This document shows, piece after piece, positions 1 through 64,000 of a stretch of 64,000 nt of DNA. Under the pieces are notes generated by a model. That model made no database searches. It saw only the letters and a list, made by a program, of their open reading frames with translations, and was not told the origin of the DNA. The position numbers were made by a program, and so were the translations under genes. Where the stretch lies: positions 186,001 through 250,000 of the IMG/VR virus record IMGVR_UViG_3300040801_001224. One strand, 5' to 3'. Each line of letters begins with the position of its first letter. Within the stretch, counting starts at the first letter, position 1.

Positions 1-1
1 T

Positions 2-307
2 CAGTCTGAAGATGAGTCTTTAATTGAGTTACGCCTAGCATTAGCTGGCTGGTCCAAAGATGATCTTGAAGTTGAAGTTGAAAAAGATCAACTAAAGATT
101 TCTGGATCTAAGACAAAAGAAGTCGAAGGTGAAGAAGAAACTACATTCTTACACAAGGGAATTTCAAACAAAGCATTTACACGCACATTCACGTTAGGTG
201 CTGGCGTTGAAGTAACTGATGTTAAGTACATAGATGGCATACTAACGGTATTCATGGAGAAAGTAATACCTGAAGAAGAGAAGCCACGCTTAATTAAAAT
301 TAAATAA
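2..307 (+). CDS. Small heat-shock protein (Hsp20/IbpA-like), 5'-truncated by window edge
   Basis: My translation of frame 2: ...LALAGWSKDDLEVEVEKDQLKISG...FLHKGISNKAFTRTFTLGAGVEVTDVKYIDGILTVFMEKVIPEEEKPRLIKIK*, an alpha-crystallin signature. Not in the ORF track because it lacks a start. Confidence 0.92.
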   Translation, partial: QSEDESLIELRLALAGWSKDDLEVEVEKDQLKISGSKTKEVEGEEETTFLHKGISNKAFTRTFTLGAGVEVTDVKYIDGILTVFMEKVIPEEEKPRLIKIK

Positions 308-325
308 AAAAGTAGGTGGGGGTGC

Positions 326-354
326 TTGACATCCCCACTTTTTTGTGTTATAAT
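326..354 (+). promoter_or_regulatory. sigma70 promoter embedded in the Hsp20 terminator hairpin
   Basis: TTGACA(326-331)-17 nt-TATAAT(349-354); overlaps GTGGGG...CCCCAC-T6 hairpin. Confidence 0.85.
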
Positions 355-395
355 TCGGGTTATGTAACAGTACTGTATTGTATGAAGGATATTGA

Positions 396-704
396 ATGAG
401 TGCCACTGACGTAATCGAAAAAACTGAAGCAAAAGAAGAAGTTGAAGTAAAAGAGCCTGGAAAATATAAGGTTGTTCTACACAATGATGACAAGACAACA
501 TTCGACTTTGTTATCTTTATATTAACTGAAGTATTTAATAAGTCAATGAAAGAAGCGGCTGAAATAACCATGTTTGTCCACGAAAAAGGCCAAGCAGTCG
601 CAGGTATTTACACGTATCAGATTGCAGAGATGAAAATTGACGAGTCGATTACCCTGGCAAGACGTGCCGGATTCCCACTCACACTGACCGCTGAAGAGCT
701 CTAA
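396..704 (+). CDS. clpS: ATP-dependent Clp protease adaptor ClpS
   Basis: YKVVLHNDDKTTFDFVIFILTEVF...ITMFVHEKGQAVAGIY...FPLTLTAE. Confidence 0.95.
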   Translation: MSATDVIEKTEAKEEVEVKEPGKYKVVLHNDDKTTFDFVIFILTEVFNKSMKEAAEITMFVHEKGQAVAGIYTYQIAEMKIDESITLARRAGFPLTLTAEEL

Positions 705-756
705 AACGATCACCGACCGGTAAATAATATTAGCACTACCTAAAAGGAGTGGTAAT

Positions 757-825
757 ATGCGAATACAACACACTTCCCTCATCACCCAAATTCTGGTAAC
801 CCAGAGTAACACCAATCAAAAATAA
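757..825 (+). CDS. Putative 22-aa small protein
   Basis: TAAATA box at 721-726, SD AAGGAG, ATG 757, TAA 823-825 (MRIQHTSLITQILVTQSNTNQK). Confidence 0.35.
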   Translation: MRIQHTSLITQILVTQSNTNQK

Positions 826-836
826 AAAGGACAGTT

Positions 837-1148
837 ATGAATATAATAGATTTAATGGAATTAGGAACTGAATTGGATGTATACAAATCAGGCAAGAGAC
901 TTGGCACAATATTAGTAATTCAGTATGAAGACTTAATTCATGAAACAATTGGTGAGTATGATGATCGATTTGAATCATATGCAGAGTATATGATGGAGCT
1001 ACATGCCCGCATCAAAGATCACGTATCATGCCCGTATAATATCACATGGTATACCCTACCGAATACCGAAACTCTTGATATTAATGACGTAGCAACACAA
1101 ACAGTACGTGAAGGCAATAATATAGTGGTCGTGGAATATCTTGACTAA
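837..1148 (+). CDS. Hypothetical protein
   Basis: 103-aa ORF with SD AAGGA. Confidence 0.75.
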   Translation: MNIIDLMELGTELDVYKSGKRLGTILVIQYEDLIHETIGEYDDRFESYAEYMMELHARIKDHVSCPYNITWYTLPNTETLDINDVATQTVREGNNIVVVEYLD

Positions 1149-1169
1149 ACCACTTTTTTAACGTATAAT
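1141..1169 (+). promoter_or_regulatory. sigma70 promoter (CCACT class)
   Basis: TTGACT-aaaCCACT...-TATAAT, 17-nt spacer. Confidence 0.8.
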
Positions 1170-1198
1170 TGTAAGCAGACAAACTAATAGGAGTATTT

Positions 1199-1465
1199 AT
1201 GAAACTTACGCAGCCTTGTCTGCTTATGACAATTGCTGACCAAGAAGTCGATTGGGCGATGCTTGTTGCCCCTGGGGAGGAATGGACTGAAGAGACCGTA
1301 TCCAATTATTGTGACACACTTAATACTGACGGTATATATGGATACCCAGTTATGATGGATGACCCGCGCCTCAAAAATGGCATTGTAAATCGAATTATTG
1401 AATCTTTAAACTCAGCACTCGTTGAGTACAAACCACTTGAAATTCCAGGAGTATTTAAACTATGA
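1199..1465 (+). CDS. Hypothetical protein
   Basis: 88-aa ORF with SD AGGAG downstream of promoter. Confidence 0.8.
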   Translation: MKLTQPCLLMTIADQEVDWAMLVAPGEEWTEETVSNYCDTLNTDGIYGYPVMMDDPRLKNGIVNRIIESLNSALVEYKPLEIPGVFKL

Positions 1466-1572
1466 TGACATTTGAACCAAGCATGACTTTTGGTGAAGCT
1501 GTATTAAATTTAGAAATTACTACGGTTGAATATACCTCTACCGGTGTAAATATCCGCTTAAGTTTTTCATAA
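1462..1572 (+). CDS. Putative 36-aa small protein
   Basis: ATGA overlap with previous stop; ends just before terminator. Confidence 0.4.
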   Translation: MMTFEPSMTFGEAVLNLEITTVEYTSTGVNIRLSFS

Positions 1573-1576
1573 AGAT

Positions 1577-1601
1577 GGGGCGGGCTTTGCCCGCTTCTTT
1601 T
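1577..1601 (+). terminator. Intrinsic terminator
   Basis: GGGGCGGGC-TTT-GCCCGCTTC followed by TTTT. Confidence 0.75.
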
Positions 1602-1660
1602 CCACTACCCAAATGCCCAACAATAGATAAATACTAATATTATTTAGTAGGAGATTTATT

Positions 1661-3103
1661 ATGTCAGACATGAAGAAATGGTTGAAGCTAATGGAAGATG
1701 CGGCGCCATCAAGCCCAAAAGCAGACCTATCCAAGCCTGAATCACCAATGGACGATGATCCAGAATTTACAAATGAAAAGGGTGAAGACAGCGTTGTTAC
1801 ACACATGGCCGAAGATGGCATGGAAGATTACGTTGAAGACACAAGTTTTGAAGAATGGTTAATGGATCCAGCAAACGAAGGCAAATCAATGCCGGTAGAA
1901 ATGATGATTGCTGACATTAACGAACACGGTCCAGATGCTACTGCGGCATATTGGATGGCAACAGAAGAGCAAATCCAATCCTGGATTGATGCTGGTAAAA
2001 TTCCAGAAGATTCGATGCACTACTTCCAGAACACTCAGGAAGAAAAAGCATATGAAATGCACCAAGCGGCAGAAGATGCGATGGGTGGATTTAACGGCTA
2101 CCACCATCAACAAGAAGGCATCAAGACTCCAACTGAAGAAGTTGAAGAAGAGCTAGGTCCAGAACATAGCGACAACCCAGACGCTGAAGAAGCCATGATC
2201 AACGACGAAGGCGAATTAAGCCCATTCTCAATGGACACTCAGGAAGTATGCGAAGATGATGATCTAGCAGAAATGTTAGCATTGGCCGGTATTCAGAAAG
2301 TCAATGAAGATGAGTTCGACGACGAAGAAGAACTTGAAGCTGATGATGACGCAATGGTTGATTTAGGTGAGCCTGACGATATTGATGCGATTGATCCAGA
2401 TGCGATGTCAGCAGACAAAGAGATTGGTGACGCAGTTGTTGGCTCGGCGCCAGAAAACGTTGATGAATTAATTGCGGCAATCATGGACGCACAGATGCTG
2501 GGCATGAGCCAGGCTAAAGCAACATACAGTGATGACATGCTAATCAACATGTCTCCAGAGCGTGTTAAGTCAGTATACGCAAAAGTTATGGGTGAAAGCC
2601 TAGAAGAAGACATGGGTGAAGAACACCCACTAGCTAAGTTCAACATTCATACACAGGATGATTTGGACATAGCACTAGACGATCCGGAGATCGTTGCAGA
2701 GCTAACTGAATACTTTGCAGACGAAATGCCATACGGTTACCAGAAAGCACGTACAGGAACTCCAGAAGAATGGTTATGGGACCATTTACACGCTGATCTA
2801 GAAGAGTCTTGCGGTGACGCAGTTGAAGAAAAACTGGTTAAAGATGGCCCTGGTGAAGGACACTTTGACGGTGAAGTGGATTGTACGACAGAGTTTGATG
2901 ATTCATGCTATGATGAAGTTGAAGAAGACGTTGCTGGTATTGATCCAGAGATTGAAGCGGCTATCCTAGACTTAGCAATGGCTTTGGGTTTAGAAGATGC
3001 TGATCAAGACGATGCAGAAGTAATTGGTAAGAAACTTGACGTGCCAGCAAGTGACGTACACAAAGTTATTAACCAAGACTTAACACAAGAATCTAAGAAG
3101 TAA
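1661..3103 (+). CDS. Highly acidic late protein (possible head internal/scaffold-type protein)
   Basis: 480 aa, very D/E-rich; GATAAATA box at 1626-1633 and SD AGGAG; function inferred only from composition and late promoter. Confidence 0.6.
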   Translation: MSDMKKWLKLMEDAAPSSPKADLSKPESPMDDDPEFTNEKGEDSVVTHMAEDGMEDYVEDTSFEEWLMDPANEGKSMPVEMMIADINEHGPDATAAYWMATEEQIQSWIDAGKIPEDSMHYFQNTQEEKAYEMHQAAEDAMGGFNGYHHQQEGIKTPTEEVEEELGPEHSDNPDAEEAMINDEGELSPFSMDTQEVCEDDDLAEMLALAGIQKVNEDEFDDEEELEADDDAMVDLGEPDDIDAIDPDAMSADKEIGDAVVGSAPENVDELIAAIMDAQMLGMSQAKATYSDDMLINMSPERVKSVYAKVMGESLEEDMGEEHPLAKFNIHTQDDLDIALDDPEIVAELTEYFADEMPYGYQKARTGTPEEWLWDHLHADLEESCGDAVEEKLVKDGPGEGHFDGEVDCTTEFDDSCYDEVEEDVAGIDPEIEAAILDLAMALGLEDADQDDAEVIGKKLDVPASDVHKVINQDLTQESKK

Positions 3104-3106
3104 TTC

Positions 3107-3135
3107 TTGACATCTTTACATCACTATAGTATAAT
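3107..3135 (+). promoter_or_regulatory. sigma70 promoter; predicted +1 coincides with ATG 3142 (leaderless)
   Basis: TTGACA(3107)-17-TATAAT(3130-3135). Confidence 0.8.
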
Positions 3136-3141
3136 ATTGGT

Positions 3142-4263
3142 ATGCGTTTTAAAGATATAACATTGAACACGATTAATGAAGGCGGTAGCTCAGGCAAGAC
3201 TCGATATAACAGCGAAGTCGCAACTTTATGTGCCTTCTGCGGCGTCAAACATTGGGATGACATTAGACCAGAACAACTAGCAAACCCAGAAGATACTAAG
3301 GCGCAGTTGCGTTATTGGATGGTAGAGAAAAAGAACTATGACGAAAAACTGTTTAACGAATGGCTTGTTCGCGGCAAGGAAATATATACTAAAATAAAAT
3401 CCCATTACAAAGGCCCAATGCCAACCTTGTATGGTTGGGTCGGCGGTGCGAATGTTGGGCCAGTAGCAGATGTTGAGTTTCATGATCATGAACTGTCGGG
3501 AGTCAGCATAAAAGCCAAGGGTGGGATTACACTCGCTAACTTGGGACCGAAGTCAGTCGGTTTACCAACTCCTAAGGGTGTAGATGCTCTACAGCAATAC
3601 GTTGGCAAAGAGTACTTAGAGTTCAAAAAGAACGTATTTACAAAAGTGTTGGCACTAGCAAAGAAACAACCAAACAAGCCATTGAACGGAAGATACACAA
3701 TTGCTTATGTGCCAGAAGTAGATAAGTTTTTATTGAGGCACAAAAAAACTGCTACTGCCGGCCCAGTAGTTGACACGTTGCTTACTGGTCAAGAAATAAT
3801 GACCTTAGGTATGAAAAGCAATAGCGCCTGGCAACGTCCGATTGGTGATTGGTTCCAGGATAACTTAGCCCAGGAGTTTGATTTGATGAAGCCCTTACTG
3901 GATAAGGTTGAAGTGGTTTTATTGGCACTAATAGAAAAGGCTATTGGCGCAAGTGACACTATGAAGTCTATATTACGATTTGAAGACAAGCCCTATTATT
4001 ACGCATCACCAACAAAAATATATTATGTGCCTTCGGCACAAGAAGATCCTGAGTTAGTTTTGAAAAAACTGACCCCAGTTAAAGCTAGGGGCACTGGAAT
4101 AATATTTAGGGCGTATGTGTCTAATGTAGATTCAACATCAAGCGATTATGCGACATACGATGTATATCTAAGATACAGAAATGGGCTGTTTGCTTCTAAC
4201 ATTACAGTGGCGGCACAAAATCTAAAAAATCCACAAAACCTAGCATGGGACGAGGTTGAATGA
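3142..4263 (+). CDS. Hypothetical protein, possible PD-(D/E)xK restriction-like nuclease
   Basis: 373 aa; ADVEF...GVSIK resembles a D...SxK nuclease core; overlaps MTase start (ATGA). Confidence 0.45.
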   Translation: MRFKDITLNTINEGGSSGKTRYNSEVATLCAFCGVKHWDDIRPEQLANPEDTKAQLRYWMVEKKNYDEKLFNEWLVRGKEIYTKIKSHYKGPMPTLYGWVGGANVGPVADVEFHDHELSGVSIKAKGGITLANLGPKSVGLPTPKGVDALQQYVGKEYLEFKKNVFTKVLALAKKQPNKPLNGRYTIAYVPEVDKFLLRHKKTATAGPVVDTLLTGQEIMTLGMKSNSAWQRPIGDWFQDNLAQEFDLMKPLLDKVEVVLLALIEKAIGASDTMKSILRFEDKPYYYASPTKIYYVPSAQEDPELVLKKLTPVKARGTGIIFRAYVSNVDSTSSDYATYDVYLRYRNGLFASNITVAAQNLKNPQNLAWDEVE

Positions 4264-5129
4264 CACACAACATCATATGTAGCGACAACATATCAGCTCT
4301 TAATAAAATAAACGAAAACACATTTGATTCCTGTATAACAGACCCACCGTATGGAATGGGCATGGATGACTGGGATCATACTGTCCCTCCAGTTGAGATC
4401 TGGGAGGCAGTATACCGAACACTAAAACCAGGTGCGTTTGTTTTAAGTTTCTGCTCTCCGGAATTATATCATAGAATGGCAATTAACGTTGAAGATGCTG
4501 GTTTCAGACCATTAGACATGATTACTTGGATTGTTACTACAAAGATGGCAAAAACAAATAGATTAAAGCCAGCACATGAACCTATATTTGTAGCACAAAA
4601 GCCACTACAAGGTTCCATTAAAGCTAATGTTGAAGCATGGGGTTGTGGCGAGATTGATATCGAAGACGCCAGAATACCGTGGGATAAAGAGCCCCCAACG
4701 TATCCTACTGGCGGACATCAGAGAAGAGCATTCGGTAAAGACGTATCTAAAGAAAAACAAGGCAAAAAGAAAGCTAATATCAAAGGAAGATACCCTTCTG
4801 ATGTCATTGGACACTTCGATGATCCGGATCATCAGAAGTATTTTTACGCACCTAGAGCTACAAGAAAAGAACGTGGTGAATACAATGATCACCCAACGCC
4901 TAAGCCTATTAGTTTAATGAGGTATTTGGTTAGAGTTTACTCTCCGAAGGGTGGACACGTACTAGATCCTTTCAATGGCAGTGGTTCAACAGGTATAGCC
5001 GCTATTCAAGAAGGTAGTGAATTTACAGGAATAGACATGTCACAACATTACTGTGATATTGCTGAAAAAAGAATAGCAGACCATTGTGCCGAAACACCTT
5101 TTGAAAAGTTATTTGATTACGAAAAATAA
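4260..5129 (+). CDS. DNA N6-adenine/N4-cytosine methyltransferase, beta class
   Basis: Motif IV TDPPY precedes motif I LDPFNGSGST; HPTPKP. Confidence 0.93.
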   Translation: MTHNIICSDNISALNKINENTFDSCITDPPYGMGMDDWDHTVPPVEIWEAVYRTLKPGAFVLSFCSPELYHRMAINVEDAGFRPLDMITWIVTTKMAKTNRLKPAHEPIFVAQKPLQGSIKANVEAWGCGEIDIEDARIPWDKEPPTYPTGGHQRRAFGKDVSKEKQGKKKANIKGRYPSDVIGHFDDPDHQKYFYAPRATRKERGEYNDHPTPKPISLMRYLVRVYSPKGGHVLDPFNGSGSTGIAAIQEGSEFTGIDMSQHYCDIAEKRIADHCAETPFEKLFDYEK

Positions 5130-5130
5130 C

Positions 5131-5159
5131 TTGACACCCTCCCTTTAATCTGTTATAAT
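5131..5159 (+). promoter_or_regulatory. sigma70 promoter
   Basis: TTGACA-17-TATAAT. Confidence 0.8.
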
Positions 5160-5183
5160 ACTCCAATAACATGGAGATTTAAT

Positions 5184-5363
5184 ATGCCTACGTATTCTTA
5201 CCGCTGTCAGGACTGTGGACACGAATTCGACATCAATCAACGCATGAGTGATGATCCACTGAAAGAATGCCCTGAGTGTAAAAAAGAAGCACTAAAGAAA
5301 ATTATCAAATCAACAGGCGGATTCCAATTGAAAGGATCTGGTTGGTTTAAGGACGGTTACTAA
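5184..5363 (+). CDS. FmdB-family zinc-ribbon protein
   Basis: My translation: MPTYSYRCQDCGHEFDINQRMSDDPLKECPECKKEALKKIIKSTGGFQLKGSGWFKDGY; SD GGAG. Confidence 0.9.
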   Translation: MPTYSYRCQDCGHEFDINQRMSDDPLKECPECKKEALKKIIKSTGGFQLKGSGWFKDGY

Positions 5364-6145
5364 TGGACGAATTATTAATGAACACAGTAGTCTTAGATAC
5401 TGAGACTACATCACTAGATTGTAAAGAAGCAGAAATCATTGAGTTTGGTTTTGTGCTAAAGATGGAAGATGACTGGCAACAGTTCGACGAGCTACACAAA
5501 CCATCACAACCTATTTCACCAATCATATCAGCAGTGACATATATTTCAAATAGAATGGTTGAAGATAAGCCGCCGTTTGAAGAGGCAGTTGATGATTTCG
5601 ACAAAATTTTAGAGACTATTGGTTCTCCTGATGATACACTAATTGTAGCACATAATGTAGACTATGATAAGGGAGTATTTGAAGCACGTTATAATACATC
5701 CAAGGCTCTGGACTATGACTGGGTATGTACTCTACGTATGGCACGTAAACTATTTAAGGATGATCCAACAGTTGAAAAATATACGTTAGGTTATTTGCGT
5801 TATCGCTTTGATTTGGATGTTGCTGATGATTTGCCCATGCACCGAGCATCAGCAGACGCTTATGTTGCGGCCAAACTATTTGAGTATTTACTAGAAGTAG
5901 CAGAAGAGCAAGGTGTATTTGACAATCTAATGGATACTCGTGCTAGACTAATTGAGTGGCTAGCAGAACCAATTGTGACAACTATTATGCCATTTGGCAA
6001 GCACAAGGGCAAGAAACTTACTGAAGTGCCAGCTGACTATTGGGCTTGGGCTTTAGATAACATGAACTCGTTAAACGAGAATCATGATGACTATGATGCA
6101 GATTTTGCGGCAAGTGTTATCAACGCATTTGATGGACAACTATAA
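5363..6145 (+). CDS. DEDDh 3'-5' exonuclease (exonuclease X-like)
   Basis: VLDTETT, AHNVDYD, HRASADA, C-terminal MPFGKHKG module. Confidence 0.9.
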   Translation: MDELLMNTVVLDTETTSLDCKEAEIIEFGFVLKMEDDWQQFDELHKPSQPISPIISAVTYISNRMVEDKPPFEEAVDDFDKILETIGSPDDTLIVAHNVDYDKGVFEARYNTSKALDYDWVCTLRMARKLFKDDPTVEKYTLGYLRYRFDLDVADDLPMHRASADAYVAAKLFEYLLEVAEEQGVFDNLMDTRARLIEWLAEPIVTTIMPFGKHKGKKLTEVPADYWAWALDNMNSLNENHDDYDADFAASVINAFDGQL

Positions 6146-6433
6146 ATGTTGAGCAATCTCTGGTCAGCATTAATTGACATACAAAGAGAACCAGAAAAGG
6201 AGAAGGTAGTGGAAGAGTGGCAAGGGTTTAGCGATACACAGGGTCCTACAAGTGATTATGAATCACAAATAATAATTTATAAGACATTCACATGGATGCC
6301 AAAGCGTTGTTACGATTCAGGACGTTGGATCTGGGGCAAGGCATTCGTTGACGGTTGGAAGCACTACTATCATCCTCAAGAAGCTCACTATGGTGTCCTG
6401 GCTGGTGAGTATAAGGTAGAAGAACGTGGGTAG
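6146..6433 (+). CDS. Small Trp-rich paralog 1 (F-x-W-x-P...W-x-W family)
   Basis: KTFTWMPKRCYDSGRWIWG. Confidence 0.65.
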   Translation: MLSNLWSALIDIQREPEKEKVVEEWQGFSDTQGPTSDYESQIIIYKTFTWMPKRCYDSGRWIWGKAFVDGWKHYYHPQEAHYGVLAGEYKVEERG

Positions 6434-6680
6434 CTATTCTGACGGTGGTGGTACGAGATGGGGTGATCTGGGTATAGCGAAAAATGGTTACATATTTGGC
6501 AAGCCAACCCTCCACAAAAAGTTCGTGTGGCTACCCAGGAAAACTGTTGAAAAGACGTGGACTTGGGGTAGTTGTTACGCATACCACGAGCATTATCGAA
6601 ATGGTAGCGATCTATACTATGTATCAAATGAAGATGCTCTTGCTGGCGTTTTAACTGAAAAATATAGGATGAAAGAATAG
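6426..6680 (+). CDS. Small Trp-rich paralog 2
   Basis: KKFVWLPRKTVEKTWTWG; GTG start overlapping previous gene. Confidence 0.65.
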   Translation: MGSYSDGGGTRWGDLGIAKNGYIFGKPTLHKKFVWLPRKTVEKTWTWGSCYAYHEHYRNGSDLYYVSNEDALAGVLTEKYRMKE

Positions 6681-6934
6681 TGGGCACCGGCTTTAAGAAT
6701 ATATTTGATGTGTATGTCCCCTATAAGTCTAAGATATTCACTAAATTTTTATGGTTCCCTGAAAGAGTCGGAGGCAAGTGGCACTGGGGTAAGACATATT
6801 ATTATCTTGAAAACTTCTATCAAGGCCATGCGAAAATTTATATGTCTAAAGAAGAAGCGTTTATGGAAGTTATGAAGGGCAATCTTACGTTCGCATCGGA
6901 CGAATGTGTTCACCCGGACGATCGTACTGCTTGA
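6680..6934 (+). CDS. Small Trp-rich paralog 3
   Basis: TKFLWFPERVGGKWHWG. Confidence 0.65.
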   Translation: MGTGFKNIFDVYVPYKSKIFTKFLWFPERVGGKWHWGKTYYYLENFYQGHAKIYMSKEEAFMEVMKGNLTFASDECVHPDDRTA

Positions 6935-7202
6935 ATTTTACGCCTGAACGTTGTTTAGCATTCTCGCCCCCACGATACCCTGGAGTTTGAAATTCATCAT
7001 CTGGATTGTCATGTGGATCATTTGACCAGTGATCTTCTTCAGCAGGTTCTTTTGTGATTACCGGTGTTTCACCTTTAGATTTAGCCGCGATCTGTTGGTA
7101 ACGCTCTTCTTCATCATGTCGAGCGTCAGAATTTTCTGGATTGAATTGATCATCAATTTCATTCCAAACTTGATCAATATCGTAAATTTCTTTTATTTTC
7201 AT
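6885..7202 (-). CDS. Late hypothetical protein (MKIKEI N-terminus)
   Basis: 105 aa; GATAAATA on minus strand at 7234-7241. Confidence 0.75.
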   Translation of the reverse strand: MKIKEIYDIDQVWNEIDDQFNPENSDARHDEEERYQQIAAKSKGETPVITKEPAEEDHWSNDPHDNPDDEFQTPGYRGGENAKQRSGVKFKQYDRPGEHIRPMRT

Positions 7203-7203
7203 G

Positions 7204-7232
7204 TTGACAAAACCACTAAATTGTTATATAAT
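7204..7232 (+). promoter_or_regulatory. sigma70 promoter (CCACT class) for clpP
   Basis: TTGACA-aaaCCACT-...TATAAT, 17-nt spacer. Confidence 0.85.
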
Positions 7233-7267
7233 GTATTTATCACAATTATACTTAAAGGAGAAGTGAA

Positions 7268-7885
7268 ATGGGATTAGTTCCAATGGTAGTAGAGAAAACA
7301 TCACAGGGTGAGCGTTCTTTCGATATTTTTAGTAGGTTATTGAAAGAGAGGACGGTTTTCTTTACAGGTGAGGTACGTGATGAGATGGCCAATCTAATTG
7401 TAGCACAGTTACTTTATTTAGAAGCCGAAGCACCCGAAGCAGACATTACTCTTTATATTAACAGCCCAGGCGGATCGGTGAGTGCAGGCCTCGCTGTATA
7501 TGACACGATGCAATTTATTAAGCCAGACGTTTCTACAATCGTAGCAGGCCAAGCATGTTCGATGGGTTCTTTCATTGCTCAAGCAGGCGCACCTGGCAAG
7601 CGCATGGTATTGCCACAGTCAAGAACAATGGTTCACCGTGTTAGCTCAGGCACACCGGCTACTCGAGGCTCAGTCCACGTGATGGAACATGAATTTGAAG
7701 ACGCCAGGCGCTCATTTGAAGAGTCAAAGCGTGTTAATGAGATCCTTACTCAATTGTACGCCAAGCACAACACAAAAGGTCAGACTTACGAACAGTTGCT
7801 TGAAACCCTTAAATTTGACACCTACCTTTCGGCACAAGAAGCAGTCGACTTTGGGTTAGCTGATCAGATTATCACAAATCGATAA
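7268..7885 (+). CDS. clpP: ATP-dependent Clp protease proteolytic subunit
   Basis: [31 protein letters not shown], catalytic S (GQACSMG), H (MVHR), D (FDTYL). Confidence 0.97.
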
Positions 7886-7913
7886 ATACTTGTAACATAC
7901 TATTATCACTTAT

Positions 7914-7941
7914 GACGGCGGAGCTTTTTCCGCCGTCTTTC
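7914..7941 (+). terminator. Intrinsic terminator after clpP
   Basis: GACGGCGGA-gctttt-TCCGCCGTC-TTTC. Confidence 0.8.
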
Positions 7942-8005
7942 TGATAAATACAAATAAGTATATGCTCACAACACAAACTAAATCGCATATATTAAAGGGA
8001 ATGTC

Positions 8006-8344
8006 ATGGAAGAAATAACATGGCCTGTGGCTATAAGTGCCTTGGGTACACTCGTCGTAATTGCTACGTTTATGTTCAAATGGTTCAGTAAGGATCAGAA
8101 ACCTTGGACAAGTGATTTACAGAAAACCGAAGATGAACTTAACAGTGGAATTCGGAATTTGGAACACCGAACTACCGTATCAGAAGGCAAACAACAAGAA
8201 TTGATACGTCGAGTTAACGAACTTAAAGATGAGGTAAAAGCCCAGGGTGAAACCTCAGAAAAGAAGATTGAGAAAATCGAAGAAAAAGTCGAGAAGATCA
8301 CTCAACTTATGATTGACATCTTACAAAACACCAACACTAGATAA
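8006..8344 (+). CDS. Late membrane-anchored coiled-coil protein
   Basis: N-terminal hydrophobic helix then coiled coil; TAAATA boxes at 7883 and 7945. Confidence 0.7.
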   Translation: MEEITWPVAISALGTLVVIATFMFKWFSKDQKPWTSDLQKTEDELNSGIRNLEHRTTVSEGKQQELIRRVNELKDEVKAQGETSEKKIEKIEEKVEKITQLMIDILQNTNTR

Positions 8345-8612
8345 ACGTTAGTGTTGCCGCTAAATAGTCCTCATTGTAGCGGAAGTAAATTTTTACTGAA
8401 TCATTACTGATATTTTGGCGAGTCCAATCAGTCCTACTTATATTGTTGTCCTTAATAAATTTCCAGAAAGAACGTAAACTTGTCCCAGGTATAGTGATTA
8501 CTCGATCCTGCCACTCCCTGCGCCATTGCTTGTAGACTTCGGCTCGGTGACCGATGTCATAGTCACCATCAAAATATTTTTGTATCTCTTCATCAGTATA
8601 TAACTTACTCAT
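8337..8612 (-). CDS. Hypothetical protein (start reassigned to MSKLYTDEE)
   Basis: ATG at 8612 lies exactly at predicted +1 of the minus-strand sigma70 promoter. Confidence 0.7.
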   Translation of the reverse strand: MSKLYTDEEIQKYFDGDYDIGHRAEVYKQWRREWQDRVITIPGTSLRSFWKFIKDNNISRTDWTRQNISNDSVKIYFRYNEDYLAATLTFI

Positions 8613-8618
8613 AGGACT

Positions 8619-8679
8619 ATTATACAATAAAAATAAAATCTTGTCAAGACTTGACAAAACCACTTATCTGTAGTATAAT
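8619..8679. promoter_or_regulatory. Back-to-back divergent sigma70 promoters sharing a palindrome TTGTCAAG-A-CTTGACAA
   Basis: Minus: -35 8642-8647, -10 8619-8624; plus: -35 8651-8656 (CCACT class), -10 8674-8679; both 17-nt spacers. Confidence 0.85.
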
Positions 8680-8705
8680 AGCCGTATAATAAAAATGGAG
8701 AGCTT

Positions 8706-9200
8706 ATGAGCAATTTTACTCAAGTATGTGATTTAAATAAGGCATTTGGCAGACCTAAGACAAACAGCCAAGAACAAGATTATACGAAGCTAGAGAATCA
8801 ATTTTCTTTAGTTTTAGAAGAAGTTGAAGAGTTACAACAGGCGATTAAAGATGAGAACTGGACGGAAGTTAAAGATGCGATTGGTGACATACTCGTTGTT
8901 ACATACGGGATGGGCTATGTTGCTGATATCAATTGCGATAGACTTATGGCCAATATAAGTGAGAGTAATTTCTCAAAGTTCTGTACGCCATTAGAGAAGA
9001 CACAGACCGTTGATTATTATGAGGGTCTTGGTGCAGAAGTAGTCGCAGAAGAAACAATGATTAATGGTATGCTAAGGTATGCTATAAAATCAGCTAAAGA
9101 TCAAACATACACCGAAAAGGGTGTGGAAAAAGCAGTAAAGAAAGGCAAGTTACTGAAGAACGTAAACTGGGAAGAACCTGAACTAGACGTGGAAAACTAA
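8706..9200 (+). CDS. MazG-like / phosphoribosyl-ATP pyrophosphohydrolase-like NTP pyrophosphatase
   Basis: LVLEEVEEL...EVKDAIGDILVVTYG...ISESNFSK. Confidence 0.85.
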   Translation: MSNFTQVCDLNKAFGRPKTNSQEQDYTKLENQFSLVLEEVEELQQAIKDENWTEVKDAIGDILVVTYGMGYVADINCDRLMANISESNFSKFCTPLEKTQTVDYYEGLGAEVVAEETMINGMLRYAIKSAKDQTYTEKGVEKAVKKGKLLKNVNWEEPELDVEN

Positions 9201-9201
9201 T

Positions 9202-10026
9202 ATGTGGCAAGGTGATGCAATATACGAGCTTTTCGAACATTATAATCATTATGATGACAGATACGAGAAGAAGAGTAGTGTGATGAGTAGATACAATAAC
9301 CGATATAACGAAAAGGATCTTTTTTATAAGATGCTTCTTGTACAGCCTCATCGACTGTTCCAGCTACATCCAGAGCTTTTTGGCACGTCACTGTTAAACC
9401 AAGAAGATATAGGTGGCTTGTATCAGAATAACCGGACACTATTTAAGGTGTTGGGATTTGAATATAAGGACCTGCCGTCATATGTCATGCTTGATGATAT
9501 GCTATATGATAGTGTGCCAATTGCTAGTTTGCGAAAGCATAGTGCGGCTATTCTAGAAAAAGTAACCACTAAAGAAGACATATCAAGTATAGCGTATCAA
9601 CGACCAGCATTATTTTTCCATCTTGGATTTAGTCTTGAAAAGGTGAACTCTGGCGAATCCATTGCTAAACTATTAAACTATTGTGATAGGTCTAAAAAGT
9701 TTAATGACCGGTATGATGATGTGTTCAGACAAGCAATGAAGTTAAACAAGACTGAGCTCAGAGAATTTATTCAGAAGTCACCAGCAACACTACGCAAATT
9801 GGATGCTGATTTGTTAGATGAGTCAACTCTAACTCACAAAGAATGGTTGCTACACATACTGAAACCAAAAAGTTTTAACAGGTTTTACAAGAATCATGTA
9901 ACACCAGAGTTAGTGGAAGATTTAAAAGAAGGTGTCTTCGTAGACGCCATATCAGGTAGTTCAATGGTAAACGTAAACAAATACCTGAAACATTACGAAG
10001 GAACGAAAAATTTATGGCCAGCATGA
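9202..10026 (+). CDS. Hypothetical protein
   Basis: 274-aa ORF in operon. Confidence 0.8.
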   Translation: MWQGDAIYELFEHYNHYDDRYEKKSSVMSRYNNRYNEKDLFYKMLLVQPHRLFQLHPELFGTSLLNQEDIGGLYQNNRTLFKVLGFEYKDLPSYVMLDDMLYDSVPIASLRKHSAAILEKVTTKEDISSIAYQRPALFFHLGFSLEKVNSGESIAKLLNYCDRSKKFNDRYDDVFRQAMKLNKTELREFIQKSPATLRKLDADLLDESTLTHKEWLLHILKPKSFNRFYKNHVTPELVEDLKEGVFVDAISGSSMVNVNKYLKHYEGTKNLWPA

Positions 10027-10439
10027 ACGGATTATATGCCCAACAGGAAAGAGCGGCACGTGAACAAAAAGCATTTCTTAATATGAGAGTTGAGTTTGTT
10101 GTAACTGTATATGGAGAAATTATACCATTTAACCAAATAGCCAGGCTGTCATTAAATCAATTTAATGATATTGACGGCATGGCAGATGCACTGGGATCCA
10201 CTGTGACACTTCCAGTGAATCATTTGTTTGCTGAATTGTCCAATGGACAACGATGTATTCTAGATTTAGATAACTTGGATTTTATGAATAGCATTAACCA
10301 GAATGAATATAGCATATACTTTTCTAATGATCAAGTTAAGAATTTTGTCATTAAATCATTTGTGAGGAACTATGAAACCAGTAAAGAAAACATTAAGCGT
10401 AGCAATTTCAACCAAGCAACAATTGAGCCAGCTGTCTAA
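10023..10439 (+). CDS. Hypothetical protein
   Basis: ATGA overlap with previous stop. Confidence 0.7.
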   Translation: MNGLYAQQERAAREQKAFLNMRVEFVVTVYGEIIPFNQIARLSLNQFNDIDGMADALGSTVTLPVNHLFAELSNGQRCILDLDNLDFMNSINQNEYSIYFSNDQVKNFVIKSFVRNYETSKENIKRSNFNQATIEPAV

Positions 10440-10653
10440 TATTCTTATAGAGAATCTAGGCAAACCACAGGAAACCTGGCGCTACCGGAAGATCGATTCA
10501 AATGGCAACCTCAACGTTGGCAAACGTTGTCGTATCGTAAAACACTTGGACAAAGGTAAGAATATTAATCTTGTGATCCAGGTATTTGAAAACGAAAACA
10601 ACATCTCTGATGAAGACATGTTGTTCTTTAGCTTATCGTCATGTGGAAACTAA
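10372..10653 (+). CDS. Hypothetical protein
   Basis: 93-aa ORF with SD GAGG. Confidence 0.6.
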   Translation: MKPVKKTLSVAISTKQQLSQLSNILIENLGKPQETWRYRKIDSNGNLNVGKRCRIVKHLDKGKNINLVIQVFENENNISDEDMLFFSLSSCGN

Positions 10654-11012
10654 AGCAAGGTAAGCAGATGCGTGATTACTCTGGTAAGATGAAATTCTAC
10701 CGGGTGACCATTACTGATGAAGACCTCGGGTCAAACACCCAGTCTAACACATTCCGAAATCATTTCATGACACAACGTAGAAAACAGCAGGCGTTCAAAA
10801 ACAAGTATAGGAAATGGGCTTGGGATAACTGTGGTGACACCTGGGCTATTTCGGAAATCGACACCATCTACAATCACGGTGACATTCAACATTTCTTTTA
10901 TATTGGTTTCACAAGTGGTGAAGATAAACTGATATTTAAGCTTTCACATGATCCTGAAGAAGTAATCATATACAAGGGTGGCATATCACTCTTTGTGCGT
11001 GAAAGAGCTTGA
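10641..11012 (+). CDS. Hypothetical protein
   Basis: 123-aa ORF in operon. Confidence 0.7.
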   Translation: MWKLKQGKQMRDYSGKMKFYRVTITDEDLGSNTQSNTFRNHFMTQRRKQQAFKNKYRKWAWDNCGDTWAISEIDTIYNHGDIQHFFYIGFTSGEDKLIFKLSHDPEEVIIYKGGISLFVRERA

Positions 11013-11037
11013 CACTACCACTTTATAATGTTAAAAT
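11009..11037 (+). promoter_or_regulatory. sigma70 promoter (CCACT class)
   Basis: TTGACA-ctaCCACT...-TAAAAT, 17-nt spacer. Confidence 0.7.
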
Positions 11038-11053
11038 ATACGTAATATAAATA

Positions 11054-11575
11054 ATGTTGGAAAAACTGATGATAAAAATTAAGAGCAAGATTGGCAATTT
11101 TATTGTTAATCGTGCGCTATCAATAACTGCTAAAAAGTTTGAAGATCACTATAATACGTGTGACCCCTTACGAACAGCAGAAGACATGGCTAATCATATC
11201 TATTTAGAGCAACAGGATTCTAACGTAGAAACATTTTATGCTTATTACATTGACATGGAAGGCTTTATTATTGACAGCTTCACTAAGTCAGGATCCAAGA
11301 ATTCAATTCAGATTTCCAATAAAGAGATTTTACAGCGAGCATTGGCGTGTGACGCACACAAGATTATAGTGGCACACACTCATGTCGCCCAATCACATGA
11401 ACCCAGTGATTCAGATATTTTGTTCACATACAATTTAATTAAAGCGGCCGGCCTATTAGACATGGTTGTGTATGATCATATTGTAGTGAGTAGACAAGGC
11501 TGGACGTCAATGAACGAACAGGGTTATATTGAGAATATGTACACTGAATTATTGTCAGAAAAGGAAGAAGCGTGA
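11054..11575 (+). CDS. RadC-like JAB/MPN domain protein
   Basis: Complete JAMM motif E...HTH-x7-SDSD; DHIVV. Confidence 0.85.
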   Translation: MLEKLMIKIKSKIGNFIVNRALSITAKKFEDHYNTCDPLRTAEDMANHIYLEQQDSNVETFYAYYIDMEGFIIDSFTKSGSKNSIQISNKEILQRALACDAHKIIVAHTHVAQSHEPSDSDILFTYNLIKAAGLLDMVVYDHIVVSRQGWTSMNEQGYIENMYTELLSEKEEA

Positions 11576-11928
11576 TAACAACTGACAGAGCCCAGGAGTT
11601 AATGTATTTGATTAGGACTAAGACTCCTATTCGACTAACTGACGAAGTCGGTGAAGAACGGCTGTCAGTAAAAATTCCTTTTACAGATAAAGTAGTAGAT
11701 ACTTCCGACATGTATTCTCTACGTGATTTATTTGAAGCCGGCGTTATTAACTTTGGTGAAGTGTCAATTGGAACTGCCGGCACGTATACTCTTGAAGTCA
11801 TATTTTATGATGACCTAATAGTAATGAATGATTATGGCGACCATTTAGAAGTGTTCAGAGATGAAACGATAAATGTTGCTATTGATGAAAACGTTTTTAT
11901 GGATATTCAACAATATTTGAGGTATTAA
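11572..11928 (+). CDS. Hypothetical protein
   Basis: 118-aa ORF, GTGA overlap, SD AAGGAAG. Confidence 0.7.
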   Translation: MITTDRAQELMYLIRTKTPIRLTDEVGEERLSVKIPFTDKVVDTSDMYSLRDLFEAGVINFGEVSIGTAGTYTLEVIFYDDLIVMNDYGDHLEVFRDETINVAIDENVFMDIQQYLRY

Positions 11929-11929
11929 A

Positions 11930-12466
11930 ATGTCAACAGTTACGATTGAACGATATAAGCCAGGCTTCTTTGAAGGCATCTTCTTGAAATTAGCATATAA
12001 GTTTCCAAAGTTTGGAACGGAGAAAGTTAACGTTTTTATGTTTATTAGCGTTATGTTTAAGTTAACCAGGCAGTTTTTCCACCGCACTTGGAATAAAATA
12101 AAAGCTATTCGTTTTGACAAACTGAGTTTGAAATTCTATTTCCATCATATGATGTTGAACCTAATGTTCTTCCTTAAAGGCTTAATCGGCTTGATTTCAT
12201 TAGGCTTATTTAGTCCTAACCTAACCGGCAAAGCAACTACTCGCTTGGCTAGAGCAAGACGTGACGTATCAGACGCTAGAGCTGAACGAGTACTTGAAGA
12301 AGTTGGTGAAGAAGAATTAGACGAACAGTTTGAGCATGGCGAGAAATCAAAGGTCAGTAAGATCCAGAAAAATCGTATTCGCAGGAGTAAGATGTCTGAT
12401 GAAGAGCTTAATGATGAAATTGATCAGAAGCTTGCGGCATTCCTGGACGAAAACGACGATAAGTAA
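11930..12466 (+). CDS. Hypothetical membrane protein
   Basis: Hydrophobic segments followed by charged tail; SD GAGG. Confidence 0.75.
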   Translation: MSTVTIERYKPGFFEGIFLKLAYKFPKFGTEKVNVFMFISVMFKLTRQFFHRTWNKIKAIRFDKLSLKFYFHHMMLNLMFFLKGLIGLISLGLFSPNLTGKATTRLARARRDVSDARAERVLEEVGEEELDEQFEHGEKSKVSKIQKNRIRRSKMSDEELNDEIDQKLAAFLDENDDK

Positions 12467-12470
12467 AAGT

Positions 12471-12728
12471 ATGGACCAGGAAGAATTAATAATGCTGATG
12501 CGATTGGGTCAGCACGTAAATTTAGATGACTACGATATTGACTTAACTGAGTACACTGATCTTATGTTAAAGAATGTGAACTTAAGTAAAGTGTATTATG
12601 ATGAGAGCGGGAGAGCTTCCTATGTGATTAATGAGGACATATCATATAGGTATAGGAACATTGACTTCCAGATGGGGTCAATAGCATATTCAGAGGGATT
12701 TAAGAATGACACATCATCCGTTTTATGA
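12471..12728 (+). CDS. Hypothetical protein (start reassigned to MDQEEL)
   Basis: In-frame ATG 4 nt after previous stop. Confidence 0.65.
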   Translation: MDQEELIMLMRLGQHVNLDDYDIDLTEYTDLMLKNVNLSKVYYDESGRASYVINEDISYRYRNIDFQMGSIAYSEGFKNDTSSVL

Positions 12729-12987
12729 TCCAAAGGATTTAAACGACATGCAACTTGCTGAAAAACTGGGTGAGTTGGTTGAAAAGCGTGGCCACGCATT
12801 TAGGATGGGCATGCCATCGCTTGTAGATAATATTGAAATGCTTATAGCTGAGATACACATGGAACAGGAAGCACGTACTTTTAAGGCTGAAAAAGAGTAT
12901 TATGAGAGGCAGGGCATTGATCCTAATGAGCCAATTACACTGGGTGAAGTAGAAGAAGTGGATATGAGGAAAGACGATAATGTTTAA
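12706..12987 (+). CDS. Hypothetical protein
   Basis: 93-aa ORF in operon. Confidence 0.75.
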   Translation: MTHHPFYDPKDLNDMQLAEKLGELVEKRGHAFRMGMPSLVDNIEMLIAEIHMEQEARTFKAEKEYYERQGIDPNEPITLGEVEEVDMRKDDNV

Positions 12988-13663
12988 TGAAATATCATTA
13001 TTGAAGATGAGTACAGGATTTTACGGTAATAGAATTAATGACACAACTATTTCACCGACATATTGGGAATTAACATATGAGATAATTCCTACTGAAGTAA
13101 GCGTTGAGGGCAAGATTAATCGTGGTGAGATTGCCTATGAGAAATTAAAGTTTTGGATTGATTACATCCTAAATGATTTGACGGTGAGCGAACACTCCAA
13201 TGAATTAGCCATGCAGATGTCATATATGTTTGAAAATCCAACTATGCTAACACCCTATTCGCCAACTAACAATCACTTAATACAGTTATTACATTCCAAG
13301 TTTTCAGCAATTGTTGGTGATGACCTGTATATTGGAAAGATGACACTGTCAAGCTCAGAAACTGACAGCGTGTGTGTGTTTAATACTGACGAAGGCGCAT
13401 ATAGCCTCCCGGAAGGCGATGAATACATTGTTGGCATGTACCACGATAAGCCATGGTGGCAACGCAAAACAATGGACTTTGCAGATTTTACTAAAGAAGA
13501 AATTGATAGCGATGAAGCGTTGCGTGAATTCATTGAGAATGAAGATCCACTAGTTACCTTTGAACGTGATATTATTGAGAGCGTGGCAGAAGCAACTAAC
13601 CGAAAACCACAGACAGCAGAAATCATTAAAGTACCTAAGAAATGGAAGCCAAAGATAGTTTAG
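12980..13663 (+). CDS. Conserved jumbo-phage hypothetical protein
   Basis: 227-aa ORF ending KWKPKIV immediately before the DnaE-like fragment. Confidence 0.75.
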   Translation: MFNEISLLKMSTGFYGNRINDTTISPTYWELTYEIIPTEVSVEGKINRGEIAYEKLKFWIDYILNDLTVSEHSNELAMQMSYMFENPTMLTPYSPTNNHLIQLLHSKFSAIVGDDLYIGKMTLSSSETDSVCVFNTDEGAYSLPEGDEYIVGMYHDKPWWQRKTMDFADFTKEEIDSDEALREFIENEDPLVTFERDIIESVAEATNRKPQTAEIIKVPKKWKPKIV

Positions 13664-14154
13664 GACGCATAACATTATCCGAGCAGGATTGTATAGACTT
13701 ATTGTTAAACGGCATTCAATTGCAGAATGTTTACGTTGACGATAAATCTGTGTCTGAAAAATATAACAGAAAAAACGACGAATACTTTCGCTATGACAGC
13801 GTTTTATCTGTGAAGGAGGACGTTTCTTTTGAAGAATTCCACCAGAATAATGTGGATACGTGGTTTATGCCAGATAAGTACAAGAACATAGATGTCAGAG
13901 AATACGTCTTAGATCGTGTCAGCACAGATGAAGAACGTGAGCGTGTTGAAATGGAATACGCCATGTACAAAGAACGAGATTTAGATGACGTATTGCGCCT
14001 TATGATTTTCCTTATAGAATTCTTTAGGGAAAACGACATTGTTTGGGGCGTAGGTCGTGGTTCAAGTGTAGCTTCATATATTTTATATATTATAGGCGTA
14101 CACAAGGTAAATTCAATCCTATACGATCTCGATATCAATGAATTTTTAAAGTAA
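13642..14154 (+). CDS. Stand-alone DNA polymerase III alpha (DnaE)-like fragment
   Basis: GVGRGSSVASYILYIIGVHKVN..YDL..EFL matches the DnaE GRGSxxxSLxxY motif; only 170 aa. Confidence 0.8.
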   Translation: MEAKDSLGRITLSEQDCIDLLLNGIQLQNVYVDDKSVSEKYNRKNDEYFRYDSVLSVKEDVSFEEFHQNNVDTWFMPDKYKNIDVREYVLDRVSTDEERERVEMEYAMYKERDLDDVLRLMIFLIEFFRENDIVWGVGRGSSVASYILYIIGVHKVNSILYDLDINEFLK

Positions 14155-14166
14155 ACGGAGATTACA

Positions 14167-14565
14167 ATGGCTAAAATGTATAGAACATCAAAAGGCAAAA
14201 TGATAGACATGGATGCTCTACGATTGCAGAGTGAAAAATCTACAGCAGTAGGCAACATGGGCGTCAATGGCCGTGGTGACAAATTAGGTAAAGGTGGTAA
14301 GGTAGAAGCCACGGTAGAACAACAGGCGAGAGCATACTACCGACATAACCCAAATGCCGCACCAAAGAAAGTAAATCTAAAAGAAGATTTAGTTGAAGAA
14401 GAAGTCAAGCAGGCTGAAGAAGAGCTTGAGGAAATTACTGAAAACATGCCAGAGAAAAAGTCTAAGCCTAAGAAAAAGAAGACTATTTCAAAGAAAAAAG
14501 AAGTTGAACTGGAAGATGGCTCAATACAAATTGTTGACGAGGACGTTGAGGTTGACGAAGATTAG
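14167..14565 (+). CDS. Hypothetical protein
   Basis: 132-aa ORF, SD GGAG; MYRTSKGKMIDM...VGNMGVNGRGDKLG. Confidence 0.8.
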   Translation: MAKMYRTSKGKMIDMDALRLQSEKSTAVGNMGVNGRGDKLGKGGKVEATVEQQARAYYRHNPNAAPKKVNLKEDLVEEEVKQAEEELEEITENMPEKKSKPKKKKTISKKKEVELEDGSIQIVDEDVEVDED

Positions 14566-14734
14566 GCAAGTAGCACACACTGGTTATCATAACGGTATAC
14601 CAACTACCGTGTTTGTCAACAACTCCGACGATGAGCGCAGGTATGCCTTCGAAAAAGCAGAAAAAATGAATAAGCATAACCCAATGACATTGCCGGGTGA
14701 TGAATGGTTAATTAAAGAAGGATGGTTAAAGTGA
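14552..14734 (+). CDS. Putative small protein (TTG start)
   Basis: 3' part of the 14393-14734 ORF; GAGG upstream of TTG; fills the gap before GroES. Confidence 0.4.
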   Translation: MTKIRQVAHTGYHNGIPTTVFVNNSDDERRYAFEKAEKMNKHNPMTLPGDEWLIKEGWLK

Positions 14735-15075
14735 ATCTAAAACCAATTAAAGACACAATATTGATACACAACTTAGAACGTGGTGGACGTACCTTAAGCT
14801 CAGGTATCATGCTACTAAATGATGATGGTAAAGAACATGGCGTAAGAGCTCGTTGGGCGCAAGTATACGCTAAAGGCCCAGAGATTGATTTTGTCACTGT
14901 AGGCGAATGGGTGTTGATTGAGCATGGTCGCTGGTCACGTGGTTTAGAAGTAGAAGAAGGTTTGACTGTATATAAGGTAGATAATGAGTCTATCCTGGCT
15001 ACAGCAGACGAAGAACCAAGCAATGAATATGTGAGACAAAGTACGTCCCACGGTTTCACAAAGGTTAGAGTTTAA
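14722..15075 (+). CDS. groES: GroES/Cpn10-like co-chaperonin
   Basis: LKPIKDTILI..ERGGRTLSSGIML..GPE..VTVGEWVL..YKVDNESILA. Confidence 0.85.
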   Translation: MVKVNLKPIKDTILIHNLERGGRTLSSGIMLLNDDGKEHGVRARWAQVYAKGPEIDFVTVGEWVLIEHGRWSRGLEVEEGLTVYKVDNESILATADEEPSNEYVRQSTSHGFTKVRV

Positions 15076-15111
15076 CAAGATAAATATATAGTAATATAGG
15101 AGATACATACA

Positions 15112-15588
15112 ATGTCAGAAGGGTTGATTTTAATAGGGGTTATAGCTGTAATAGTTGTTTTGATGACTGTGAAGCGTGGCAAGAAAGAGGACGATCACGG
15201 CGGCAACGAGGATGGTAGAGCACCATTGCGTAGTCCAGTTCAAGAAGCACCACGAGACGATGCTATTCGTGGTGAGGATGGAAACATCACTCCAGAGATG
15301 GAAGAAGCTCGCCGTAGAGTAGAAGAACAAGAACGTCAAGCTGAAGAAGATTCAATTCCAGAATTAACTGATGTAGTTGAGCCAACACCAAGTGGCGACT
15401 TAGATTTCAGCGGTACAGGTTCTGTTATTGATGCTGACTTACATGAAGAGTTGCAGATTGACATTTCAGCTTGGAAAAAGCTAAAAAAAGCTGACTTAGT
15501 CACTGAAGCTGGAAAGCAAGGCATTGAACTGAGCATGTCAATGACAAAAAATGACATGATTGCGAAAGTTGAAGAAAGCATTAAGTAA
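15112..15588 (+). CDS. Membrane-anchored protein with C-terminal HeH/Rho-N-like helical domain
   Basis: N-terminal TM; C-terminal KLKKADL...QGIELSMSMTKNDMI; late box at 15081. Confidence 0.6.
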   Translation: MSEGLILIGVIAVIVVLMTVKRGKKEDDHGGNEDGRAPLRSPVQEAPRDDAIRGEDGNITPEMEEARRRVEEQERQAEEDSIPELTDVVEPTPSGDLDFSGTGSVIDADLHEELQIDISAWKKLKKADLVTEAGKQGIELSMSMTKNDMIAKVEESIK

Positions 15589-15594
15589 GTACTG

Positions 15595-15879
15595 ATGCTA
15601 AAAAACAAAGTTGACCATCTACTTGCTACATTGGGCGAGGAGTGTGGTGAAGTACAGCAGAGCGTAGGCAAGGCCCTACGCTTCGGCTTATTTGAGCATA
15701 ACCCAAAGACACAAATGACACACTGGGTTAGTTTAAGGAATGAAGTACACGATCTAATAGCAGTTTACGAAATGTTATGTGACGACCTTGAATTGAGTTC
15801 AGAGTTCGATCGTGAAAAAATAGAAAATAAAATACACAAAGTAAACAAATACTACACTGAATTACAAGACAAGGAGTGA
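15595..15879 (+). CDS. MazG-like NTP pyrophosphatase domain protein
   Basis: LGEECGEVQQSVGKALRFG...NEVHDL. Confidence 0.7.
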   Translation: MLKNKVDHLLATLGEECGEVQQSVGKALRFGLFEHNPKTQMTHWVSLRNEVHDLIAVYEMLCDDLELSSEFDREKIENKIHKVNKYYTELQDKE

Positions 15880-15885
15880 CACACA

Positions 15886-16101
15886 ATGATACCACAGGGT
15901 ATCCGCAATTTGACTAAAGCACTGAAGCGAAAGTCAAAACCTTCCGAAGACCACTCCGAAGAATTCAAACACCTAATGCGTATGAAAAAGGATGACCTAT
16001 TCGTCCTGGCCGCTGAACATGACTGTGAAATACCGCCAGGTGCTACCAAAGCAAAATTAACAAATCTTATTTTAGACAAGAAAACACTTGACAATCACTA
16101 G
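15886..16101 (+). CDS. Small HeH/Rho-N-like protein
   Basis: MKKDDLFVLAAEHDCEIPPGATKAKL; SD AAGGAG. Confidence 0.55.
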   Translation: MIPQGIRNLTKALKRKSKPSEDHSEEFKHLMRMKKDDLFVLAAEHDCEIPPGATKAKLTNLILDKKTLDNH

Positions 16102-16116
16102 TATTTCTAGTATAAT
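16088..16116 (+). promoter_or_regulatory. sigma70 promoter
   Basis: TTGACA-17-TATAAT. Confidence 0.8.
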
Positions 16117-16142
16117 ACACACATCAACATAGGAATATATGA

Positions 16143-17072
16143 ATGAACAAGGTATGGTTCGATAAGTACAGGCCAGTTACTACTGAAGGTTATGTATTTA
16201 AAAATGATAATTTAAAATCACAAATTGCTACTTGGGTCAAAGAGCAAAACATTCCACACTTATTATTTTCAGGGCCAGCTGGCACAGGAAAGACAACACT
16301 AGCAAAAGTTATATTTAATGAGCTTGATGCTGATAAGGCAGACATTCTAGAAATTAACGCTTCTAGTGATAACGGTGTTGACTACATACGTGACACAACC
16401 ACAAACTTTGTAAGCACAATGTCATTCAGTGGTGGTATGCGTTACGTATTACTTGATGAGGCCGACTACTTGAGTCCAAATGCTCAAGCGGCATTGCGTG
16501 GTGTTATGGAACGGTTTATCAACACTTCACGTTTTATTCTAACGTGTAACTATCCAAGTAAAATTATTCCAGCTCTACATTCACGAGTACAGAGCATTAG
16601 TATTGATACCCTGGAGAAACCAGAGTTTGCTGGTAAGATGGCTGAAATTTTAATGTCTGAGGATGTTAAATTTGATGCTGATTCCCTGCAGACGTATATA
16701 GACGCTTACTACCCAGATATGCGTAAATGTATTAATGAGATGCAGTCAAACAGCTCATCTGGTGAACTGGTTATGCCAGACACAAGTACATCATCTAAAG
16801 ACTACATGCTAGAAATGGTTGCCTTATTCCGCAATAAGCAGTTTGAGCAAGCACGTAAGTTAGTCTGTAAGCAAGCGGCACCCGAAGAATATGAACAAAT
16901 ATTCCGTTTTTTATATGAGAACGTTGAGTTCTGGGGTGAGCAAGATCCAGTGAAAACCGGACAAGCAATTGTAACAATTAGAAATGGATTGGTAAATCAC
17001 ACATTAGTAGCAGACCCAGAGATCAATTTGGCCGCTTGTCTGTGTGACTTGGAATTAGTACAACAAGGATAA
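16143..17072 (+). CDS. Sliding-clamp loader AAA+ subunit (RFC small subunit / T4 gp44-like)
   Basis: WFDKYRP, SGPAGTGKTT, LEINASS, LLDEADYL, AQAALR, LHSRV. Confidence 0.95.
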   Translation: MNKVWFDKYRPVTTEGYVFKNDNLKSQIATWVKEQNIPHLLFSGPAGTGKTTLAKVIFNELDADKADILEINASSDNGVDYIRDTTTNFVSTMSFSGGMRYVLLDEADYLSPNAQAALRGVMERFINTSRFILTCNYPSKIIPALHSRVQSISIDTLEKPEFAGKMAEILMSEDVKFDADSLQTYIDAYYPDMRKCINEMQSNSSSGELVMPDTSTSSKDYMLEMVALFRNKQFEQARKLVCKQAAPEEYEQIFRFLYENVEFWGEQDPVKTGQAIVTIRNGLVNHTLVADPEINLAACLCDLELVQQG

Positions 17073-17076
17073 AATA

Positions 17077-17415
17077 ATGAAGAAAGGATACTACATAGTT
17101 TTAACACACTCATACCACGCGATGCCAACTAACCCGGGCAAGCACACTGTAAACGAAAAATGCGAATTTGTGACTTATGTTAAGGATCGTCATTTAGTTA
17201 ACGCAACTGTTATCATGGATATGGTTGAGCAGAAGTTAGTTAAGAGTCGTGTTGAAAATGCTACGTTTGATAAGTTTGTTAATCACGTAGAAAAAACACA
17301 TCCTGAATACCAGGAATTCAAGAAGCTCCTAAAAGAAGCACATCCTGATTTATACAAAGGCTTTGCTGATAAAGAAGTTTCTGTAACTGAAGATGGAGAA
17401 GTAAATGTTGAATAA
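17077..17415 (+). CDS. Hypothetical protein
   Basis: 112-aa ORF in operon. Confidence 0.75.
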   Translation: MKKGYYIVLTHSYHAMPTNPGKHTVNEKCEFVTYVKDRHLVNATVIMDMVEQKLVKSRVENATFDKFVNHVEKTHPEYQEFKKLLKEAHPDLYKGFADKEVSVTEDGEVNVE

Positions 17416-17677
17416 AGACTATTCCCAACTAAAAGAGTATCTGGATTTAGAAGGGACTGAGATATCAGATTACCTGTATACAGTGATTGAATTGTATGAG
17501 ATGTATGACATTGCTCACGGCATGTCGGAAGGATTCAAGGAATCAATTGAGCGAGAATTAGATTTCTGGCTCGAACGATTCGAGACTGAAACTGAAATTG
17601 TTGAAGAAGAGCATATCCGCCCGGCTATTCCTGAAAAGAAAACAGTTATCAGAACACTTGTCTGGAATGACGAGTAG
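17405..17677 (+). CDS. Hypothetical protein
   Basis: 90-aa ORF, SD GGAG. Confidence 0.7.
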   Translation: MLNKDYSQLKEYLDLEGTEISDYLYTVIELYEMYDIAHGMSEGFKESIERELDFWLERFETETEIVEEEHIRPAIPEKKTVIRTLVWNDE

Positions 17678-17706
17678 TTGACAAGGCCACTTTCTTGTGC
17701 TACAAT
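17678..17706 (+). promoter_or_regulatory. sigma70 promoter (CCACT class)
   Basis: TTGACA-aggCCACT...-TACAAT, 17-nt spacer. Confidence 0.8.
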
Positions 17707-17740
17707 GGTTCAATTGTTTATAAGGAAGGAACGATTATTT

Positions 17741-18847
17741 ATGTGTAAAGTATCTTTAAATTCAACTAGAAAATGTCGCAAGCATAAGGTGACCGGTGAA
17801 GTAATTGATCTGCCGGCTTGCGTTGTTTGTGGCAAAAAAGGCTCACCAATGACAGGCTGGGTTGAGTTAGATGATTCAGATTACCTTTACGCAAGATGGC
17901 GCCCAGTGAGCCAGAAAATTTCTGAAATGACTGGACACTCTACTGATGATTCTTGTTGCGAGAGTTGTAAGAGAAAGCTGAATAGGGAATGGCGTAGAGC
18001 TAATCCTGATGCCTATATCAATAGCATTGATGCAGAGCGTCACATTAAATTAAACGATTACGTTGGTGTTGAATTGACTATTGCTGAGTTTAACCACGTC
18101 ATGGCTCTGTCCAAAACGGGTGAGAAGGCTGCGGATCAATTCAAAGCAATGGTTGAATTGGGTATTGACTACAAAACGTTCAACAGTGTTGCAGAGTATA
18201 CATACTACACTCGTTATAATAACTACAACCCTGGCACAACTATTGAAGAGTTTCGTGAAATCCGCAAAGAAGGCATTAACTACGCTGAATTTGTGGAAAA
18301 AGAAAATAGCAAAATTATCGCATATATGCAACATGGTGATGAAACCAAATATATCGACTTCATCACAAAGAAGCCATTCCACGTAACTGATTACACCGAA
18401 GCAGGTAACGATCAGTTTAAGGAACTCCTTGGCTTCGATACTCTTGAAGAAAAGCCTGATCATCATCATTTTGTGATTTGTAAAAACATTTCTGTAACCA
18501 AAAACAACACAATGAATCCATCGGGTATTATGAAAACTGACATACTTGGTAATTCAGATTATTTTATTGAAATGATGGGTACTATTGCAATTGGCAAAAC
18601 CACCCACAAGCTCATGCATGGTGACAAACTTGGTGGCGATTTTGACATCAACGACATGATGGAATTGGGCATTGCTCCGTGGTGGGCACAGTGTAAAGAT
18701 AATTACGAAGCATTGCGATCTAAATACCCAGGTGTTATTGACCACATTGATTATGAAGAAATGATTGCTAGGCACACCCTATCTAACTACTTGGATGGCA
18801 CATACATGATGTCAGATAAAGCACAAGTAAGATTCCAATACATTTGA
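17741..18847 (+). CDS. Cys-rich protein with possible C-terminal HNH-like nuclease domain
   Basis: Start moved to ATG 17741 (SD AAGGA; the TTG start lies in the promoter); CxxC pairs; DHHHF...N...THKLMH. Confidence 0.45.
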   Translation: MCKVSLNSTRKCRKHKVTGEVIDLPACVVCGKKGSPMTGWVELDDSDYLYARWRPVSQKISEMTGHSTDDSCCESCKRKLNREWRRANPDAYINSIDAERHIKLNDYVGVELTIAEFNHVMALSKTGEKAADQFKAMVELGIDYKTFNSVAEYTYYTRYNNYNPGTTIEEFREIRKEGINYAEFVEKENSKIIAYMQHGDETKYIDFITKKPFHVTDYTEAGNDQFKELLGFDTLEEKPDHHHFVICKNISVTKNNTMNPSGIMKTDILGNSDYFIEMMGTIAIGKTTHKLMHGDKLGGDFDINDMMELGIAPWWAQCKDNYEALRSKYPGVIDHIDYEEMIARHTLSNYLDGTYMMSDKAQVRFQYI

Positions 18848-18872
18848 CATATCCACTTTCTTGTGCTATAAT
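18844..18872 (+). promoter_or_regulatory. sigma70 promoter (CCACT class)
   Basis: TTGACA-tatCCACT...-TATAAT, 17-nt spacer. Confidence 0.8.
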
Positions 18873-18902
18873 AGTGGCGATTCGAAATAAAGGAGAATCG
18901 TT

Positions 18903-19502
18903 TTGGAAAAAATTATATTAGTTGACGTTGATGGTGTATTGCTCGACTGGAACGCAGGTTTCTGTAATTGGATGGATAAGCAAGGCTTTCCGTTCATCCC
19001 AGGTACTGAACATGAATACGCTATTGAAAAGCGTCACGAGAATGTTACATTCACACAGGCACGTAAATTGATAGAAGAATTTAACACTTCTGACGAACTG
19101 CGTACCCTACAACCCAATAAAGACTCACAAGAATTTGTTGCCAAACTTGTTGATGAAGGTTTCCGGTTTATTGCTGTTACTGCGGTATCCGATGATCCGG
19201 TTGCTGGCATTAACAGACGTTATAACTTGGAGCAGGTGTTTGGCGATATATTTGATGAGATCCACTGTACTCCATTAGGTGAATCCAAGCAGGTCATCCT
19301 ACGTGAAAACTGGGGTGGTACAGGTTTGATATGGATCGAGGATCACTTCAAAAATGCTGAAGCGGGTTACGAAGAAGGCCTACGTTCTGTACTGGTGGAC
19401 ACACCATATAACAGGCACTTCATGACCGATCTGTTCCCCAGAGTGGACGCTGAAAAACCCTGGGCAGATATCTATAAAATTGTACATGATCTGTACAGAT
19501 AA
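18903..19502 (+). CDS. HAD-superfamily hydrolase, 5'(3')-deoxyribonucleotidase-like
   Basis: LVDVDGVLLDW, IWIEDH. Confidence 0.85.
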   Translation: MEKIILVDVDGVLLDWNAGFCNWMDKQGFPFIPGTEHEYAIEKRHENVTFTQARKLIEEFNTSDELRTLQPNKDSQEFVAKLVDEGFRFIAVTAVSDDPVAGINRRYNLEQVFGDIFDEIHCTPLGESKQVILRENWGGTGLIWIEDHFKNAEAGYEEGLRSVLVDTPYNRHFMTDLFPRVDAEKPWADIYKIVHDLYR

Positions 19503-19510
19503 ATAAACAC

Positions 19511-19582
19511 GTTGCTAGGGTGTGAACACTGGCTACCAGGTCTAATATCCTGTTCCGCCCTTGGAATCGCCCTAGCACACCA
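19511..19582 (+). ncRNA. Candidate 72-nt structured RNA ending in ACCA (tRNA-like, non-canonical)
   Basis: Starts 5 nt after TAAATA(19500-19505); closing stem TGCTAGGGTG/CGCCCTAGCA; internal hairpins; 3' CCA at 19580-19582; no canonical T or D loops. Confidence 0.35.
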
Positions 19583-19599
19583 AAAAATAAATCCCCTTT

Positions 19600-19621
19600 T
19601 AGTGTGAACTAGTTCACACTA
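19600..19621. promoter_or_regulatory. Perfect 22-bp palindrome matching the CRP box (TGTGA-N6-TCACA)
   Basis: TAGTGTGAACTAGTTCACACTA, centred about 60 bp upstream of the predicted +1. Confidence 0.65.
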
Positions 19622-19634
19622 TTACCTCAGAACG

Positions 19635-19663
19635 TTGACAATACCACTTTTTTCCAGTATAAT
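19635..19663 (+). promoter_or_regulatory. sigma70 promoter (CCACT class)
   Basis: TTGACA-ataCCACT...-TATAAT, 17-nt spacer. Confidence 0.85.
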
Positions 19664-19717
19664 GTATATAAATAGAGATATACATTTAAACTTAATTAAT
19701 CCGTAGGAGGATGAGTC

Positions 19718-21670
19718 ATGAAAACATCAATTTTTAAGAGTTTATTGATACTGACCACGTTGGTGATCCCACTGGTCGTTAACCCTTTATATGCCCACGG
19801 CAACAAGGGCAATAAGGGAAAGAACAAAGGCCAACAATGTTCTTATACAATTCAACAGGGTAACAAAGGTGAGAACTGCGTAGTAGTCACACCAGGTGCT
19901 ACAACTTTTGAAACTACAAGTAAAGGTGTGGTGGTATTCACTGATTTCACTATTAGTGAGCCAGTCAAGAAAACACTAAACACAATGTACAGCTTCGACA
20001 TTGACTTTGCTCAAGACAACAAAGTGTGTAATAAATTAGAAGCACAGATTGAAAAGCGTCCAGTTGGGCGATTTAAGGCAAAGAAGAAAAGTAAAGGTCT
20101 TGAATTCACGTCTAAAAAGATTTTTAAGAATAAAAGATTTTCTAAATGTGACATCACAGCAATAAGCGTCAAAGTTTTCAAAATCAATAAAGGCAACTTA
20201 GGCACTGCTAATACTACCCCAACAACTCCTCCGCCAGCACCTGAAATGTGTGAATGGAATGAAGCTATTGAAGCCACTGATCCTGCTTGCCAGGAACCAC
20301 CACGCTGTGAGTGGAACAGTGACATCTACGCTGATGACTCTTCATGTGTTGAACCACCACGCTGTGAGTGGAATCAGGATATTTATGCTGATGATCAGAA
20401 TTGTGTAGAGCCAGTTACATACGTTTCAAAGGCAGAGCAGATCGCAAACTTACGTCAAATCGTTTATACTAAAGCCTCTGAGCTTGGCTTAAACACTAGT
20501 GGCACACGTTTTGTGGGTCTTGACATTGGTAACGATGGCGATCAAGACATCCTGGCGATCTACGCATTCCACTGGGATGGTCAGGAAGGTCCTGCGGTAC
20601 TGTATATCAACGACACTACATCAGAGAACGGTTGGATTGAGCAAGACATCAACCTTAACACTAACTCTGGATACCGTTCAGCAGTAGTAGGTGACTTCAC
20701 TGGCGATGGTCAAGACGATGTGTTCATCTATAATGGTGCTGGATATAACGTTATGTTAACTCAGATGAATGGTAGCTTGTACAATAACGGTTACATTCCA
20801 GAAGAAGATGGCACAAGCACATATACTAAAGGTTATCAGAAGCACATGGTTAAGCACTCAGCGGCTGACTTTGATGGTGACGGCGATTTAGATGTATTTG
20901 TTGTAGCACAGAACGATTTCGACCAGTACAGAGCAGACAGCCACATTTGGTACATTAATGATGGCAATGGCAACTTTACGCCAGAGTACAGAACTGACCG
21001 CACACAACGTGGCATCTGGTACAACTACGTACTGTCTAGCGCAATCGCTGACTTTGACCGTGACGGCACTTTAGACGTGTATTTAGGTACTGCCAACAAT
21101 GACAATGGTTCCACAAACTATGGTTTAGGCAACCAGATGTTTGGTAACGTTGACGCACTGATTTGCTCAAAAGGTGGCAAGTATAAGAAGTTGATCTCAC
21201 GTACTACTAACCATGGTGTGTCAAGTTCTTCAGCAGAGCATATTGATGTTGTTGCTGACGATGTGAATGGTGACGGCAACCCTGACATTATTGCGCTGAA
21301 CTTTGATACTACTACTAAAGGCAACTCACGTGTAGAGATTAAACTTGGTAATGGTGATGGTACTTTTGAAACAGCTCAAGTACTGTGGAATAGTACACGT
21401 GGTGATGCTCGCATTGGCTATGAAGATGTTAACGGCGATGGCCTAAAGGATATTGTAACAATCCCACAGAGCCAGGCTTACACATACCGTAACTTAACAA
21501 ACGCAGGTACTTCTTATGTACTTAATAACACTAAGAGTACCGTCTACATTAACCAGGGTAATGGTCAATTTGTAGAAGATATGGGCGTAACTATTGACAA
21601 GGTTAGCATATTAACAGCAATGTTCTTTGTAACCGACAATAATGCTTACAACCCAATTGAACTCCATTAA
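19718..21670 (+). CDS. Secreted FG-GAP/VCBS-repeat (Ca-binding beta-propeller) protein
   Basis: Signal peptide (..PLYA); three CEWN..I.A.D..C.EP repeats; at least 6 DxxGDGxxD-type motifs. Confidence 0.85.
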   Translation: MKTSIFKSLLILTTLVIPLVVNPLYAHGNKGNKGKNKGQQCSYTIQQGNKGENCVVVTPGATTFETTSKGVVVFTDFTISEPVKKTLNTMYSFDIDFAQDNKVCNKLEAQIEKRPVGRFKAKKKSKGLEFTSKKIFKNKRFSKCDITAISVKVFKINKGNLGTANTTPTTPPPAPEMCEWNEAIEATDPACQEPPRCEWNSDIYADDSSCVEPPRCEWNQDIYADDQNCVEPVTYVSKAEQIANLRQIVYTKASELGLNTSGTRFVGLDIGNDGDQDILAIYAFHWDGQEGPAVLYINDTTSENGWIEQDINLNTNSGYRSAVVGDFTGDGQDDVFIYNGAGYNVMLTQMNGSLYNNGYIPEEDGTSTYTKGYQKHMVKHSAADFDGDGDLDVFVVAQNDFDQYRADSHIWYINDGNGNFTPEYRTDRTQRGIWYNYVLSSAIADFDRDGTLDVYLGTANNDNGSTNYGLGNQMFGNVDALICSKGGKYKKLISRTTNHGVSSSSAEHIDVVADDVNGDGNPDIIALNFDTTTKGNSRVEIKLGNGDGTFETAQVLWNSTRGDARIGYEDVNGDGLKDIVTIPQSQAYTYRNLTNAGTSYVLNNTKSTVYINQGNGQFVEDMGVTIDKVSILTAMFFVTDNNAYNPIELH

Positions 21671-21689
21671 GCGAGTAAAATAAAACTCT

Positions 21690-21716
21690 AAAAAGCCCGG
21701 CTTGTCCGGGCTTTTT
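21690..21716 (+). terminator. Intrinsic terminator
   Basis: AAAAGCCCGG-cttgt-CCGGGCTTTTT. Confidence 0.85.
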
Positions 21717-21763
21717 CGTGGATTCACGATAAATATAGATATTAAGCAGTTGGGGAATAAACT

Positions 21764-22459
21764 ATGGCAGTAAAAACGCAGGGTCTAAATACAACGAGAT
21801 TCAAAAATTTACGTATTAATAGACCAAAAGTACCAGCACGATTCAACGGGGAGAAGGATCCTGCCCACTATTCATATCACGCAGACTCACGCACAACTAC
21901 CATCATATTCAATAATGAGAATACCACCGGATGGATTTTAACTGACGACGAAGTACCACAGGGACAAAAAATATACTGGGAAATAGAAGTATTGAGTCCC
22001 GTGTCATCTTCAGATATAGGTATTGGCATAATGGCTATTAATTCTGGTAATCCGGCCGATGTGACAACCAGTAATATACGATTCAACACAAACGAATCGG
22101 TCTATTGGACGCCACTGGGAACGCATATTGTGAATGGTAACGAATCTGGTGGCAGTGATCCATGGATAATTTATGGACAAAATGACCGAGTAATGCTTGA
22201 ATTCGATCGAATCAACGGCACCATACGACCAGGACTAAATGGTGTATGGGAAGGTAGGACGTCTGGATTACCAGCATGGGGCTCAGGCCAAACTACGTCC
22301 AACTACAGTTGGTATCCAATGGTGGGGACTTACACTCCGTTGCCGCAAACGTTGAATATTCAGTTCAAGGAACATTTTTCACAGTCTAGTATGTTATATT
22401 TTAACCAAGCGGCAAATGATGCTGTGCCTTTTACTAGGTTTGCTGTTACAGGTGAATAA
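21764..22459 (+). CDS. Late SPRY/concanavalin-like domain protein
   Basis: QKIYWEIEVL...DIGIGI...QNDRVMLEFD; late box at 21730. Confidence 0.7.
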   Translation: MAVKTQGLNTTRFKNLRINRPKVPARFNGEKDPAHYSYHADSRTTTIIFNNENTTGWILTDDEVPQGQKIYWEIEVLSPVSSSDIGIGIMAINSGNPADVTTSNIRFNTNESVYWTPLGTHIVNGNESGGSDPWIIYGQNDRVMLEFDRINGTIRPGLNGVWEGRTSGLPAWGSGQTTSNYSWYPMVGTYTPLPQTLNIQFKEHFSQSSMLYFNQAANDAVPFTRFAVTGE

Positions 22460-22500
22460 TAGATAAATAAGACTAAATAACACTTCAGGAGACTTTTTCA

Positions 22501-23202
22501 ATGAGTTTAAAAATGACAGGCAACTTCCGCATACCATCAGGGAGTTTTAAGGCAGGTGATCCACCTCCACCACCACCAAGTTTTACACCAGCTACATGGG
22601 ATAGTTCACGCTTTGCGCTAAGTGCAAGTCATTACACGCTATCTAACGGTGATAGAGACGTTACTGGTATTATGAGCGGCAATGGTAACTTAGGTGGGTT
22701 CGCAACCAATGACGTAACAAGTGGAAAGTGGTACTGGGAAGTTACATTAACTTCTTTTGTAGGCACGTGGTCTAAGCAAGGAAAATACGGTATTGCGGCG
22801 TCGTCTTTTACGCAGTATGCCACACATCCAAATGGTGATCACCCAAATCCAGGCACTGTAATATTCAATAACCTTACATATGTGAATGATGTTTCGATTG
22901 GCGGCAATGGCCTTACGACTCAGGCGCAAGGAGACGTATTGATGTTTGCTCTTGATATGGATAACAAATATTTCTATGCCGGGCAAAATGGAACATGGGC
23001 TAATGGCGCGAGTATTGCTGATATTGAAGCTGGCTCGGGTGCGAACTCAACAGGGCCACAGTTAACTGAAAGTTCATATGCGCCGTATATAGGCAAGACA
23101 CCGGTCATTGCGAGTGCATCGTATACATTTACAGCTAGGATTAACGGTGGACAGGATGCGTTTACATACGCAGTGCCAACTGGATTTACCGCAGGTATTT
23201 AA
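22501..23202 (+). CDS. Late SPRY/B30.2-like domain protein (virion accessory candidate)
   Basis: TWD..LSNGD..SGKWYWEV..GDVLMFALDMDN..YFY.GQNGTW..NGGQDAFTYAVPTGF; late box at 22464. Confidence 0.8.
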   Translation: MSLKMTGNFRIPSGSFKAGDPPPPPPSFTPATWDSSRFALSASHYTLSNGDRDVTGIMSGNGNLGGFATNDVTSGKWYWEVTLTSFVGTWSKQGKYGIAASSFTQYATHPNGDHPNPGTVIFNNLTYVNDVSIGGNGLTTQAQGDVLMFALDMDNKYFYAGQNGTWANGASIADIEAGSGANSTGPQLTESSYAPYIGKTPVIASASYTFTARINGGQDAFTYAVPTGFTAGI

Positions 23203-23215
23203 GGAGAACTAACCC

Positions 23216-23404
23216 ATGATGAATAAAGATGAATTTATGGCTGAACACGCATCGACATTAGCATTTATCTCTAAGGTAGATGCGATTAAAGCAACTATTG
23301 GTACGCCTGGGAGTTTGACACTCTCGCAATTAGAGTCATTAGCACCACAATTTGAGAAATTAATACAAGACGAATATGACGCTTACGTAGCAGAAAATTC
23401 ATAA
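23216..23404 (+). CDS. Small hypothetical protein
   Basis: 62 aa, SD AAGGAG. Confidence 0.7.
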   Translation: MMNKDEFMAEHASTLAFISKVDAIKATIGTPGSLTLSQLESLAPQFEKLIQDEYDAYVAENS

Positions 23405-23410
23405 AAGACA

Positions 23411-23436
23411 AAAAAGCCCACATGAAGTGGGCTTTT
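23411..23436. terminator. Bidirectional terminator between convergent genes
   Basis: AAAAAGCCCAC-atgaa-GTGGGCTTTT. Confidence 0.85.
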
Positions 23437-23457
23437 CCAAGATACGGATCACCTCCT

Positions 23458-24195
23458 TTATAAGACTTCTCCGAATAATTCCAACGCCATCTTAGTCGTT
23501 TCAGAACGTTCAACATGTTCATGTTTAAACTCAACTAATCTAATGCCATTGATATTATCGCCTTTTCTTTCTCTCATATGTAGCATATGGAGAACATCGG
23601 CTAAGCCTTGTTTGCCTTGATCGGACTGTTTTGTATCGCCAGTAACAACAATGCGTGAACCAGATCCAGCTCTTGTTAGAGCCATTTTCATCTGATTCTG
23701 CGTTGTCAACTGTGCTTCGTCAATAATAATAAAAGAATTGACAAAAGTGCGGCCACGCATATATGCTAGTGGAGCAATTTCAATAATACGCTCTTCCATC
23801 ATACTTGCGATGTCCCTTGGTGAGTAATACTCCTCAAATACGTCATAGATAGGACGTACCCATGGAGCCATTTTTTCTTCTAATGTGCCAGGCAAGAAAC
23901 CGTGTTCTTCGTCCACAGAAACTGCTGGTCTTGTGATTACAATGCGGTCTACCTTGCCGTTTTGTAAATCCTGGATTGCTTTTGTGACTGCGAACATGGT
24001 CTTGCCTGTACCAGCAGACCCTGCGGCTATCACTATTTTATTTGCGTCATCCTCTAAGTATCTTAAATAATCCTCCTGTTTAGTATTACGGGGAATGAGC
24101 TTTACTTCACGTTTACGGATGCGCTTAATACGTGCATCACTAATATTAACCAAGTTATTTTGCTCATGACGAGCCTGTGTTTTACGTTTGGCCAT
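23458..24195 (-). CDS. phoH: PhoH-family ATPase
   Basis: GSAGTGKT, ITRPAV, GFLPG, PLAYMRGRT, IIDEAQ, GDTKQSD; start reassigned to MAKRK (SD AAAGGAG). Confidence 0.96.
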   Translation of the reverse strand: MAKRKTQARHEQNNLVNISDARIKRIRKREVKLIPRNTKQEDYLRYLEDDANKIVIAAGSAGTGKTMFAVTKAIQDLQNGKVDRIVITRPAVSVDEEHGFLPGTLEEKMAPWVRPIYDVFEEYYSPRDIASMMEERIIEIAPLAYMRGRTFVNSFIIIDEAQLTTQNQMKMALTRAGSGSRIVVTGDTKQSDQGKQGLADVLHMLHMRERKGDNINGIRLVEFKHEHVERSETTKMALELFGEVL

Positions 24196-24379
24196 TGATT
24201 CTCCTTTATTATTGTTGGATTCGGGTAGGTTTCGTGATGTGAATTTAGATATTTTTGTATACTTCACATTATTACTTATCGGTCTCCGGCCATATTGTAT
24301 AATTTAACAGCCTTTTCTTTATCTACAATGTATGTTATAAATTGTGATAAATAAGTTAAATAACAAAGGATTTTGGAGC

Positions 24380-24940
24380 ATGAAATACAGTCCTAATTTA
24401 GATTCTATTGGGCAGAACTTGGTTCGTATCGCACACGACGTAACACTAAAAGACATGTTAATGGCTTTTGATGAAGTATTGGAAGAGTCAGGTGTTTACG
24501 CATATCAAAACTGGATAGACGGTGAGCTATGTGAAGGTCCAGAAGTATCACGTTACTGGTTCACGACTACTTGGATGTGGCCAAAGCGTCTAATGCCTAA
24601 CCCGGACGCAGGTCTACGTTTAACTGACAAGGGTGCTAAAGTTTACTTCTACGAAGACAAGTACGTTGAGTCGATTAAAGTTAAGAGCCCACGTGACATC
24701 GACGCACAGACCCATAAAGCAAAAGAACTAGCACATGATGTCTGGTGCGTAAAGATTGAAATGCCTCGCAGATTAATTGATGGCAAGTTAGAAGATATTA
24801 TTGATCTAGAAGACACAATAGAGATTGACGTTTCTCATATTGATAGCGCATATGAGCAACAGGAACCAGAAGTTGTTGAACAAGAACAGCCTGAAGAGCC
24901 AGACTTCGACGACGATTTTGACTTAGAAGAAGAATTATAA
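24380..24940 (+). CDS. Conserved late hypothetical protein
   Basis: Start MKYSPN (SD GGAG); late box at 24348. Confidence 0.75.
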   Translation: MKYSPNLDSIGQNLVRIAHDVTLKDMLMAFDEVLEESGVYAYQNWIDGELCEGPEVSRYWFTTTWMWPKRLMPNPDAGLRLTDKGAKVYFYEDKYVESIKVKSPRDIDAQTHKAKELAHDVWCVKIEMPRRLIDGKLEDIIDLEDTIEIDVSHIDSAYEQQEPEVVEQEQPEEPDFDDDFDLEEEL

Positions 24941-25620
24941 TGGGATTACAATACGGTGATTTAAAAGGACTTGTAATGCCAATGGTTGGCATCGACAAGT
25001 TTCAACCTAAAGCTGGTACAGAAGCTGAAGTTATTGTTGTTAGCTTTTACGTTAAGGACGAACAGGCGGCACATGACTTAGAAAAGTTTTTAGAGATGAG
25101 TAACGTTGAAACACTGGATACTGAGACAAGTCCTAATCCAGATGATGACGGACATTACTTGGTGTTTATTGAGTTATACAGAAACCCACGCTTTTTTGTT
25201 AACTTACGTCTATTATTGCGTGAAATTGAAAACACAACAGAAGAAATGCGCTGGTTAGCAGATGTGTACAAGAATTCAGGCTTATACAGAATGAATGACC
25301 CCAAGCTTCCGGGATTAGTTATTACTGACAAAGCTGAATATGAAGCCAAGATCGTGCCGGAGGAAGATATGTTAGATGGTGAAATGGAAGAAACAGTGAG
25401 TATGCTTGCCAATAAACATGGCATACATATGGAAGCATTCACAGGCGATAAAGAAAAGATCGCATTAAAGTTTGACTTACAAGAACACGCAGTTGCTACA
25501 GACAGAGCATACGAGCAACGCATTATAGAACAATACGTGGGGCCAGTGAGTAAAGTTGGTGATTATTACGTATTGGAAACAGCAGACACATACACATTGT
25601 TCAGGAGAAAAGATGACTAG
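24940..25620 (+). CDS. Conserved late hypothetical protein
   Basis: TAATG overlap; 226 aa. Confidence 0.75.
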   Translation: MGLQYGDLKGLVMPMVGIDKFQPKAGTEAEVIVVSFYVKDEQAAHDLEKFLEMSNVETLDTETSPNPDDDGHYLVFIELYRNPRFFVNLRLLLREIENTTEEMRWLADVYKNSGLYRMNDPKLPGLVITDKAEYEAKIVPEEDMLDGEMEETVSMLANKHGIHMEAFTGDKEKIALKFDLQEHAVATDRAYEQRIIEQYVGPVSKVGDYYVLETADTYTLFRRKDD

Positions 25621-26026
25621 TCTAAAAATTTATCTTATACTTGGTGCCCTAATTGTGGCAATGGGTACTGGTTTTAAAATCTATTATGACTACGCCCAAG
25701 AAAAGATGATCTTATTGGCCGCTTCAGTTGAAAAAGCCAATGATCAGATTAAAGAGCAGGAAAAGACATTCAACGAATACAAGACTACTATTGCTACCCA
25801 GCTTGAGGGTTTGAAGATATTAGAAGAACGTCAATTAGCTGTCGAATCTGAAACCGGTGAACTGGCAAAAATGCTTGCTAGGCATCGCTTGGATCAACTA
25901 TCAGCAGGAAAGCCAGGCTTAATTGAGCGTAAGGCAAATGCGGCAACGAAAAAAGTATTTGCTGAAATTGAAGAAATATCAAAGCCAATAAAGAAAGAAG
26001 AAAAAGAAAGTGAGGGTGAACAATGA
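25613..26026 (+). CDS. Inner-membrane spanin (Rz-like)
   Basis: N-terminal TM plus coiled coil, followed by an overlapping lipoprotein gene; start MTSLK (SD AGGAG). Confidence 0.75.
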   Translation: MTSLKIYLILGALIVAMGTGFKIYYDYAQEKMILLAASVEKANDQIKEQEKTFNEYKTTIATQLEGLKILEERQLAVESETGELAKMLARHRLDQLSAGKPGLIERKANAATKKVFAEIEEISKPIKKEEKESEGEQ

Positions 26027-26442
26027 AATTATTAACGATTATCCTTGCCACATTATTCCTGTCGGGTTGTGCTATATTTGGGCCAGACATTCCGCCTAAT
26101 GCGACAGTCCAGACGCAAGAGTTTACCCTTGTTCCACCGAAACAAACACGCCCCATAACGATGAAGGAAGTAGAATTTAATGTCATAAGTAAGCAAGTAT
26201 TCATAGAAACGCTTATGGAAAAGTACAAGCTGGATTTGACTATTGCTGAAGACATTGCTAGTGAAGTATTTGAGGAAGACATTTCACTTTTCACAGTTAA
26301 CGCACAGTACTATGGTAATTTAGGCGAGAACATGCAGGAAATCATACGTTTCATCAAACAACAACAAAACGCACTCCAATATTATCGTGACAATGTGCCT
26401 GAACCTAAAGAGGGAACAGATACAGAGTCCGAAAATGAATGA
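26023..26442 (+). CDS. Outer-membrane spanin lipoprotein (Rz1-like)
   Basis: Lipobox LFLSG|C; directly after the i-spanin candidate. Confidence 0.75.
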   Translation: MKLLTIILATLFLSGCAIFGPDIPPNATVQTQEFTLVPPKQTRPITMKEVEFNVISKQVFIETLMEKYKLDLTIAEDIASEVFEEDISLFTVNAQYYGNLGENMQEIIRFIKQQQNALQYYRDNVPEPKEGTDTESENE

Positions 26443-27166
26443 TTACTATGACATATTGGGTGTAAGTAGAACTGCTAGTAAAAATGAAATTAAAATAGCT
26501 TATAAAAAGCTTGCGTCAATATACCACCCGGATAAAAACTCAGACCCAAGAGCAAAGGACTTTTTTGGATTAATCAAAGAAGCGTATACCACTCTTGGAA
26601 ATGAAAAGAAACGTGAAGCATACGACAAGCCGGCGTATGATGCGATGCTCAAGCACATATTTGACAACGGCCCAGTGTACAGAAAAGTACATGATATTTA
26701 TATTACCCTAGAAGATGCGTACAATGGGTGTAAACGTCCTTTAGGCGATGTCACAGCAGAGATACCACCTGGCGTACTCAACAAAGCACGTATGGCACTG
26801 GGTGATACGCTATATAATGTCAACGTCATAAAGCATGATGTGTTTAAACGCAATAGAGATGATTTGCTATTGGACATTGACATAGACGGTGTAGAAGCAC
26901 TGATGGGTAAGCGAGTTGAGATACATCATTTAAATGGTGAAAAACTCACAGTAACGTTAACAGAAACATTTACCGGCGACCTAATCAGACTAGAGGGCAA
27001 GGGTATGCCTAACCAGCTATCGGGTGAGTACGGCGATTTATACTTAAAGATCACAGTAAACCCAATTGATAAAAACACATTGACAAAGCCACTTATAGAT
27101 GCTATAATAGACGCATACGGTGAAAAAATCTTAGAACCAAGGGTGATAAATGAACCAAGAAATTAA
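26435..27166 (+). CDS. dnaJ: DnaJ/CbpA-class J-domain co-chaperone lacking a zinc finger
   Basis: DYYDILGV..YHPDKN..AY..L; C-terminal LEGKGMP..GDLY. Confidence 0.92.
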   Translation: MNDYYDILGVSRTASKNEIKIAYKKLASIYHPDKNSDPRAKDFFGLIKEAYTTLGNEKKREAYDKPAYDAMLKHIFDNGPVYRKVHDIYITLEDAYNGCKRPLGDVTAEIPPGVLNKARMALGDTLYNVNVIKHDVFKRNRDDLLLDIDIDGVEALMGKRVEIHHLNGEKLTVTLTETFTGDLIRLEGKGMPNQLSGEYGDLYLKITVNPIDKNTLTKPLIDAIIDAYGEKILEPRVINEPRN

Positions 27167-30100
27167 AGAAATACTTGAAAACGCAGTACAAGAAGCAGTA
27201 AACCGCAACCACATGTATGTGACACTTGAACACTTACTGTGGGCCATGCTTAATGATAGTGAAATTAAAGACATTATTGTTAAGATGAAAGGCAACCCTG
27301 CCGCAATCCAGGCTGACGTCCAGTCATATTTGGATAACAATGCTAGTGAACTTGCTACGCCAGACGGTTCACCGGCCACGCCAAAAGAGACAACAGCACT
27401 TCGCAGAGTTTTCCAGAGAATGGGTGCTCATGCGGCTCTAACTAACCAAGAGCAAGATACTGTTGATGGCGGGATGTTGCTTGCCAGCATGTTACAAGAA
27501 TTAAACAGTCACGCAGTAATGTATTTAAATAAAAATGATGTTACACGTGATAAACTTGTGAAACTATTGCGTAAAGAATATGATACACAAAACCCACAAT
27601 CACATGGCGGAATGCCAGGTGAAAATCCTCCAGTAACAGCACAAGATTTTGAGAAGTTTTGTTATAACCTAAACGAGCAATCCAAAGACGGTGACATCGA
27701 TCCTGTTATTGGGCGTGAAACAGAAATTAACAACACCATTGAAATTCTTGCTCGTAAGAAAAAGAACAACGTTATATATGTTGGTGATCCAGGTGTAGGC
27801 AAAACAGCACTTTCAGAAGGCCTAGCTAACATGATCGTAAATGATCAAGTACCAGAAGCACTAAAAGAGAAAGAAGTATACTCGTTAGACTTGGGTGCTA
27901 TGGTTGCAGGTACAAAATACCGTGGTGAATTTGAAGAACGCCTAAAGATGGTTATTGATGAGATAGAAAAGCGTGGTAACGTTATTTTATTCATTGATGA
28001 GATTCACATGTTAATGGGTGCTGGCGCAACGGGTGGCGGTTCAATGGATGCCGCTAACTTACTAAAGCCAGGGTTATCAAAGGGTAAGCTCTTATGTGTA
28101 GGCGCAACAACACATGATGAGTTCCACGAGCATATTGAGAAAGACAAAGCATTACTACGTCGATTTCAACGCATGGATATTGACGAACCAAGTGTAGAGA
28201 ACACAAAGCGTATTTTAAAAGGCCTAAAGCAATACTATGAAGAATTCCATGGTGTTACTTATGAAGATGAAGCACTTGATCTAGCAGTAGATCTAGCAGA
28301 CCGCTATATCAAATCAAAGTTCTTCCCAGACAAAGCCATTGATATTATGGATGCGGCAGGCGCAGTAGCTAAACTCACAAATGTCACAAACGTTGACAAC
28401 GAAGCAGTTAAAGCACAAGCGGCAAAACTAAGTAAAATGCCACTTGACATGATTGACATAAAAGTTAATGATTCTATTGAACATCTTGACAGTAAAGTAA
28501 AAGCAGAAGTTTACGGCCAGGATGAAGCAGTAGATAAAGTTACAGAAGCCATTATGGTTTCTAAAGCAGGGTTACGTGAACCTAACAAGCCAGTTGGTAG
28601 CTTCCTATTCGTAGGTCCTACTGGTACAGGTAAAGCCCAGCCGCTATATTCAAAAATCAAGACACCTACTGGTTGGACAACTATGGGTGAAATTAAAATT
28701 GGCGACAAAGTATCTACGCCAGACGGGAAAAGTGCAAACGTTATAGGCATTTTTCCGCAGGGTGAAAAAGATATATATGAGATAACATTTGCCGATGGGA
28801 GAAAGGCGCAATCTTGTAAAGAGCATATTTGGAAAGTATATAATAAGCATTGGCGACACAAATGGAAGAATATGACGCTCGAAGAGATTATGGAACTTTC
28901 AGAAGGTGTCAGAAAAGAATTGTATATTCCCCTTATTTTTAATGATAATGCTCCTGATGCTGATTTGCCGCTACCGGCATACTTCATGGGCGTTATGTTA
29001 GGAGATGGTTGCCTAATAAACAATAATTTTTCTACCGCAGATGAGGAAATTGTCGAATACATAAAAGAAAATTTACACGAAGGGTATGACGTTAATCGTA
29101 GAAATAAATATGACTATGCTATTACTTCTACAAAGACTAAAGCTGAAATTCAGTCGTTAAATAGCAGACAGATTCCGTGGAATCATTATGTCGAAATATT
29201 TAAAGATTTAGATTTACGTGGAAAGCGATCGCATGAAAAATTTATTCCCGAAATTTACAAAAATGGGTCGGTATCGCAAAGAATACAGCTTATTCAAGGC
29301 CTTATGGATACTGATGGCGAAGTTGACAAAAAGACAGGATCGCTGTCATATACTACTGTGAGCGAACAATTATGTGATGACTTTGTTGAAATTGTTCGCT
29401 CTATTGGGGGCATAGCTAAGGTAAGAACTAAAATCCCAACGTACACATACAATGGAGAAAAACGCCAAGGAAAATTGGCATATACAGTTCGGATCAGGTA
29501 TCCAGAACCAAGAAAATTAGTGTCTTTATCTAGAAAAGTGAATAGAACTCCTGAAAATTATCAGTATAAAGATTTGAAACTTCGTATAGAAACTATAGCG
29601 AAGGTAACCCCTGCAGAAGCACAGTGTATTATGATTGACCATGTAGACCATTTGTATATCACAGATGAGTATGTTGTTACGCACAACACATACCTATGTA
29701 AAAAATTAGCAGAACATACGGGTGCTAAGTTATTGAGATACGACATGAGTGAGTACCAGGAAAAACACACCGTGTCAAAGTTAATCGGTGCGCCCCCAGG
29801 TTATGTTGGTCATGGCGAGGGCAAAAATGGCGAAGGGCAACTTATTCAAGAAGTCGAAGCCAATCCTAACTGTATATTGCTACTCGACGAAGTTGAAAAA
29901 GCGGCAAGTGAAGTAACTACTATCCTACTACAAGTAATGGATGACGGCAGGCTTACATCGAGCAAGGGTAAGACCGTAGACTTCACAAATGTGACGCTTA
30001 TACTGACCTCGAACCTGGGTGCCGCCGATTCTGAACGCAAGCGTATTGGCTTTGGTGATCAAGCAAATACAATGGCATATGATGAAGCACTTAAAAAGCA

Positions 30101-30485
30101 CTTCACGCCAGAGTTCCGTAACCGTTTAGACGCAGTAGTACAGTTTAACAAACTTGAGGATCGTGAGATTAAGATGATTGTTAACGCTGAACTAAGCGAT
30201 TTACAGAATACTATCTTGGAACAACATATCACAATGTCTTACACGCCTAAGGCACGTACAATGTTGGCAAGAGAAGGCTTTGATGAGCTGATGGGCGCAA
30301 GACCTCTGAAACGTCTTATCCAGGATAAGATTAAAAAGCCTTTGAGTAAGGAAATACTGTTCAGTGATTTGGGACAGCATGGCGGAATTGTTAAAGTTGA
30401 TTATGTCAATGATGACTTTGTTCTGCAAGTGGCAAAGATAAATCCACCACCAGCAGAACCAACGGTCGCTAACGCTGAAGCCTAG
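27150..30485 (+). CDS. clpA: ClpA-type AAA+ unfoldase with an intein in the NBD2 Walker A motif
   Basis: NBD1 GDPGVGKT/FIDEIH; NBD2 GPTGTGK|T, LLDEVEK; ClpP-docking IGF loop; no ClpB M-domain. Confidence 0.93.
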   Translation: MNQEIKEILENAVQEAVNRNHMYVTLEHLLWAMLNDSEIKDIIVKMKGNPAAIQADVQSYLDNNASELATPDGSPATPKETTALRRVFQRMGAHAALTNQEQDTVDGGMLLASMLQELNSHAVMYLNKNDVTRDKLVKLLRKEYDTQNPQSHGGMPGENPPVTAQDFEKFCYNLNEQSKDGDIDPVIGRETEINNTIEILARKKKNNVIYVGDPGVGKTALSEGLANMIVNDQVPEALKEKEVYSLDLGAMVAGTKYRGEFEERLKMVIDEIEKRGNVILFIDEIHMLMGAGATGGGSMDAANLLKPGLSKGKLLCVGATTHDEFHEHIEKDKALLRRFQRMDIDEPSVENTKRILKGLKQYYEEFHGVTYEDEALDLAVDLADRYIKSKFFPDKAIDIMDAAGAVAKLTNVTNVDNEAVKAQAAKLSKMPLDMIDIKVNDSIEHLDSKVKAEVYGQDEAVDKVTEAIMVSKAGLREPNKPVGSFLFVGPTGTGKAQPLYSKIKTPTGWTTMGEIKIGDKVSTPDGKSANVIGIFPQGEKDIYEITFADGRKAQSCKEHIWKVYNKHWRHKWKNMTLEEIMELSEGVRKELYIPLIFNDNAPDADLPLPAYFMGVMLGDGCLINNNFSTADEEIVEYIKENLHEGYDVNRRNKYDYAITSTKTKAEIQSLNSRQIPWNHYVEIFKDLDLRGKRSHEKFIPEIYKNGSVSQRIQLIQGLMDTDGEVDKKTGSLSYTTVSEQLCDDFVEIVRSIGGIAKVRTKIPTYTYNGEKRQGKLAYTVRIRYPEPRKLVSLSRKVNRTPENYQYKDLKLRIETIAKVTPAEAQCIMIDHVDHLYITDEYVVTHNTYLCKKLAEHTGAKLLRYDMSEYQEKHTVSKLIGAPPGYVGHGEGKNGEGQLIQEVEANPNCILLLDEVEKAASEVTTILLQVMDDGRLTSSKGKTVDFTNVTLILTSNLGAADSERKRIGFGDQANTMAYDEALKKHFTPEFRNRLDAVVQFNKLEDREIKMIVNAELSDLQNTILEQHITMSYTPKARTMLAREGFDELMGARPLKRLIQDKIKKPLSKEILFSDLGQHGGIVKVDYVNDDFVLQVAKINPPPAEPTVANAEA
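28635..29687 (+). mobile_element. 351-aa class-3 type intein with LAGLIDADG homing endonuclease
   Basis: Starts AQPL, ends VVTHN before +1 Thr; W (HIW), C (AQCI) and T (VTHN) triplet; LGDG and LMDTDG motifs. Confidence 0.9.
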
Positions 30486-31039
30486 TATCCTAGGCCTGAG
30501 AAAGTACCATGTTTGTTAATCGTCAGCACTTGCTGGCGATTTTCATCATGCTGTGTGTAACTGACATGAACCCAGCCCATATTAGGATCACCGTCTGGAT
30601 TCTTTTCTTCATCATCTGGATCATACCAGAATTCTAGAATAAGTTGATCAAATACTAGGTTATCCTTTATCCACTCAGCTAGTTCATAGTTACTGACACC
30701 ATAAATTTCAATGTCTGCCGCTTCACCCTTTGTGTGCTGTGAACGATCACTTGATCCTAATTTACGGTTTAACTCTAAACAACGAAACCCTGAGTTAACG
30801 TTTACTGAGCGTCCGAAGTGATCACGAACTGGCTGTAATACGTTTTCTGCAAGTGCTATCATGTTATCGACTTCATCCTCATAAGGTGTGTTGTCGATGC
30901 CATGTCTCGCCGCTGTCTGACTCTTAAGCATTTCGCCTAATGTAAAATTTGCTGATAATCTCATAGTTCTATCAATCTCCTTTGTGTGTATTTCAGGCTG
31001 AAATAAGCCTTTGAGTAATTTTCTTAAAAATTCTATCAT
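30482..31039 (-). CDS. Peptidase M15 endolysin (Zn D-Ala-D-Ala/L-Ala-D-Glu peptidase fold)
   Basis: LSANFTLGE, VNSGFRC, SQHTKGEAAD, WVHVS; late box on minus strand at 31044-31051. Confidence 0.9.
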   Translation of the reverse strand: MIEFLRKLLKGLFQPEIHTKEIDRTMRLSANFTLGEMLKSQTAARHGIDNTPYEDEVDNMIALAENVLQPVRDHFGRSVNVNSGFRCLELNRKLGSSDRSQHTKGEAADIEIYGVSNYELAEWIKDNLVFDQLILEFWYDPDDEEKNPDGDPNMGWVHVSYTQHDENRQQVLTINKHGTFSGLGY

Positions 31040-31116
31040 ATTGTATTTATCGTAGTTTTTATATAAATCGTAAATAGCAAAATAGTGATAAATAACATAA
31101 ATTAAGGAGTTTTTAC

Positions 31117-31551
31117 ATGTCTCGACGTTCGATCAAGATGATGACAAACACAACAGGTAAGATTGAAGAAGTTGGACCAGCAATTAGAGCTGACAGCTAC
31201 TTTGGATACACCGATGGTTTACATACAGTAGCCGTTCATGTGAATAATTTTACTGGGCGTTTTGTTCTACAAGGCACTCTTGCCCTAGAGCCAACAGAAA
31301 GCGATTGGTTTGACATCTATTTACAAGGCAACCCATGCGGTAATGAGCCATTCGTTCAATATCCAAAAGATCCAGCGAATCCTACTACTAGCGTTACATC
31401 AGGCTTTGTTGGTGACACAGGCGTTGATGCTTTCACATTCATAGGCAACTTTACGTTCCTACGTGCTAAGTTAGAACGTGAGTATTTAGGTGAAGTAGAC
31501 TATGGCAACAATACCCTTGGTGTTATTGATAAAGTATTATTAAGTTTATAG
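31117..31551 (+). CDS. Late structural protein candidate
   Basis: Late box at 31089, SD AAGGAG, first gene of the fibre operon. Confidence 0.7.
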   Translation: MSRRSIKMMTNTTGKIEEVGPAIRADSYFGYTDGLHTVAVHVNNFTGRFVLQGTLALEPTESDWFDIYLQGNPCGNEPFVQYPKDPANPTTSVTSGFVGDTGVDAFTFIGNFTFLRAKLEREYLGEVDYGNNTLGVIDKVLLSL

Positions 31552-31558
31552 GATAAAT

Positions 31559-32653
31559 ATGTATATTAGCGCACAAAATACAATACTAAATAAAGACGTG
31601 CCAAACTTTTGTTTTGAAGACTTAGGTGATGGGCAGGTTTTAACGTGGGATAAAGACAAAAGAGCTTTTGTCAACACAAACGTTATTGATCTTAACCTTG
31701 AAGTACCTTTAGGTGTTGATGATATACGTATATTTGAAGCATTTGGTAATGGTACGCAGAGTTTGTACCCTATTCCATGGCCAGCGATTAGCCCAGAATC
31801 CCTAATCATTACATTGGGTGGTGTTAAGCAGGAAAATGCGGCATATGACATTACGACATTTGAAACGTTTACCAATGTACAGTTCGCAGAGCCAATTCCA
31901 ACAGGATTAAAAATTGAGATTGTTGGTTTAATTGTTGAAGATGCGTCAAGCATTAAGTTTTTTGAAACACAGGGTGATGGATCATCATTCCAATACACAC
32001 TACCGTGGATTGCCCCTGGTAAAGAATCATTAATTGTCACTATTGAAGGCATTAAACAAGAACAAGCGGCATATGATATCACTGTAATAGGTAACGATAC
32101 ACTATTTACATTTAATGGTATCCCGCAGGTTACGGATACAATTGAAATTGTTGGTATTACTGGTAACTTTGGCACAACTAATTACGGCGTTGAAGCTGTA
32201 TTTGGCGCAAACTTAAGTCCATTGGGCGAAGGTGTGTTTGCCAGTGAGTCAGTAGCTGGTAAAGAGACAACATTAAACTTTAAGAATCTACTTCCAGGGT
32301 GGGGCATTGAATTATCAAGTGACGCCACTGGAATCACTATTGCCAAAACAGCAGATAGTGTGTCTTACACTGCTAATCCGGTTTATCCGTTAGTAGCAAC
32401 AGACGAAGTAAAAGTATTTGAAGCATCATCACCAGTATCATGTGTTGTTCCACTAAACAGCACAGTGGCGTTTCCAATAGGATACGAAATTGAAATCATA
32501 CAGCGTGGTACAGGCGTTGTAGTGATTACTGGTGATACTGGCGTGATAGTTGAATCACTTAACGGTGCCAACATAACTACTGGTCCTGGATCAGTAGCAA
32601 GGTTACGCAAAATTTATGATGATGTTTGGTCACTAAGTGGCGACATAATTTAA
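31559..32653 (+). CDS. Virion fibre-associated protein with duplicated beta domain
   Basis: Two Y.(L/I)PW.A...ESLI.T..G.KQE..AYDIT repeats; C-terminal AFPIGYEIEIIQRGTG fibre module. Confidence 0.7.
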   Translation: MYISAQNTILNKDVPNFCFEDLGDGQVLTWDKDKRAFVNTNVIDLNLEVPLGVDDIRIFEAFGNGTQSLYPIPWPAISPESLIITLGGVKQENAAYDITTFETFTNVQFAEPIPTGLKIEIVGLIVEDASSIKFFETQGDGSSFQYTLPWIAPGKESLIVTIEGIKQEQAAYDITVIGNDTLFTFNGIPQVTDTIEIVGITGNFGTTNYGVEAVFGANLSPLGEGVFASESVAGKETTLNFKNLLPGWGIELSSDATGITIAKTADSVSYTANPVYPLVATDEVKVFEASSPVSCVVPLNSTVAFPIGYEIEIIQRGTGVVVITGDTGVIVESLNGANITTGPGSVARLRKIYDDVWSLSGDII

Positions 32654-32667
32654 AAAGGAAAATAATA

Positions 32668-35600
32668 ATGGCATTAACAAGAGTTACTACAGGTGTAATT
32701 GAAACAAACACTATTTTAGGGCAAGACATTTCGGACGGAACAGTCAGCCTAGATAAATTGGACATTTCTGGCGCACAACCTGGCGACGCGATTGTATTCA
32801 CATCAGGCGGAGCATTAGCATACCAGCCAGTGAACTTGGATAACATTGGTGACGTATCAACTTCAGGTGCTGACATCGGTGACGCATTAGTATGGAATGG
32901 TACAGGTTGGGCTCCAGGCACTCCAGTTGGTGGTGGCTCAGGTGGTTCAGGTATTGACACTTTAGACGAGCTATTAGATGTATCATTAACACCATTGAGC
33001 GCAGGACAGTACCTAAAGTGGAATGGTAGTGTATGGACTAATGACGTTATTGATTATAGTGAAATTGCTAACACACCATTTATCCCATTGAACTTTGGTG
33101 ATTTGGGTGATGTAACATTAACAGGGCCTGTAGCGAATCAGGTAGCAGTATTTGACGGTACTAACTGGGTTAACCTAGCTGTAACTAAATCGTTAATAAG
33201 CGACTTCAATGACGCTGACTATGCCACACAAGCGCAGGGCGCATTGGCTGATACAGCACTACAGGGTGGCGAGAACATAAGCATTTTTGCTAACGATGCC
33301 GGCTACCTAACGGCAGGTACAGCAGTTGGCGCAATAGGATTAGAGCCAGTGGCATTAAGCGGTTCATATAATGACTTAACTGATGTTCCAACAGAGTTTA
33401 ATCCAACGGTACACGCCCATGTTAAAGCAGACATTACGGATTTTGACGATGCTGATTACGCAACATCAGCACAAGGTGCTCTAGCAGATACAGCACTACA
33501 AGGTGGCGAAAATATTAGTATATTTGCTAACGACGCCGGTTACTTAACATCAGCAACGGGCGGTGCTTCATTAGGTCTTGCTCCTGTAGCTACATCTGGT
33601 GATTATGCGGATTTAACAAACATTCCAAGCACATTTGCTCCGTCAGCACACACCCACGTTAAAGCACAGATTACAGACTTTAGCGATAGTGACTATGCGA
33701 CAGCGGCCCAAGGTGCTCTAGCAACTTCAGCAGTACAACCAGGTGATTTAAGTACAGTTGCTACAACAGGCGACTACAATGATTTAGCAAATATTCCAGC
33801 GACAGCTACGCCATCTGCTCATACACATACTAAGTCAGATATTACAGACTTTGATGACGCAGATTACGCTACAGCAATACAAGGGCTAAAGGCAGACACT
33901 GCTCTACAATCAGGTGATGTTGCTACATTAGCTTTAAGTGGACTATGGGGTGACATTATCGGTAAACCAACAACGTTTACACCAGATGCTCATACTCACT
34001 TAAAAGCAGATATTACAGATTTTAATGACGCTGACTACGCTTCAGCGGCACAGGGTGTTCTTGCTAATACAGCAGTTCAACCAGGTGAAAACATTAGCAT
34101 ATTTGCTAATGACGAAGGCTTCCTAAGCACAAACATCGCAGGATCACTACCAGGACAGTTTGTTTACTTTGATGGTACTGATTGGACTAACAAGACACTT
34201 GCTAAGTCAGACATTTCAAACTTCGATGACAGCGATTACGCAACATCAGCACAGGGTGTCCTAGCAACAACAGCCTTACAGCCAGGCGACAACGTAAGTG
34301 ATCTAGTTAATGATGCTGGTTACTTCAGTGACGTTGCCGTTAACACCGGGACATTATCATCAGGTGATGCTCTATTGTTTGACGGTACTATTTGGAGAAA
34401 CCGTCCAATTGAATTAGCTGATATCGTTGATTATGATGGCAATATTTATGCTACAGCGGCACAAGGTGCTCTGGCTGATAGCTCATTACAGCCAGGATCG
34501 GATGTTTCGGTCCTTACGAACAATGTTGGTTACTTAACAGGCGACAGTATTCTAAATGACTTATTAGACGTTATCGCTGTTACACCAGACGCTGGTGACG
34601 TACTACGGTGGGATGGCAGTGAGTGGGTTAACAGCCCAGATAGTATTGATACACTAACCCTAGACGACGTTACGGACGTTGATGTTAGTGGCGCAGTACC
34701 AGGACAGATACTAACGTTCGACGGCACAGGCTGGATTGCTTCAGGCGCTAATGGTGGCACTGGTGAAACTAACACAGCAAGCAACATTGGTCCAGGTGAA
34801 GGCATATTTGCTACTAAGACTGGTGTTGATTTAGAATTTAAGTCAATCCTAGCAGGTTCAGGCGTAAGTGTTACTGATTTTGGCAATAACCTAACACTAG
34901 CATTGGACGCAGGTTTAAGCAACTTAGATGACGTTGACACAAGTGGCGCAGTTGCTAACCAAATCCTACGTTTCAATGGTACTGAGTGGGTTGCTTCTAC
35001 AGAATCACCAACAGCAGGCGAGGCTAACACATTTAGTTCACGTCCAGGCACTGGTGAAGAAGTAATTGCCAGTAAAATTGGCGTGGACCTACAGTTCAAG
35101 AGATTACGTGCTTCAGGTAACATTGTGTTATCTTCAGATGGTAACGAAATTACTATTGGCACAGCATCTAACGTTGGTGAAGCAAATACAGCAAGTAACG
35201 TTGGCACAGGTGCTGGCCTATTCTTACAGAAAACTGGCACTGACTTAGAATTTAAGACATTACTAGCAGGTCCTAACGTTACATTAACGCAAGGCGCAAC
35301 AGAAGTACAGATTGAGTCATTTAACCCATTAGAAAGTGTGAGTAACTTACAGGAAGGTGATGGCTTAATTTACGAATCAGGTGCTTGGAACAATCGTCCA
35401 CTACTAAAAGCAGACATTAGCAACTTCAGTGATGCTGATTATGCGACAGCGGCACAAGGTGCTCTAGCTGATAGTGCGGCACAGCCAGGCGATAGCATTA
35501 GCATATTCGACAATGACACAGGTTACTTAACAGGTAGCTCAATCCTTAACGACTTACTAGATGTTGACGTTGATGGTAACCCTGACCCTCTAGTAGCAGG

Positions 35601-38600
35601 ACAAATCCTACGCTGGAACGGCGTACAGTGGGTTAACGACAACGAGTCTACTGACCTAACAGCAAGTAACTTGGGTGATGGTGAAGATGTATTCTTCCAG
35701 AAGAACGTTAATGACTTGGAATTTAGAACAATTAAAGCGGGTTCAGGCATTAACATCACTGTTAACGGCAACAATGCTCTAGAGATTGAATCTACAGCAT
35801 CAGGCGCAGGTGAAGCAAACACAGCAAGCAACCGTGGCGCAGGTGAAGGCGTGTTCTTCCAGAAGACAGGCGCAGATTTAGAATTTAAGTCATTAATTGC
35901 TGGCGCAAACATTACGCTATCAAGCGATGATGATGGCATTACTATTGAGTCAACAGGTGGTGGTAGTGCTTCAGAGCTGGATGACCTAACGGACGTTACA
36001 ATTGTTGGCACACCAGCGGCTAACAACGTATTATTCCACAATGGTTCAGTATGGCGTAACGGAACAATTTTGGAAGCAGGTTTAGCTACTGCGGCACAAG
36101 GCGCCCTAGCAGAATCGGCACTACAGAATATTAATTCAGAATCAATTACTGAACTATTAGACGTTGACACAACAGGCGCAACAACTAACGATGTATTAAC
36201 ATTTAATGGTACAAGTTGGGTGCCAGGCGCTCCTGCTACTGGCGGCATTGACTGGACTGTAGATCAGAATGGTTCAGCAGTAATTCACCCAGGCAACTAC
36301 ACCAATACTGATGCTTTTGCTGACTTAACTGATGTAGACTTAGGTGGAGGAGCTATTGCTCTAGCACCAGGCCAGATTCCAGTATACAATGGCATAAATT
36401 GGGTTAATACTGGCGGTGTTAGTTCTTTTGATGGTACTGCTACGTACTTAACATACAATACGCCAGCAGTTGGCGAAGTCCTAGTCACAGCAAGTGTGTC
36501 AGGAAGCAATGTTATAATGCAGAACCAAGCGTTCACATTAGAAAATTTAACTGATACAGACAACACTGGTACAGCGGCAGATGGCGAAGTACTAACGTGG
36601 ATTGCGGCAAACAACAAATGGGAACCACAAGCAGTAAGTGGCAACCAATTCCCTGACCCACTTGACGCTTACGAATATATCGTTGGTGGTGAGCAAGGTG
36701 GTGAAGATAATGGCTGGGATATCAGAGATGTTCGTGAACTGCCAAGAAGAAGGAAAGATTTCCAGGTATCACGTTCAGTAGAAGACACTGACATAAATGC
36801 TCTATTGATCGCAGAAGGCGCAGGTGCCAAAACATATACTCTGGACGAATTAAACTTCCCAGGTTTTGAAGGTACTGACTTTTACCAGATAACGATGCAC
36901 AACAGAGGTGTCGACCCAGTGACAATAACATCGGGTCTTAACGCAGAAGTAATTTCGCCAAATGGTCGAGCACCAGTATTGAATCAAGGTGAAACAGTTA
37001 CGATATCAAGAATTTCACTAGGCGGCTTTGATCGTTGGGTATTAGACTTCAGCACACAAACTATCAATGATCTAGTTGGCACTCAAAACTTATCAACGGC
37101 CGCAGATGGCCAAGTTATTGCTTGGAACCAGACTGCTGGTTTATGGGAGCCACAGACTGTGTCAGCTGGTGGCGGTGGTGTCACAGAATTAACGGCACTT
37201 AACGATACAATTGGCACAGCAGTAGCTAATGGTTTCCTACGTTGGAACGCAGGCGGAACAACCGTTGAGTACGTTTCAATTGTTAAAGCAGATATTACAG
37301 ATTTTAATGACGCTGACTATGCGACGGCCGCACAAGGTGCTCTAGCAGATACAGCACTACAGTCAGGCGCAAACATTAGCTTATTAACTAATGATGCCGG
37401 TTATCTAACAACAGCTATCCAACAGAATGATAACATTAGTCTGCTAACAAACGATGCTGGTTATATAACATCGGCACCGAGCGTTATTGATGACTTAGGT
37501 GATGTTGATACGACTTCAGTAGTTCCTAACAATGGTGAAGTACTAGGTTGGGACGGTTCTAATTGGGTACCAACAGCAGTATCATCAGGTGTTACAAACT
37601 TAACATGGAATCCTGCTACACAATCTGTGAACAGTGATACTGGTACGGACGCAGTTATTCCAAACGTACTTCCAGCAGGCACATCAGGCTTAATGAGTGG
37701 CGCTGACAAGACTAAGTTAGATAATATACAAGATGGTGCTGAAATAAACCAGAACGCATTCACAAGCGTAGCATTAACGGGCAACGTAACAGGTGACGCT
37801 AGTATAGACGCTGATGCGAAGACAGATACGCTAAATATAGTAGCAGGCACAAACGTAAGTATTGTGGGCGATGGTTCTACTGATACGATTACAATTAATG
37901 CGGCTCCAGGCGGTGGTGCTACAAACTTAAGTACTACTAATGTTACGGCAACTAACGTGGATGTAGCAAGTGACACTGGCACAGACGCAACTCTACCAGC
38001 AGTGACTACAACTACAGCAGGTCTAATGACAGCATCAGATAAGACTGCTCTAGATGGACTTGCAGGTGCAGAAGCTAACCAGAACGCATTCAGTAACTTT
38101 GCGTTAACTGGCAACACGGCAGGTGACACAACTATATCGGCAGACACGCCTACTGACAGTGTTACACTTGTTGGTGGCTCAAACGTCACACTAACAGGTA
38201 ACGCGGCCGGTGACCAGATCATAATTGATGCCGCAGGCGGTGGTGCTGGTGGTGGCGCACAGACTGAGGATCTAGTGGTACGCTATACTTCGGGCTCAGG
38301 CGGTACACTAAACGCAGGTGACGTAATTGTAAGTACAACATCAGGCATTAGTGCTACGGTTGTTGACGGTGCTAACTCAATTGTTGAGATATCATTCACT
38401 GGTTATAACTTACCGCCAGCAAGTATTGTGGCTTATGGTCAGAACTACTCAAGTAATGTTTGGTCTATTAAGGGCTTAGGTAGCTTAGTGGCAAGTGCGT
38501 CTCAAACAGTGAACGACACAGGCTCAGCGGCTAACCCAGATATACTGAATACTGGTGTAGCATGTCCACCAATACGTTTACAGATTAGAATGTCAGATAC

Positions 38601-38664
38601 AGGCAGTTCAGCAGGCTTCGGCCAACGTGCTCAAGCACTAATTAGACTAGTAATGTTAGGATAA
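32668..38664 (+). CDS. Large repetitive tail-fibre/spike protein (about 1998 aa)
   Basis: Start reassigned to MALTRV (SD AAGGA); about 9-10 D(F)xDADYATxAQG repeats, five DLxF(K/R) repeats, many LxDLxDV repeats. Confidence 0.85.
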   Translation: MALTRVTTGVIETNTILGQDISDGTVSLDKLDISGAQPGDAIVFTSGGALAYQPVNLDNIGDVSTSGADIGDALVWNGTGWAPGTPVGGGSGGSGIDTLDELLDVSLTPLSAGQYLKWNGSVWTNDVIDYSEIANTPFIPLNFGDLGDVTLTGPVANQVAVFDGTNWVNLAVTKSLISDFNDADYATQAQGALADTALQGGENISIFANDAGYLTAGTAVGAIGLEPVALSGSYNDLTDVPTEFNPTVHAHVKADITDFDDADYATSAQGALADTALQGGENISIFANDAGYLTSATGGASLGLAPVATSGDYADLTNIPSTFAPSAHTHVKAQITDFSDSDYATAAQGALATSAVQPGDLSTVATTGDYNDLANIPATATPSAHTHTKSDITDFDDADYATAIQGLKADTALQSGDVATLALSGLWGDIIGKPTTFTPDAHTHLKADITDFNDADYASAAQGVLANTAVQPGENISIFANDEGFLSTNIAGSLPGQFVYFDGTDWTNKTLAKSDISNFDDSDYATSAQGVLATTALQPGDNVSDLVNDAGYFSDVAVNTGTLSSGDALLFDGTIWRNRPIELADIVDYDGNIYATAAQGALADSSLQPGSDVSVLTNNVGYLTGDSILNDLLDVIAVTPDAGDVLRWDGSEWVNSPDSIDTLTLDDVTDVDVSGAVPGQILTFDGTGWIASGANGGTGETNTASNIGPGEGIFATKTGVDLEFKSILAGSGVSVTDFGNNLTLALDAGLSNLDDVDTSGAVANQILRFNGTEWVASTESPTAGEANTFSSRPGTGEEVIASKIGVDLQFKRLRASGNIVLSSDGNEITIGTASNVGEANTASNVGTGAGLFLQKTGTDLEFKTLLAGPNVTLTQGATEVQIESFNPLESVSNLQEGDGLIYESGAWNNRPLLKADISNFSDADYATAAQGALADSAAQPGDSISIFDNDTGYLTGSSILNDLLDVDVDGNPDPLVAGQILRWNGVQWVNDNESTDLTASNLGDGEDVFFQKNVNDLEFRTIKAGSGINITVNGNNALEIESTASGAGEANTASNRGAGEGVFFQKTGADLEFKSLIAGANITLSSDDDGITIESTGGGSASELDDLTDVTIVGTPAANNVLFHNGSVWRNGTILEAGLATAAQGALAESALQNINSESITELLDVDTTGATTNDVLTFNGTSWVPGAPATGGIDWTVDQNGSAVIHPGNYTNTDAFADLTDVDLGGGAIALAPGQIPVYNGINWVNTGGVSSFDGTATYLTYNTPAVGEVLVTASVSGSNVIMQNQAFTLENLTDTDNTGTAADGEVLTWIAANNKWEPQAVSGNQFPDPLDAYEYIVGGEQGGEDNGWDIRDVRELPRRRKDFQVSRSVEDTDINALLIAEGAGAKTYTLDELNFPGFEGTDFYQITMHNRGVDPVTITSGLNAEVISPNGRAPVLNQGETVTISRISLGGFDRWVLDFSTQTINDLVGTQNLSTAADGQVIAWNQTAGLWEPQTVSAGGGGVTELTALNDTIGTAVANGFLRWNAGGTTVEYVSIVKADITDFNDADYATAAQGALADTALQSGANISLLTNDAGYLTTAIQQNDNISLLTNDAGYITSAPSVIDDLGDVDTTSVVPNNGEVLGWDGSNWVPTAVSSGVTNLTWNPATQSVNSDTGTDAVIPNVLPAGTSGLMSGADKTKLDNIQDGAEINQNAFTSVALTGNVTGDASIDADAKTDTLNIVAGTNVSIVGDGSTDTITINAAPGGGATNLSTTNVTATNVDVASDTGTDATLPAVTTTTAGLMTASDKTALDGLAGAEANQNAFSNFALTGNTAGDTTISADTPTDSVTLVGGSNVTLTGNAAGDQIIIDAAGGGAGGGAQTEDLVVRYTSGSGGTLNAGDVIVSTTSGISATVVDGANSIVEISFTGYNLPPASIVAYGQNYSSNVWSIKGLGSLVASASQTVNDTGSAANPDILNTGVACPPIRLQIRMSDTGSSAGFGQRAQALIRLVMLG

Positions 38665-38670
38665 AATTAA

Positions 38671-40641
38671 ATGGCAATTAACATACCTTCAAGAGTTATC
38701 AATGGTGATATTATATCTTCAGTTGGCGTAGAGTTTTGGCCCTATGATGACGGAACTGGCGACCCATGGTGGGCTGGTGGTGGAACACCACGTGACTATC
38801 GTTGGTCATTAGAGATCAGTATCATCCCACAAACTCACTCAAGTCACTTAACGAGAGATGACTATGAATTTAACGGGTATGACGTAAGACTGGGTGACTG
38901 GATTGCTAGTTCTACAACGGGTACAACAGTACAGATCGTTGAAGTGACGTCAAAAACAGCATCTAGTATTACGGTTATTGTTGAAGACGTTGTTCGTTAT
39001 AACACATTTAGAGCACCAGGTGCTACTGGTAACGGTAGCATTGGTGTTGGTCAGTGTATTATCTTTGAACTAAACGAAGAGGGTGAACCAATGGTTGACC
39101 CGATTCCACCAGCAGGTGTTAGTGCTGTTTTCTTCAGTAACTTAATGTCACGCTTTCAGAACATCAACGAACAATTTGATTTTAACCTAACACAAGTTGG
39201 CCATACTTTTCAGAAGGGTGATATTATAAGTGTAGATTCAGACTCAGGTAACTTTGTTTTATCTGATAATACATTTACAACAGTTATTGGCCAAGTAACT
39301 GACGTTGGTCCTACTCCGGACCAGTTCTTTATCAATCCGGTGCAAAAGATTGTTAATGACTTCGATACTCTCCCGGGAGCAATCACTGATATACTATATA
39401 CTGATAACGCAGGCGGTTTAACCACAAGTCCTTCATCAGGTAAGATGATGTATATTAAATTGCGTGAGAATACGCAGAGTACAGCAGTGGGACAAGTAAT
39501 CGATGGTACAACAACACCAGGCAATGTAATTGAAATTAATGGATCACCAATCACAATCAGTGGCGCAGGTGATATTCCGGCGGCTATTTCAGCGATTAAC
39601 TTAAATACTGGCGTTACAGGGATTACGGCAGATTCAGTAACAGCTCCGACGCAGGTAGACACATCTCTACCATTATTTTACGGTGAGCCAGCATTATATA
39701 CAGTGCCAACCCCAGCAACGGCAACAATCAATGGTGTGACGGTTACATTTGATATTGATACAGTGGGCTTGTCAACATATGCTCTAAATCTAGCATTAGA
39801 AGAAGATATGGCGGCCGCCATTAATCGTGACATGCTTGCGGCGGGCAATACAGATATTGTTGCGACTACAAATACAAATAATTTAATTATATCAAACAAC
39901 TCAGGTGGTGCGATTACAATAAGTAATGGCGCAGTTGATCAATCTGGTGTGGCATTTGCCGGTAATAACTCAGGCTCAGGGGTTGAACTATTGACTCCTG
40001 CTGGCTCCGGTTCATACTTACGTTTAACCGCACCGGACGCAAGACCAATTGACATTTTTGATGTCGCAGGAACACCAAGTGTTGATTACGGCATATACAG
40101 CGCAGAAAACGGCGCAAAGGCCGCGGCAATATATGTTGAACAAGGGCTACGTACTGGCGGTACCACAGTAGTAGCTGATATTCCATCCAGGGACGCACTA
40201 AATCCTTTCATTGGAGACCAAGTAATGGTACTAGACAAAGGCAACGGAGAATGGGAACTATATTTATATGACGGCAGTGTGTACATTCCAGTAGCCAACC
40301 AAGACTCGGCGAGAACAGACGCTAACTCAGTAGACTTGATTGTTGATTTCAATGATCCAGCACTACAGGAGATAGTAACGGTGAGTTCACAGTCGAGAAT
40401 CACACTCATCACAGTAGAAGTAATTACGCCATTTGATGGCTCACCAACATTGACAGTGGGCATAAGCCCAGATCTAGATTTGTTGTTCACAGATGATCTG
40501 CATGATTTAAGCACAGTCGGTTCATATGCTTATCAGACAGATTACTACTTTGACACAGGCGTCGACACAGATATATTAGTTAATTACATTGCCAATGGCG
40601 CAACACAAGGCCAGGCAAGAATTATTGTAAGTTACATGTAA
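38671..40641 (+). CDS. Virion structural protein
   Basis: 656 aa, G/T/D-rich beta composition, within the fibre operon. Confidence 0.75.
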   Translation: MAINIPSRVINGDIISSVGVEFWPYDDGTGDPWWAGGGTPRDYRWSLEISIIPQTHSSHLTRDDYEFNGYDVRLGDWIASSTTGTTVQIVEVTSKTASSITVIVEDVVRYNTFRAPGATGNGSIGVGQCIIFELNEEGEPMVDPIPPAGVSAVFFSNLMSRFQNINEQFDFNLTQVGHTFQKGDIISVDSDSGNFVLSDNTFTTVIGQVTDVGPTPDQFFINPVQKIVNDFDTLPGAITDILYTDNAGGLTTSPSSGKMMYIKLRENTQSTAVGQVIDGTTTPGNVIEINGSPITISGAGDIPAAISAINLNTGVTGITADSVTAPTQVDTSLPLFYGEPALYTVPTPATATINGVTVTFDIDTVGLSTYALNLALEEDMAAAINRDMLAAGNTDIVATTNTNNLIISNNSGGAITISNGAVDQSGVAFAGNNSGSGVELLTPAGSGSYLRLTAPDARPIDIFDVAGTPSVDYGIYSAENGAKAAAIYVEQGLRTGGTTVVADIPSRDALNPFIGDQVMVLDKGNGEWELYLYDGSVYIPVANQDSARTDANSVDLIVDFNDPALQEIVTVSSQSRITLITVEVITPFDGSPTLTVGISPDLDLLFTDDLHDLSTVGSYAYQTDYYFDTGVDTDILVNYIANGATQGQARIIVSYM

Positions 40642-40724
40642 ATGTAATTTAAGCATCTTATAACTTATCTGCAAGATTCCGATAAATAACTGTAACAATG
40701 GGCGGGACTCATTGGAGTCCTACT

Positions 40725-40746
40725 TTATTGTTATCGATAACAATAA
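40725..40746. repeat. Perfect 22-bp palindrome in the leader of the 916-aa structural gene
   Basis: TTATTGTTATCGATAACAATAA, between the late box at 40683 and the SD. Confidence 0.8.
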
Positions 40747-40773
40747 TTTTACATAAATAGGAGATTAAAATTT

Positions 40774-43524
40774 ATGGCAACTTCAAAACAATTCGGTCTA
40801 CGTGGTATAGGTTCGGACGTACAGCTAGGTAAAGCTGGCGGTCGTTTCGTATTCGACGGTACAGACTTCAACATGACAGGCACTGACGGCTCTACGCTAG
40901 TCAACGTTTCTGGTGCTGAGCCTACATTAGGCACTCACTTAACTACAAAGAACTACGTTGATTCAGTAAGCTCAGGCCTAGATCCGAAAGAATCGGTACG
41001 TGTTGCTACAACAGCTAACATCGACTTAGGCACAGGCGGTCTATTAACAATTGACGGTGTTACTCTACAGGCAGGCGATCGTGTTCTTGTTAAAGATCAG
41101 ACAACAGCTACAGAAAATGGTATCTACGTTGCGGCGGCAGGTGCATGGTCTCGTTCAGAGGACATGGACGGTACTCCAGCTTCTGAAGTATCAGGTGGTA
41201 ACTTCACATTCGTTGAGCAAGGTACAGCTAACATCAACAGTGGTTGGGTTGTACAGGGTGACGGCATCCTAACGTTAGGTACTAACGCCATCACTTGGGT
41301 ACAGTTCTCAGGTGCTGGTTCAATTACAGCAGGTGTAGCATTAACAAAAGTTGGTGAAACATTAAACGTTGACTTATTCGACGGTGACGTTCCAAACCAA
41401 ATCCCAACAATGACTGCTACGGTTGATTCTGCAGATTTACTGATGATTGGTGATACTTCGGAATCTACTACATTAGTTAAGTCAGTAGGTGACGTACTAA
41501 ACGACTTAGACGTTCCTCAATTCCCAGCTTTTGCTCAATCTGCATTAATTACACGTACTGCTGATGACGTTTACGTTGAGACAGTATTTGGTGCTTCTAC
41601 AACAGCTGGTCAGGAAGGCTTAGTGTTCAACGCTTCTAACACTGCTCCATCATTTGGTCTAAACATTGATGGTCTAACAGGTGCCGGTACACTAACAGGT
41701 GCAGAAGAAATTGCGGTATTTGACGGTAATAACAACGTTAAAGCTTCAATCAACGACATCATTGCTGATCGTGACCTAGTTACAGCGGCTGACGCTCTAA
41801 CAGGTATGGTACAGATCACTGGTGGCGTACTTACTTCAACTTCAGTCACTGCTTCATCAGCGGCTAACCGTTTAGGTATTGACGTACAGAACGGTGGTAC
41901 TGCTCCAGTAGTTGGTTTAAACATCAACGGCTTAACTGGTACTACACTAGAATTAACTGACGAACTAGCAGTTTACAGTACTTCTAATGCTACTAACGAA
42001 AAAGCTACAATCCAGAACATCGTTGACTTAGTTGCGGCTAACTCTTCAGATAACGAAATTTCAGAAGGCGATAGCTCTGTAACAGTTACAGACGCAGGTA
42101 CTGGTACAATTACAACTACTGTTGACAATACAGTTGTAATGACAGCTACAGCAGGTGGCGTAGACGTTACTTCACTAACAGTTGACAGCTTAACAGCAGG
42201 TCAGGTTGTTTACGCAGGTACAGACGGTCTACTAACTACAGAAGCTGGTTTCGAGTACAATGACACTACTGATACTTTATCAGCGGCTAACATCTCAGCA
42301 ACTACTTCTGGTACGTTCGCAAGCGCGGCAGTAAGCGACTTAACATCAGGTCGTGTTGTACTAGCAGGTACAGCTGGTGAGTTAGAAGATTCAGCAGACT
42401 TAACGTTCAACGGCACTAACTTAGTTGTTGGCGGCACAGCTGGTCTACAGGTTGCAGGCAACATTGCTACAACTTCTGGTTCAATCACAGCGGCTGGCGG
42501 TTTAATCGACAGCACATTATCAGTTAACAACGGTGTTGTAACTACAAACGCTTCAGGTGCTTTACAGCAGTCAGCTAACTTCACATTCGATGGTTCTACA
42601 ATGACTATCGCTGGTGACGTTGACATTACTGGTTCACTAGACGTTGATAACATTGCTATTGACGGCAACACAATTAGCTCAACTGATACAGATGGCGACA
42701 TCATCATTGCTCCTAACGGCAACGGCGAAGTAATCATTGGTAACGCTGGTAGCCCAGCTCAGTTAATCGCTGAAGACGATCAGTCACTAACAGTTGCTGG
42801 TGGTGCTGGTACATCTACAGCAGGCGGTGATCTAAACCTATTCGGTGGTGACGGCGCAGGCGCAATTGACGGTGGCGACGTAACTATCCAGGCTGGTTCT
42901 TCAGCTTCAGGTACTGCGGGTACTACACTATTCCTAGACGCTAACGACAACGTTGTAGCACAGATCCTTAACTCTGCGGCTTCAACTGACGGCACTCTAG
43001 ACTTATCAGCTGGCGCAAGCATTGCGGCTTCTGGTACAGCGGCTAACATTGACATTACTCTTGATCCTAAGGGTACTGGCACTGTTATCGTTGGTGACGA
43101 GGCTACTTACTCAGCTAACATGGTTGACGCAAGTCTTACAACTAAGGCATACCTTGACTCACAGATTAGTGCTAACGTAGTTCCTGGTTCACTAGCAAGT
43201 GTATCTGGCACAATCGACCTAAGCTCAGCAGGCGCACAGAACATTGGCGCGGCAGACGGCATCCCAGCTAACGCAACGATCCTAGAAGTTACAATGGACG
43301 TTACAGCGGCTTCGAATGCGGCTACAACAGTTACTTTTGGTGACAGTTCAAACGGTGCGGCAAGCTACATGGCTGACACTGAGAACGATCCAGAAACTAC
43401 TGGCCTATACATTGGTGACGCTCGCGTTACTAACGGCGGTACTGCTCAGCAAGCTCAAGCAACAGTTGCTACACCAGGCGCATCTGGTAGCGCATTTGTT
43501 GTTATTACTTTTAGAAATGCCTAA
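40774..43524 (+). CDS. Virion fibre/whisker-like structural protein
   Basis: HLTTKNYVD..GLDPKESVRVAT..GDRVLVKDQT..ENGIY..WSRSED module typical of jumbo-phage fibres; late promoter; followed by terminator. Confidence 0.8.
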   Translation: MATSKQFGLRGIGSDVQLGKAGGRFVFDGTDFNMTGTDGSTLVNVSGAEPTLGTHLTTKNYVDSVSSGLDPKESVRVATTANIDLGTGGLLTIDGVTLQAGDRVLVKDQTTATENGIYVAAAGAWSRSEDMDGTPASEVSGGNFTFVEQGTANINSGWVVQGDGILTLGTNAITWVQFSGAGSITAGVALTKVGETLNVDLFDGDVPNQIPTMTATVDSADLLMIGDTSESTTLVKSVGDVLNDLDVPQFPAFAQSALITRTADDVYVETVFGASTTAGQEGLVFNASNTAPSFGLNIDGLTGAGTLTGAEEIAVFDGNNNVKASINDIIADRDLVTAADALTGMVQITGGVLTSTSVTASSAANRLGIDVQNGGTAPVVGLNINGLTGTTLELTDELAVYSTSNATNEKATIQNIVDLVAANSSDNEISEGDSSVTVTDAGTGTITTTVDNTVVMTATAGGVDVTSLTVDSLTAGQVVYAGTDGLLTTEAGFEYNDTTDTLSAANISATTSGTFASAAVSDLTSGRVVLAGTAGELEDSADLTFNGTNLVVGGTAGLQVAGNIATTSGSITAAGGLIDSTLSVNNGVVTTNASGALQQSANFTFDGSTMTIAGDVDITGSLDVDNIAIDGNTISSTDTDGDIIIAPNGNGEVIIGNAGSPAQLIAEDDQSLTVAGGAGTSTAGGDLNLFGGDGAGAIDGGDVTIQAGSSASGTAGTTLFLDANDNVVAQILNSAASTDGTLDLSAGASIAASGTAANIDITLDPKGTGTVIVGDEATYSANMVDASLTTKAYLDSQISANVVPGSLASVSGTIDLSSAGAQNIGAADGIPANATILEVTMDVTAASNAATTVTFGDSSNGAASYMADTENDPETTGLYIGDARVTNGGTAQQAQATVATPGASGSAFVVITFRNA

Positions 43525-43548
43525 TTGTAAGTAAGGATTTAGATATTT

Positions 43549-44370
43549 TTACAGTATCATAAATTCAAAGTTAAAGCCTGCTTTTTTGCAGGCTTTTTCT
43601 TTTGCTAAGTTTTTTTCTAAATCTGCTTGGAAAGTATATTTTGATTTTACTTCGATGATGAGATTTTCCTTTGGAATGTAGAAGTCCGGGTAATAGCGTT
43701 TTGTTTGGCCATTTATTTCATACCATATGTCGGGCGTTTCATTATCCTTATATACGATGTCTTTTTCAGAAAATTTTTCTAATAGAATATCCAATGCTTG
43801 GCATTCATATCCCTGCACGTCAATCTTATTCCCAGACGGAAGAATATATTCTTTGAACTTGTACATCTTGTGCTTTATCTTTTCGTATAGTTCTTTATTC
43901 TGCATGTGATTCTCTACACCATATTTTTTCAAACACGTCTTCTTTTTCTTTTCTTTAATTTTTTCTGAGATATTGGGGTTATCAACACCATATTTAGTTT
44001 TCCATGTTTCTTTTCTTTTCGCATTGAGTTCAGGAACCTGGCCGGTGTGTTTGTATCCATATTTTTCTAAATTACTTGCTATTGTCGCTTCTTTTATTTC
44101 GTCTGATTGTTGAGGATATTCAACACCATATTTTTGTAGATTAGTGTCTTTTATTTTATTCTGAACACCCTTATTGCCTAATGGAGAAATTGAACCATAT
44201 TTCTTTAGACATGTTTTTTCACGCTGTTCTTTTCCGTTAATGTAAGATAGCTTGCCGGCACAGGATCTTGAACATGCCTTTTTGTATTTATTGTTCCATT
44301 TGTCCCATTCTACAAGATTAGAACAATCGGGATTCGCACATTCGGGTGGGTTGTTGCGGTAAATATTCAT
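43549..44370 (-). CDS. Free-standing homing-endonuclease-like gene (KYGxxN repeats plus PD-(D/E)xK domain)
   Basis: N-terminal CxxxxC, repeated KKYGV(E/D)(N/Y), C-terminal YYPDFYIPKENLIIEVKS; AT-rich, antisense; late box at 44432-44439. Confidence 0.8.
   Translation of the reverse strand: MNIYRNNPPECANPDCSNLVEWDKWNNKYKKACSRSCAGKLSYINGKEQREKTCLKKYGSISPLGNKGVQNKIKDTNLQKYGVEYPQQSDEIKEATIASNLEKYGYKHTGQVPELNAKRKETWKTKYGVDNPNISEKIKEKKKKTCLKKYGVENHMQNKELYEKIKHKMYKFKEYILPSGNKIDVQGYECQALDILLEKFSEKDIVYKDNETPDIWYEINGQTKRYYPDFYIPKENLIIEVKSKYTFQADLEKNLAKEKACKKAGFNFEFMIL
43573..43599. terminator. Bidirectional terminator
   Basis: AAAGCCTGC-ttttt-TGCAGGCTTTTT. Confidence 0.8.
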
Positions 44371-44557
44371 AGCTGATACTCCTTTCCAGTATTAGAGTAG
44401 TCAGATGTTGGCGCATCGTGGACTACACTTCTATTTATCATTATTGAACCCATTGTCTGAGCAAAGTTGATTTTAGGCCCTTTTCTTTTTGTCTGACATT
44501 TCTGATATATTAGAAAATTATGGTAAATAAGAGTAACAAGCCCAAGAGGAACAAATC

Positions 44558-45721
44558 ATGACTTTAAAATTATCAGGAAGCTTTAAGATACCAAGCGGAA
44601 GCTTCAAGGCCGGAGATCTATCATTAATAGATGCCGGAGCTCACCGTTATTGGCGAGTAAATGGGGTGCCTGACGCAGGCAGTAATGATTTAGATATCAT
44701 TGAGATTGAAATGTTTGAAGAAACTAGTGGTGGTTCTGACGTAACAAGCACTTCTTTTGCTATTGCTGATAGTGAGTTAGATAGTAGGTTCTTAAAAGAA
44801 AATGCGTTTAACGATGTAATTAACAAAAGCAACGTTGGCGCCAGTGGCAACCGTTGGAGCTCAGTTAGAAATGACGGCCAAGGATGGGTTGGTCAAGATT
44901 TTGGTGCTGGTAACGAGAAAAATATTAAACGTGTGAACTTAATTAATGGTTGGAGACCACCAGGTTATCCAGCAGATAAACCAGCTGGATCAGGATGGCA
45001 AGTACAGTACTCGGATGACGGAACAACGTGGACTGATATTGGCCCACTAACACCAGCAAGTGCTTTTGAGGATGTCGAAGTGTTACTAGTTGCACCACCG
45101 GCTCCAACATTAACCCCAACTACTTGGGATCCAGTGGGAAGTGCTTCTAACTGGACATTATCAAACGGTAACTTAACTGCGGCACATACAAACGTTGGCG
45201 GTTCATTTGGTTATGTTGAAACAGTGGATTCCTTTTCATCTGGCAAATTTTACTTTGAAATTACAGATGATAACTCAGTTGATTCAGCACCATCTATTGG
45301 TATTACTGATTACACTGGTCCAAATACGCCAACTACTAACCTATTTGGTGCTCAGCCAGGCAACAACACTACAGCAGTATATGGCCCAGACGGTGTATGT
45401 TATTTTGAAAGCGGTAGCGCGGCATGTTTCCCATCAGGTTGGACTAGTGGTGACGTGATTGGCGTTGCGCTTGATTTAGACAACAACGCTATCTGGTTTT
45501 CTAAAAATGGTGTCTGGGGTGGCGGTGCCAGTCAAGCAGAAATTGAAGCTGGCAACACTACAAACGCTATTAGAACTGGTTTAACAGGAACTTACCAAGT
45601 TGTTATCACTGACAGTACAGGTGATAGTGCTGTGCACCAACACACTGCTAATTTTGGACAGAATGCTTTCTCATACACAGTTCCAGCAGGATTTACAGCA
45701 GGCCTTGGCACTGTTAGCTAA
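44558..45721 (+). CDS. Late discoidin(F5/8)-like plus SPRY-domain protein
   Basis: HRYWRV..IIEIEM..W.GQDFG..WQVQYSDDGTTWT then SGKFYFE..GDVIGVALDLDN..ANFGQNAF. Confidence 0.8.
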   Translation: MTLKLSGSFKIPSGSFKAGDLSLIDAGAHRYWRVNGVPDAGSNDLDIIEIEMFEETSGGSDVTSTSFAIADSELDSRFLKENAFNDVINKSNVGASGNRWSSVRNDGQGWVGQDFGAGNEKNIKRVNLINGWRPPGYPADKPAGSGWQVQYSDDGTTWTDIGPLTPASAFEDVEVLLVAPPAPTLTPTTWDPVGSASNWTLSNGNLTAAHTNVGGSFGYVETVDSFSSGKFYFEITDDNSVDSAPSIGITDYTGPNTPTTNLFGAQPGNNTTAVYGPDGVCYFESGSAACFPSGWTSGDVIGVALDLDNNAIWFSKNGVWGGGASQAEIEAGNTTNAIRTGLTGTYQVVITDSTGDSAVHQHTANFGQNAFSYTVPAGFTAGLGTVS

Positions 45722-45740
45722 AACTTTTTCAAACTAACGC

Positions 45741-45768
45741 AAAGGGTTCTTAGGAGCCCTTTTCTTTT
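45741..45768 (+). terminator. Intrinsic terminator
   Basis: AAAGGGTTCT-tagg-AGCCCTTTTCTTTT. Confidence 0.7.
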
Positions 45769-45801
45769 GATTTCACATTCACAAACAAGATAAATATTAT
45801 T

Positions 45802-46299
45802 ATGCGTGTAGAAGAAGTTAAAGATGATGATACATACAAGATTAAGTATACTAAATTGGACTATGGCGATTTCTGTGACATGTTTGGAGAAAATGTTGCT
45901 ATACACGTATACGCAGAATATATAATATCAGAGTGCAATCTTTTGGAGAGTAATAGCGAAGAATCTATTGCTGAATTTGATTCACTCGAAGGCGAGAAGC
46001 CAGTTGTCGGAAATATCTATTATGGTTTACACATTGGATTAACCAATGGAAAAATACAACCCCTAGGTAATTTTAAAGGAAAAGTGGATAGTGTAATCTC
46101 CAATCCATTTGGTGATACATATATTATAGAACTTAAGGACGGCACCAAGGCCCCCTATCCACAATATGATACACAAGAAATCTTAAAATCAAAAGTTTTG
46201 CTATCATCGTCCAAGGAAGATCATGAATCAGAGATGATGTCTATGAAATTAAAATTCGGTATAGATTTTGACGCAATAAGAGAGCAAATGGTAGTCTAA
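45802..46299 (+). CDS. Late hypothetical protein (leaderless; MRVEEV)
   Basis: ATG 5 nt after TAAATA(45791-45796). Confidence 0.7.
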   Translation: MRVEEVKDDDTYKIKYTKLDYGDFCDMFGENVAIHVYAEYIISECNLLESNSEESIAEFDSLEGEKPVVGNIYYGLHIGLTNGKIQPLGNFKGKVDSVISNPFGDTYIIELKDGTKAPYPQYDTQEILKSKVLLSSSKEDHESEMMSMKLKFGIDFDAIREQMVV

Positions 46300-46383
46300 A
46301 AAAATTTGACTTCAATTTCACTAGACTACGCTATCTGTCATTCCAATGATAAATACTAATATAATAAAAATAGGGCAAACACC

Positions 46384-46773
46384 ATGAGTACATTTAAAGC
46401 AGGCGCTAGACCTCACGTAATCGAGGAACATGAGAAGCCAGTAGAAGAAACAAACGTATTAGGAAAACATTGGAGAACAGCGTGTGCTATAATCTACCTA
46501 GTTATCTGTGTGTTCGATTTCTTAATAATGCCAGCAATGTTAACTCAGTATAGTAAAGAGCAAGATTACTCTCAATTATTTATTGAGATTTCAAAGCTAG
46601 AAAGTCCACAGGCACAAACGGCATTAATCAACAAGATTGATTATAGCGTACAAACATGGGATCCTATTACACTACAGGGCGCAGGAATGTTCCATGTAGC
46701 ATTTGGTGCTATTTTAACAGGTGTTGTGTTATCACGTACAGGAAGGGAAAGAATCACTAGAAGGGTTGATTAA
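46384..46773 (+). CDS. Holin-like membrane protein (3TM/GTA-holin-like)
   Basis: HWRTACAIIYLVICVFDFLIMP...W.PITLQGAGMFHVAFGAIL; late box at 46350. Confidence 0.65.
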   Translation: MSTFKAGARPHVIEEHEKPVEETNVLGKHWRTACAIIYLVICVFDFLIMPAMLTQYSKEQDYSQLFIEISKLESPQAQTALINKIDYSVQTWDPITLQGAGMFHVAFGAILTGVVLSRTGRERITRRVD

Positions 46774-47225
46774 TGAGACTGTATGAGATTGATAGTGAGC
46801 CGGGAACATATGTTTCTGTAAGGTTTACTAAAGACACAAATAAAAAATTACGTGAGTTTGCTCTAAGTTTGGGTTTAAAGCCTATTGACAAATTTCACAT
46901 TACTGTAGTTTATTCACCAAAACCATTAGGTGTAGAATTTGGCGAGAGCAGATTTAACGGATCTGCTAAAATAACTGGCATAGATTATTTAGGTGATATT
47001 GACTCTGAGTACAGGGCAGTTGTATTGCACGTTGATTCAAAAGAAGTACAAAATTTATATGATACGTATGAAGTAATACATGGGTACAAACACACATATG
47101 ATGAGTTTATCCAGCACGTGAGTTTAGCTTATCGGCCACCAGAGGATTTGGATTTAAGTCAAGTAGATTTACCAGACTTTGAAATAGAATTTAGTTACGT
47201 AAAAATTGAGGCATTAAAAGAATGA
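46773..47225 (+). CDS. 2H phosphoesterase, T4 gp57B/Acb1 (anti-CBASS)-like
   Basis: GTYVSVRF, FHITVVYS, HTYDEFIQHVSLAY and terminal EALK parallel the T4 57B pattern. Confidence 0.85.
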   Translation: MRLYEIDSEPGTYVSVRFTKDTNKKLREFALSLGLKPIDKFHITVVYSPKPLGVEFGESRFNGSAKITGIDYLGDIDSEYRAVVLHVDSKEVQNLYDTYEVIHGYKHTYDEFIQHVSLAYRPPEDLDLSQVDLPDFEIEFSYVKIEALKE

Positions 47226-47806
47226 GAGCAAGCGAATTATTAAACGAAAGCATGGATTTTTCTGTATCTGAGTTGAAAGACTACAAAGGCACACATCCTA
47301 AATTTCAGGGTAAGAAAATATGGTACCCAGTTGGACAAGAAGAAGACGTTGAATGTTGGGCATGTAAAGGCCAGGGTTGGGAAGACTTTGGGCCTGAATA
47401 CGGCAAGGAAGAATGTCGTGTATGTGACGGAGAAGGCACACGCAATGAATTCGTTAGTGTTGGTCCAGAGTTTAACGTGTCTAATTCCAATGGTTATGAG
47501 ATACAGCGTATGATGGGATTAGATCCAGACTACAGTGGTTCACTACAGGGTGAAGAAATAACGACTGTTTTGCGTAGATTAATTAAATTAAAGAATACAG
47601 ATAGTTCAGCACATACTCGTGACGTGTCAGATGAACGTGGCGAAGCACGAGCCGTTAAGGGTGATGATGGCGTAGACCGCATACAGCGTGGTCCTAGAAT
47701 GGTGGATTTTGGTCGCACTCAAGAACAGGTAAATCGTTACCTAGACGATATGATTGAACTGCTACAGTTTGCCAAAAAGAACGGATATGGAGTGACTTGG
47801 GGCTAA
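47222..47806 (+). CDS. Late protein with DnaJ-type zinc finger
   Basis: CWACKGQG...CRVCDGEG; N-terminus MRASELLNE. Confidence 0.65.
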   Translation: MRASELLNESMDFSVSELKDYKGTHPKFQGKKIWYPVGQEEDVECWACKGQGWEDFGPEYGKEECRVCDGEGTRNEFVSVGPEFNVSNSNGYEIQRMMGLDPDYSGSLQGEEITTVLRRLIKLKNTDSSAHTRDVSDERGEARAVKGDDGVDRIQRGPRMVDFGRTQEQVNRYLDDMIELLQFAKKNGYGVTWG

Positions 47807-47807
47807 T

Positions 47808-48119
47808 ATGTACGCAACATTAAAAACGCAGAGTGAAATGGGTGAAGAATTATTCCAGGACGTATTCATTGTAATGGATGATGCCCTAGAGATAACAAAT
47901 GTGTTGACTTTCGATGATGAAGGCAATAGAATAGAGACAGTAGCAACACTAGACTATTTGAGTGACAAAGATGACTATGGTGTTGAATACGAGTTCGATG
48001 TAAACAAGAAATTAACTGTTGAAGAAGGTGAGCAGTTAATGGACGCATTAAACCAAGTTTTAAAATATGATTACGAATTAGATTTACCTATAGATAAGGA
48101 TAGTTACAATGAAAGTTAA
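47808..48119 (+). CDS. Acidic hypothetical protein
   Basis: 103-aa ORF in operon. Confidence 0.7.
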   Translation: MYATLKTQSEMGEELFQDVFIVMDDALEITNVLTFDDEGNRIETVATLDYLSDKDDYGVEYEFDVNKKLTVEEGEQLMDALNQVLKYDYELDLPIDKDSYNES

Positions 48120-48528
48120 CGATATTATTTACGAGTCAGACGAAGCTCATAGAGAAAAAGTCAAAAAGATGATGGACACGATGGACCGAGAGCGTGAACG
48201 TGCGGCTCAAATGAAAGCCAAGCGTAAAGAACGTGAGGAGCAGGAACGTCCAGAACGTGAACGTCGAGCTAAAGCCCATAAAGAAAAGATGATCAAGCAA
48301 CAGAATCGTCTGGACACAATTGCTAAAGGTCACAACGACTATGAAACGTTTGAGCAGGCAGTAGAGCGTGAAATGGGTGAAAAAGTATCCAACAACTATG
48401 GACTGATGCAGAGTACATGGCACAAGATCCATCCAATGGGTGACGAAGAAACCAAAGACTATTACACTGGATGGGCAAATTCTCACAGTGATCTAGCCAG
48501 AAAAACAGGTGGCTGGACTGGAGATTAA
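48109..48528 (+). CDS. Late charged coiled-coil protein (MKVNDI N-terminus)
   Basis: 139-aa ORF overlapping previous gene. Confidence 0.7.
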   Translation: MKVNDIIYESDEAHREKVKKMMDTMDRERERAAQMKAKRKEREEQERPERERRAKAHKEKMIKQQNRLDTIAKGHNDYETFEQAVEREMGEKVSNNYGLMQSTWHKIHPMGDEETKDYYTGWANSHSDLARKTGGWTGD

Positions 48529-48531
48529 TAC

Positions 48532-48560
48532 TTGACAAAGGATATAGATTGTAGTATAAT
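48532..48560 (+). promoter_or_regulatory. sigma70 promoter
   Basis: TTGACA-17-TATAAT. Confidence 0.8.
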
Positions 48561-48593
48561 ACATTCTATAACAAGTCAAGGAGTACCCAAAAA

Positions 48594-48866
48594 ATGACAG
48601 ATAGAGAATACAACTCTAAAAGTTTCAAACAGGAAGATATCGTTCGTTTAAAGCAGTTAATGACTGAAGGCTGTCAAGTGATGCAGGAAGTTGATGACCT
48701 AAACGAAGGCTTAAACGATACAATTAAAGCGATTGCTGAAGAGATTGAAGTTAAACCAGCCCAATTGAAAAAAGCAATTAAAATCGCATACAAGAACTCA
48801 ATGATCGAAGAGCGTGATAAGCTTGACGAAATTGATGACATATTACAGGCGGCTGGCCGAGGATAA
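48594..48866 (+). CDS. Small helical dsDNA-binding protein (T4 DsbA/GapR-like, tentative)
   Basis: EVDDLNEGLNDTIKAIAEEIEVKPAQLKKAIKIAYK pattern; upstream of polymerase. Confidence 0.55.
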   Translation: MTDREYNSKSFKQEDIVRLKQLMTEGCQVMQEVDDLNEGLNDTIKAIAEEIEVKPAQLKKAIKIAYKNSMIEERDKLDEIDDILQAAGRG

Positions 48867-48872
48867 TGAGAG

Positions 48873-49241
48873 GTGGCAAAACATATCGTAATAGTAGACG
48901 ACGACCCTACGGTTATTCAGATACTAAAAGCGTTTATTCGCCAGGCCATTAATGGCAATGGTCATTACGATATTGTCACCTTTGATAACATAACTGAAGC
49001 CTGTGATTATATAACTGAACATCCTGTGGATTTATTATTCCAGGATGTTCACGTTCAAAGCGACTTAGACGGATTAATTGCCGCTCGAATAGCCAAAAAC
49101 TTTGGTGTTCCGGTAGTTGTTATCACTTCTGATATCTGTCTATCAATAGTTGAAAGAGTCGCTAAGGGTAGATACGACAAGCTAATACTAAAGCCCATCA
49201 GTATTGGTGAAGTGAAACACGCCCTAGATCTTTGTAAATAA
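48873..49241 (+). CDS. Stand-alone CheY-like receiver domain protein
   Basis: IVIVDDD, phospho-acceptor D (LFQD), T/S (VITSD) and K (LKP) all present. Confidence 0.88.
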   Translation: MAKHIVIVDDDPTVIQILKAFIRQAINGNGHYDIVTFDNITEACDYITEHPVDLLFQDVHVQSDLDGLIAARIAKNFGVPVVVITSDICLSIVERVAKGRYDKLILKPISIGEVKHALDLCK

Positions 49242-49245
49242 TCAC

Positions 49246-49274
49246 TTGACAAAACCCCCGTTATATAGTATACT
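49246..49274 (+). promoter_or_regulatory. sigma70 promoter for polB
   Basis: TTGACA-17-TATACT. Confidence 0.75.
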
Positions 49275-49300
49275 ATAGCACTATAGTAGGAAAGGATTCT

Positions 49301-51670
49301 ATGTACGTACACGCACGATATTCTAAAGAAGAAGACATAATCAACATCGTTGAACGGGTAGACGGTGAAAGAGTTTATAAAGAATTTAAGCCCGACCATT
49401 CATTTTACGTTGAAGATCCACGTGGCACATATACGAGTATCTTTGGCGACACAATCACAAAGTTACAACCTAACAGCTACAAAGACAAGCGTAGGCTAGG
49501 CAAATTACATGGCGCAAAGAAAACATTTGAGTTTGACTTGCCACCAATTGCTCGTTGTATTGAACAACACTACAGTGACTCAGATCCCGCAGATTTACAT
49601 GTTGCTTTCTTCGATATTGAGACCGACTTCGACAAGGAGTTGGGCTACTCTAGTCCTGATGAAGCCTTTAATCCAATTACATCTATCGCTGTATATTTAC
49701 AGTGGATGGAGCAGATGATATGTCTAGCAGTTCCGCCCAAAACCCTAACCTGGGAAGAAGCACAGGAGATAGCAGGTGAAGTACCTGACGTTATTTTATG
49801 TAAAACAGAAAATGAAATGCTTCAGATGTTTTTAACAATTATTGATGACGCAGATGTGCTTAGTGGTTGGAACTCAGAATTTTACGATATTCCATACACA
49901 ATTCATAGAATTATGAATCAATTAGGAAAGCATGAAGCACGTAAAATGTGTTTATGGGATGAAATGCCACGCAAGAAGACCATTGAGCGTTTTGAAAAGC
50001 AGGAAGTAGTATATGAGTTAACTGGTCGTGTACATCTAGATTACTTAGAACTATACAAGAAGTACACATATGAGGAACGACAATCCTATAAACTGGATGC
50101 TATTGCTGAATTTGAGTTAGGTGAGAAAAAGGTCGAATATCCTGGAACACTTGATCAATTGTACAAAGAAGATTTTAAGAAGTTCCTGGAATACAACATC
50201 CAGGATACCATGCTCCTGGAAAAGCTGGATAAAAAATTAGACTTTATATCACTAGCCAACACAATTGCCCTGGGCTCAAGCGTATTGATGCCAGCAACGA
50301 TGGGTGCGGTAGCAGTAACAGAACAATCCATCATTAAAGAAGCGCACAGACGTGACATGATGGTGCCTGACAAGAAGCAAGGCGATAAAGGTGATACCCG
50401 AGCGGCAGGGGGCTGGGTACAGCAACCTAAGAAAGGCTTACATCATTGGGTAGGCAGTTCGGATTTGAACTCACTGTATCCATCAGTTATCCGTGCGTTA
50501 AATATGAGTCCAGAAACAATTGTGGGACAGCTAGTAACTGACAAGACGAATCAGGAAATTGCTGAATGGATTGCCAGTGCTAAGTCACGTACTTTCGCAG
50601 GATGGTGGAATGATAAATTTAATACCCTGGAGATGGATGATTTTATCAACAAGAACAGTAGTAACAAACACACATTCCAGATGGAGGATGGCTCAAAGAG
50701 TCCTATAACTGGCGCAGAGTTACATGAGATTGTTTTTAAGAGTGGGCAACCCTGGTGTATTAGTGCTAACGGCACAATATTTAGGACAGACATTGATGGT
50801 ATTATTCCTGGACTACTAGCAGGCTGGTACGCAGATCGTAAAGCAATGAAGAAAATTCTCTGGAATCTAATTCAATTGCGTACGGGTCTAATCGATGCTA
50901 AAATTGACAACTCTGATATTACAGTGCCAAGCGAAGTGCCTAACTTGCGTAAACTGGCATATGGTGAGCTTGACAAGTGCTTTGAATTGGAAGGCTCTGA
51001 ACGTGCGGCATTTGCCAGCAAGTTTGGGTTAGAAGTTAGAGACGGAAAGTTTTGGGCAAGAGATGAATTTGTTAAAGACTACAAAGACGCTGAAGGCTAC
51101 TGGGACAAACGTCAGCTGGTACGTAAGATTAACCTTAACTCACTATACGGCGGATTGCTTAATGAGCATTGTAGATTTTATGACCATAGATTAGGACAAT
51201 CAACTACACTAACCGGACGTAGTATTACAAGACATATGGCGGCAAAAACAAATGAATTTTTAACTGGTGAATACTCAGAGAAAGGCAAGACTATTATATA
51301 TGGTGACACCGACAGTCTGACAGGTGATTCGATTATTGAAACTTCATTAGGTCAGATGACCATCGAAGAATTGTACGAAAAATGTGAATCATATACAGAA
51401 AACGAAGACAAAGAATATGGGCATGATAATGATATGATGGTCATGTCGTATGATGAAAGTAGAGATGAACCATACATGGGACACTTCGATTATGTGTACC
51501 GCCATAAAGTGTCAAAAGATTTATATGAAATAGAAGATGATAACGGCAACGTAGTGACTGTGACAGAAGATCATTCGGTTATGGTTGAGCGTGATGGAAA
51601 GTTAATAGAAATGAAGCCAGCAGATATACAGGAAGCCGATATCATTATTTCACTTGAAATTACTAAATAA
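49301..51670 (+). CDS. Family B DNA polymerase N-terminal half fused to split intein N-fragment
   Basis: Exo DIETD, SDLNSLYPS, KINLNSLYG, YGDTD followed by intein block A SLTGDSII. Confidence 0.95.
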   Translation: MYVHARYSKEEDIINIVERVDGERVYKEFKPDHSFYVEDPRGTYTSIFGDTITKLQPNSYKDKRRLGKLHGAKKTFEFDLPPIARCIEQHYSDSDPADLHVAFFDIETDFDKELGYSSPDEAFNPITSIAVYLQWMEQMICLAVPPKTLTWEEAQEIAGEVPDVILCKTENEMLQMFLTIIDDADVLSGWNSEFYDIPYTIHRIMNQLGKHEARKMCLWDEMPRKKTIERFEKQEVVYELTGRVHLDYLELYKKYTYEERQSYKLDAIAEFELGEKKVEYPGTLDQLYKEDFKKFLEYNIQDTMLLEKLDKKLDFISLANTIALGSSVLMPATMGAVAVTEQSIIKEAHRRDMMVPDKKQGDKGDTRAAGGWVQQPKKGLHHWVGSSDLNSLYPSVIRALNMSPETIVGQLVTDKTNQEIAEWIASAKSRTFAGWWNDKFNTLEMDDFINKNSSNKHTFQMEDGSKSPITGAELHEIVFKSGQPWCISANGTIFRTDIDGIIPGLLAGWYADRKAMKKILWNLIQLRTGLIDAKIDNSDITVPSEVPNLRKLAYGELDKCFELEGSERAAFASKFGLEVRDGKFWARDEFVKDYKDAEGYWDKRQLVRKINLNSLYGGLLNEHCRFYDHRLGQSTTLTGRSITRHMAAKTNEFLTGEYSEKGKTIIYGDTDSLTGDSIIETSLGQMTIEELYEKCESYTENEDKEYGHDNDMMVMSYDESRDEPYMGHFDYVYRHKVSKDLYEIEDDNGNVVTVTEDHSVMVERDGKLIEMKPADIQEADIIISLEITK
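51314..51667 (+). mobile_element. Split intein N-fragment (118 aa, Ser1)
   Basis: SLTGDSIIET..TIEEL; block B VTVTEDHSV; stop immediately afterwards. Confidence 0.9.
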
Positions 51671-51708
51671 TGGTAAATACTATGGAGCTTGTTGCGTAAA
51701 GGAGTATT

Positions 51709-52668
51709 ATGCCGAAATGTTTAGAATGTGGTTTTGAAGCACCACGACTACAATGGACACACTTCCGATACAAATGTACCGGAAAATTTAAGAACGGCCG
51801 CGAGTATATGGCGGCATATCCGGGCGCAAAGGTAGTTGATGATGATTTGGCCAAAAAGACTGCGGTGACTGAAGAAAATCTTATCAAAAAATATGGTGAA
51901 GAAGAAGGCATTCAACGATTCAAGGAATACAAGGAAAAACAAGCGTACACTAACAGTCTCGAATATAAGGCAGAAAAAAATGGCTGGACAAAAAGCCAAT
52001 TTGATGAGTATAACCAAAGTAGAGCATGTACGTTGGAAAATTTAATCGAACGTCATGGCGAAGAAGTTGGTGTAGCTAAATGGGATGATTATATTGAGCG
52101 ACAACGTTATACAACTACAATCGAATATTTCAAAGAAAAATATGGTGCGGAAGGTGAAGAAAAATGGAATGAATTCTGTCGTGAACGAGGCAAATCAAGC
52201 AGTATAGAATTTATTCAGAAAAAATATAATGTAACAAAAGAAGAAGCCGAAACACTATTGGCTGGAAGATACCGTAATAGATATACTTCACAGATGGAAA
52301 TGGACTTCGTTGATGATATCCAAAAATGTGTAGGTGATATTAAATATACGGCACAAACGAACCAATTCTGTATATGGTCATATGAGTTAGATGCTCCTGT
52401 ATTTTATGATGTAGTTGATAGTGATAAAATGAAAGTTATAGAATTCAATGGTGATTATTGGCATCAAAACCCAAAGAAATATTCGGCTGATTCAAAAATA
52501 TCTCAATCTGGAAAAACCGCCAAAGATGTGTGGGAAAGAGACAGGATAAAATTAAATGAAGCTAAGAAACGCGGTTTTGATGTTATGGTAGTGTGGGAAA
52601 GTGATTATCAAAATAATCCAACTCAAGTATTAGATAATGTGGTGAAGTGGTGGAATAATGAAGGATAA
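51709..52668 (+). CDS. Free-standing Vsr/EDxHD-like homing endonuclease between the split polymerase halves
   Basis: N-terminal CxxC..H, KYGxEEG repeats, C-terminal FYD..VIEFNGDYWH..VVWE; TAAATA boxes at 51664/51674. Confidence 0.88.
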   Translation: MPKCLECGFEAPRLQWTHFRYKCTGKFKNGREYMAAYPGAKVVDDDLAKKTAVTEENLIKKYGEEEGIQRFKEYKEKQAYTNSLEYKAEKNGWTKSQFDEYNQSRACTLENLIERHGEEVGVAKWDDYIERQRYTTTIEYFKEKYGAEGEEKWNEFCRERGKSSSIEFIQKKYNVTKEEAETLLAGRYRNRYTSQMEMDFVDDIQKCVGDIKYTAQTNQFCIWSYELDAPVFYDVVDSDKMKVIEFNGDYWHQNPKKYSADSKISQSGKTAKDVWERDRIKLNEAKKRGFDVMVVWESDYQNNPTQVLDNVVKWWNNEG

Positions 52669-52885
52669 GTTGTTAAATATATTAAAAGCTAAAACTCCAG
52701 AAGAAGTTGATAAAGCCAGTAGAGAGTTTATGTCAAATGTGGGTACAGATCAGATATCATTAAAGCGAGCTAAAGTTAGAAAAGTTAGAAAAGTTAGAAA
52801 AGCAAATGATGAATATGTATATGATGTGGGTATGAAAAATAAAAATCATCCATGGTTTTTTGCGAATAATATCCTTGTCCACAAC
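52658..52885 (+). mobile_element. Split intein C-fragment (blocks F and G)
   Basis: YVYD (block F), LVHN (block G), +1 Ser. Confidence 0.9.
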
Positions 52886-53770
52886 TCAGTTTATTTTTCA
52901 GCATACCCAGCGTATAAAGAGCAGATTGAAGCAGGTGAACTGGAATGGAATAAAGAAAAGGCTGTTGAACTGTATGATGAAATATCTTCAATGGTGAGTG
53001 ACACGTTCCCGCAGTTTATGTTGGATGCGTTTAATGTACCCTATGCGAGATCTGAAGGTGTTATTGCCGCAGGTCGTGAAATTGTAGCAAGCACAGGCTT
53101 GTTTATTAAGAAGAAACGTTATGCGGCAATGGTGTATGACAACGAGGGTGAACGCAAGGATGTAGATGGTAAGCCGGGTAAAATGAAAGCAATGGGCCTG
53201 GATCTAAGACGTGCTGACACACCGGTATTCGTACAAGAGTTCCTATCCAAAGTATTAACAATGGTGTTAACAGAACACACTGAAGAAGAATGTATCCAGT
53301 TCATCAAGGAATTTAAGGAATTGTATGACGACATGGCACCCTGGGAAAAGGGTACACCCAAAGCAGTAAACGGCGTAACCAAGTACATGAATAAGATTGA
53401 AGAACGTAATAAGCAGATTGCCCGTGGCCAAACGCCTAAGACTCTAATGGTTCCCGGTCACGTACAAGGCAGTTTCAACTGGAACTTATTGCGTGAGCGT
53501 CACAATGACTTACACAGAGCAAAGATCACAGACGGATCAAAGGTGATATTGTGTTACTTAAAGGATAATGATTATAAATTTAAGAACATTGCTTATCCTG
53601 TAGAAGAAAACCATTTGCCAGACTGGTTCTTAGAACTTCCATTTGATGAAGAACGCATGATGGAGAGTGGTGTGGATAAGAAAATTGAGAATATGCTTGG
53701 CGTAATGAAGTGGGATTTAAGCAAAGCAAGTAAACAAGCAGATCACTTTGGATCACTATTTGAATTTTAG
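52658..53770 (+). CDS. Split intein C-fragment fused to family B DNA polymerase C-terminal half
   Basis: YVYDVGM..FFANNILVHN|SVYF then IKKKRYA, MGLDLRRADTP; alternative start ATG 52730. Confidence 0.93.
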   Translation: MKDKLLNILKAKTPEEVDKASREFMSNVGTDQISLKRAKVRKVRKVRKANDEYVYDVGMKNKNHPWFFANNILVHNSVYFSAYPAYKEQIEAGELEWNKEKAVELYDEISSMVSDTFPQFMLDAFNVPYARSEGVIAAGREIVASTGLFIKKKRYAAMVYDNEGERKDVDGKPGKMKAMGLDLRRADTPVFVQEFLSKVLTMVLTEHTEEECIQFIKEFKELYDDMAPWEKGTPKAVNGVTKYMNKIEERNKQIARGQTPKTLMVPGHVQGSFNWNLLRERHNDLHRAKITDGSKVILCYLKDNDYKFKNIAYPVEENHLPDWFLELPFDEERMMESGVDKKIENMLGVMKWDLSKASKQADHFGSLFEF

Positions 53771-53778
53771 GAGCTATT

Positions 53779-54111
53779 ATGCAGTGGAATACAATTAGCA
53801 AAGAAGAGAAAGAAAAGCGTAAACAGGAATGGCACGTAATCTTTGCGTGGTTACCACATAAAATCACACGTAATCGCAACGGCATAAACCGTTGGGCATG
53901 GTTAGAAAATATTGGCCGTAAATACGTGAAAGAAGTAGGCTGGTTAGACAATATGCCTGCAGATGTCTGGATTAAAGAATATGCTAGTAAAGAAGACGCA
54001 GTTTTTTACGCAATGGGTGGCCAGGAACCTGAAAAAGATCAAGACATAAGGTCAATAAGGCCATTAGGTCCACCACCTATGCCAACCGTAAAACCACCAA
54101 AGAAAAAATAA
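53779..54111 (+). CDS. Trp-rich paralog 4 (FAWLP...WAWLE)
   Basis: HVIFAWLPHK..RWAWLENI; SD AGGAG, TTG start. Confidence 0.7.
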   Translation: MQWNTISKEEKEKRKQEWHVIFAWLPHKITRNRNGINRWAWLENIGRKYVKEVGWLDNMPADVWIKEYASKEDAVFYAMGGQEPEKDQDIRSIRPLGPPPMPTVKPPKKK

Positions 54112-54112
54112 C

Positions 54113-54141
54113 TTGACACAACCAATACACTATGTTATAAT
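54113..54141 (+). promoter_or_regulatory. sigma70 promoter
   Basis: TTGACA-17-TATAAT. Confidence 0.8.
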
Positions 54142-54167
54142 GTGTAAATTAACAGGAGAACTTTTGA

Positions 54168-54911
54168 ATGATTAGGGATAGTTTTAAAGATATTTTAGGC
54201 CATACACATGGCTTAAGTTTCATCACAGACGTAAAGTTAACAGGCGAATCAGATAAGACACGCATTGAAGCAATTGCTGAAGACAAGTCAGTTGTTTTAA
54301 TGGGTGAAACTAAAGAGCCAATTGCTGACTTAACAGACCACGTTGTTGGTTTACATCGCATGAGCGTACTGAGCGGTTACATTAGTGGCCCAATGTTTGA
54401 CACAGACGAAGCAGAGATTTCTATTGTTGAGCAGACACGTGGCGACACAACCCAGCCTACAGAAATCAAGTTTGATTCTAAGAAAGGCCACAAGGCGTTT
54501 TATCGTTTTATGGGTGAAGAAGCCGCAAGCCAGATTGAAATGCCAAAGTTTAAAGGTGTTGAGTGGAATGTAGCATTCCAGCCCACAATTGATAACTTAA
54601 AAGAGCTTTCATACTTTGCTGGTATTTTAGGATCTTATGAACCTTCTTTTGAAGTACACATGCAGGATGGAAATTTACAGTTCCATATCGGTACTGGTGC
54701 AAGTGACCGCACAGTATTACCAATTGCTTCGGACTTAGAAGGTAACTTAAATACAGCACACCATTATCCATTAGCACAGGTACTGAGTATCCTTAAGTTA
54801 AGTGATAGCGAGCAGTGTGTGATCCAGTTCAGTGATGTTGGCTGTATGCAGATTACACTAGACAGTGGTTTGGGCATTTACGACTTTATCCTACCAGCAA
54901 AGATGCGATAA
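54168..54911 (+). CDS. DNA polymerase sliding clamp (gp45/PCNA-like)
   Basis: 247 aa two-domain beta-rich layout, adjacent to polB, C-terminal YDFILPA. Confidence 0.75.
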   Translation: MIRDSFKDILGHTHGLSFITDVKLTGESDKTRIEAIAEDKSVVLMGETKEPIADLTDHVVGLHRMSVLSGYISGPMFDTDEAEISIVEQTRGDTTQPTEIKFDSKKGHKAFYRFMGEEAASQIEMPKFKGVEWNVAFQPTIDNLKELSYFAGILGSYEPSFEVHMQDGNLQFHIGTGASDRTVLPIASDLEGNLNTAHHYPLAQVLSILKLSDSEQCVIQFSDVGCMQITLDSGLGIYDFILPAKMR

Positions 54912-55084
54912 TGACAGTAACAAAGTACACACCATTAATGCTTAAATGTTTTCTCAGAGGACTGAGTCCTTTTGAGTGTTATGATGTACTTTCTGAAGAA
55001 TACCCGGGAGATGAACTCCCAACGCTTGAATGTATTCGAGCGATATATCAAGGATTTGAGAAAAAAGATAATGACGAATTTTAA
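54911..55084 (+). CDS. 57-aa protein, possible helix-turn-helix
   Basis: My translation: MTVTKYTPLMLKCFLRGLSPFECYDVLSEEYPGDELPTLECIRAIYQGFEKKDNDEF; TAATG overlap with clamp stop. Confidence 0.55.
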   Translation: MTVTKYTPLMLKCFLRGLSPFECYDVLSEEYPGDELPTLECIRAIYQGFEKKDNDEF

Positions 55085-56612
55085 CGACCAATATGATGAA
55101 AGCTGGGCAAGATTTTTGCCTGCTATCTCTGGCTTTTACACATCATTGCTTGGAGCAATGGAACGAGATCCACACTACACCGATAATGACCGACCTAATG
55201 GCTTGCCAGCAGGTATGGACAAAGGCTTCGAAGGATTGGATTACCTCACTGATCAAGGATATTTCCAGTATGACTACTCGTTATATTCTGCAGGTCATGC
55301 GGCATTGGATCTCGAAAAGAGTAAAGAGAAAGAAGGCATGGTGTCACGACGTGGCGGTCACACTACTCTGGTAGGCGACTCCGGCGGATTCCAGATTGGT
55401 AAGGGCGTTATTAAATTAGACTGGGAACGTTTCTACGAAATGGAAGATGATCCAAGCACATGGATTGGCGGCAAGTATGTTGGCGATGCCGACAAAGTAC
55501 GCATGAAGATCTTACGTTGGTTAGAAGCTACCGCAGATTGGTCAATGACCCTCGATGTTCCGTCTTGGGCGGCCTTACCTCAAAACCAAGCACGTACAGG
55601 ACTAAAGAACTTTGCGGACTGTTTACGTGCTACCTTACACAACAATGACTTCTTTGTTAAGAATCGTGAGCCAGGCGCTACGAAATTCCTTAACGTGTTA
55701 CAGGGCGGTAACTGGACAGAAGCAGAAGCATGGTATCAAGCGGTTAAAGACTATCCGTTTGAGGGCTGGGCTTTTGGTGCGGCAAATGTGCGTAACATGT
55801 ATATCGCACTAAGACGTCTAATTATCATGCGTGATGAAAAGATGCTTGAAGGTAAGGATTGGATTCACATCCTGGGTATTTCTAAATTGGATTGGGCTTG
55901 TATGGCTACTGCTATTCAGCGTGAACTACGTAAGGAAGCTAATCCTAACATTACTGTTAGCTTTGATTGTGCGAGCCCTTTCATTAGTGCGGCCAACGGG
56001 CTAATGTATACTGATTCAGTTACTACTGGTGATAAGTTCGCTTACCCAATGGAGAGTTTTCCGGATCAGAAGATGTTTAAGGGCAGTAACTTGCCTTTCC
56101 CTAACAAGAGTCCTATTGGCGATATGCTGACAATGGGTGATCTCTGTGTTCGTGGTGAAGGTGACTTAAACAAGAACGGCAAGGAGACTAAAACTTCTTG
56201 GGACACATTTAGTTATGGACTTATTATGGCACACAACACTGCCAAGCACATTGAGTCTGTTATTAAGGCTAACCGGTTGGTTGATATTGAAAGTTCTTAC
56301 ATCAAGCCAGATATCAGAGACTGGAAAAAGCTTAAGTCGAGTGATAAGTCAGACAACTTGTCAGTATATGTTCCACGCAATATCTTATACTTCAACCACT
56401 TTGTTGAAGAACTATTCCAGAGTGAAAAGCCAATGGATCTATTAGAAAAGAACCATAGATTCCTGGATTCGATAAGTAACAATGTACAGCTTCAAAACAG
56501 TGATGTCGCATTCGCAAACTTGTTTGAGATGCCTGAAACAGCAAATGTTACAGCAGACACAATGGATGAAGAAAAACTGAACGAACTTGAACGATCTATT
56601 ATGGGAGATTAA
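55071..56612 (+). CDS. tRNA-guanine transglycosylase-fold protein (DpdA-like DNA 7-deazaguanine insertase)
   Basis: GDSGGFQI, MTLDVP, LNVLQGG, WIHILG, SFDCASP; next to queD and near queE; start reassigned to MTNFND. Confidence 0.85.
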   Translation: MTNFNDQYDESWARFLPAISGFYTSLLGAMERDPHYTDNDRPNGLPAGMDKGFEGLDYLTDQGYFQYDYSLYSAGHAALDLEKSKEKEGMVSRRGGHTTLVGDSGGFQIGKGVIKLDWERFYEMEDDPSTWIGGKYVGDADKVRMKILRWLEATADWSMTLDVPSWAALPQNQARTGLKNFADCLRATLHNNDFFVKNREPGATKFLNVLQGGNWTEAEAWYQAVKDYPFEGWAFGAANVRNMYIALRRLIIMRDEKMLEGKDWIHILGISKLDWACMATAIQRELRKEANPNITVSFDCASPFISAANGLMYTDSVTTGDKFAYPMESFPDQKMFKGSNLPFPNKSPIGDMLTMGDLCVRGEGDLNKNGKETKTSWDTFSYGLIMAHNTAKHIESVIKANRLVDIESSYIKPDIRDWKKLKSSDKSDNLSVYVPRNILYFNHFVEELFQSEKPMDLLEKNHRFLDSISNNVQLQNSDVAFANLFEMPETANVTADTMDEEKLNELERSIMGD

Positions 56613-56613
56613 T

Positions 56614-56892
56614 ATGAAGAAGGTAGTATTTTTGCTTGTAGTACTTCTAACACTCATGCCGGTTAAGACTGAAGCTAATGACTTTTTGGTTCTCGCAACA
56701 TCACTATGCGAGAACACTAAAGTTGACAATAAGTCAGGCATTCGTAAAGCACTCAAAAAGCATGGTGTTAAGATACGTAGAATATATGATGACATCAAGT
56801 GTAATGACATGAGTCTACATGCGTTTGCTAAAGCTAATGGTGCTGAAGAAGTAGCCGCTTGGTACGAAAAGAAGGTTAAGAAAAATCTATGA
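56614..56892 (+). CDS. Secreted DUF3718-like protein
   Basis: Signal peptide then SLCENTKVDNKSGIRKALKKHGVKIRRIYDDIKCNDMSLHAFA. Confidence 0.7.
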   Translation: MKKVVFLLVVLLTLMPVKTEANDFLVLATSLCENTKVDNKSGIRKALKKHGVKIRRIYDDIKCNDMSLHAFAKANGAEEVAAWYEKKVKKNL

Positions 56893-56908
56893 TAAAAGGA
56901 CGCAGATA

Positions 56909-57274
56909 ATGAAAACTGAAACGAAAATGATATGGGTGACTTTCCAGAAAGCTGGGATACATTATTACCCTGCGGCGAAAACTGATAAAAATCTTAATGA
57001 TGTCAGTTATCTTGGCAACAAGCATAGACATTTGTTTAAATTTAAAGTTTCCATTGAAGTATTCCATAATGATCGAGACATTGAGTTTCATCAATTTTTG
57101 AATTGGATAGAAGGGCTTTATGAATCACAAGTACTGTCATTAGATAGTCGCAGTTGTGAAATGATTTCAGATGAACTAGCTGAGAAAATTACAAGCAAGT
57201 ATGCAGGAAGAAAATTAGTCATAGAGGTCTCCGAAGACGGAGAATGCGGAAGTACAATCGAGTATTGTTCTTAA
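56909..57274 (+). CDS. queD: QueD-like 6-carboxy-tetrahydropterin synthase (T-fold)
   Basis: HYYP..HRHLF.F.V..HNDRDIEF..SCEM..EVSEDGECG. Confidence 0.8.
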   Translation: MKTETKMIWVTFQKAGIHYYPAAKTDKNLNDVSYLGNKHRHLFKFKVSIEVFHNDRDIEFHQFLNWIEGLYESQVLSLDSRSCEMISDELAEKITSKYAGRKLVIEVSEDGECGSTIEYCS

Positions 57275-58042
57275 AATTTCATTATCATTAGAGTTATTAA
57301 TATAAGATTCAGACATTCGCAGAATTCGGTATCCGAAGTCATTTGCTACATACGAACAAGTTGTATCCCAGTTTTTCACTTCGATACTTGAGTGCCAATA
57401 GTCACCATCGACTTCTATGATTAAGTTATGATCAGGTAAGAGAAAGTCATATAGATGTCTAAAGAATAGTTTGTTTCTCCTATGCTCTTTAGTTTGTATT
57501 AAAAATTGAAATTCATGACGTATATTATTATGGATGAGGATTTCTAATATTCTTTTTTCAATAGAAGTCATTTTAAACTTATTCGATTTTCGTGTTTCAG
57601 TAATTGTTTTGGACAACATTTCTCTATGCTTATCAGTTCGAACATAACGTCCCATTTTTGATGTGTCTGATTTGGGCTTTCTCATTTTTTTCCGAATTTC
57701 TGGATCGTTTGTGAATTTCCCTTCAAAATTTGGGTTCTTTTCGCCTTGAGATAGTCCTAATCTAATTCTCGTTTCTGATATTTTGGATCCGACCCGTTCC
57801 TTATATGATTTTGTTTTTCTTATATTCGAGTTATTGCCTTTTATTGACATTGATTTCATATGAGCTTCTTTGGAACCTGGTTTCTGTCTCCACGTTTCTT
57901 CTCTCGACTTTTGCTGTTTTTTTATAACTCCTGGGCATTTCGTTACCTTGTATTCACATCTGAATACCTTCGTATTCACGGATTGAAATTTTGCTGGAGA
58001 CCCACAATACTCACATACCTTTCCTTCAATAAAATCTGTCAT
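57215..58042 (-). CDS. Free-standing Vsr/DUF559-like homing endonuclease with NUMOD3-like segments
   Basis: YDFLLPDHNLIIEVDGDYWH; CEYCG zinc knuckle; antisense, AT-rich; late box at 58079-58086. Confidence 0.85.
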   Translation of the reverse strand: MTDFIEGKVCEYCGSPAKFQSVNTKVFRCEYKVTKCPGVIKKQQKSREETWRQKPGSKEAHMKSMSIKGNNSNIRKTKSYKERVGSKISETRIRLGLSQGEKNPNFEGKFTNDPEIRKKMRKPKSDTSKMGRYVRTDKHREMLSKTITETRKSNKFKMTSIEKRILEILIHNNIRHEFQFLIQTKEHRRNKLFFRHLYDFLLPDHNLIIEVDGDYWHSSIEVKNWDTTCSYVANDFGYRILRMSESYINNSNDNEILRTILDCTSAFSVFGDLYD

Positions 58043-58151
58043 GTAGTTTACCTATTAATTCTAGTTCGCTATCATTGTTATTTATCTTTTTTTAGGTTAT
58101 AATTAAATCAATATTGAACAGACATAGAGTATACTCCAGATAAATAACAGT

Positions 58152-58808
58152 ATGAAGAGGTATATAGGAAAAATAACACCATTCGCATATGCGGCATTTG
58201 CGGCAATTGTTTCAATGTGGCTATTGGCAATGTTCATGTCTATTTCTCAAGAAATTCAGTTGTCAATTACATTATTAATATCCTTCCTCATCGGTTTAAT
58301 GGCTTTCAACATAGCAGGAGCTATAGATGCCAGAAGTTATAAAAAAATGACTCGTGATCCAGAATCCGGAGCTCGGACAAGGCAATATTTCATTGATATA
58401 TCAGAACGTGAAATATCAAGGAGCATAAGAAGCCAGACACCAATTTATGCGATTGCGTTTAAGTTGGACCAATACGAAGAAATTCATAGTGAAGCTCCCA
58501 AATGTATTGCTACTATCTTTGAGCAGATGACTATACATTTAAGAAAAAATACACGAAAAAATGATGTCCTAGCTAGACTAAGTGATAATGCCTTTGTACT
58601 ATTGCTGTCAGACGACACTAAAGAAGAACATACCGGAATGCTTGCTGAACGAGTTCAGAATACTGTGAACTCACTAATGTGTACCGCAAATAATAAAACA
58701 TACCAAAATCTAACAGCCACTACATTCGTTGAACCATATGATATGGATAACGACATGAGCTCTGAAGACTTTACAACTCGCCTAGAAAACATCTTAGAAA
58801 ACGCTTGA
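58152..58808 (+). CDS. Two-TM membrane protein with degenerate GGDEF domain
   Basis: DPESGARTRQYF, RKND-x5-SDNAF (intact I-site, dead A-site); leaderless after TAAATA at 58141. Confidence 0.8.
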   Translation: MKRYIGKITPFAYAAFAAIVSMWLLAMFMSISQEIQLSITLLISFLIGLMAFNIAGAIDARSYKKMTRDPESGARTRQYFIDISEREISRSIRSQTPIYAIAFKLDQYEEIHSEAPKCIATIFEQMTIHLRKNTRKNDVLARLSDNAFVLLLSDDTKEEHTGMLAERVQNTVNSLMCTANNKTYQNLTATTFVEPYDMDNDMSSEDFTTRLENILENA

Positions 58809-58833
58809 CAAACACACCAATTTATAGTATAAT
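58805..58833 (+). promoter_or_regulatory. sigma70 promoter
   Basis: TTGACA-17-TATAAT. Confidence 0.8.
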
Positions 58834-58860
58834 GACTATAACTATAAATACAGGTGACTA

Positions 58861-59961
58861 ATGAACACAATTTTTATTATACCTATCGAACCTATCGATA
58901 CACGTTATACCCGTCATTGGTATGAACACATACCGGAATTACTTAAAGCCGCTGGAGATGACCGATACAGAGTCATAACAATTGATGGCACAGACGTCCC
59001 ACCAGTTCCTACTCCAGGCGCATTCTTAGACTTTGGCGCAACGAATATTTATAAGAGTTCACAGCTCATTAAAATTGCTGACAAGTTCCGCCGTGGTGAG
59101 GTTAAGGATGGTGATAAGTTTTTATTTACTGATGCGTGGAATACAAGTATCTTACAAGTAAAGTATATGAGTGAACTATTGGGCGTTAAAACTGAGTTAC
59201 ATGGCTTATGGCATGCTGGTTCTTATGATCCACAAGATTTCTTAGGACGTTTAATCAAGGACAAACGTTGGACAAATAACACGGAAAAGGCAATCTTTTA
59301 TTCATTGGATAAGAATTGGTTTGCTACTGAGTTTCATGTTGAAATGTTTATGGCTAACGTATTTTTAGAAACTGATGTATTTAAAAATGATCAAGACTTA
59401 TCACACAGTGACAGGACAAGGCGTATTGGCATAACTGGTTGGCCAATGGAATACATGACTGAAATGTTAGAGCGTTATGAAGCTCCAAAGAAAGACCTCA
59501 TACTATTTCCGCATCGTCTAGCACCTGAGAAGCAGTTGGATATCTTCAAGGACTTAGAAAAGGAACTGCCCGAATACGAATGGGTTGTCTGTCAGGAAAA
59601 GAAACTGACCAAGAACGAATACCATAAATTATTGGGTAGAGCTAAGATGGTGTTTAGTGCTAACTTACAGGAAACCCTGGGTATTAGTGTTCCTGAAGGA
59701 ATGGCGACAGGCGCTATACCCTGTGTTCCAGACCGTTTAAGTTATGCGGAAATGTACAGAGATGAATGGAAGTATCCAAGTGAATGGACTGAAAGCTTTG
59801 ATTCATATACACGATACAAAGAGAAACTGGTTTCTAGAATTAAAGAACATATGGAATCATATGATGAAAAAATGCGTGAAGTTATTTATGATGACTACAA
59901 AGTTCTACATGAAAAATTCTTTAGCGCAGGACCATTAGTAGAGAGTTTAGTTAGTGAGTAA
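58861..59961 (+). CDS. GT-B (GT4-like) glycosyltransferase
   Basis: ILFPHRLAPEKQ, ANLQETLGISVPEG (E-x7-E), VPDRLSYAE. Confidence 0.85.
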   Translation: MNTIFIIPIEPIDTRYTRHWYEHIPELLKAAGDDRYRVITIDGTDVPPVPTPGAFLDFGATNIYKSSQLIKIADKFRRGEVKDGDKFLFTDAWNTSILQVKYMSELLGVKTELHGLWHAGSYDPQDFLGRLIKDKRWTNNTEKAIFYSLDKNWFATEFHVEMFMANVFLETDVFKNDQDLSHSDRTRRIGITGWPMEYMTEMLERYEAPKKDLILFPHRLAPEKQLDIFKDLEKELPEYEWVVCQEKKLTKNEYHKLLGRAKMVFSANLQETLGISVPEGMATGAIPCVPDRLSYAEMYRDEWKYPSEWTESFDSYTRYKEKLVSRIKEHMESYDEKMREVIYDDYKVLHEKFFSAGPLVESLVSE

Positions 59962-60889
59962 AATTTTAGTAACTGGTGGAAGTGGCTTCATAGGCACTTC
60001 AGTCTGCAATATGTTGGTTAAGGAAGGCTATGAAGTCCATAACTTAGATCGTGTTAAGAAAGTCATTCCTGGCACCAAGCAACATTGGATGGATTTAGGC
60101 AATACAGAACTGCTCGATCAGATCCTATGCGAACATCAGTATGACGCAGTAATACATCTAGCTTCAGAACATGAAGTTGGGAGGAGTATTGTTGAACCAG
60201 AACTCTATTATGAAAACAACGTTGTTAATACGATTAGCTTGCTTCGTCTCATGAAGAAGCATGGCATTGACAAATTAATTATGAGTAGCAGTAGCTCTGT
60301 GTATGGTGACGCTGATTGTTATCCAACACATGAAGAAATGCCAAAAAAGCCATTGAGTCCTTATGCGAGAACTAAGGCTATTATGGAAGATATGCTACAA
60401 GACTTTGATCGTGCTTATGGCATTCAATATACAGCACTAAGATATTTTAATGCTGTAGGCGCAGGGTATACGCAGGAGCCTGCAACACATATTATGCCCA
60501 AGCTATGTCAGAAAGTTTTATCGGGTGAGACATTCAATGTTTATGGTGGTGATTACGATACTGCTGATGGAACGTGTGAACGTGATTATACTCATTTAGA
60601 AGATATAGCAGAAGCGCATATATTGGCGCTGAATTATTTGTTTAATGGTGGCACCAGCCAGATACTAAACATTGGCGAAGGGTATACTTGGAGTGTACTT
60701 GAAATATTAGAAAAATTTGAAGAAGTTACTGGTGAAGAAGTAAAATACGAATTCACTGACAGGAGAGAAGGTGATGTTATGACGACATCTTCCGATTCGA
60801 GCAAAGCAAAGGACTTACTTGGTTGGGAACCTTCTTATAATATAGAAGACATGATAAAAGACGCATGGGAATGGGAGAAAAACAAATGA
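59954..60889 (+). CDS. galE: UDP-glucose 4-epimerase
   Basis: VTGGSGFIG, SSSSSVYG, YARTK, LRYFN, RDYTH, RREGD. Confidence 0.93.
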   Translation: MSKILVTGGSGFIGTSVCNMLVKEGYEVHNLDRVKKVIPGTKQHWMDLGNTELLDQILCEHQYDAVIHLASEHEVGRSIVEPELYYENNVVNTISLLRLMKKHGIDKLIMSSSSSVYGDADCYPTHEEMPKKPLSPYARTKAIMEDMLQDFDRAYGIQYTALRYFNAVGAGYTQEPATHIMPKLCQKVLSGETFNVYGGDYDTADGTCERDYTHLEDIAEAHILALNYLFNGGTSQILNIGEGYTWSVLEILEKFEEVTGEEVKYEFTDRREGDVMTTSSDSSKAKDLLGWEPSYNIEDMIKDAWEWEKNK

Positions 60890-61353
60890 CCGTCAAGAAA
60901 GACATAAGCTACGAACAGATTGAAGATTACGTTAATCTACTCATTAAAGAGATTGAAGCTAAAGAATGGAAGCCAGACTTAATTGTGGGACTTACTCGTG
61001 GTGGCCTATTGCCAGCAGTACGCCTAAGTCATAAGATGGGTATTCCGATGCAGTCGCTCCAGTGGACCACAAGAGATCATACAAATAGAAATTGTCATGA
61101 TGCGGCATTGGCGGAGGACATGGTTGACGGTATGAAAATACTCATCGTTGATGATATTTGTGACAGTGGTGAAACATTTAAGACCCTTATCAAAGACATG
61201 AACACAAGTGTAGTGGATGATATTGCCTGGCATGAACAAGTACGTTTCGCGGCATTGTTACATAAGAATGGATCACATTTCCATACGGATTTTAAAGCAA
61301 CTACAGTATTAGACGAAAGCATCTGGTGGGTATTTCCCTGGGAGAAAGAATAA
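60886..61353 (+). CDS. Type I phosphoribosyltransferase (Gpt/Hpt-like)
   Basis: VGLTRGG, ILIVDDICDSGET, WWVFPWE. Confidence 0.92.
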   Translation: MTVKKDISYEQIEDYVNLLIKEIEAKEWKPDLIVGLTRGGLLPAVRLSHKMGIPMQSLQWTTRDHTNRNCHDAALAEDMVDGMKILIVDDICDSGETFKTLIKDMNTSVVDDIAWHEQVRFAALLHKNGSHFHTDFKATTVLDESIWWVFPWEKE

Positions 61354-61553
61354 TGGCAGAATCAATAGCCACAATACAATTACTATTAACGCCTGAAGAA
61401 TTAGAAACGTTATATAAAGTAATAGGACATGTTAGCGATGCTGACTTCGAAAAGAAGTTTAAGTTAGATGATGATCAAGTAGAAATTATACATGATATCA
61501 TAAACGAAGTATTTTCATATGAGATGTTATGGAGTGAAGAATGGATTCTATAG
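61353..61553 (+). CDS. Small hypothetical protein
   Basis: TAATG overlap; start MAESIA. Confidence 0.6.
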   Translation: MAESIATIQLLLTPEELETLYKVIGHVSDADFEKKFKLDDDQVEIIHDIINEVFSYEMLWSEEWIL

Positions 61554-61801
61554 ATGATTTTGAAGAACGATTATCTGAGAATTATAATCCTGAAGTAGGT
61601 GACTATTTGATGCCTGCAAGGGATAATGGAATGAATTGGGAGTCTAGTAGAATTATTGACAAGAATAAACCGCACATGTATAAGGTTAATTATGATGATA
61701 GATGGTACGCGGTTTTACCTAAAGATATACAATCTTTCAATTATACTGAATGTGGAAATAAAATGTATAAAATAATTGCTATTACACAGATGTCGAGATA
61801 A
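61541..61801 (+). CDS. Hypothetical protein
   Basis: 86-aa ORF in operon. Confidence 0.65.
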   Translation: MDSIDDFEERLSENYNPEVGDYLMPARDNGMNWESSRIIDKNKPHMYKVNYDDRWYAVLPKDIQSFNYTECGNKMYKIIAITQMSR

Positions 61802-61810
61802 GGAAATAAA

Positions 61811-62155
61811 ATGAAGTTTGAAGATATACCATGGAAAGACATAGTTGTTGAGACTAAGAACTTCGTCATATTTAACGACGGGTTTCCGGTTAGCGAAGGG
61901 CATGAGTTAATTGTGCCACGAGACCCAAAGAATGTGCGTCATTTAGAAGAGTGTATGTTGACAGCATATAAACGTGGCCGAGATTTAATTCGGAGAGGGT
62001 TGGCCACAGGTTTCAATGTTGGCATGAATTATGGCGAATCTGCTGGCCAGACTGTTCCATATCCACATATACACTTAATTCCACGTAGAGATGGTGATAC
62101 TGAAAACCCACGTGGTGGGATCCGTAACTGTATTCCAGGCAAGGGAGATTATTAA
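61811..62155 (+). CDS. HIT-family nucleotide hydrolase
   Basis: DGFPVSEGHELIVP, GFNVGMNYGESAGQTVPYPHIHLIPR. Confidence 0.93.
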   Translation: MKFEDIPWKDIVVETKNFVIFNDGFPVSEGHELIVPRDPKNVRHLEECMLTAYKRGRDLIRRGLATGFNVGMNYGESAGQTVPYPHIHLIPRRDGDTENPRGGIRNCIPGKGDY

Positions 62156-62334
62156 TGTCAGAACCCAGGACATTTGACCATGAAGGTGGCACTGGTATTA
62201 GTGCTTCTCCCATGTTAGCAAAGAAAGTTGCCGTATCTATTACGGAAGAACAAGCAAGGGAGTTGCTTGGGTTAGTTGATAGGGTAGCCGAATTAGAAAG
62301 ACGAGTTAAGGAGCTATCTGATGAAAAGAGTTGA
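62155..62334 (+). CDS. 59-aa coiled-coil hypothetical protein
   Basis: My translation MSEPRTFDHE...VAELERRVKELSDEKS; TAATG overlap. Confidence 0.55.
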   Translation: MSEPRTFDHEGGTGISASPMLAKKVAVSITEEQARELLGLVDRVAELERRVKELSDEKS

Positions 62335-62560
62335 GCGTTGGGCACCGGTATTTCTAATACTGCCTAAGAAAATATTAGGAGAATGGTATTGGCTCAGACG
62401 TGTGATGCGTAAGGGTAATGTTTATATGACTGAAAAAGACTATTTGGGTATGGTTGAATCTCAAGAGCCAACTAAAGAGGATATATCAAAATTGTATCCG
62501 TACACTGCGGATGACATATTAGAAATGGAGGACGATGATGAGTGTGAACAAAGACAATAG
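62321..62560 (+). CDS. Trp-rich paralog 5 (divergent)
   Basis: VFLILPKKILGEWYWLRRV. Confidence 0.6.
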   Translation: MKRVERWAPVFLILPKKILGEWYWLRRVMRKGNVYMTEKDYLGMVESQEPTKEDISKLYPYTADDILEMEDDDECEQRQ

Positions 62561-62945
62561 TCTTGAAGCTATCAGAAAGAAAATCAAAGATTTCAATAAG
62601 AAGTATAGTGAAGAACGTACAACTTGGGCATCAAGCGGAACAAATACTGATCCATTTGGCCTAGGATCTGGCGGTAACGCTGGTTGGCCATATGGTAATG
62701 ATCCTTATATAGGATATCCACAGTATCCAGGGAACAGTGGATGGGATAGTTCAGGAACCGGAACTGTTGATATGACTGCCCTTCAACTCACACAGATCAT
62801 GGCACGCCTAGACGCTATTGAAAAACGTTTGAGGATTATGGAAGATGCTGATCCAGATCTAGTGGAAGCACTCAAGGAAGCTTATGACCATTATAAATTC
62901 ATTGAAAAACTTTGTGAAGATTCCCTGGCGGGGAGGGAAGACTAA
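62535..62945 (+). CDS. Hypothetical protein with G/P/Y-rich linker and C-terminal coiled coil
   Basis: 136 aa; ALKEAYDHYKFIEKLC. Confidence 0.7.
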   Translation: MMSVNKDNSLEAIRKKIKDFNKKYSEERTTWASSGTNTDPFGLGSGGNAGWPYGNDPYIGYPQYPGNSGWDSSGTGTVDMTALQLTQIMARLDAIEKRLRIMEDADPDLVEALKEAYDHYKFIEKLCEDSLAGRED

Positions 62946-62946
62946 C

Positions 62947-63393
62947 ATGTCAGCCAAGCAATCTAGATATACTGTATTGGGACAAAATACTTGGAATAGT
63001 AGCAATAGCGGCACTGTAACAATAAATACAGGAACAACTACACCAGCCGGAACTGTATCTATCGGCACTACTAGTCAAAGACATCTGGCGATAGAGCCAA
63101 AAGATGATGAAGATAAGTTTTTTGAAAAACTGGGTGGCGGAGAATTAGCCTTAGAGATTTTGTCCTTTGATTTTGATCTAGTTAATAAAACAGCTAGGAT
63201 GGTATGTAGCTCAGCTAATAATATCGATATTGAATTATTTGTTGAAAGACTGGAAGGTTACAATGTTATTATGGGTGGGAATGTGATGGGTATTGATAAA
63301 GTGACAAGCGCATCGGCTAGGACAACAACATCAATATACGATGAAATAGAATGGACAATTGAATTTAAATATAACATTGACAAGCCACGTTAA
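62947..63393 (+). CDS. Hypothetical protein
   Basis: Start reassigned to MSAKQS (SD GGGAGG). Confidence 0.6.
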   Translation: MSAKQSRYTVLGQNTWNSSNSGTVTINTGTTTPAGTVSIGTTSQRHLAIEPKDDEDKFFEKLGGGELALEILSFDFDLVNKTARMVCSSANNIDIELFVERLEGYNVIMGGNVMGIDKVTSASARTTTSIYDEIEWTIEFKYNIDKPR

Positions 63394-63406
63394 CATATGT
63401 TATAAT
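63377..63406 (+). promoter_or_regulatory. sigma70 promoter for queE
   Basis: TTGACA-18-TATAAT. Confidence 0.7.
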
Positions 63407-63426
63407 ACGCTATTAATGGAGAAAGT

Positions 63427-64000
63427 ATGAACAAGCATTATTATTCAGAAATATTTAGAAGTCTACAAGGCGAAGGCACATACACTGGTGCTAACAGCTT
63501 GTGGATTCGTTGGTTTCATTGTAACCTACAGTGTGACGGATTTGGACAAGATGATCCCACTAATCCAGACAGTTATGAACTACCCTACAAAGACTATGAT
63601 TTGATCAACACAAAGACAGTTGAAGATTTGCCAGTATTTGACAAAGGCTGTGATAGCTCATACACATGGAGTAAAAAGTACAAGCACTTAATGGCACACG
63701 AAGATGCGGTAACTATTGTTGACAAGCTAGAAGACACACTACGTGGCCCAGGTAATCCAAATGGCACGTTCCTACATCCAGTCAGTCATCAGGAAACCCA
63801 TATGTGTTTTACCGGTGGTGAGCCCATGCTTAAAAAGAATCAATTAGCTATTGTGGAAACAATGGAAGAGTTTGCTAAAAGACGCAATGCTCCACGTTTT
63901 GTGACTGTTGAAACTAATGGTACACAGAAACTTACAGATGATATGCTCAAACTTATAGGCGGGCATAACAGTTTATTTCCTTCAGGCACTACTAGTGAAT
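63427..64000 (+). CDS. queE: QueE 7-carboxy-7-deazaguanine synthase (radical SAM), 3'-truncated
   Basis: My translation: YSEIFRSLQGEG.YTG..WIRWFHCNLQC...GCDS...CFTGGEPML...TVETNGT. Confidence 0.92.
   Translation, partial: MNKHYYSEIFRSLQGEGTYTGANSLWIRWFHCNLQCDGFGQDDPTNPDSYELPYKDYDLINTKTVEDLPVFDKGCDSSYTWSKKYKHLMAHEDAVTIVDKLEDTLRGPGNPNGTFLHPVSHQETHMCFTGGEPMLKKNQLAIVETMEEFAKRRNAPRFVTVETNGTQKLTDDMLKLIGGHNSLFPSGTTSE

What the first reader, a model, noticed from the sequence alone, without database searches (positions are those of the whole stretch)
58139..58808. Phage membrane GGDEF protein with dead active site but intact c-di-GMP I-site
Seen: two TM helices and a GGDEF fold in which the signature is SDNAF and the metal-binding DxDxFK is lost (FKLDQY), yet RxxD (RKND) sits exactly five residues upstream as in canonical I-sites. 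It is a leaderless late gene. Established: degenerate GGDEF domains with RxxD act as c-di-GMP receptors (PelD, PopA). Inference: a phage c-di-GMP sensor, sponge or dominant-negative partner of host cyclases that alters motility, biofilm or receptor-polysaccharide secretion, or links lysis timing to host lifestyle. With the receiver protein and the CRP box, this suggests the phage taps three host signalling currencies (phosphorelay, c-di-GMP, cAMP).
Basis: partly seen in the sequence, partly recalled or inferred. Interest (0 to 1): 0.7.

Follow-up and report, generated by a model that had tools for sequence, protein, structure and literature searches.

The report
Phage membrane dead-GGDEF c-di-GMP receptor candidate
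A 328-kb uncultured jumbo phage encodes a small inner-membrane protein whose diguanylate-cyclase (GGDEF) domain has lost every catalytic residue but keeps the c-di-GMP-binding "I-site", so it is probably a phage-made sensor or sink for the bacterial biofilm/motility signal c-di-GMP.

Summary
Window 58152-58808 (+) encodes a 218-aa protein: a two-helix membrane hairpin followed by a GGDEF fold (Pfam 38.7 bits; AF2 pLDDT 95; all top PDB folds are diguanylate cyclases). All catalytic and substrate positions are replaced, and the chain ends before the phosphate-binding Lys/Arg. RxxD (RKND) lies exactly five residues before SDNAF.

Only six relatives exist in about 5.8 billion proteins, all on phage-like contigs. 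All lack the active site. All keep R93, R135, D138, R142 and R167.

"Leaderless late gene" is also supported. GATAAATA-N5-ATG precedes the gene here and in six of seven homologue loci. It is a genome-wide promoter class found before tail-fibre, virion and endolysin genes, and the phage encodes a gp55-like late sigma factor.

The same phage carries an intact-looking GGDEF-EAL membrane enzyme behind an early sigma-70-type promoter.

Best reading: a late-expressed, membrane-anchored I-site c-di-GMP receptor or sink (binding about 0.55). Its output is unknown.

A PelD/PelF-like link to the neighbouring glycosyltransferase is unlikely. PA5oct and Phosso keep that transferase, without the GGDEF gene, beside 7-deazaguanine genes. 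Binding itself is untested.

The parts
58139..58146 (+). GATAAATA, a T4-late-type promoter motif. It is followed by 5 nt (acagt) and the ATG, which places the predicted transcription start on or next to the A of the start codon (leaderless mRNA, no Shine-Dalgarno).
   Evidence: 15 genes with identical spacing; 10-fold upstream enrichment. (same motif upstream of homologues in L005/L006, L008, L009, L010, L014; N7 in L007). (motif precedes tail fibre, virion proteins, endolysin). (gp55-like late sigma in the genome).
58152..58808 (+). CDS, 218 aa (P0001): 2-TM hairpin plus catalytically dead GGDEF domain
58179..58241 (+). TM helix 1 (residues ~10-30); P10, W23 and L25 invariant in the family
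58260..58322 (+). TM helix 2 (residues ~37-57; G48 invariant). It continues as a short stalk helix to residue 67, directly into the GGDEF domain.
58353..58805 (+). GGDEF-fold domain (residues 68-218), truncated before the C-terminal AK..GRN phosphate-binding motif
58428..58430 (+). R93, invariant. Probable equivalent of the PleD secondary I-site Arg (R313); the equivalence is approximate.
   Evidence: PleD-family model coordinates. PleD numbering is from my own knowledge.
58458..58475 (+). FKLDQY in place of the metal-binding (F/L)DxDxF(K). The first Asp is replaced by K104.
58554..58565 (+). RKND (R135-D138), the primary I-site RxxD. R and D are invariant in all seven family members.
58581..58595 (+). 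SDNAF (144-148) in place of GG(D/E)EF. Family variants: NDNAF, DRNTF, KDNEF, RDNEF, GDNLF, KGSEF.
58650..58652 (+). R167 in the AER motif, invariant. Equivalent of the third I-site residue (PleD R390).
   Evidence: numbering from my own knowledge
58805..58833 (+). Perfect sigma-70 consensus promoter (TTGACA-17-TATAAT) overlapping the stop codon. It drives the downstream glycosyltransferase gene and is conserved in L005, L007 and L009.
58075..58103 (+). Weak sigma-70-like site (TTGTTA-17-TATAAT, 10/12). Probably not used: the phage's own early promoters are 75 perfect 12/12 sites.

Best explanation
The gene encodes a membrane-anchored, enzymatically dead GGDEF protein that acts as an I-site-type c-di-GMP-binding protein made by the phage late in infection.

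Shown:
- An N-in/C-in two-helix hairpin with a ~6-residue outer loop, so there is no periplasmic input domain.
- A GGDEF fold held ~10 residues from the membrane.
- Every GTP/Mg2+ contact is replaced or truncated, so it cannot make c-di-GMP.
- The RxxD motif and two further arginines are invariant across a phage-only family that has otherwise diverged to 25-55% identity.
- A conserved GATAAATA-N5-ATG promoter arrangement.

Inferred:
- The I-site binds an intercalated c-di-GMP dimer, as in PleD, PelD, PopA and PssE.
- The protein dimerises through TM2 and the stalk, as membrane cyclases do.
- Ligand binding either sequesters c-di-GMP at the membrane or changes the packing of the conserved hairpin (P10, W23, L25, G48) to act on an unidentified membrane partner.
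- It works with the phage's own early-promoter GGDEF-EAL enzyme (P0151), which would set the c-di-GMP level that this late protein reads or buffers.
- The mRNA is leaderless and transcribed by host RNA polymerase carrying the phage gp55-like late sigma.
For: GGDEF identity: Pfam 38.7 bits; AF2 pLDDT 95.2; Foldseek top hits all GGDEF.

Dead A-site against kept I-site. In 62 active homologues D104, K109, N112, D120, G144, G145, E146 and E147 equivalents are 95-100% conserved. The family keeps essentially none of them but keeps R93, R135, D138, R142 and R167 in 7 of 7 members.

The family is sharply delimited (280 bits falling to 91 bits) and small: 7 members in 5.8 billion / 1.84 billion proteins. 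All members lie in phage-like contexts.

Second c-di-GMP gene in the same genome: P0151, 658 aa, 2 TM + GGDEF (RLGGDEF, REED I-site) + EAL with all signature motifs. It has its own phage family beside tail-fibre genes. One of its homologues (P0156) comes from the same sample as family member P0004.

Precedent: PssE, a membrane degenerate GGDEF (DKDDA) with RxxD five residues upstream, binds 2 c-di-GMP with Kd 0.79 uM (PMC4125290).

Late/leaderless.
Against: No binding evidence of any kind exists; the c-di-GMP docking job was not folded.

R135, D138, R142 and R93 are also near-invariant in the closest active cyclases. Their retention could therefore partly reflect ancestry or fold stability rather than ligand binding. 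With only seven sequences the selection argument is qualitative.

No output partner is identified. No PilZ or other c-di-GMP effector is present in the genome.

The conserved D145/N146 in the former active-site loop hints at a remodelled function that I cannot explain.

The host is unknown (microbial-mat metagenome), so whether it uses c-di-GMP is assumed.

Transcription start and timing are inferred from motifs, not from RNA.
Confidence: 0.55

Rival explanations
1. Dominant-negative or scaffolding partner of active cyclases. The dead GGDEF domain, held at the membrane, would pair with a host membrane diguanylate cyclase or with the phage's own GGDEF-EAL protein P0151. Pairing would go through the stalk/TM helices or through c-di-GMP cross-links between primary and secondary I-sites, giving non-productive heterodimers and shutting down c-di-GMP synthesis.
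For: Cyclase catalysis needs two GTP-loaded GGDEF domains (established knowledge). The family keeps both the primary (R135/D138/R167) and the putative secondary (R93) I-site arginines used for inter-domain cross-linking in PleD (PleD data from my own knowledge). Bacterial active 2TM-GGDEF proteins of similar size are among its nearest relatives, for example P0063. P0151 is also a 2-TM membrane protein. Phage peptides that target the cyclase YfiN are known (PMC8085984).
Against: No interaction was tested. The TM hairpins of P0001 and P0151 show no evident similarity. GGDEF identity between P0001 and P0151 is only ~15%. This rival is compatible with the best explanation rather than exclusive of it.
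Confidence: 0.15
2. A degenerate domain with no nucleotide ligand. The GGDEF fold would serve only as a cytoplasmic protein-interaction or structural module of a late membrane protein, for example a holin/antiholin-like or superinfection-exclusion factor. RxxD would persist for structural reasons or by ancestry.
For: Some degenerate GGDEF domains (GdpS, CsrD, the LapD GGDEF) do not use an I-site (my own knowledge). N-in/C-in 2-TM topology and late expression resemble class II holins. There is a sub-threshold PHROG holin match, E 0.15, residues 15-60. The endolysin gene uses the same promoter type with near-leaderless spacing.
Against: The holin hit is not significant. The endolysin gene lies 27 kb away. 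Four of four I-site positions are invariant at 25-55% identity while about eight normally more conserved A-site positions are lost, which is hard to explain by structure alone. Known non-binding degenerate GGDEFs generally lack RxxD (my own knowledge).
Confidence: 0.15
3. Binds a different nucleotide. It could be a sponge for a cyclic (oligo)nucleotide immune signal, or bind GTP/ATP at the remodelled x-D-N-x-F loop, acting as an anti-defence factor or a nucleotide-pool sensor linked to the neighbouring GTP-derived 7-deazaguanine pathway.
For: D145/N146 are conserved in 5 of 7 members at the former active-site loop. The gene always follows the 117-121-aa phrog_17812 gene, within a cluster that relatives associate with QueE/FolE. 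GGDEF-related palm domains act in cyclic-nucleotide defence systems (PMC12657218).
Against: All guanine, phosphate and metal contacts are lost. No PADLOC match. A membrane anchor is unusual for known phage sponges (my own knowledge). The neighbours occur without this gene in PA5oct and Phosso.
Confidence: 0.08
4. A PelD/PssE-like activator of the adjacent glycosyltransferase. c-di-GMP binding would switch on the GT1-like enzyme (58861-59961), supplied by the GalE epimerase (59954-60889), to make a polysaccharide.
For: The GGDEF-GT(-epimerase) order is conserved in L007 and L009, down to 28% identity. PelD/PelF and PssE/PssC pair a membrane I-site receptor with a glycosyltransferase (PMC4125290; PMC7112168).
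Against: PA5oct (44% id) and Phosso (48% id) have the same transferase directly after the 540-aa homologue or the 127-aa gene, with no GGDEF gene, next to QueE/FolE. It looks like a DNA/nucleotide-modification enzyme. The transferase has its own conserved perfect sigma-70 (early) promoter, while the GGDEF gene has a late-type promoter. Subclade L010/L014 lacks the transferase downstream. No membrane synthase or export genes are nearby.
Confidence: 0.05

Closest known systems
PssE (Lmo0531) of Listeria monocytogenes, and YdaK of Bacillus: membrane degenerate-GGDEF I-site receptors
   Same: N-terminal TM anchor plus a single degenerate GGDEF domain (PssE has DKDDA). RxxD lies exactly five residues upstream. 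PssE binds two c-di-GMP per domain (PMC4125290; YdaK: PMC9800504).
   Different: Those are bacterial and encoded inside EPS synthase operons, whose transferases they activate. The phage protein is shorter (218 aa, 2 TM). It is truncated before the C-terminal GGDEF strand. It is phage-encoded and late-expressed, and it has no synthase operon.
PelD (Pseudomonas aeruginosa)
   Same: Inner-membrane protein whose degenerate GGDEF domain binds c-di-GMP through RxxD plus a downstream Arg (my own knowledge; PMC7112168).
   Different: PelD has 4 TM and a GAF domain and sits in the pel operon. Here there are 2 TM, no GAF (Pfam finds GGDEF only) and no pel genes.
PopA (Caulobacter) and CdgA/Bd3125 (Bdellovibrio): soluble degenerate-GGDEF I-site effectors
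   Same: Dead A-site and a functional I-site used as the receptor (my own knowledge; PMC3271064).
   Different: Those are soluble, with receiver or other N-terminal domains. They are not membrane hairpins and not viral.
Active I-site-regulated diguanylate cyclases (PleD, WspR, TM1788, DgcB)
   Same: Same fold. These are the best sequence and structure matches. I-site residues are shared.
   Different: All catalytic and substrate residues are absent in the phage protein.
Phage peptides that bind the cyclase YfiN (Pseudomonas phages)
   Same: Phage interference with host c-di-GMP signalling (PMC8085984).
   Different: Those are small peptides with no GGDEF fold. They inhibit a host enzyme rather than bind the messenger.

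Membership tests
GGDEF domain superfamily (Pfam PF00990) | Profile match above the curated threshold | tested here: met
   38.7 bits against a cutoff of 23.8, residues 69-207. TIGR00254 scored 34.0, below its cutoff of 37.4.
GGDEF domain superfamily (Pfam PF00990) | Palm-like beta-alpha-alpha-beta-beta-alpha-beta fold | tested here: met
   AF2 pLDDT 95.2. Foldseek top 50 PDB hits are all GGDEF domains, with TM-score normalised by target length up to 0.81.
Active diguanylate cyclase | GG(D/E)EF signature | tested here: not met
   SDNAF. No family member has GG(D/E)EF.
Active diguanylate cyclase | Metal-binding Asp (PleD D327), Lys (K332) and guanine contacts (N335, D344) | tested here: not met
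   K104, E109, H112 and A120 at positions that are D/K/N/D in 59-61 of 62 active homologues.
Active diguanylate cyclase | C-terminal phosphate-binding Lys/Arg (A-K-x-x-G-R-N) | tested here: not met
   The protein ends (..ILENA) before this motif.
I-site c-di-GMP receptors with degenerate GGDEF (PelD/PopA/PssE type) | RxxD exactly five residues upstream of the (degenerate) signature | tested here: met
   R135-K-N-D138 + VLARL + SDNAF. Conserved in 7 of 7 family members.
I-site c-di-GMP receptors with degenerate GGDEF (PelD/PopA/PssE type) | Additional Arg completing the site (PleD R390 / PelD R402 equivalent) | tested here: met
   R167 in the AER motif is invariant. The equivalence to R390 rests on motif alignment and on my recollection of the PleD sequence.
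I-site c-di-GMP receptors with degenerate GGDEF (PelD/PopA/PssE type) | Measured c-di-GMP binding that is abolished by RxxD mutation | not testable with these tools
   Complex prediction with the c-di-GMP ligand was not folded.
PelD proper | 4 TM + GAF + GGDEF architecture and pel operon context | tested here: not met
   2 TM and GGDEF only. Neighbours are the phrog_17812 protein, a homing endonuclease, a GT1-like transferase, GalE and a PRTase.
T4-type late gene (gp55-dependent promoter) | TATAAATA-like -10 element without a -35, ~6 nt before the start site; phage late sigma present; motif shared with structural and lysis genes | tested here: met
   GATAAATA at 58139-58146. There are 78 such motifs upstream of genes. 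They precede tail fibre, virion proteins and endolysin. gp55-like sigma matches phrog_12791 at E 3.7e-73. Actual timing was not measured.
Leaderless mRNA | Transcription start at or within a few nt of the start codon; no Shine-Dalgarno | tested here: inconclusive
   The spacing (motif-N5-ATG) is identical in 15 genes and conserved in 6 of 7 homologue loci, with no room for an SD. No RNA data: only DNA runs hold the sequence.

The most novel reading that the evidence does not exclude
This jumbo-phage lineage carries a self-contained viral c-di-GMP circuit. An early-expressed membrane GGDEF-EAL enzyme rewrites the host's c-di-GMP level. A late-expressed, leaderless, membrane-hairpin I-site reader converts that level into a membrane event, such as lysis timing (a c-di-GMP-gated holin/antiholin-like hairpin), superinfection exclusion, or shut-off of host matrix or pilus machines. 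This would be the first virus-encoded c-di-GMP receptor.
Probability: 0.15. Interest if true: 0.8.

Novelty: new variant of a known kind. Interest (0 to 1): 0.55.

Why it matters
c-di-GMP decides whether bacteria swim, stick or build matrix, and it controls surface structures that phages use as receptors. Phages are known to interfere with it through small peptides that bind host cyclases.

My searches found no close relative of this receptor-type GGDEF protein, nor of the paired GGDEF-EAL enzyme, in about 50,700 deposited phage genomes. The GGDEF-EAL hits there were low-identity matches to short or apparently bacterial records. I also found no such phage case in the literature searched.

If binding is confirmed, this family would be a minimal (218 aa) natural I-site module at the membrane. 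It would also show that large phages both write and read a host second messenger.

The promoter result matters as well. One uncultured phage has two very clean promoter classes, each with a leaderless subclass. This is directly usable for annotating related jumbo phages.

Tried and rejected
1. Complex prediction of residues 60-218 with two c-di-GMP: not folded, because the tool gives no result for ligand partners. This is no evidence either way.

2. Close relatives among cultured phages: megablast of the locus and tblastn of the protein found nothing.

3. Word-indexed search of 5.8 billion proteins with the single sequence found only itself. The exhaustive phmmer search and the profile search were needed.

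4. The search for related loci in IMG/VR with the alignment failed because there was no conserved stretch. With P0001 and with P0004 it found no relatives.

5. PelD/PelF-like coupling to the downstream glycosyltransferase was considered and largely rejected on comparative context and on the different promoter classes.

The three-sequence alignment gave pLDDT 49, which is unusable, so no fold search was made.

7. The upstream sigma-70-like site at 58075-58103 as the gene's promoter: unlikely. It matches 10/12, whereas the phage's own early promoters are 75 perfect 12/12 sites.

8. Defence or anti-defence assignment: no PADLOC hit.

9. RNA evidence for the transcription start: only DNA runs from a microbial-mat metagenome hold the sequence.

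10. Holin assignment: the PHROG holin hit at E 0.15 is not significant.

11. Pfam TGT on the genome found nothing, so the DSGGFQ-containing 546-aa neighbour remains unassigned.
Full report
WHAT IS THERE

The window is bases 186001-250000 of a 328,096-bp IMG/VR virus record with direct terminal repeats. GC content is 40%. Its DNA polymerase is 52-53% identical to that of Pseudomonas jumbo phage PA5oct and relatives. Only DNA runs from a microbial-mat metagenome hold the locus. A neighbouring DUF3718 gene points to a Pseudomonadota host.

The finding corresponds to one ORF, 58152..58808 (+), 218 aa, P0001. It is the first base of a GATAAATA promoter motif.

ANATOMY

Hydropathy gives two TM segments, residues 11-29 and 37-55.

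An AlphaFold2 model built on a 68-sequence alignment has mean pLDDT 95.2. It shows helices at 10-30 and 33-67, followed by a beta-alpha-alpha-beta-beta-alpha-beta domain. Both termini of the hairpin are basic and the connecting loop is about six residues. The protein is therefore N-in/C-in, has no periplasmic sensor, and holds its globular domain about ten residues from the membrane.

Pfam GGDEF matches at 38.7 bits against a cutoff of 23.8. The 50 best Foldseek matches in the PDB are all GGDEF domains: SiaD, TM1788, WspR, PleD, DgcB and others.

ACTIVE SITE AGAINST I-SITE

HMMER alignments to solved cyclases and MAFFT alignments give these placements:
- SDNAF sits on GGEEF.
- FKLDQY sits on (F/L)DIDHF.
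- RKND sits on RxxD, with exactly five residues (VLARL) before SDNAF.

I tabulated the columns in 62 nearest non-family homologues. The metal Asp, the catalytic Lys, the guanine-binding Asn and Asp, and G-G-(D/E)-E are each present in 56-61 of 62. P0001 has K104, E109, H112, A120, S144, D145, N146 and A147 at these positions. The chain also stops before the A-K-x-x-G-R-N phosphate-binding motif. The protein cannot be a cyclase.

By contrast, R93, R135, D138, R142 and R167 are retained. By motif position, R135/D138 are the primary I-site. R167 (in AER) corresponds to PleD R390. R93 corresponds approximately to PleD R313, the secondary I-site. PleD numbering is from my own knowledge; it is consistent with the PleD-family model coordinates.

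A PHAGE-ONLY FAMILY

The word-indexed search found only the query. The exhaustive phmmer search of 1.84 billion cluster representatives and a profile search of 5.8 billion proteins found six relatives of the same size and architecture:
- P0002: 55% identity
- P0003: 46%
- P0271: 32%
- P0004: 30%
- P0005: 28%
- P0008: 26%

Scores then drop sharply, from 280 to 91 bits, into ordinary cyclases.

In all seven members the signature is degenerate: SDNAF, NDNAF, DRNTF, KDNEF, RDNEF, GDNLF, KGSEF. The first metal Asp is K, R or E. R93, R135, D138, R142, F148 and R167 are invariant, as are hairpin residues P10, W23, L25 and G48.

An enzyme that no longer makes c-di-GMP has no need for product inhibition. 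Keeping the I-site across this divergence is therefore the classical signature of a receptor. PssE of Listeria is a precedent: DKDDA, RxxD five residues upstream, membrane-anchored, Kd 0.79 uM, two ligands per domain (PMC4125290).

The caveat is that these residues are also near-invariant in the closest active relatives, and seven sequences give only a qualitative argument.

GENOMIC CONTEXT

The gene lies in the replication/nucleotide-metabolism region. The order here is:
1. DNA polymerase (49301-51670)
2. A 247-aa protein
3. A 546-aa protein containing DSGGFQ (54972-56612)
4. A DUF3718 protein
5. A 121-aa phrog_17812 protein
6. A DUF559/HNH homing endonuclease on the minus strand
7. P0001
8. 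A GT1-like glycosyltransferase
9. GalE
10. A phosphoribosyltransferase
11. A HIT protein

A 9.3-kb metagenomic contig (L007) has the same order without the endonuclease and DUF3718 genes. L009 keeps 117-aa/GGDEF/GT. L010 and L014 have 120-aa/Hc1/GGDEF with different downstream genes. The 117-121-aa proteins are homologous in all of these contexts.

PA5oct and Sinorhizobium phage Phosso have the same glycosyltransferase (44-48% identity). In them it directly follows the 540-aa homologue or the 127-aa gene, with no GGDEF gene, and lies close to QueE and FolE. This phage also has QueD.

The transferase therefore belongs to a conserved, probably 7-deazaguanine/DNA-modification module. The GGDEF gene is an accessory insertion in one sub-lineage. 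I rate a PelD/PelF- or PssE/PssC-like coupling as unlikely. An attempt to fold the transferase gave pLDDT 49 and was not used.

A SECOND c-di-GMP GENE

Scanning the whole phage genome with Pfam GGDEF and EAL found a 658-aa protein, P0151, at G000 112033-114009, outside the window. It has:
- two N-terminal TM helices;
- a canonical GGDEF domain (DLDDFK, NDEFGH, RLGGDEF) with its own RxxD (REED);
- an EAL domain carrying all the usual signature motifs (EITES, N, E-x-x-E, DDFGKGYSS, KLD, EGIE, QGYYF).

P0151 has its own family of same-length homologues (66-42% identity) on phage-like contigs, next to tail-fibre (Peptidase_S74) and SNase genes. One of them (P0156) comes from the same sample as family member P0004.

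A conserved TTGACA-17-TATACT site lies about 170 nt upstream of P0151, in front of a short ORF.

No close relative of either protein was found among cultured phages. No PilZ is present.

EXPRESSION

ATAAATA is about ten-fold enriched in the 60 nt upstream of genes (79 against 8.2 expected). It has a sharp peak 12 nt before start codons, seen in 15 genes, which is the (G/T)ATAAATA-N5-ATG arrangement. A further ~55 copies lie 16-69 nt (mostly 25-40 nt) upstream of genes that have Shine-Dalgarno sequences.

The motif precedes a tail-fibre gene, virion structural genes and the endolysin. The phage encodes a homologue of T4 gp55, the late sigma factor (phrog_12791, E 3.7e-73).

In T4, TATAAATA spans -13 to -6 (established knowledge). 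N5 therefore puts +1 on the A of the ATG.

The same GATAAATA-N5-ATG precedes the homologues in L005/L006, L008, L009, L010 and L014 (N7 in L007). In three of these loci it comes just after a terminator-like hairpin. In L007 it overlaps the upstream gene's stop codon and in L009 it directly follows it.

The phage's early promoters form a distinct class: 75 perfect TTGACA-17/18-TATAAT sites. One of them overlaps the P0001 stop codon and drives the transferase, and it is conserved in L005, L007 and L009. The 10/12 sigma-70-like site upstream of P0001 (58075-58103) does not look like a member of this class.

Timing and transcription start remain inferences. No RNA data exist.

MECHANISM AND RIVALS

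Best explanation (confidence about 0.55): a late, membrane-anchored I-site c-di-GMP binder. It acts either as a sink or as a receptor whose conserved hairpin addresses an unidentified membrane partner. It works downstream of the phage's early GGDEF-EAL enzyme.

Rivals:
- A dominant-negative or scaffold partner of cyclases (0.15; compatible with binding).
- A ligand-free membrane protein, possibly holin-like (0.15). The PHROG holin hit at E 0.15 is not significant.
- A binder of another nucleotide (0.08). There is no PADLOC hit.
- A regulator of the adjacent transferase (0.05).

The only direct in-silico test of binding that I attempted was not executed by the tool.

NOVELTY

Degenerate GGDEF I-site receptors are well known (PelD, PopA, PssE, YdaK, CdgA). 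This one is a new variant in several respects:
- It is virus-encoded.
- It is reduced to a two-helix hairpin plus a truncated domain.
- It is transcribed as a probable leaderless late mRNA.
- It is paired in the same genome with a viral GGDEF-EAL enzyme.

The literature searches found phage peptides that target a host cyclase (PMC8085984). They found no phage-encoded GGDEF receptor.

Noticed in passing
G000:C1:112033-114009 (outside the window; L002:808-2784): A second c-di-GMP gene in the same phage: a 658-aa protein with 2 TM, an intact-looking GGDEF (RLGGDEF with a REED I-site) and an EAL with all signature motifs. It lies behind a conserved sigma-70-type promoter and a short upstream ORF. 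It has its own phage-borne family (66-42% identity) next to tail-fibre and SNase genes.
   Followed up: partly
Whole genome; in the window e.g. 58805-58833, 54113-54141, 48532-48560: Two very clean promoter classes. One is 75 perfect TTGACA-N17/18-TATAAT sites on the + strand. The other is ~78 (G/T)ATAAATA sites upstream of genes. Each class has a leaderless subclass: start codon 6-7 nt after the last base of TATAAT in 13 genes, and GATAAATA-N5-ATG in 15 genes.
   Followed up: partly
G000:C1:65476-66384 (L031:943-1851): A 302-aa homologue of the T4 gp55 late sigma factor (phrog_12791, E 3.7e-73). This fits the T4-late-like GATAAATA motif.
   Followed up: yes
window 54972-56612 (+): A 546-aa protein with no Pfam, PHROG, NCBIfam or PDB sequence match, but containing the tRNA-guanine-transglycosylase-like motif DSGGFQ. 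In PA5oct its homologue is directly followed by the glycosyltransferase, with QueE nearby. It may be a divergent DpdA-like DNA transglycosylase.
   Followed up: partly
window 56909-57274 (+); L007:5638-5994; L009:456-809; L010:773-1135; L014:785-1147; L012:6118-6501: A 117-127-aa family (phrog_17812) with invariant HRH, SCEM and EDGE motifs. It lies upstream of the dead-GGDEF gene in every context seen, directly or with one gene between. In Phosso, which has no GGDEF gene, it sits next to the transferase. Function unknown; Pfam PTPS does not match it.
   Followed up: partly
window 57215-58042 (-): A DUF559/HNH-type homing endonuclease on the opposite strand, inserted between the 121-aa gene and the GGDEF gene. 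Its 3' end overlaps the 121-aa ORF by 60 nt. It is absent from the syntenic contigs L007 and L009. It has its own GATAAATA motif.
   Followed up: partly
window 56587-56892 (+): A small DUF3718 protein with a hydrophobic N-terminus (possible signal peptide, by eye). The family is bacterial (Pseudomonadota). The gene is absent from the syntenic contig L007. It is a possible host-derived gene and a hint to the host.
   Followed up: partly
window 48873-49241 (+) and G000:C1:253817-255694: Two receiver-domain proteins: a stand-alone 122-aa REC, and a 625-aa kinase-like protein (phrog_10912) with a C-terminal REC. Together with the two GGDEF genes, this phage has an unusually rich signalling repertoire.
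   Followed up: no
L010:1147-1323 and L014:1162-1335: In the second subclade a 57-58-aa Hc1 (histone H1-like) gene sits between the 120-aa gene and the dead-GGDEF gene.
   Followed up: no
window 58834-58860: The glycosyltransferase gene has a TATAAATA motif 17 nt before its ATG in addition to its perfect sigma-70 promoter (window and L007). This suggests both early and late transcription.
   Followed up: no
PA5oct literature (PMC7318152): The relative PA5oct lacks both GGDEF genes. During infection it upregulates host psl exopolysaccharide genes and downregulates type IV pilus genes, which are classic c-di-GMP-controlled outputs in Pseudomonas.
   Followed up: no
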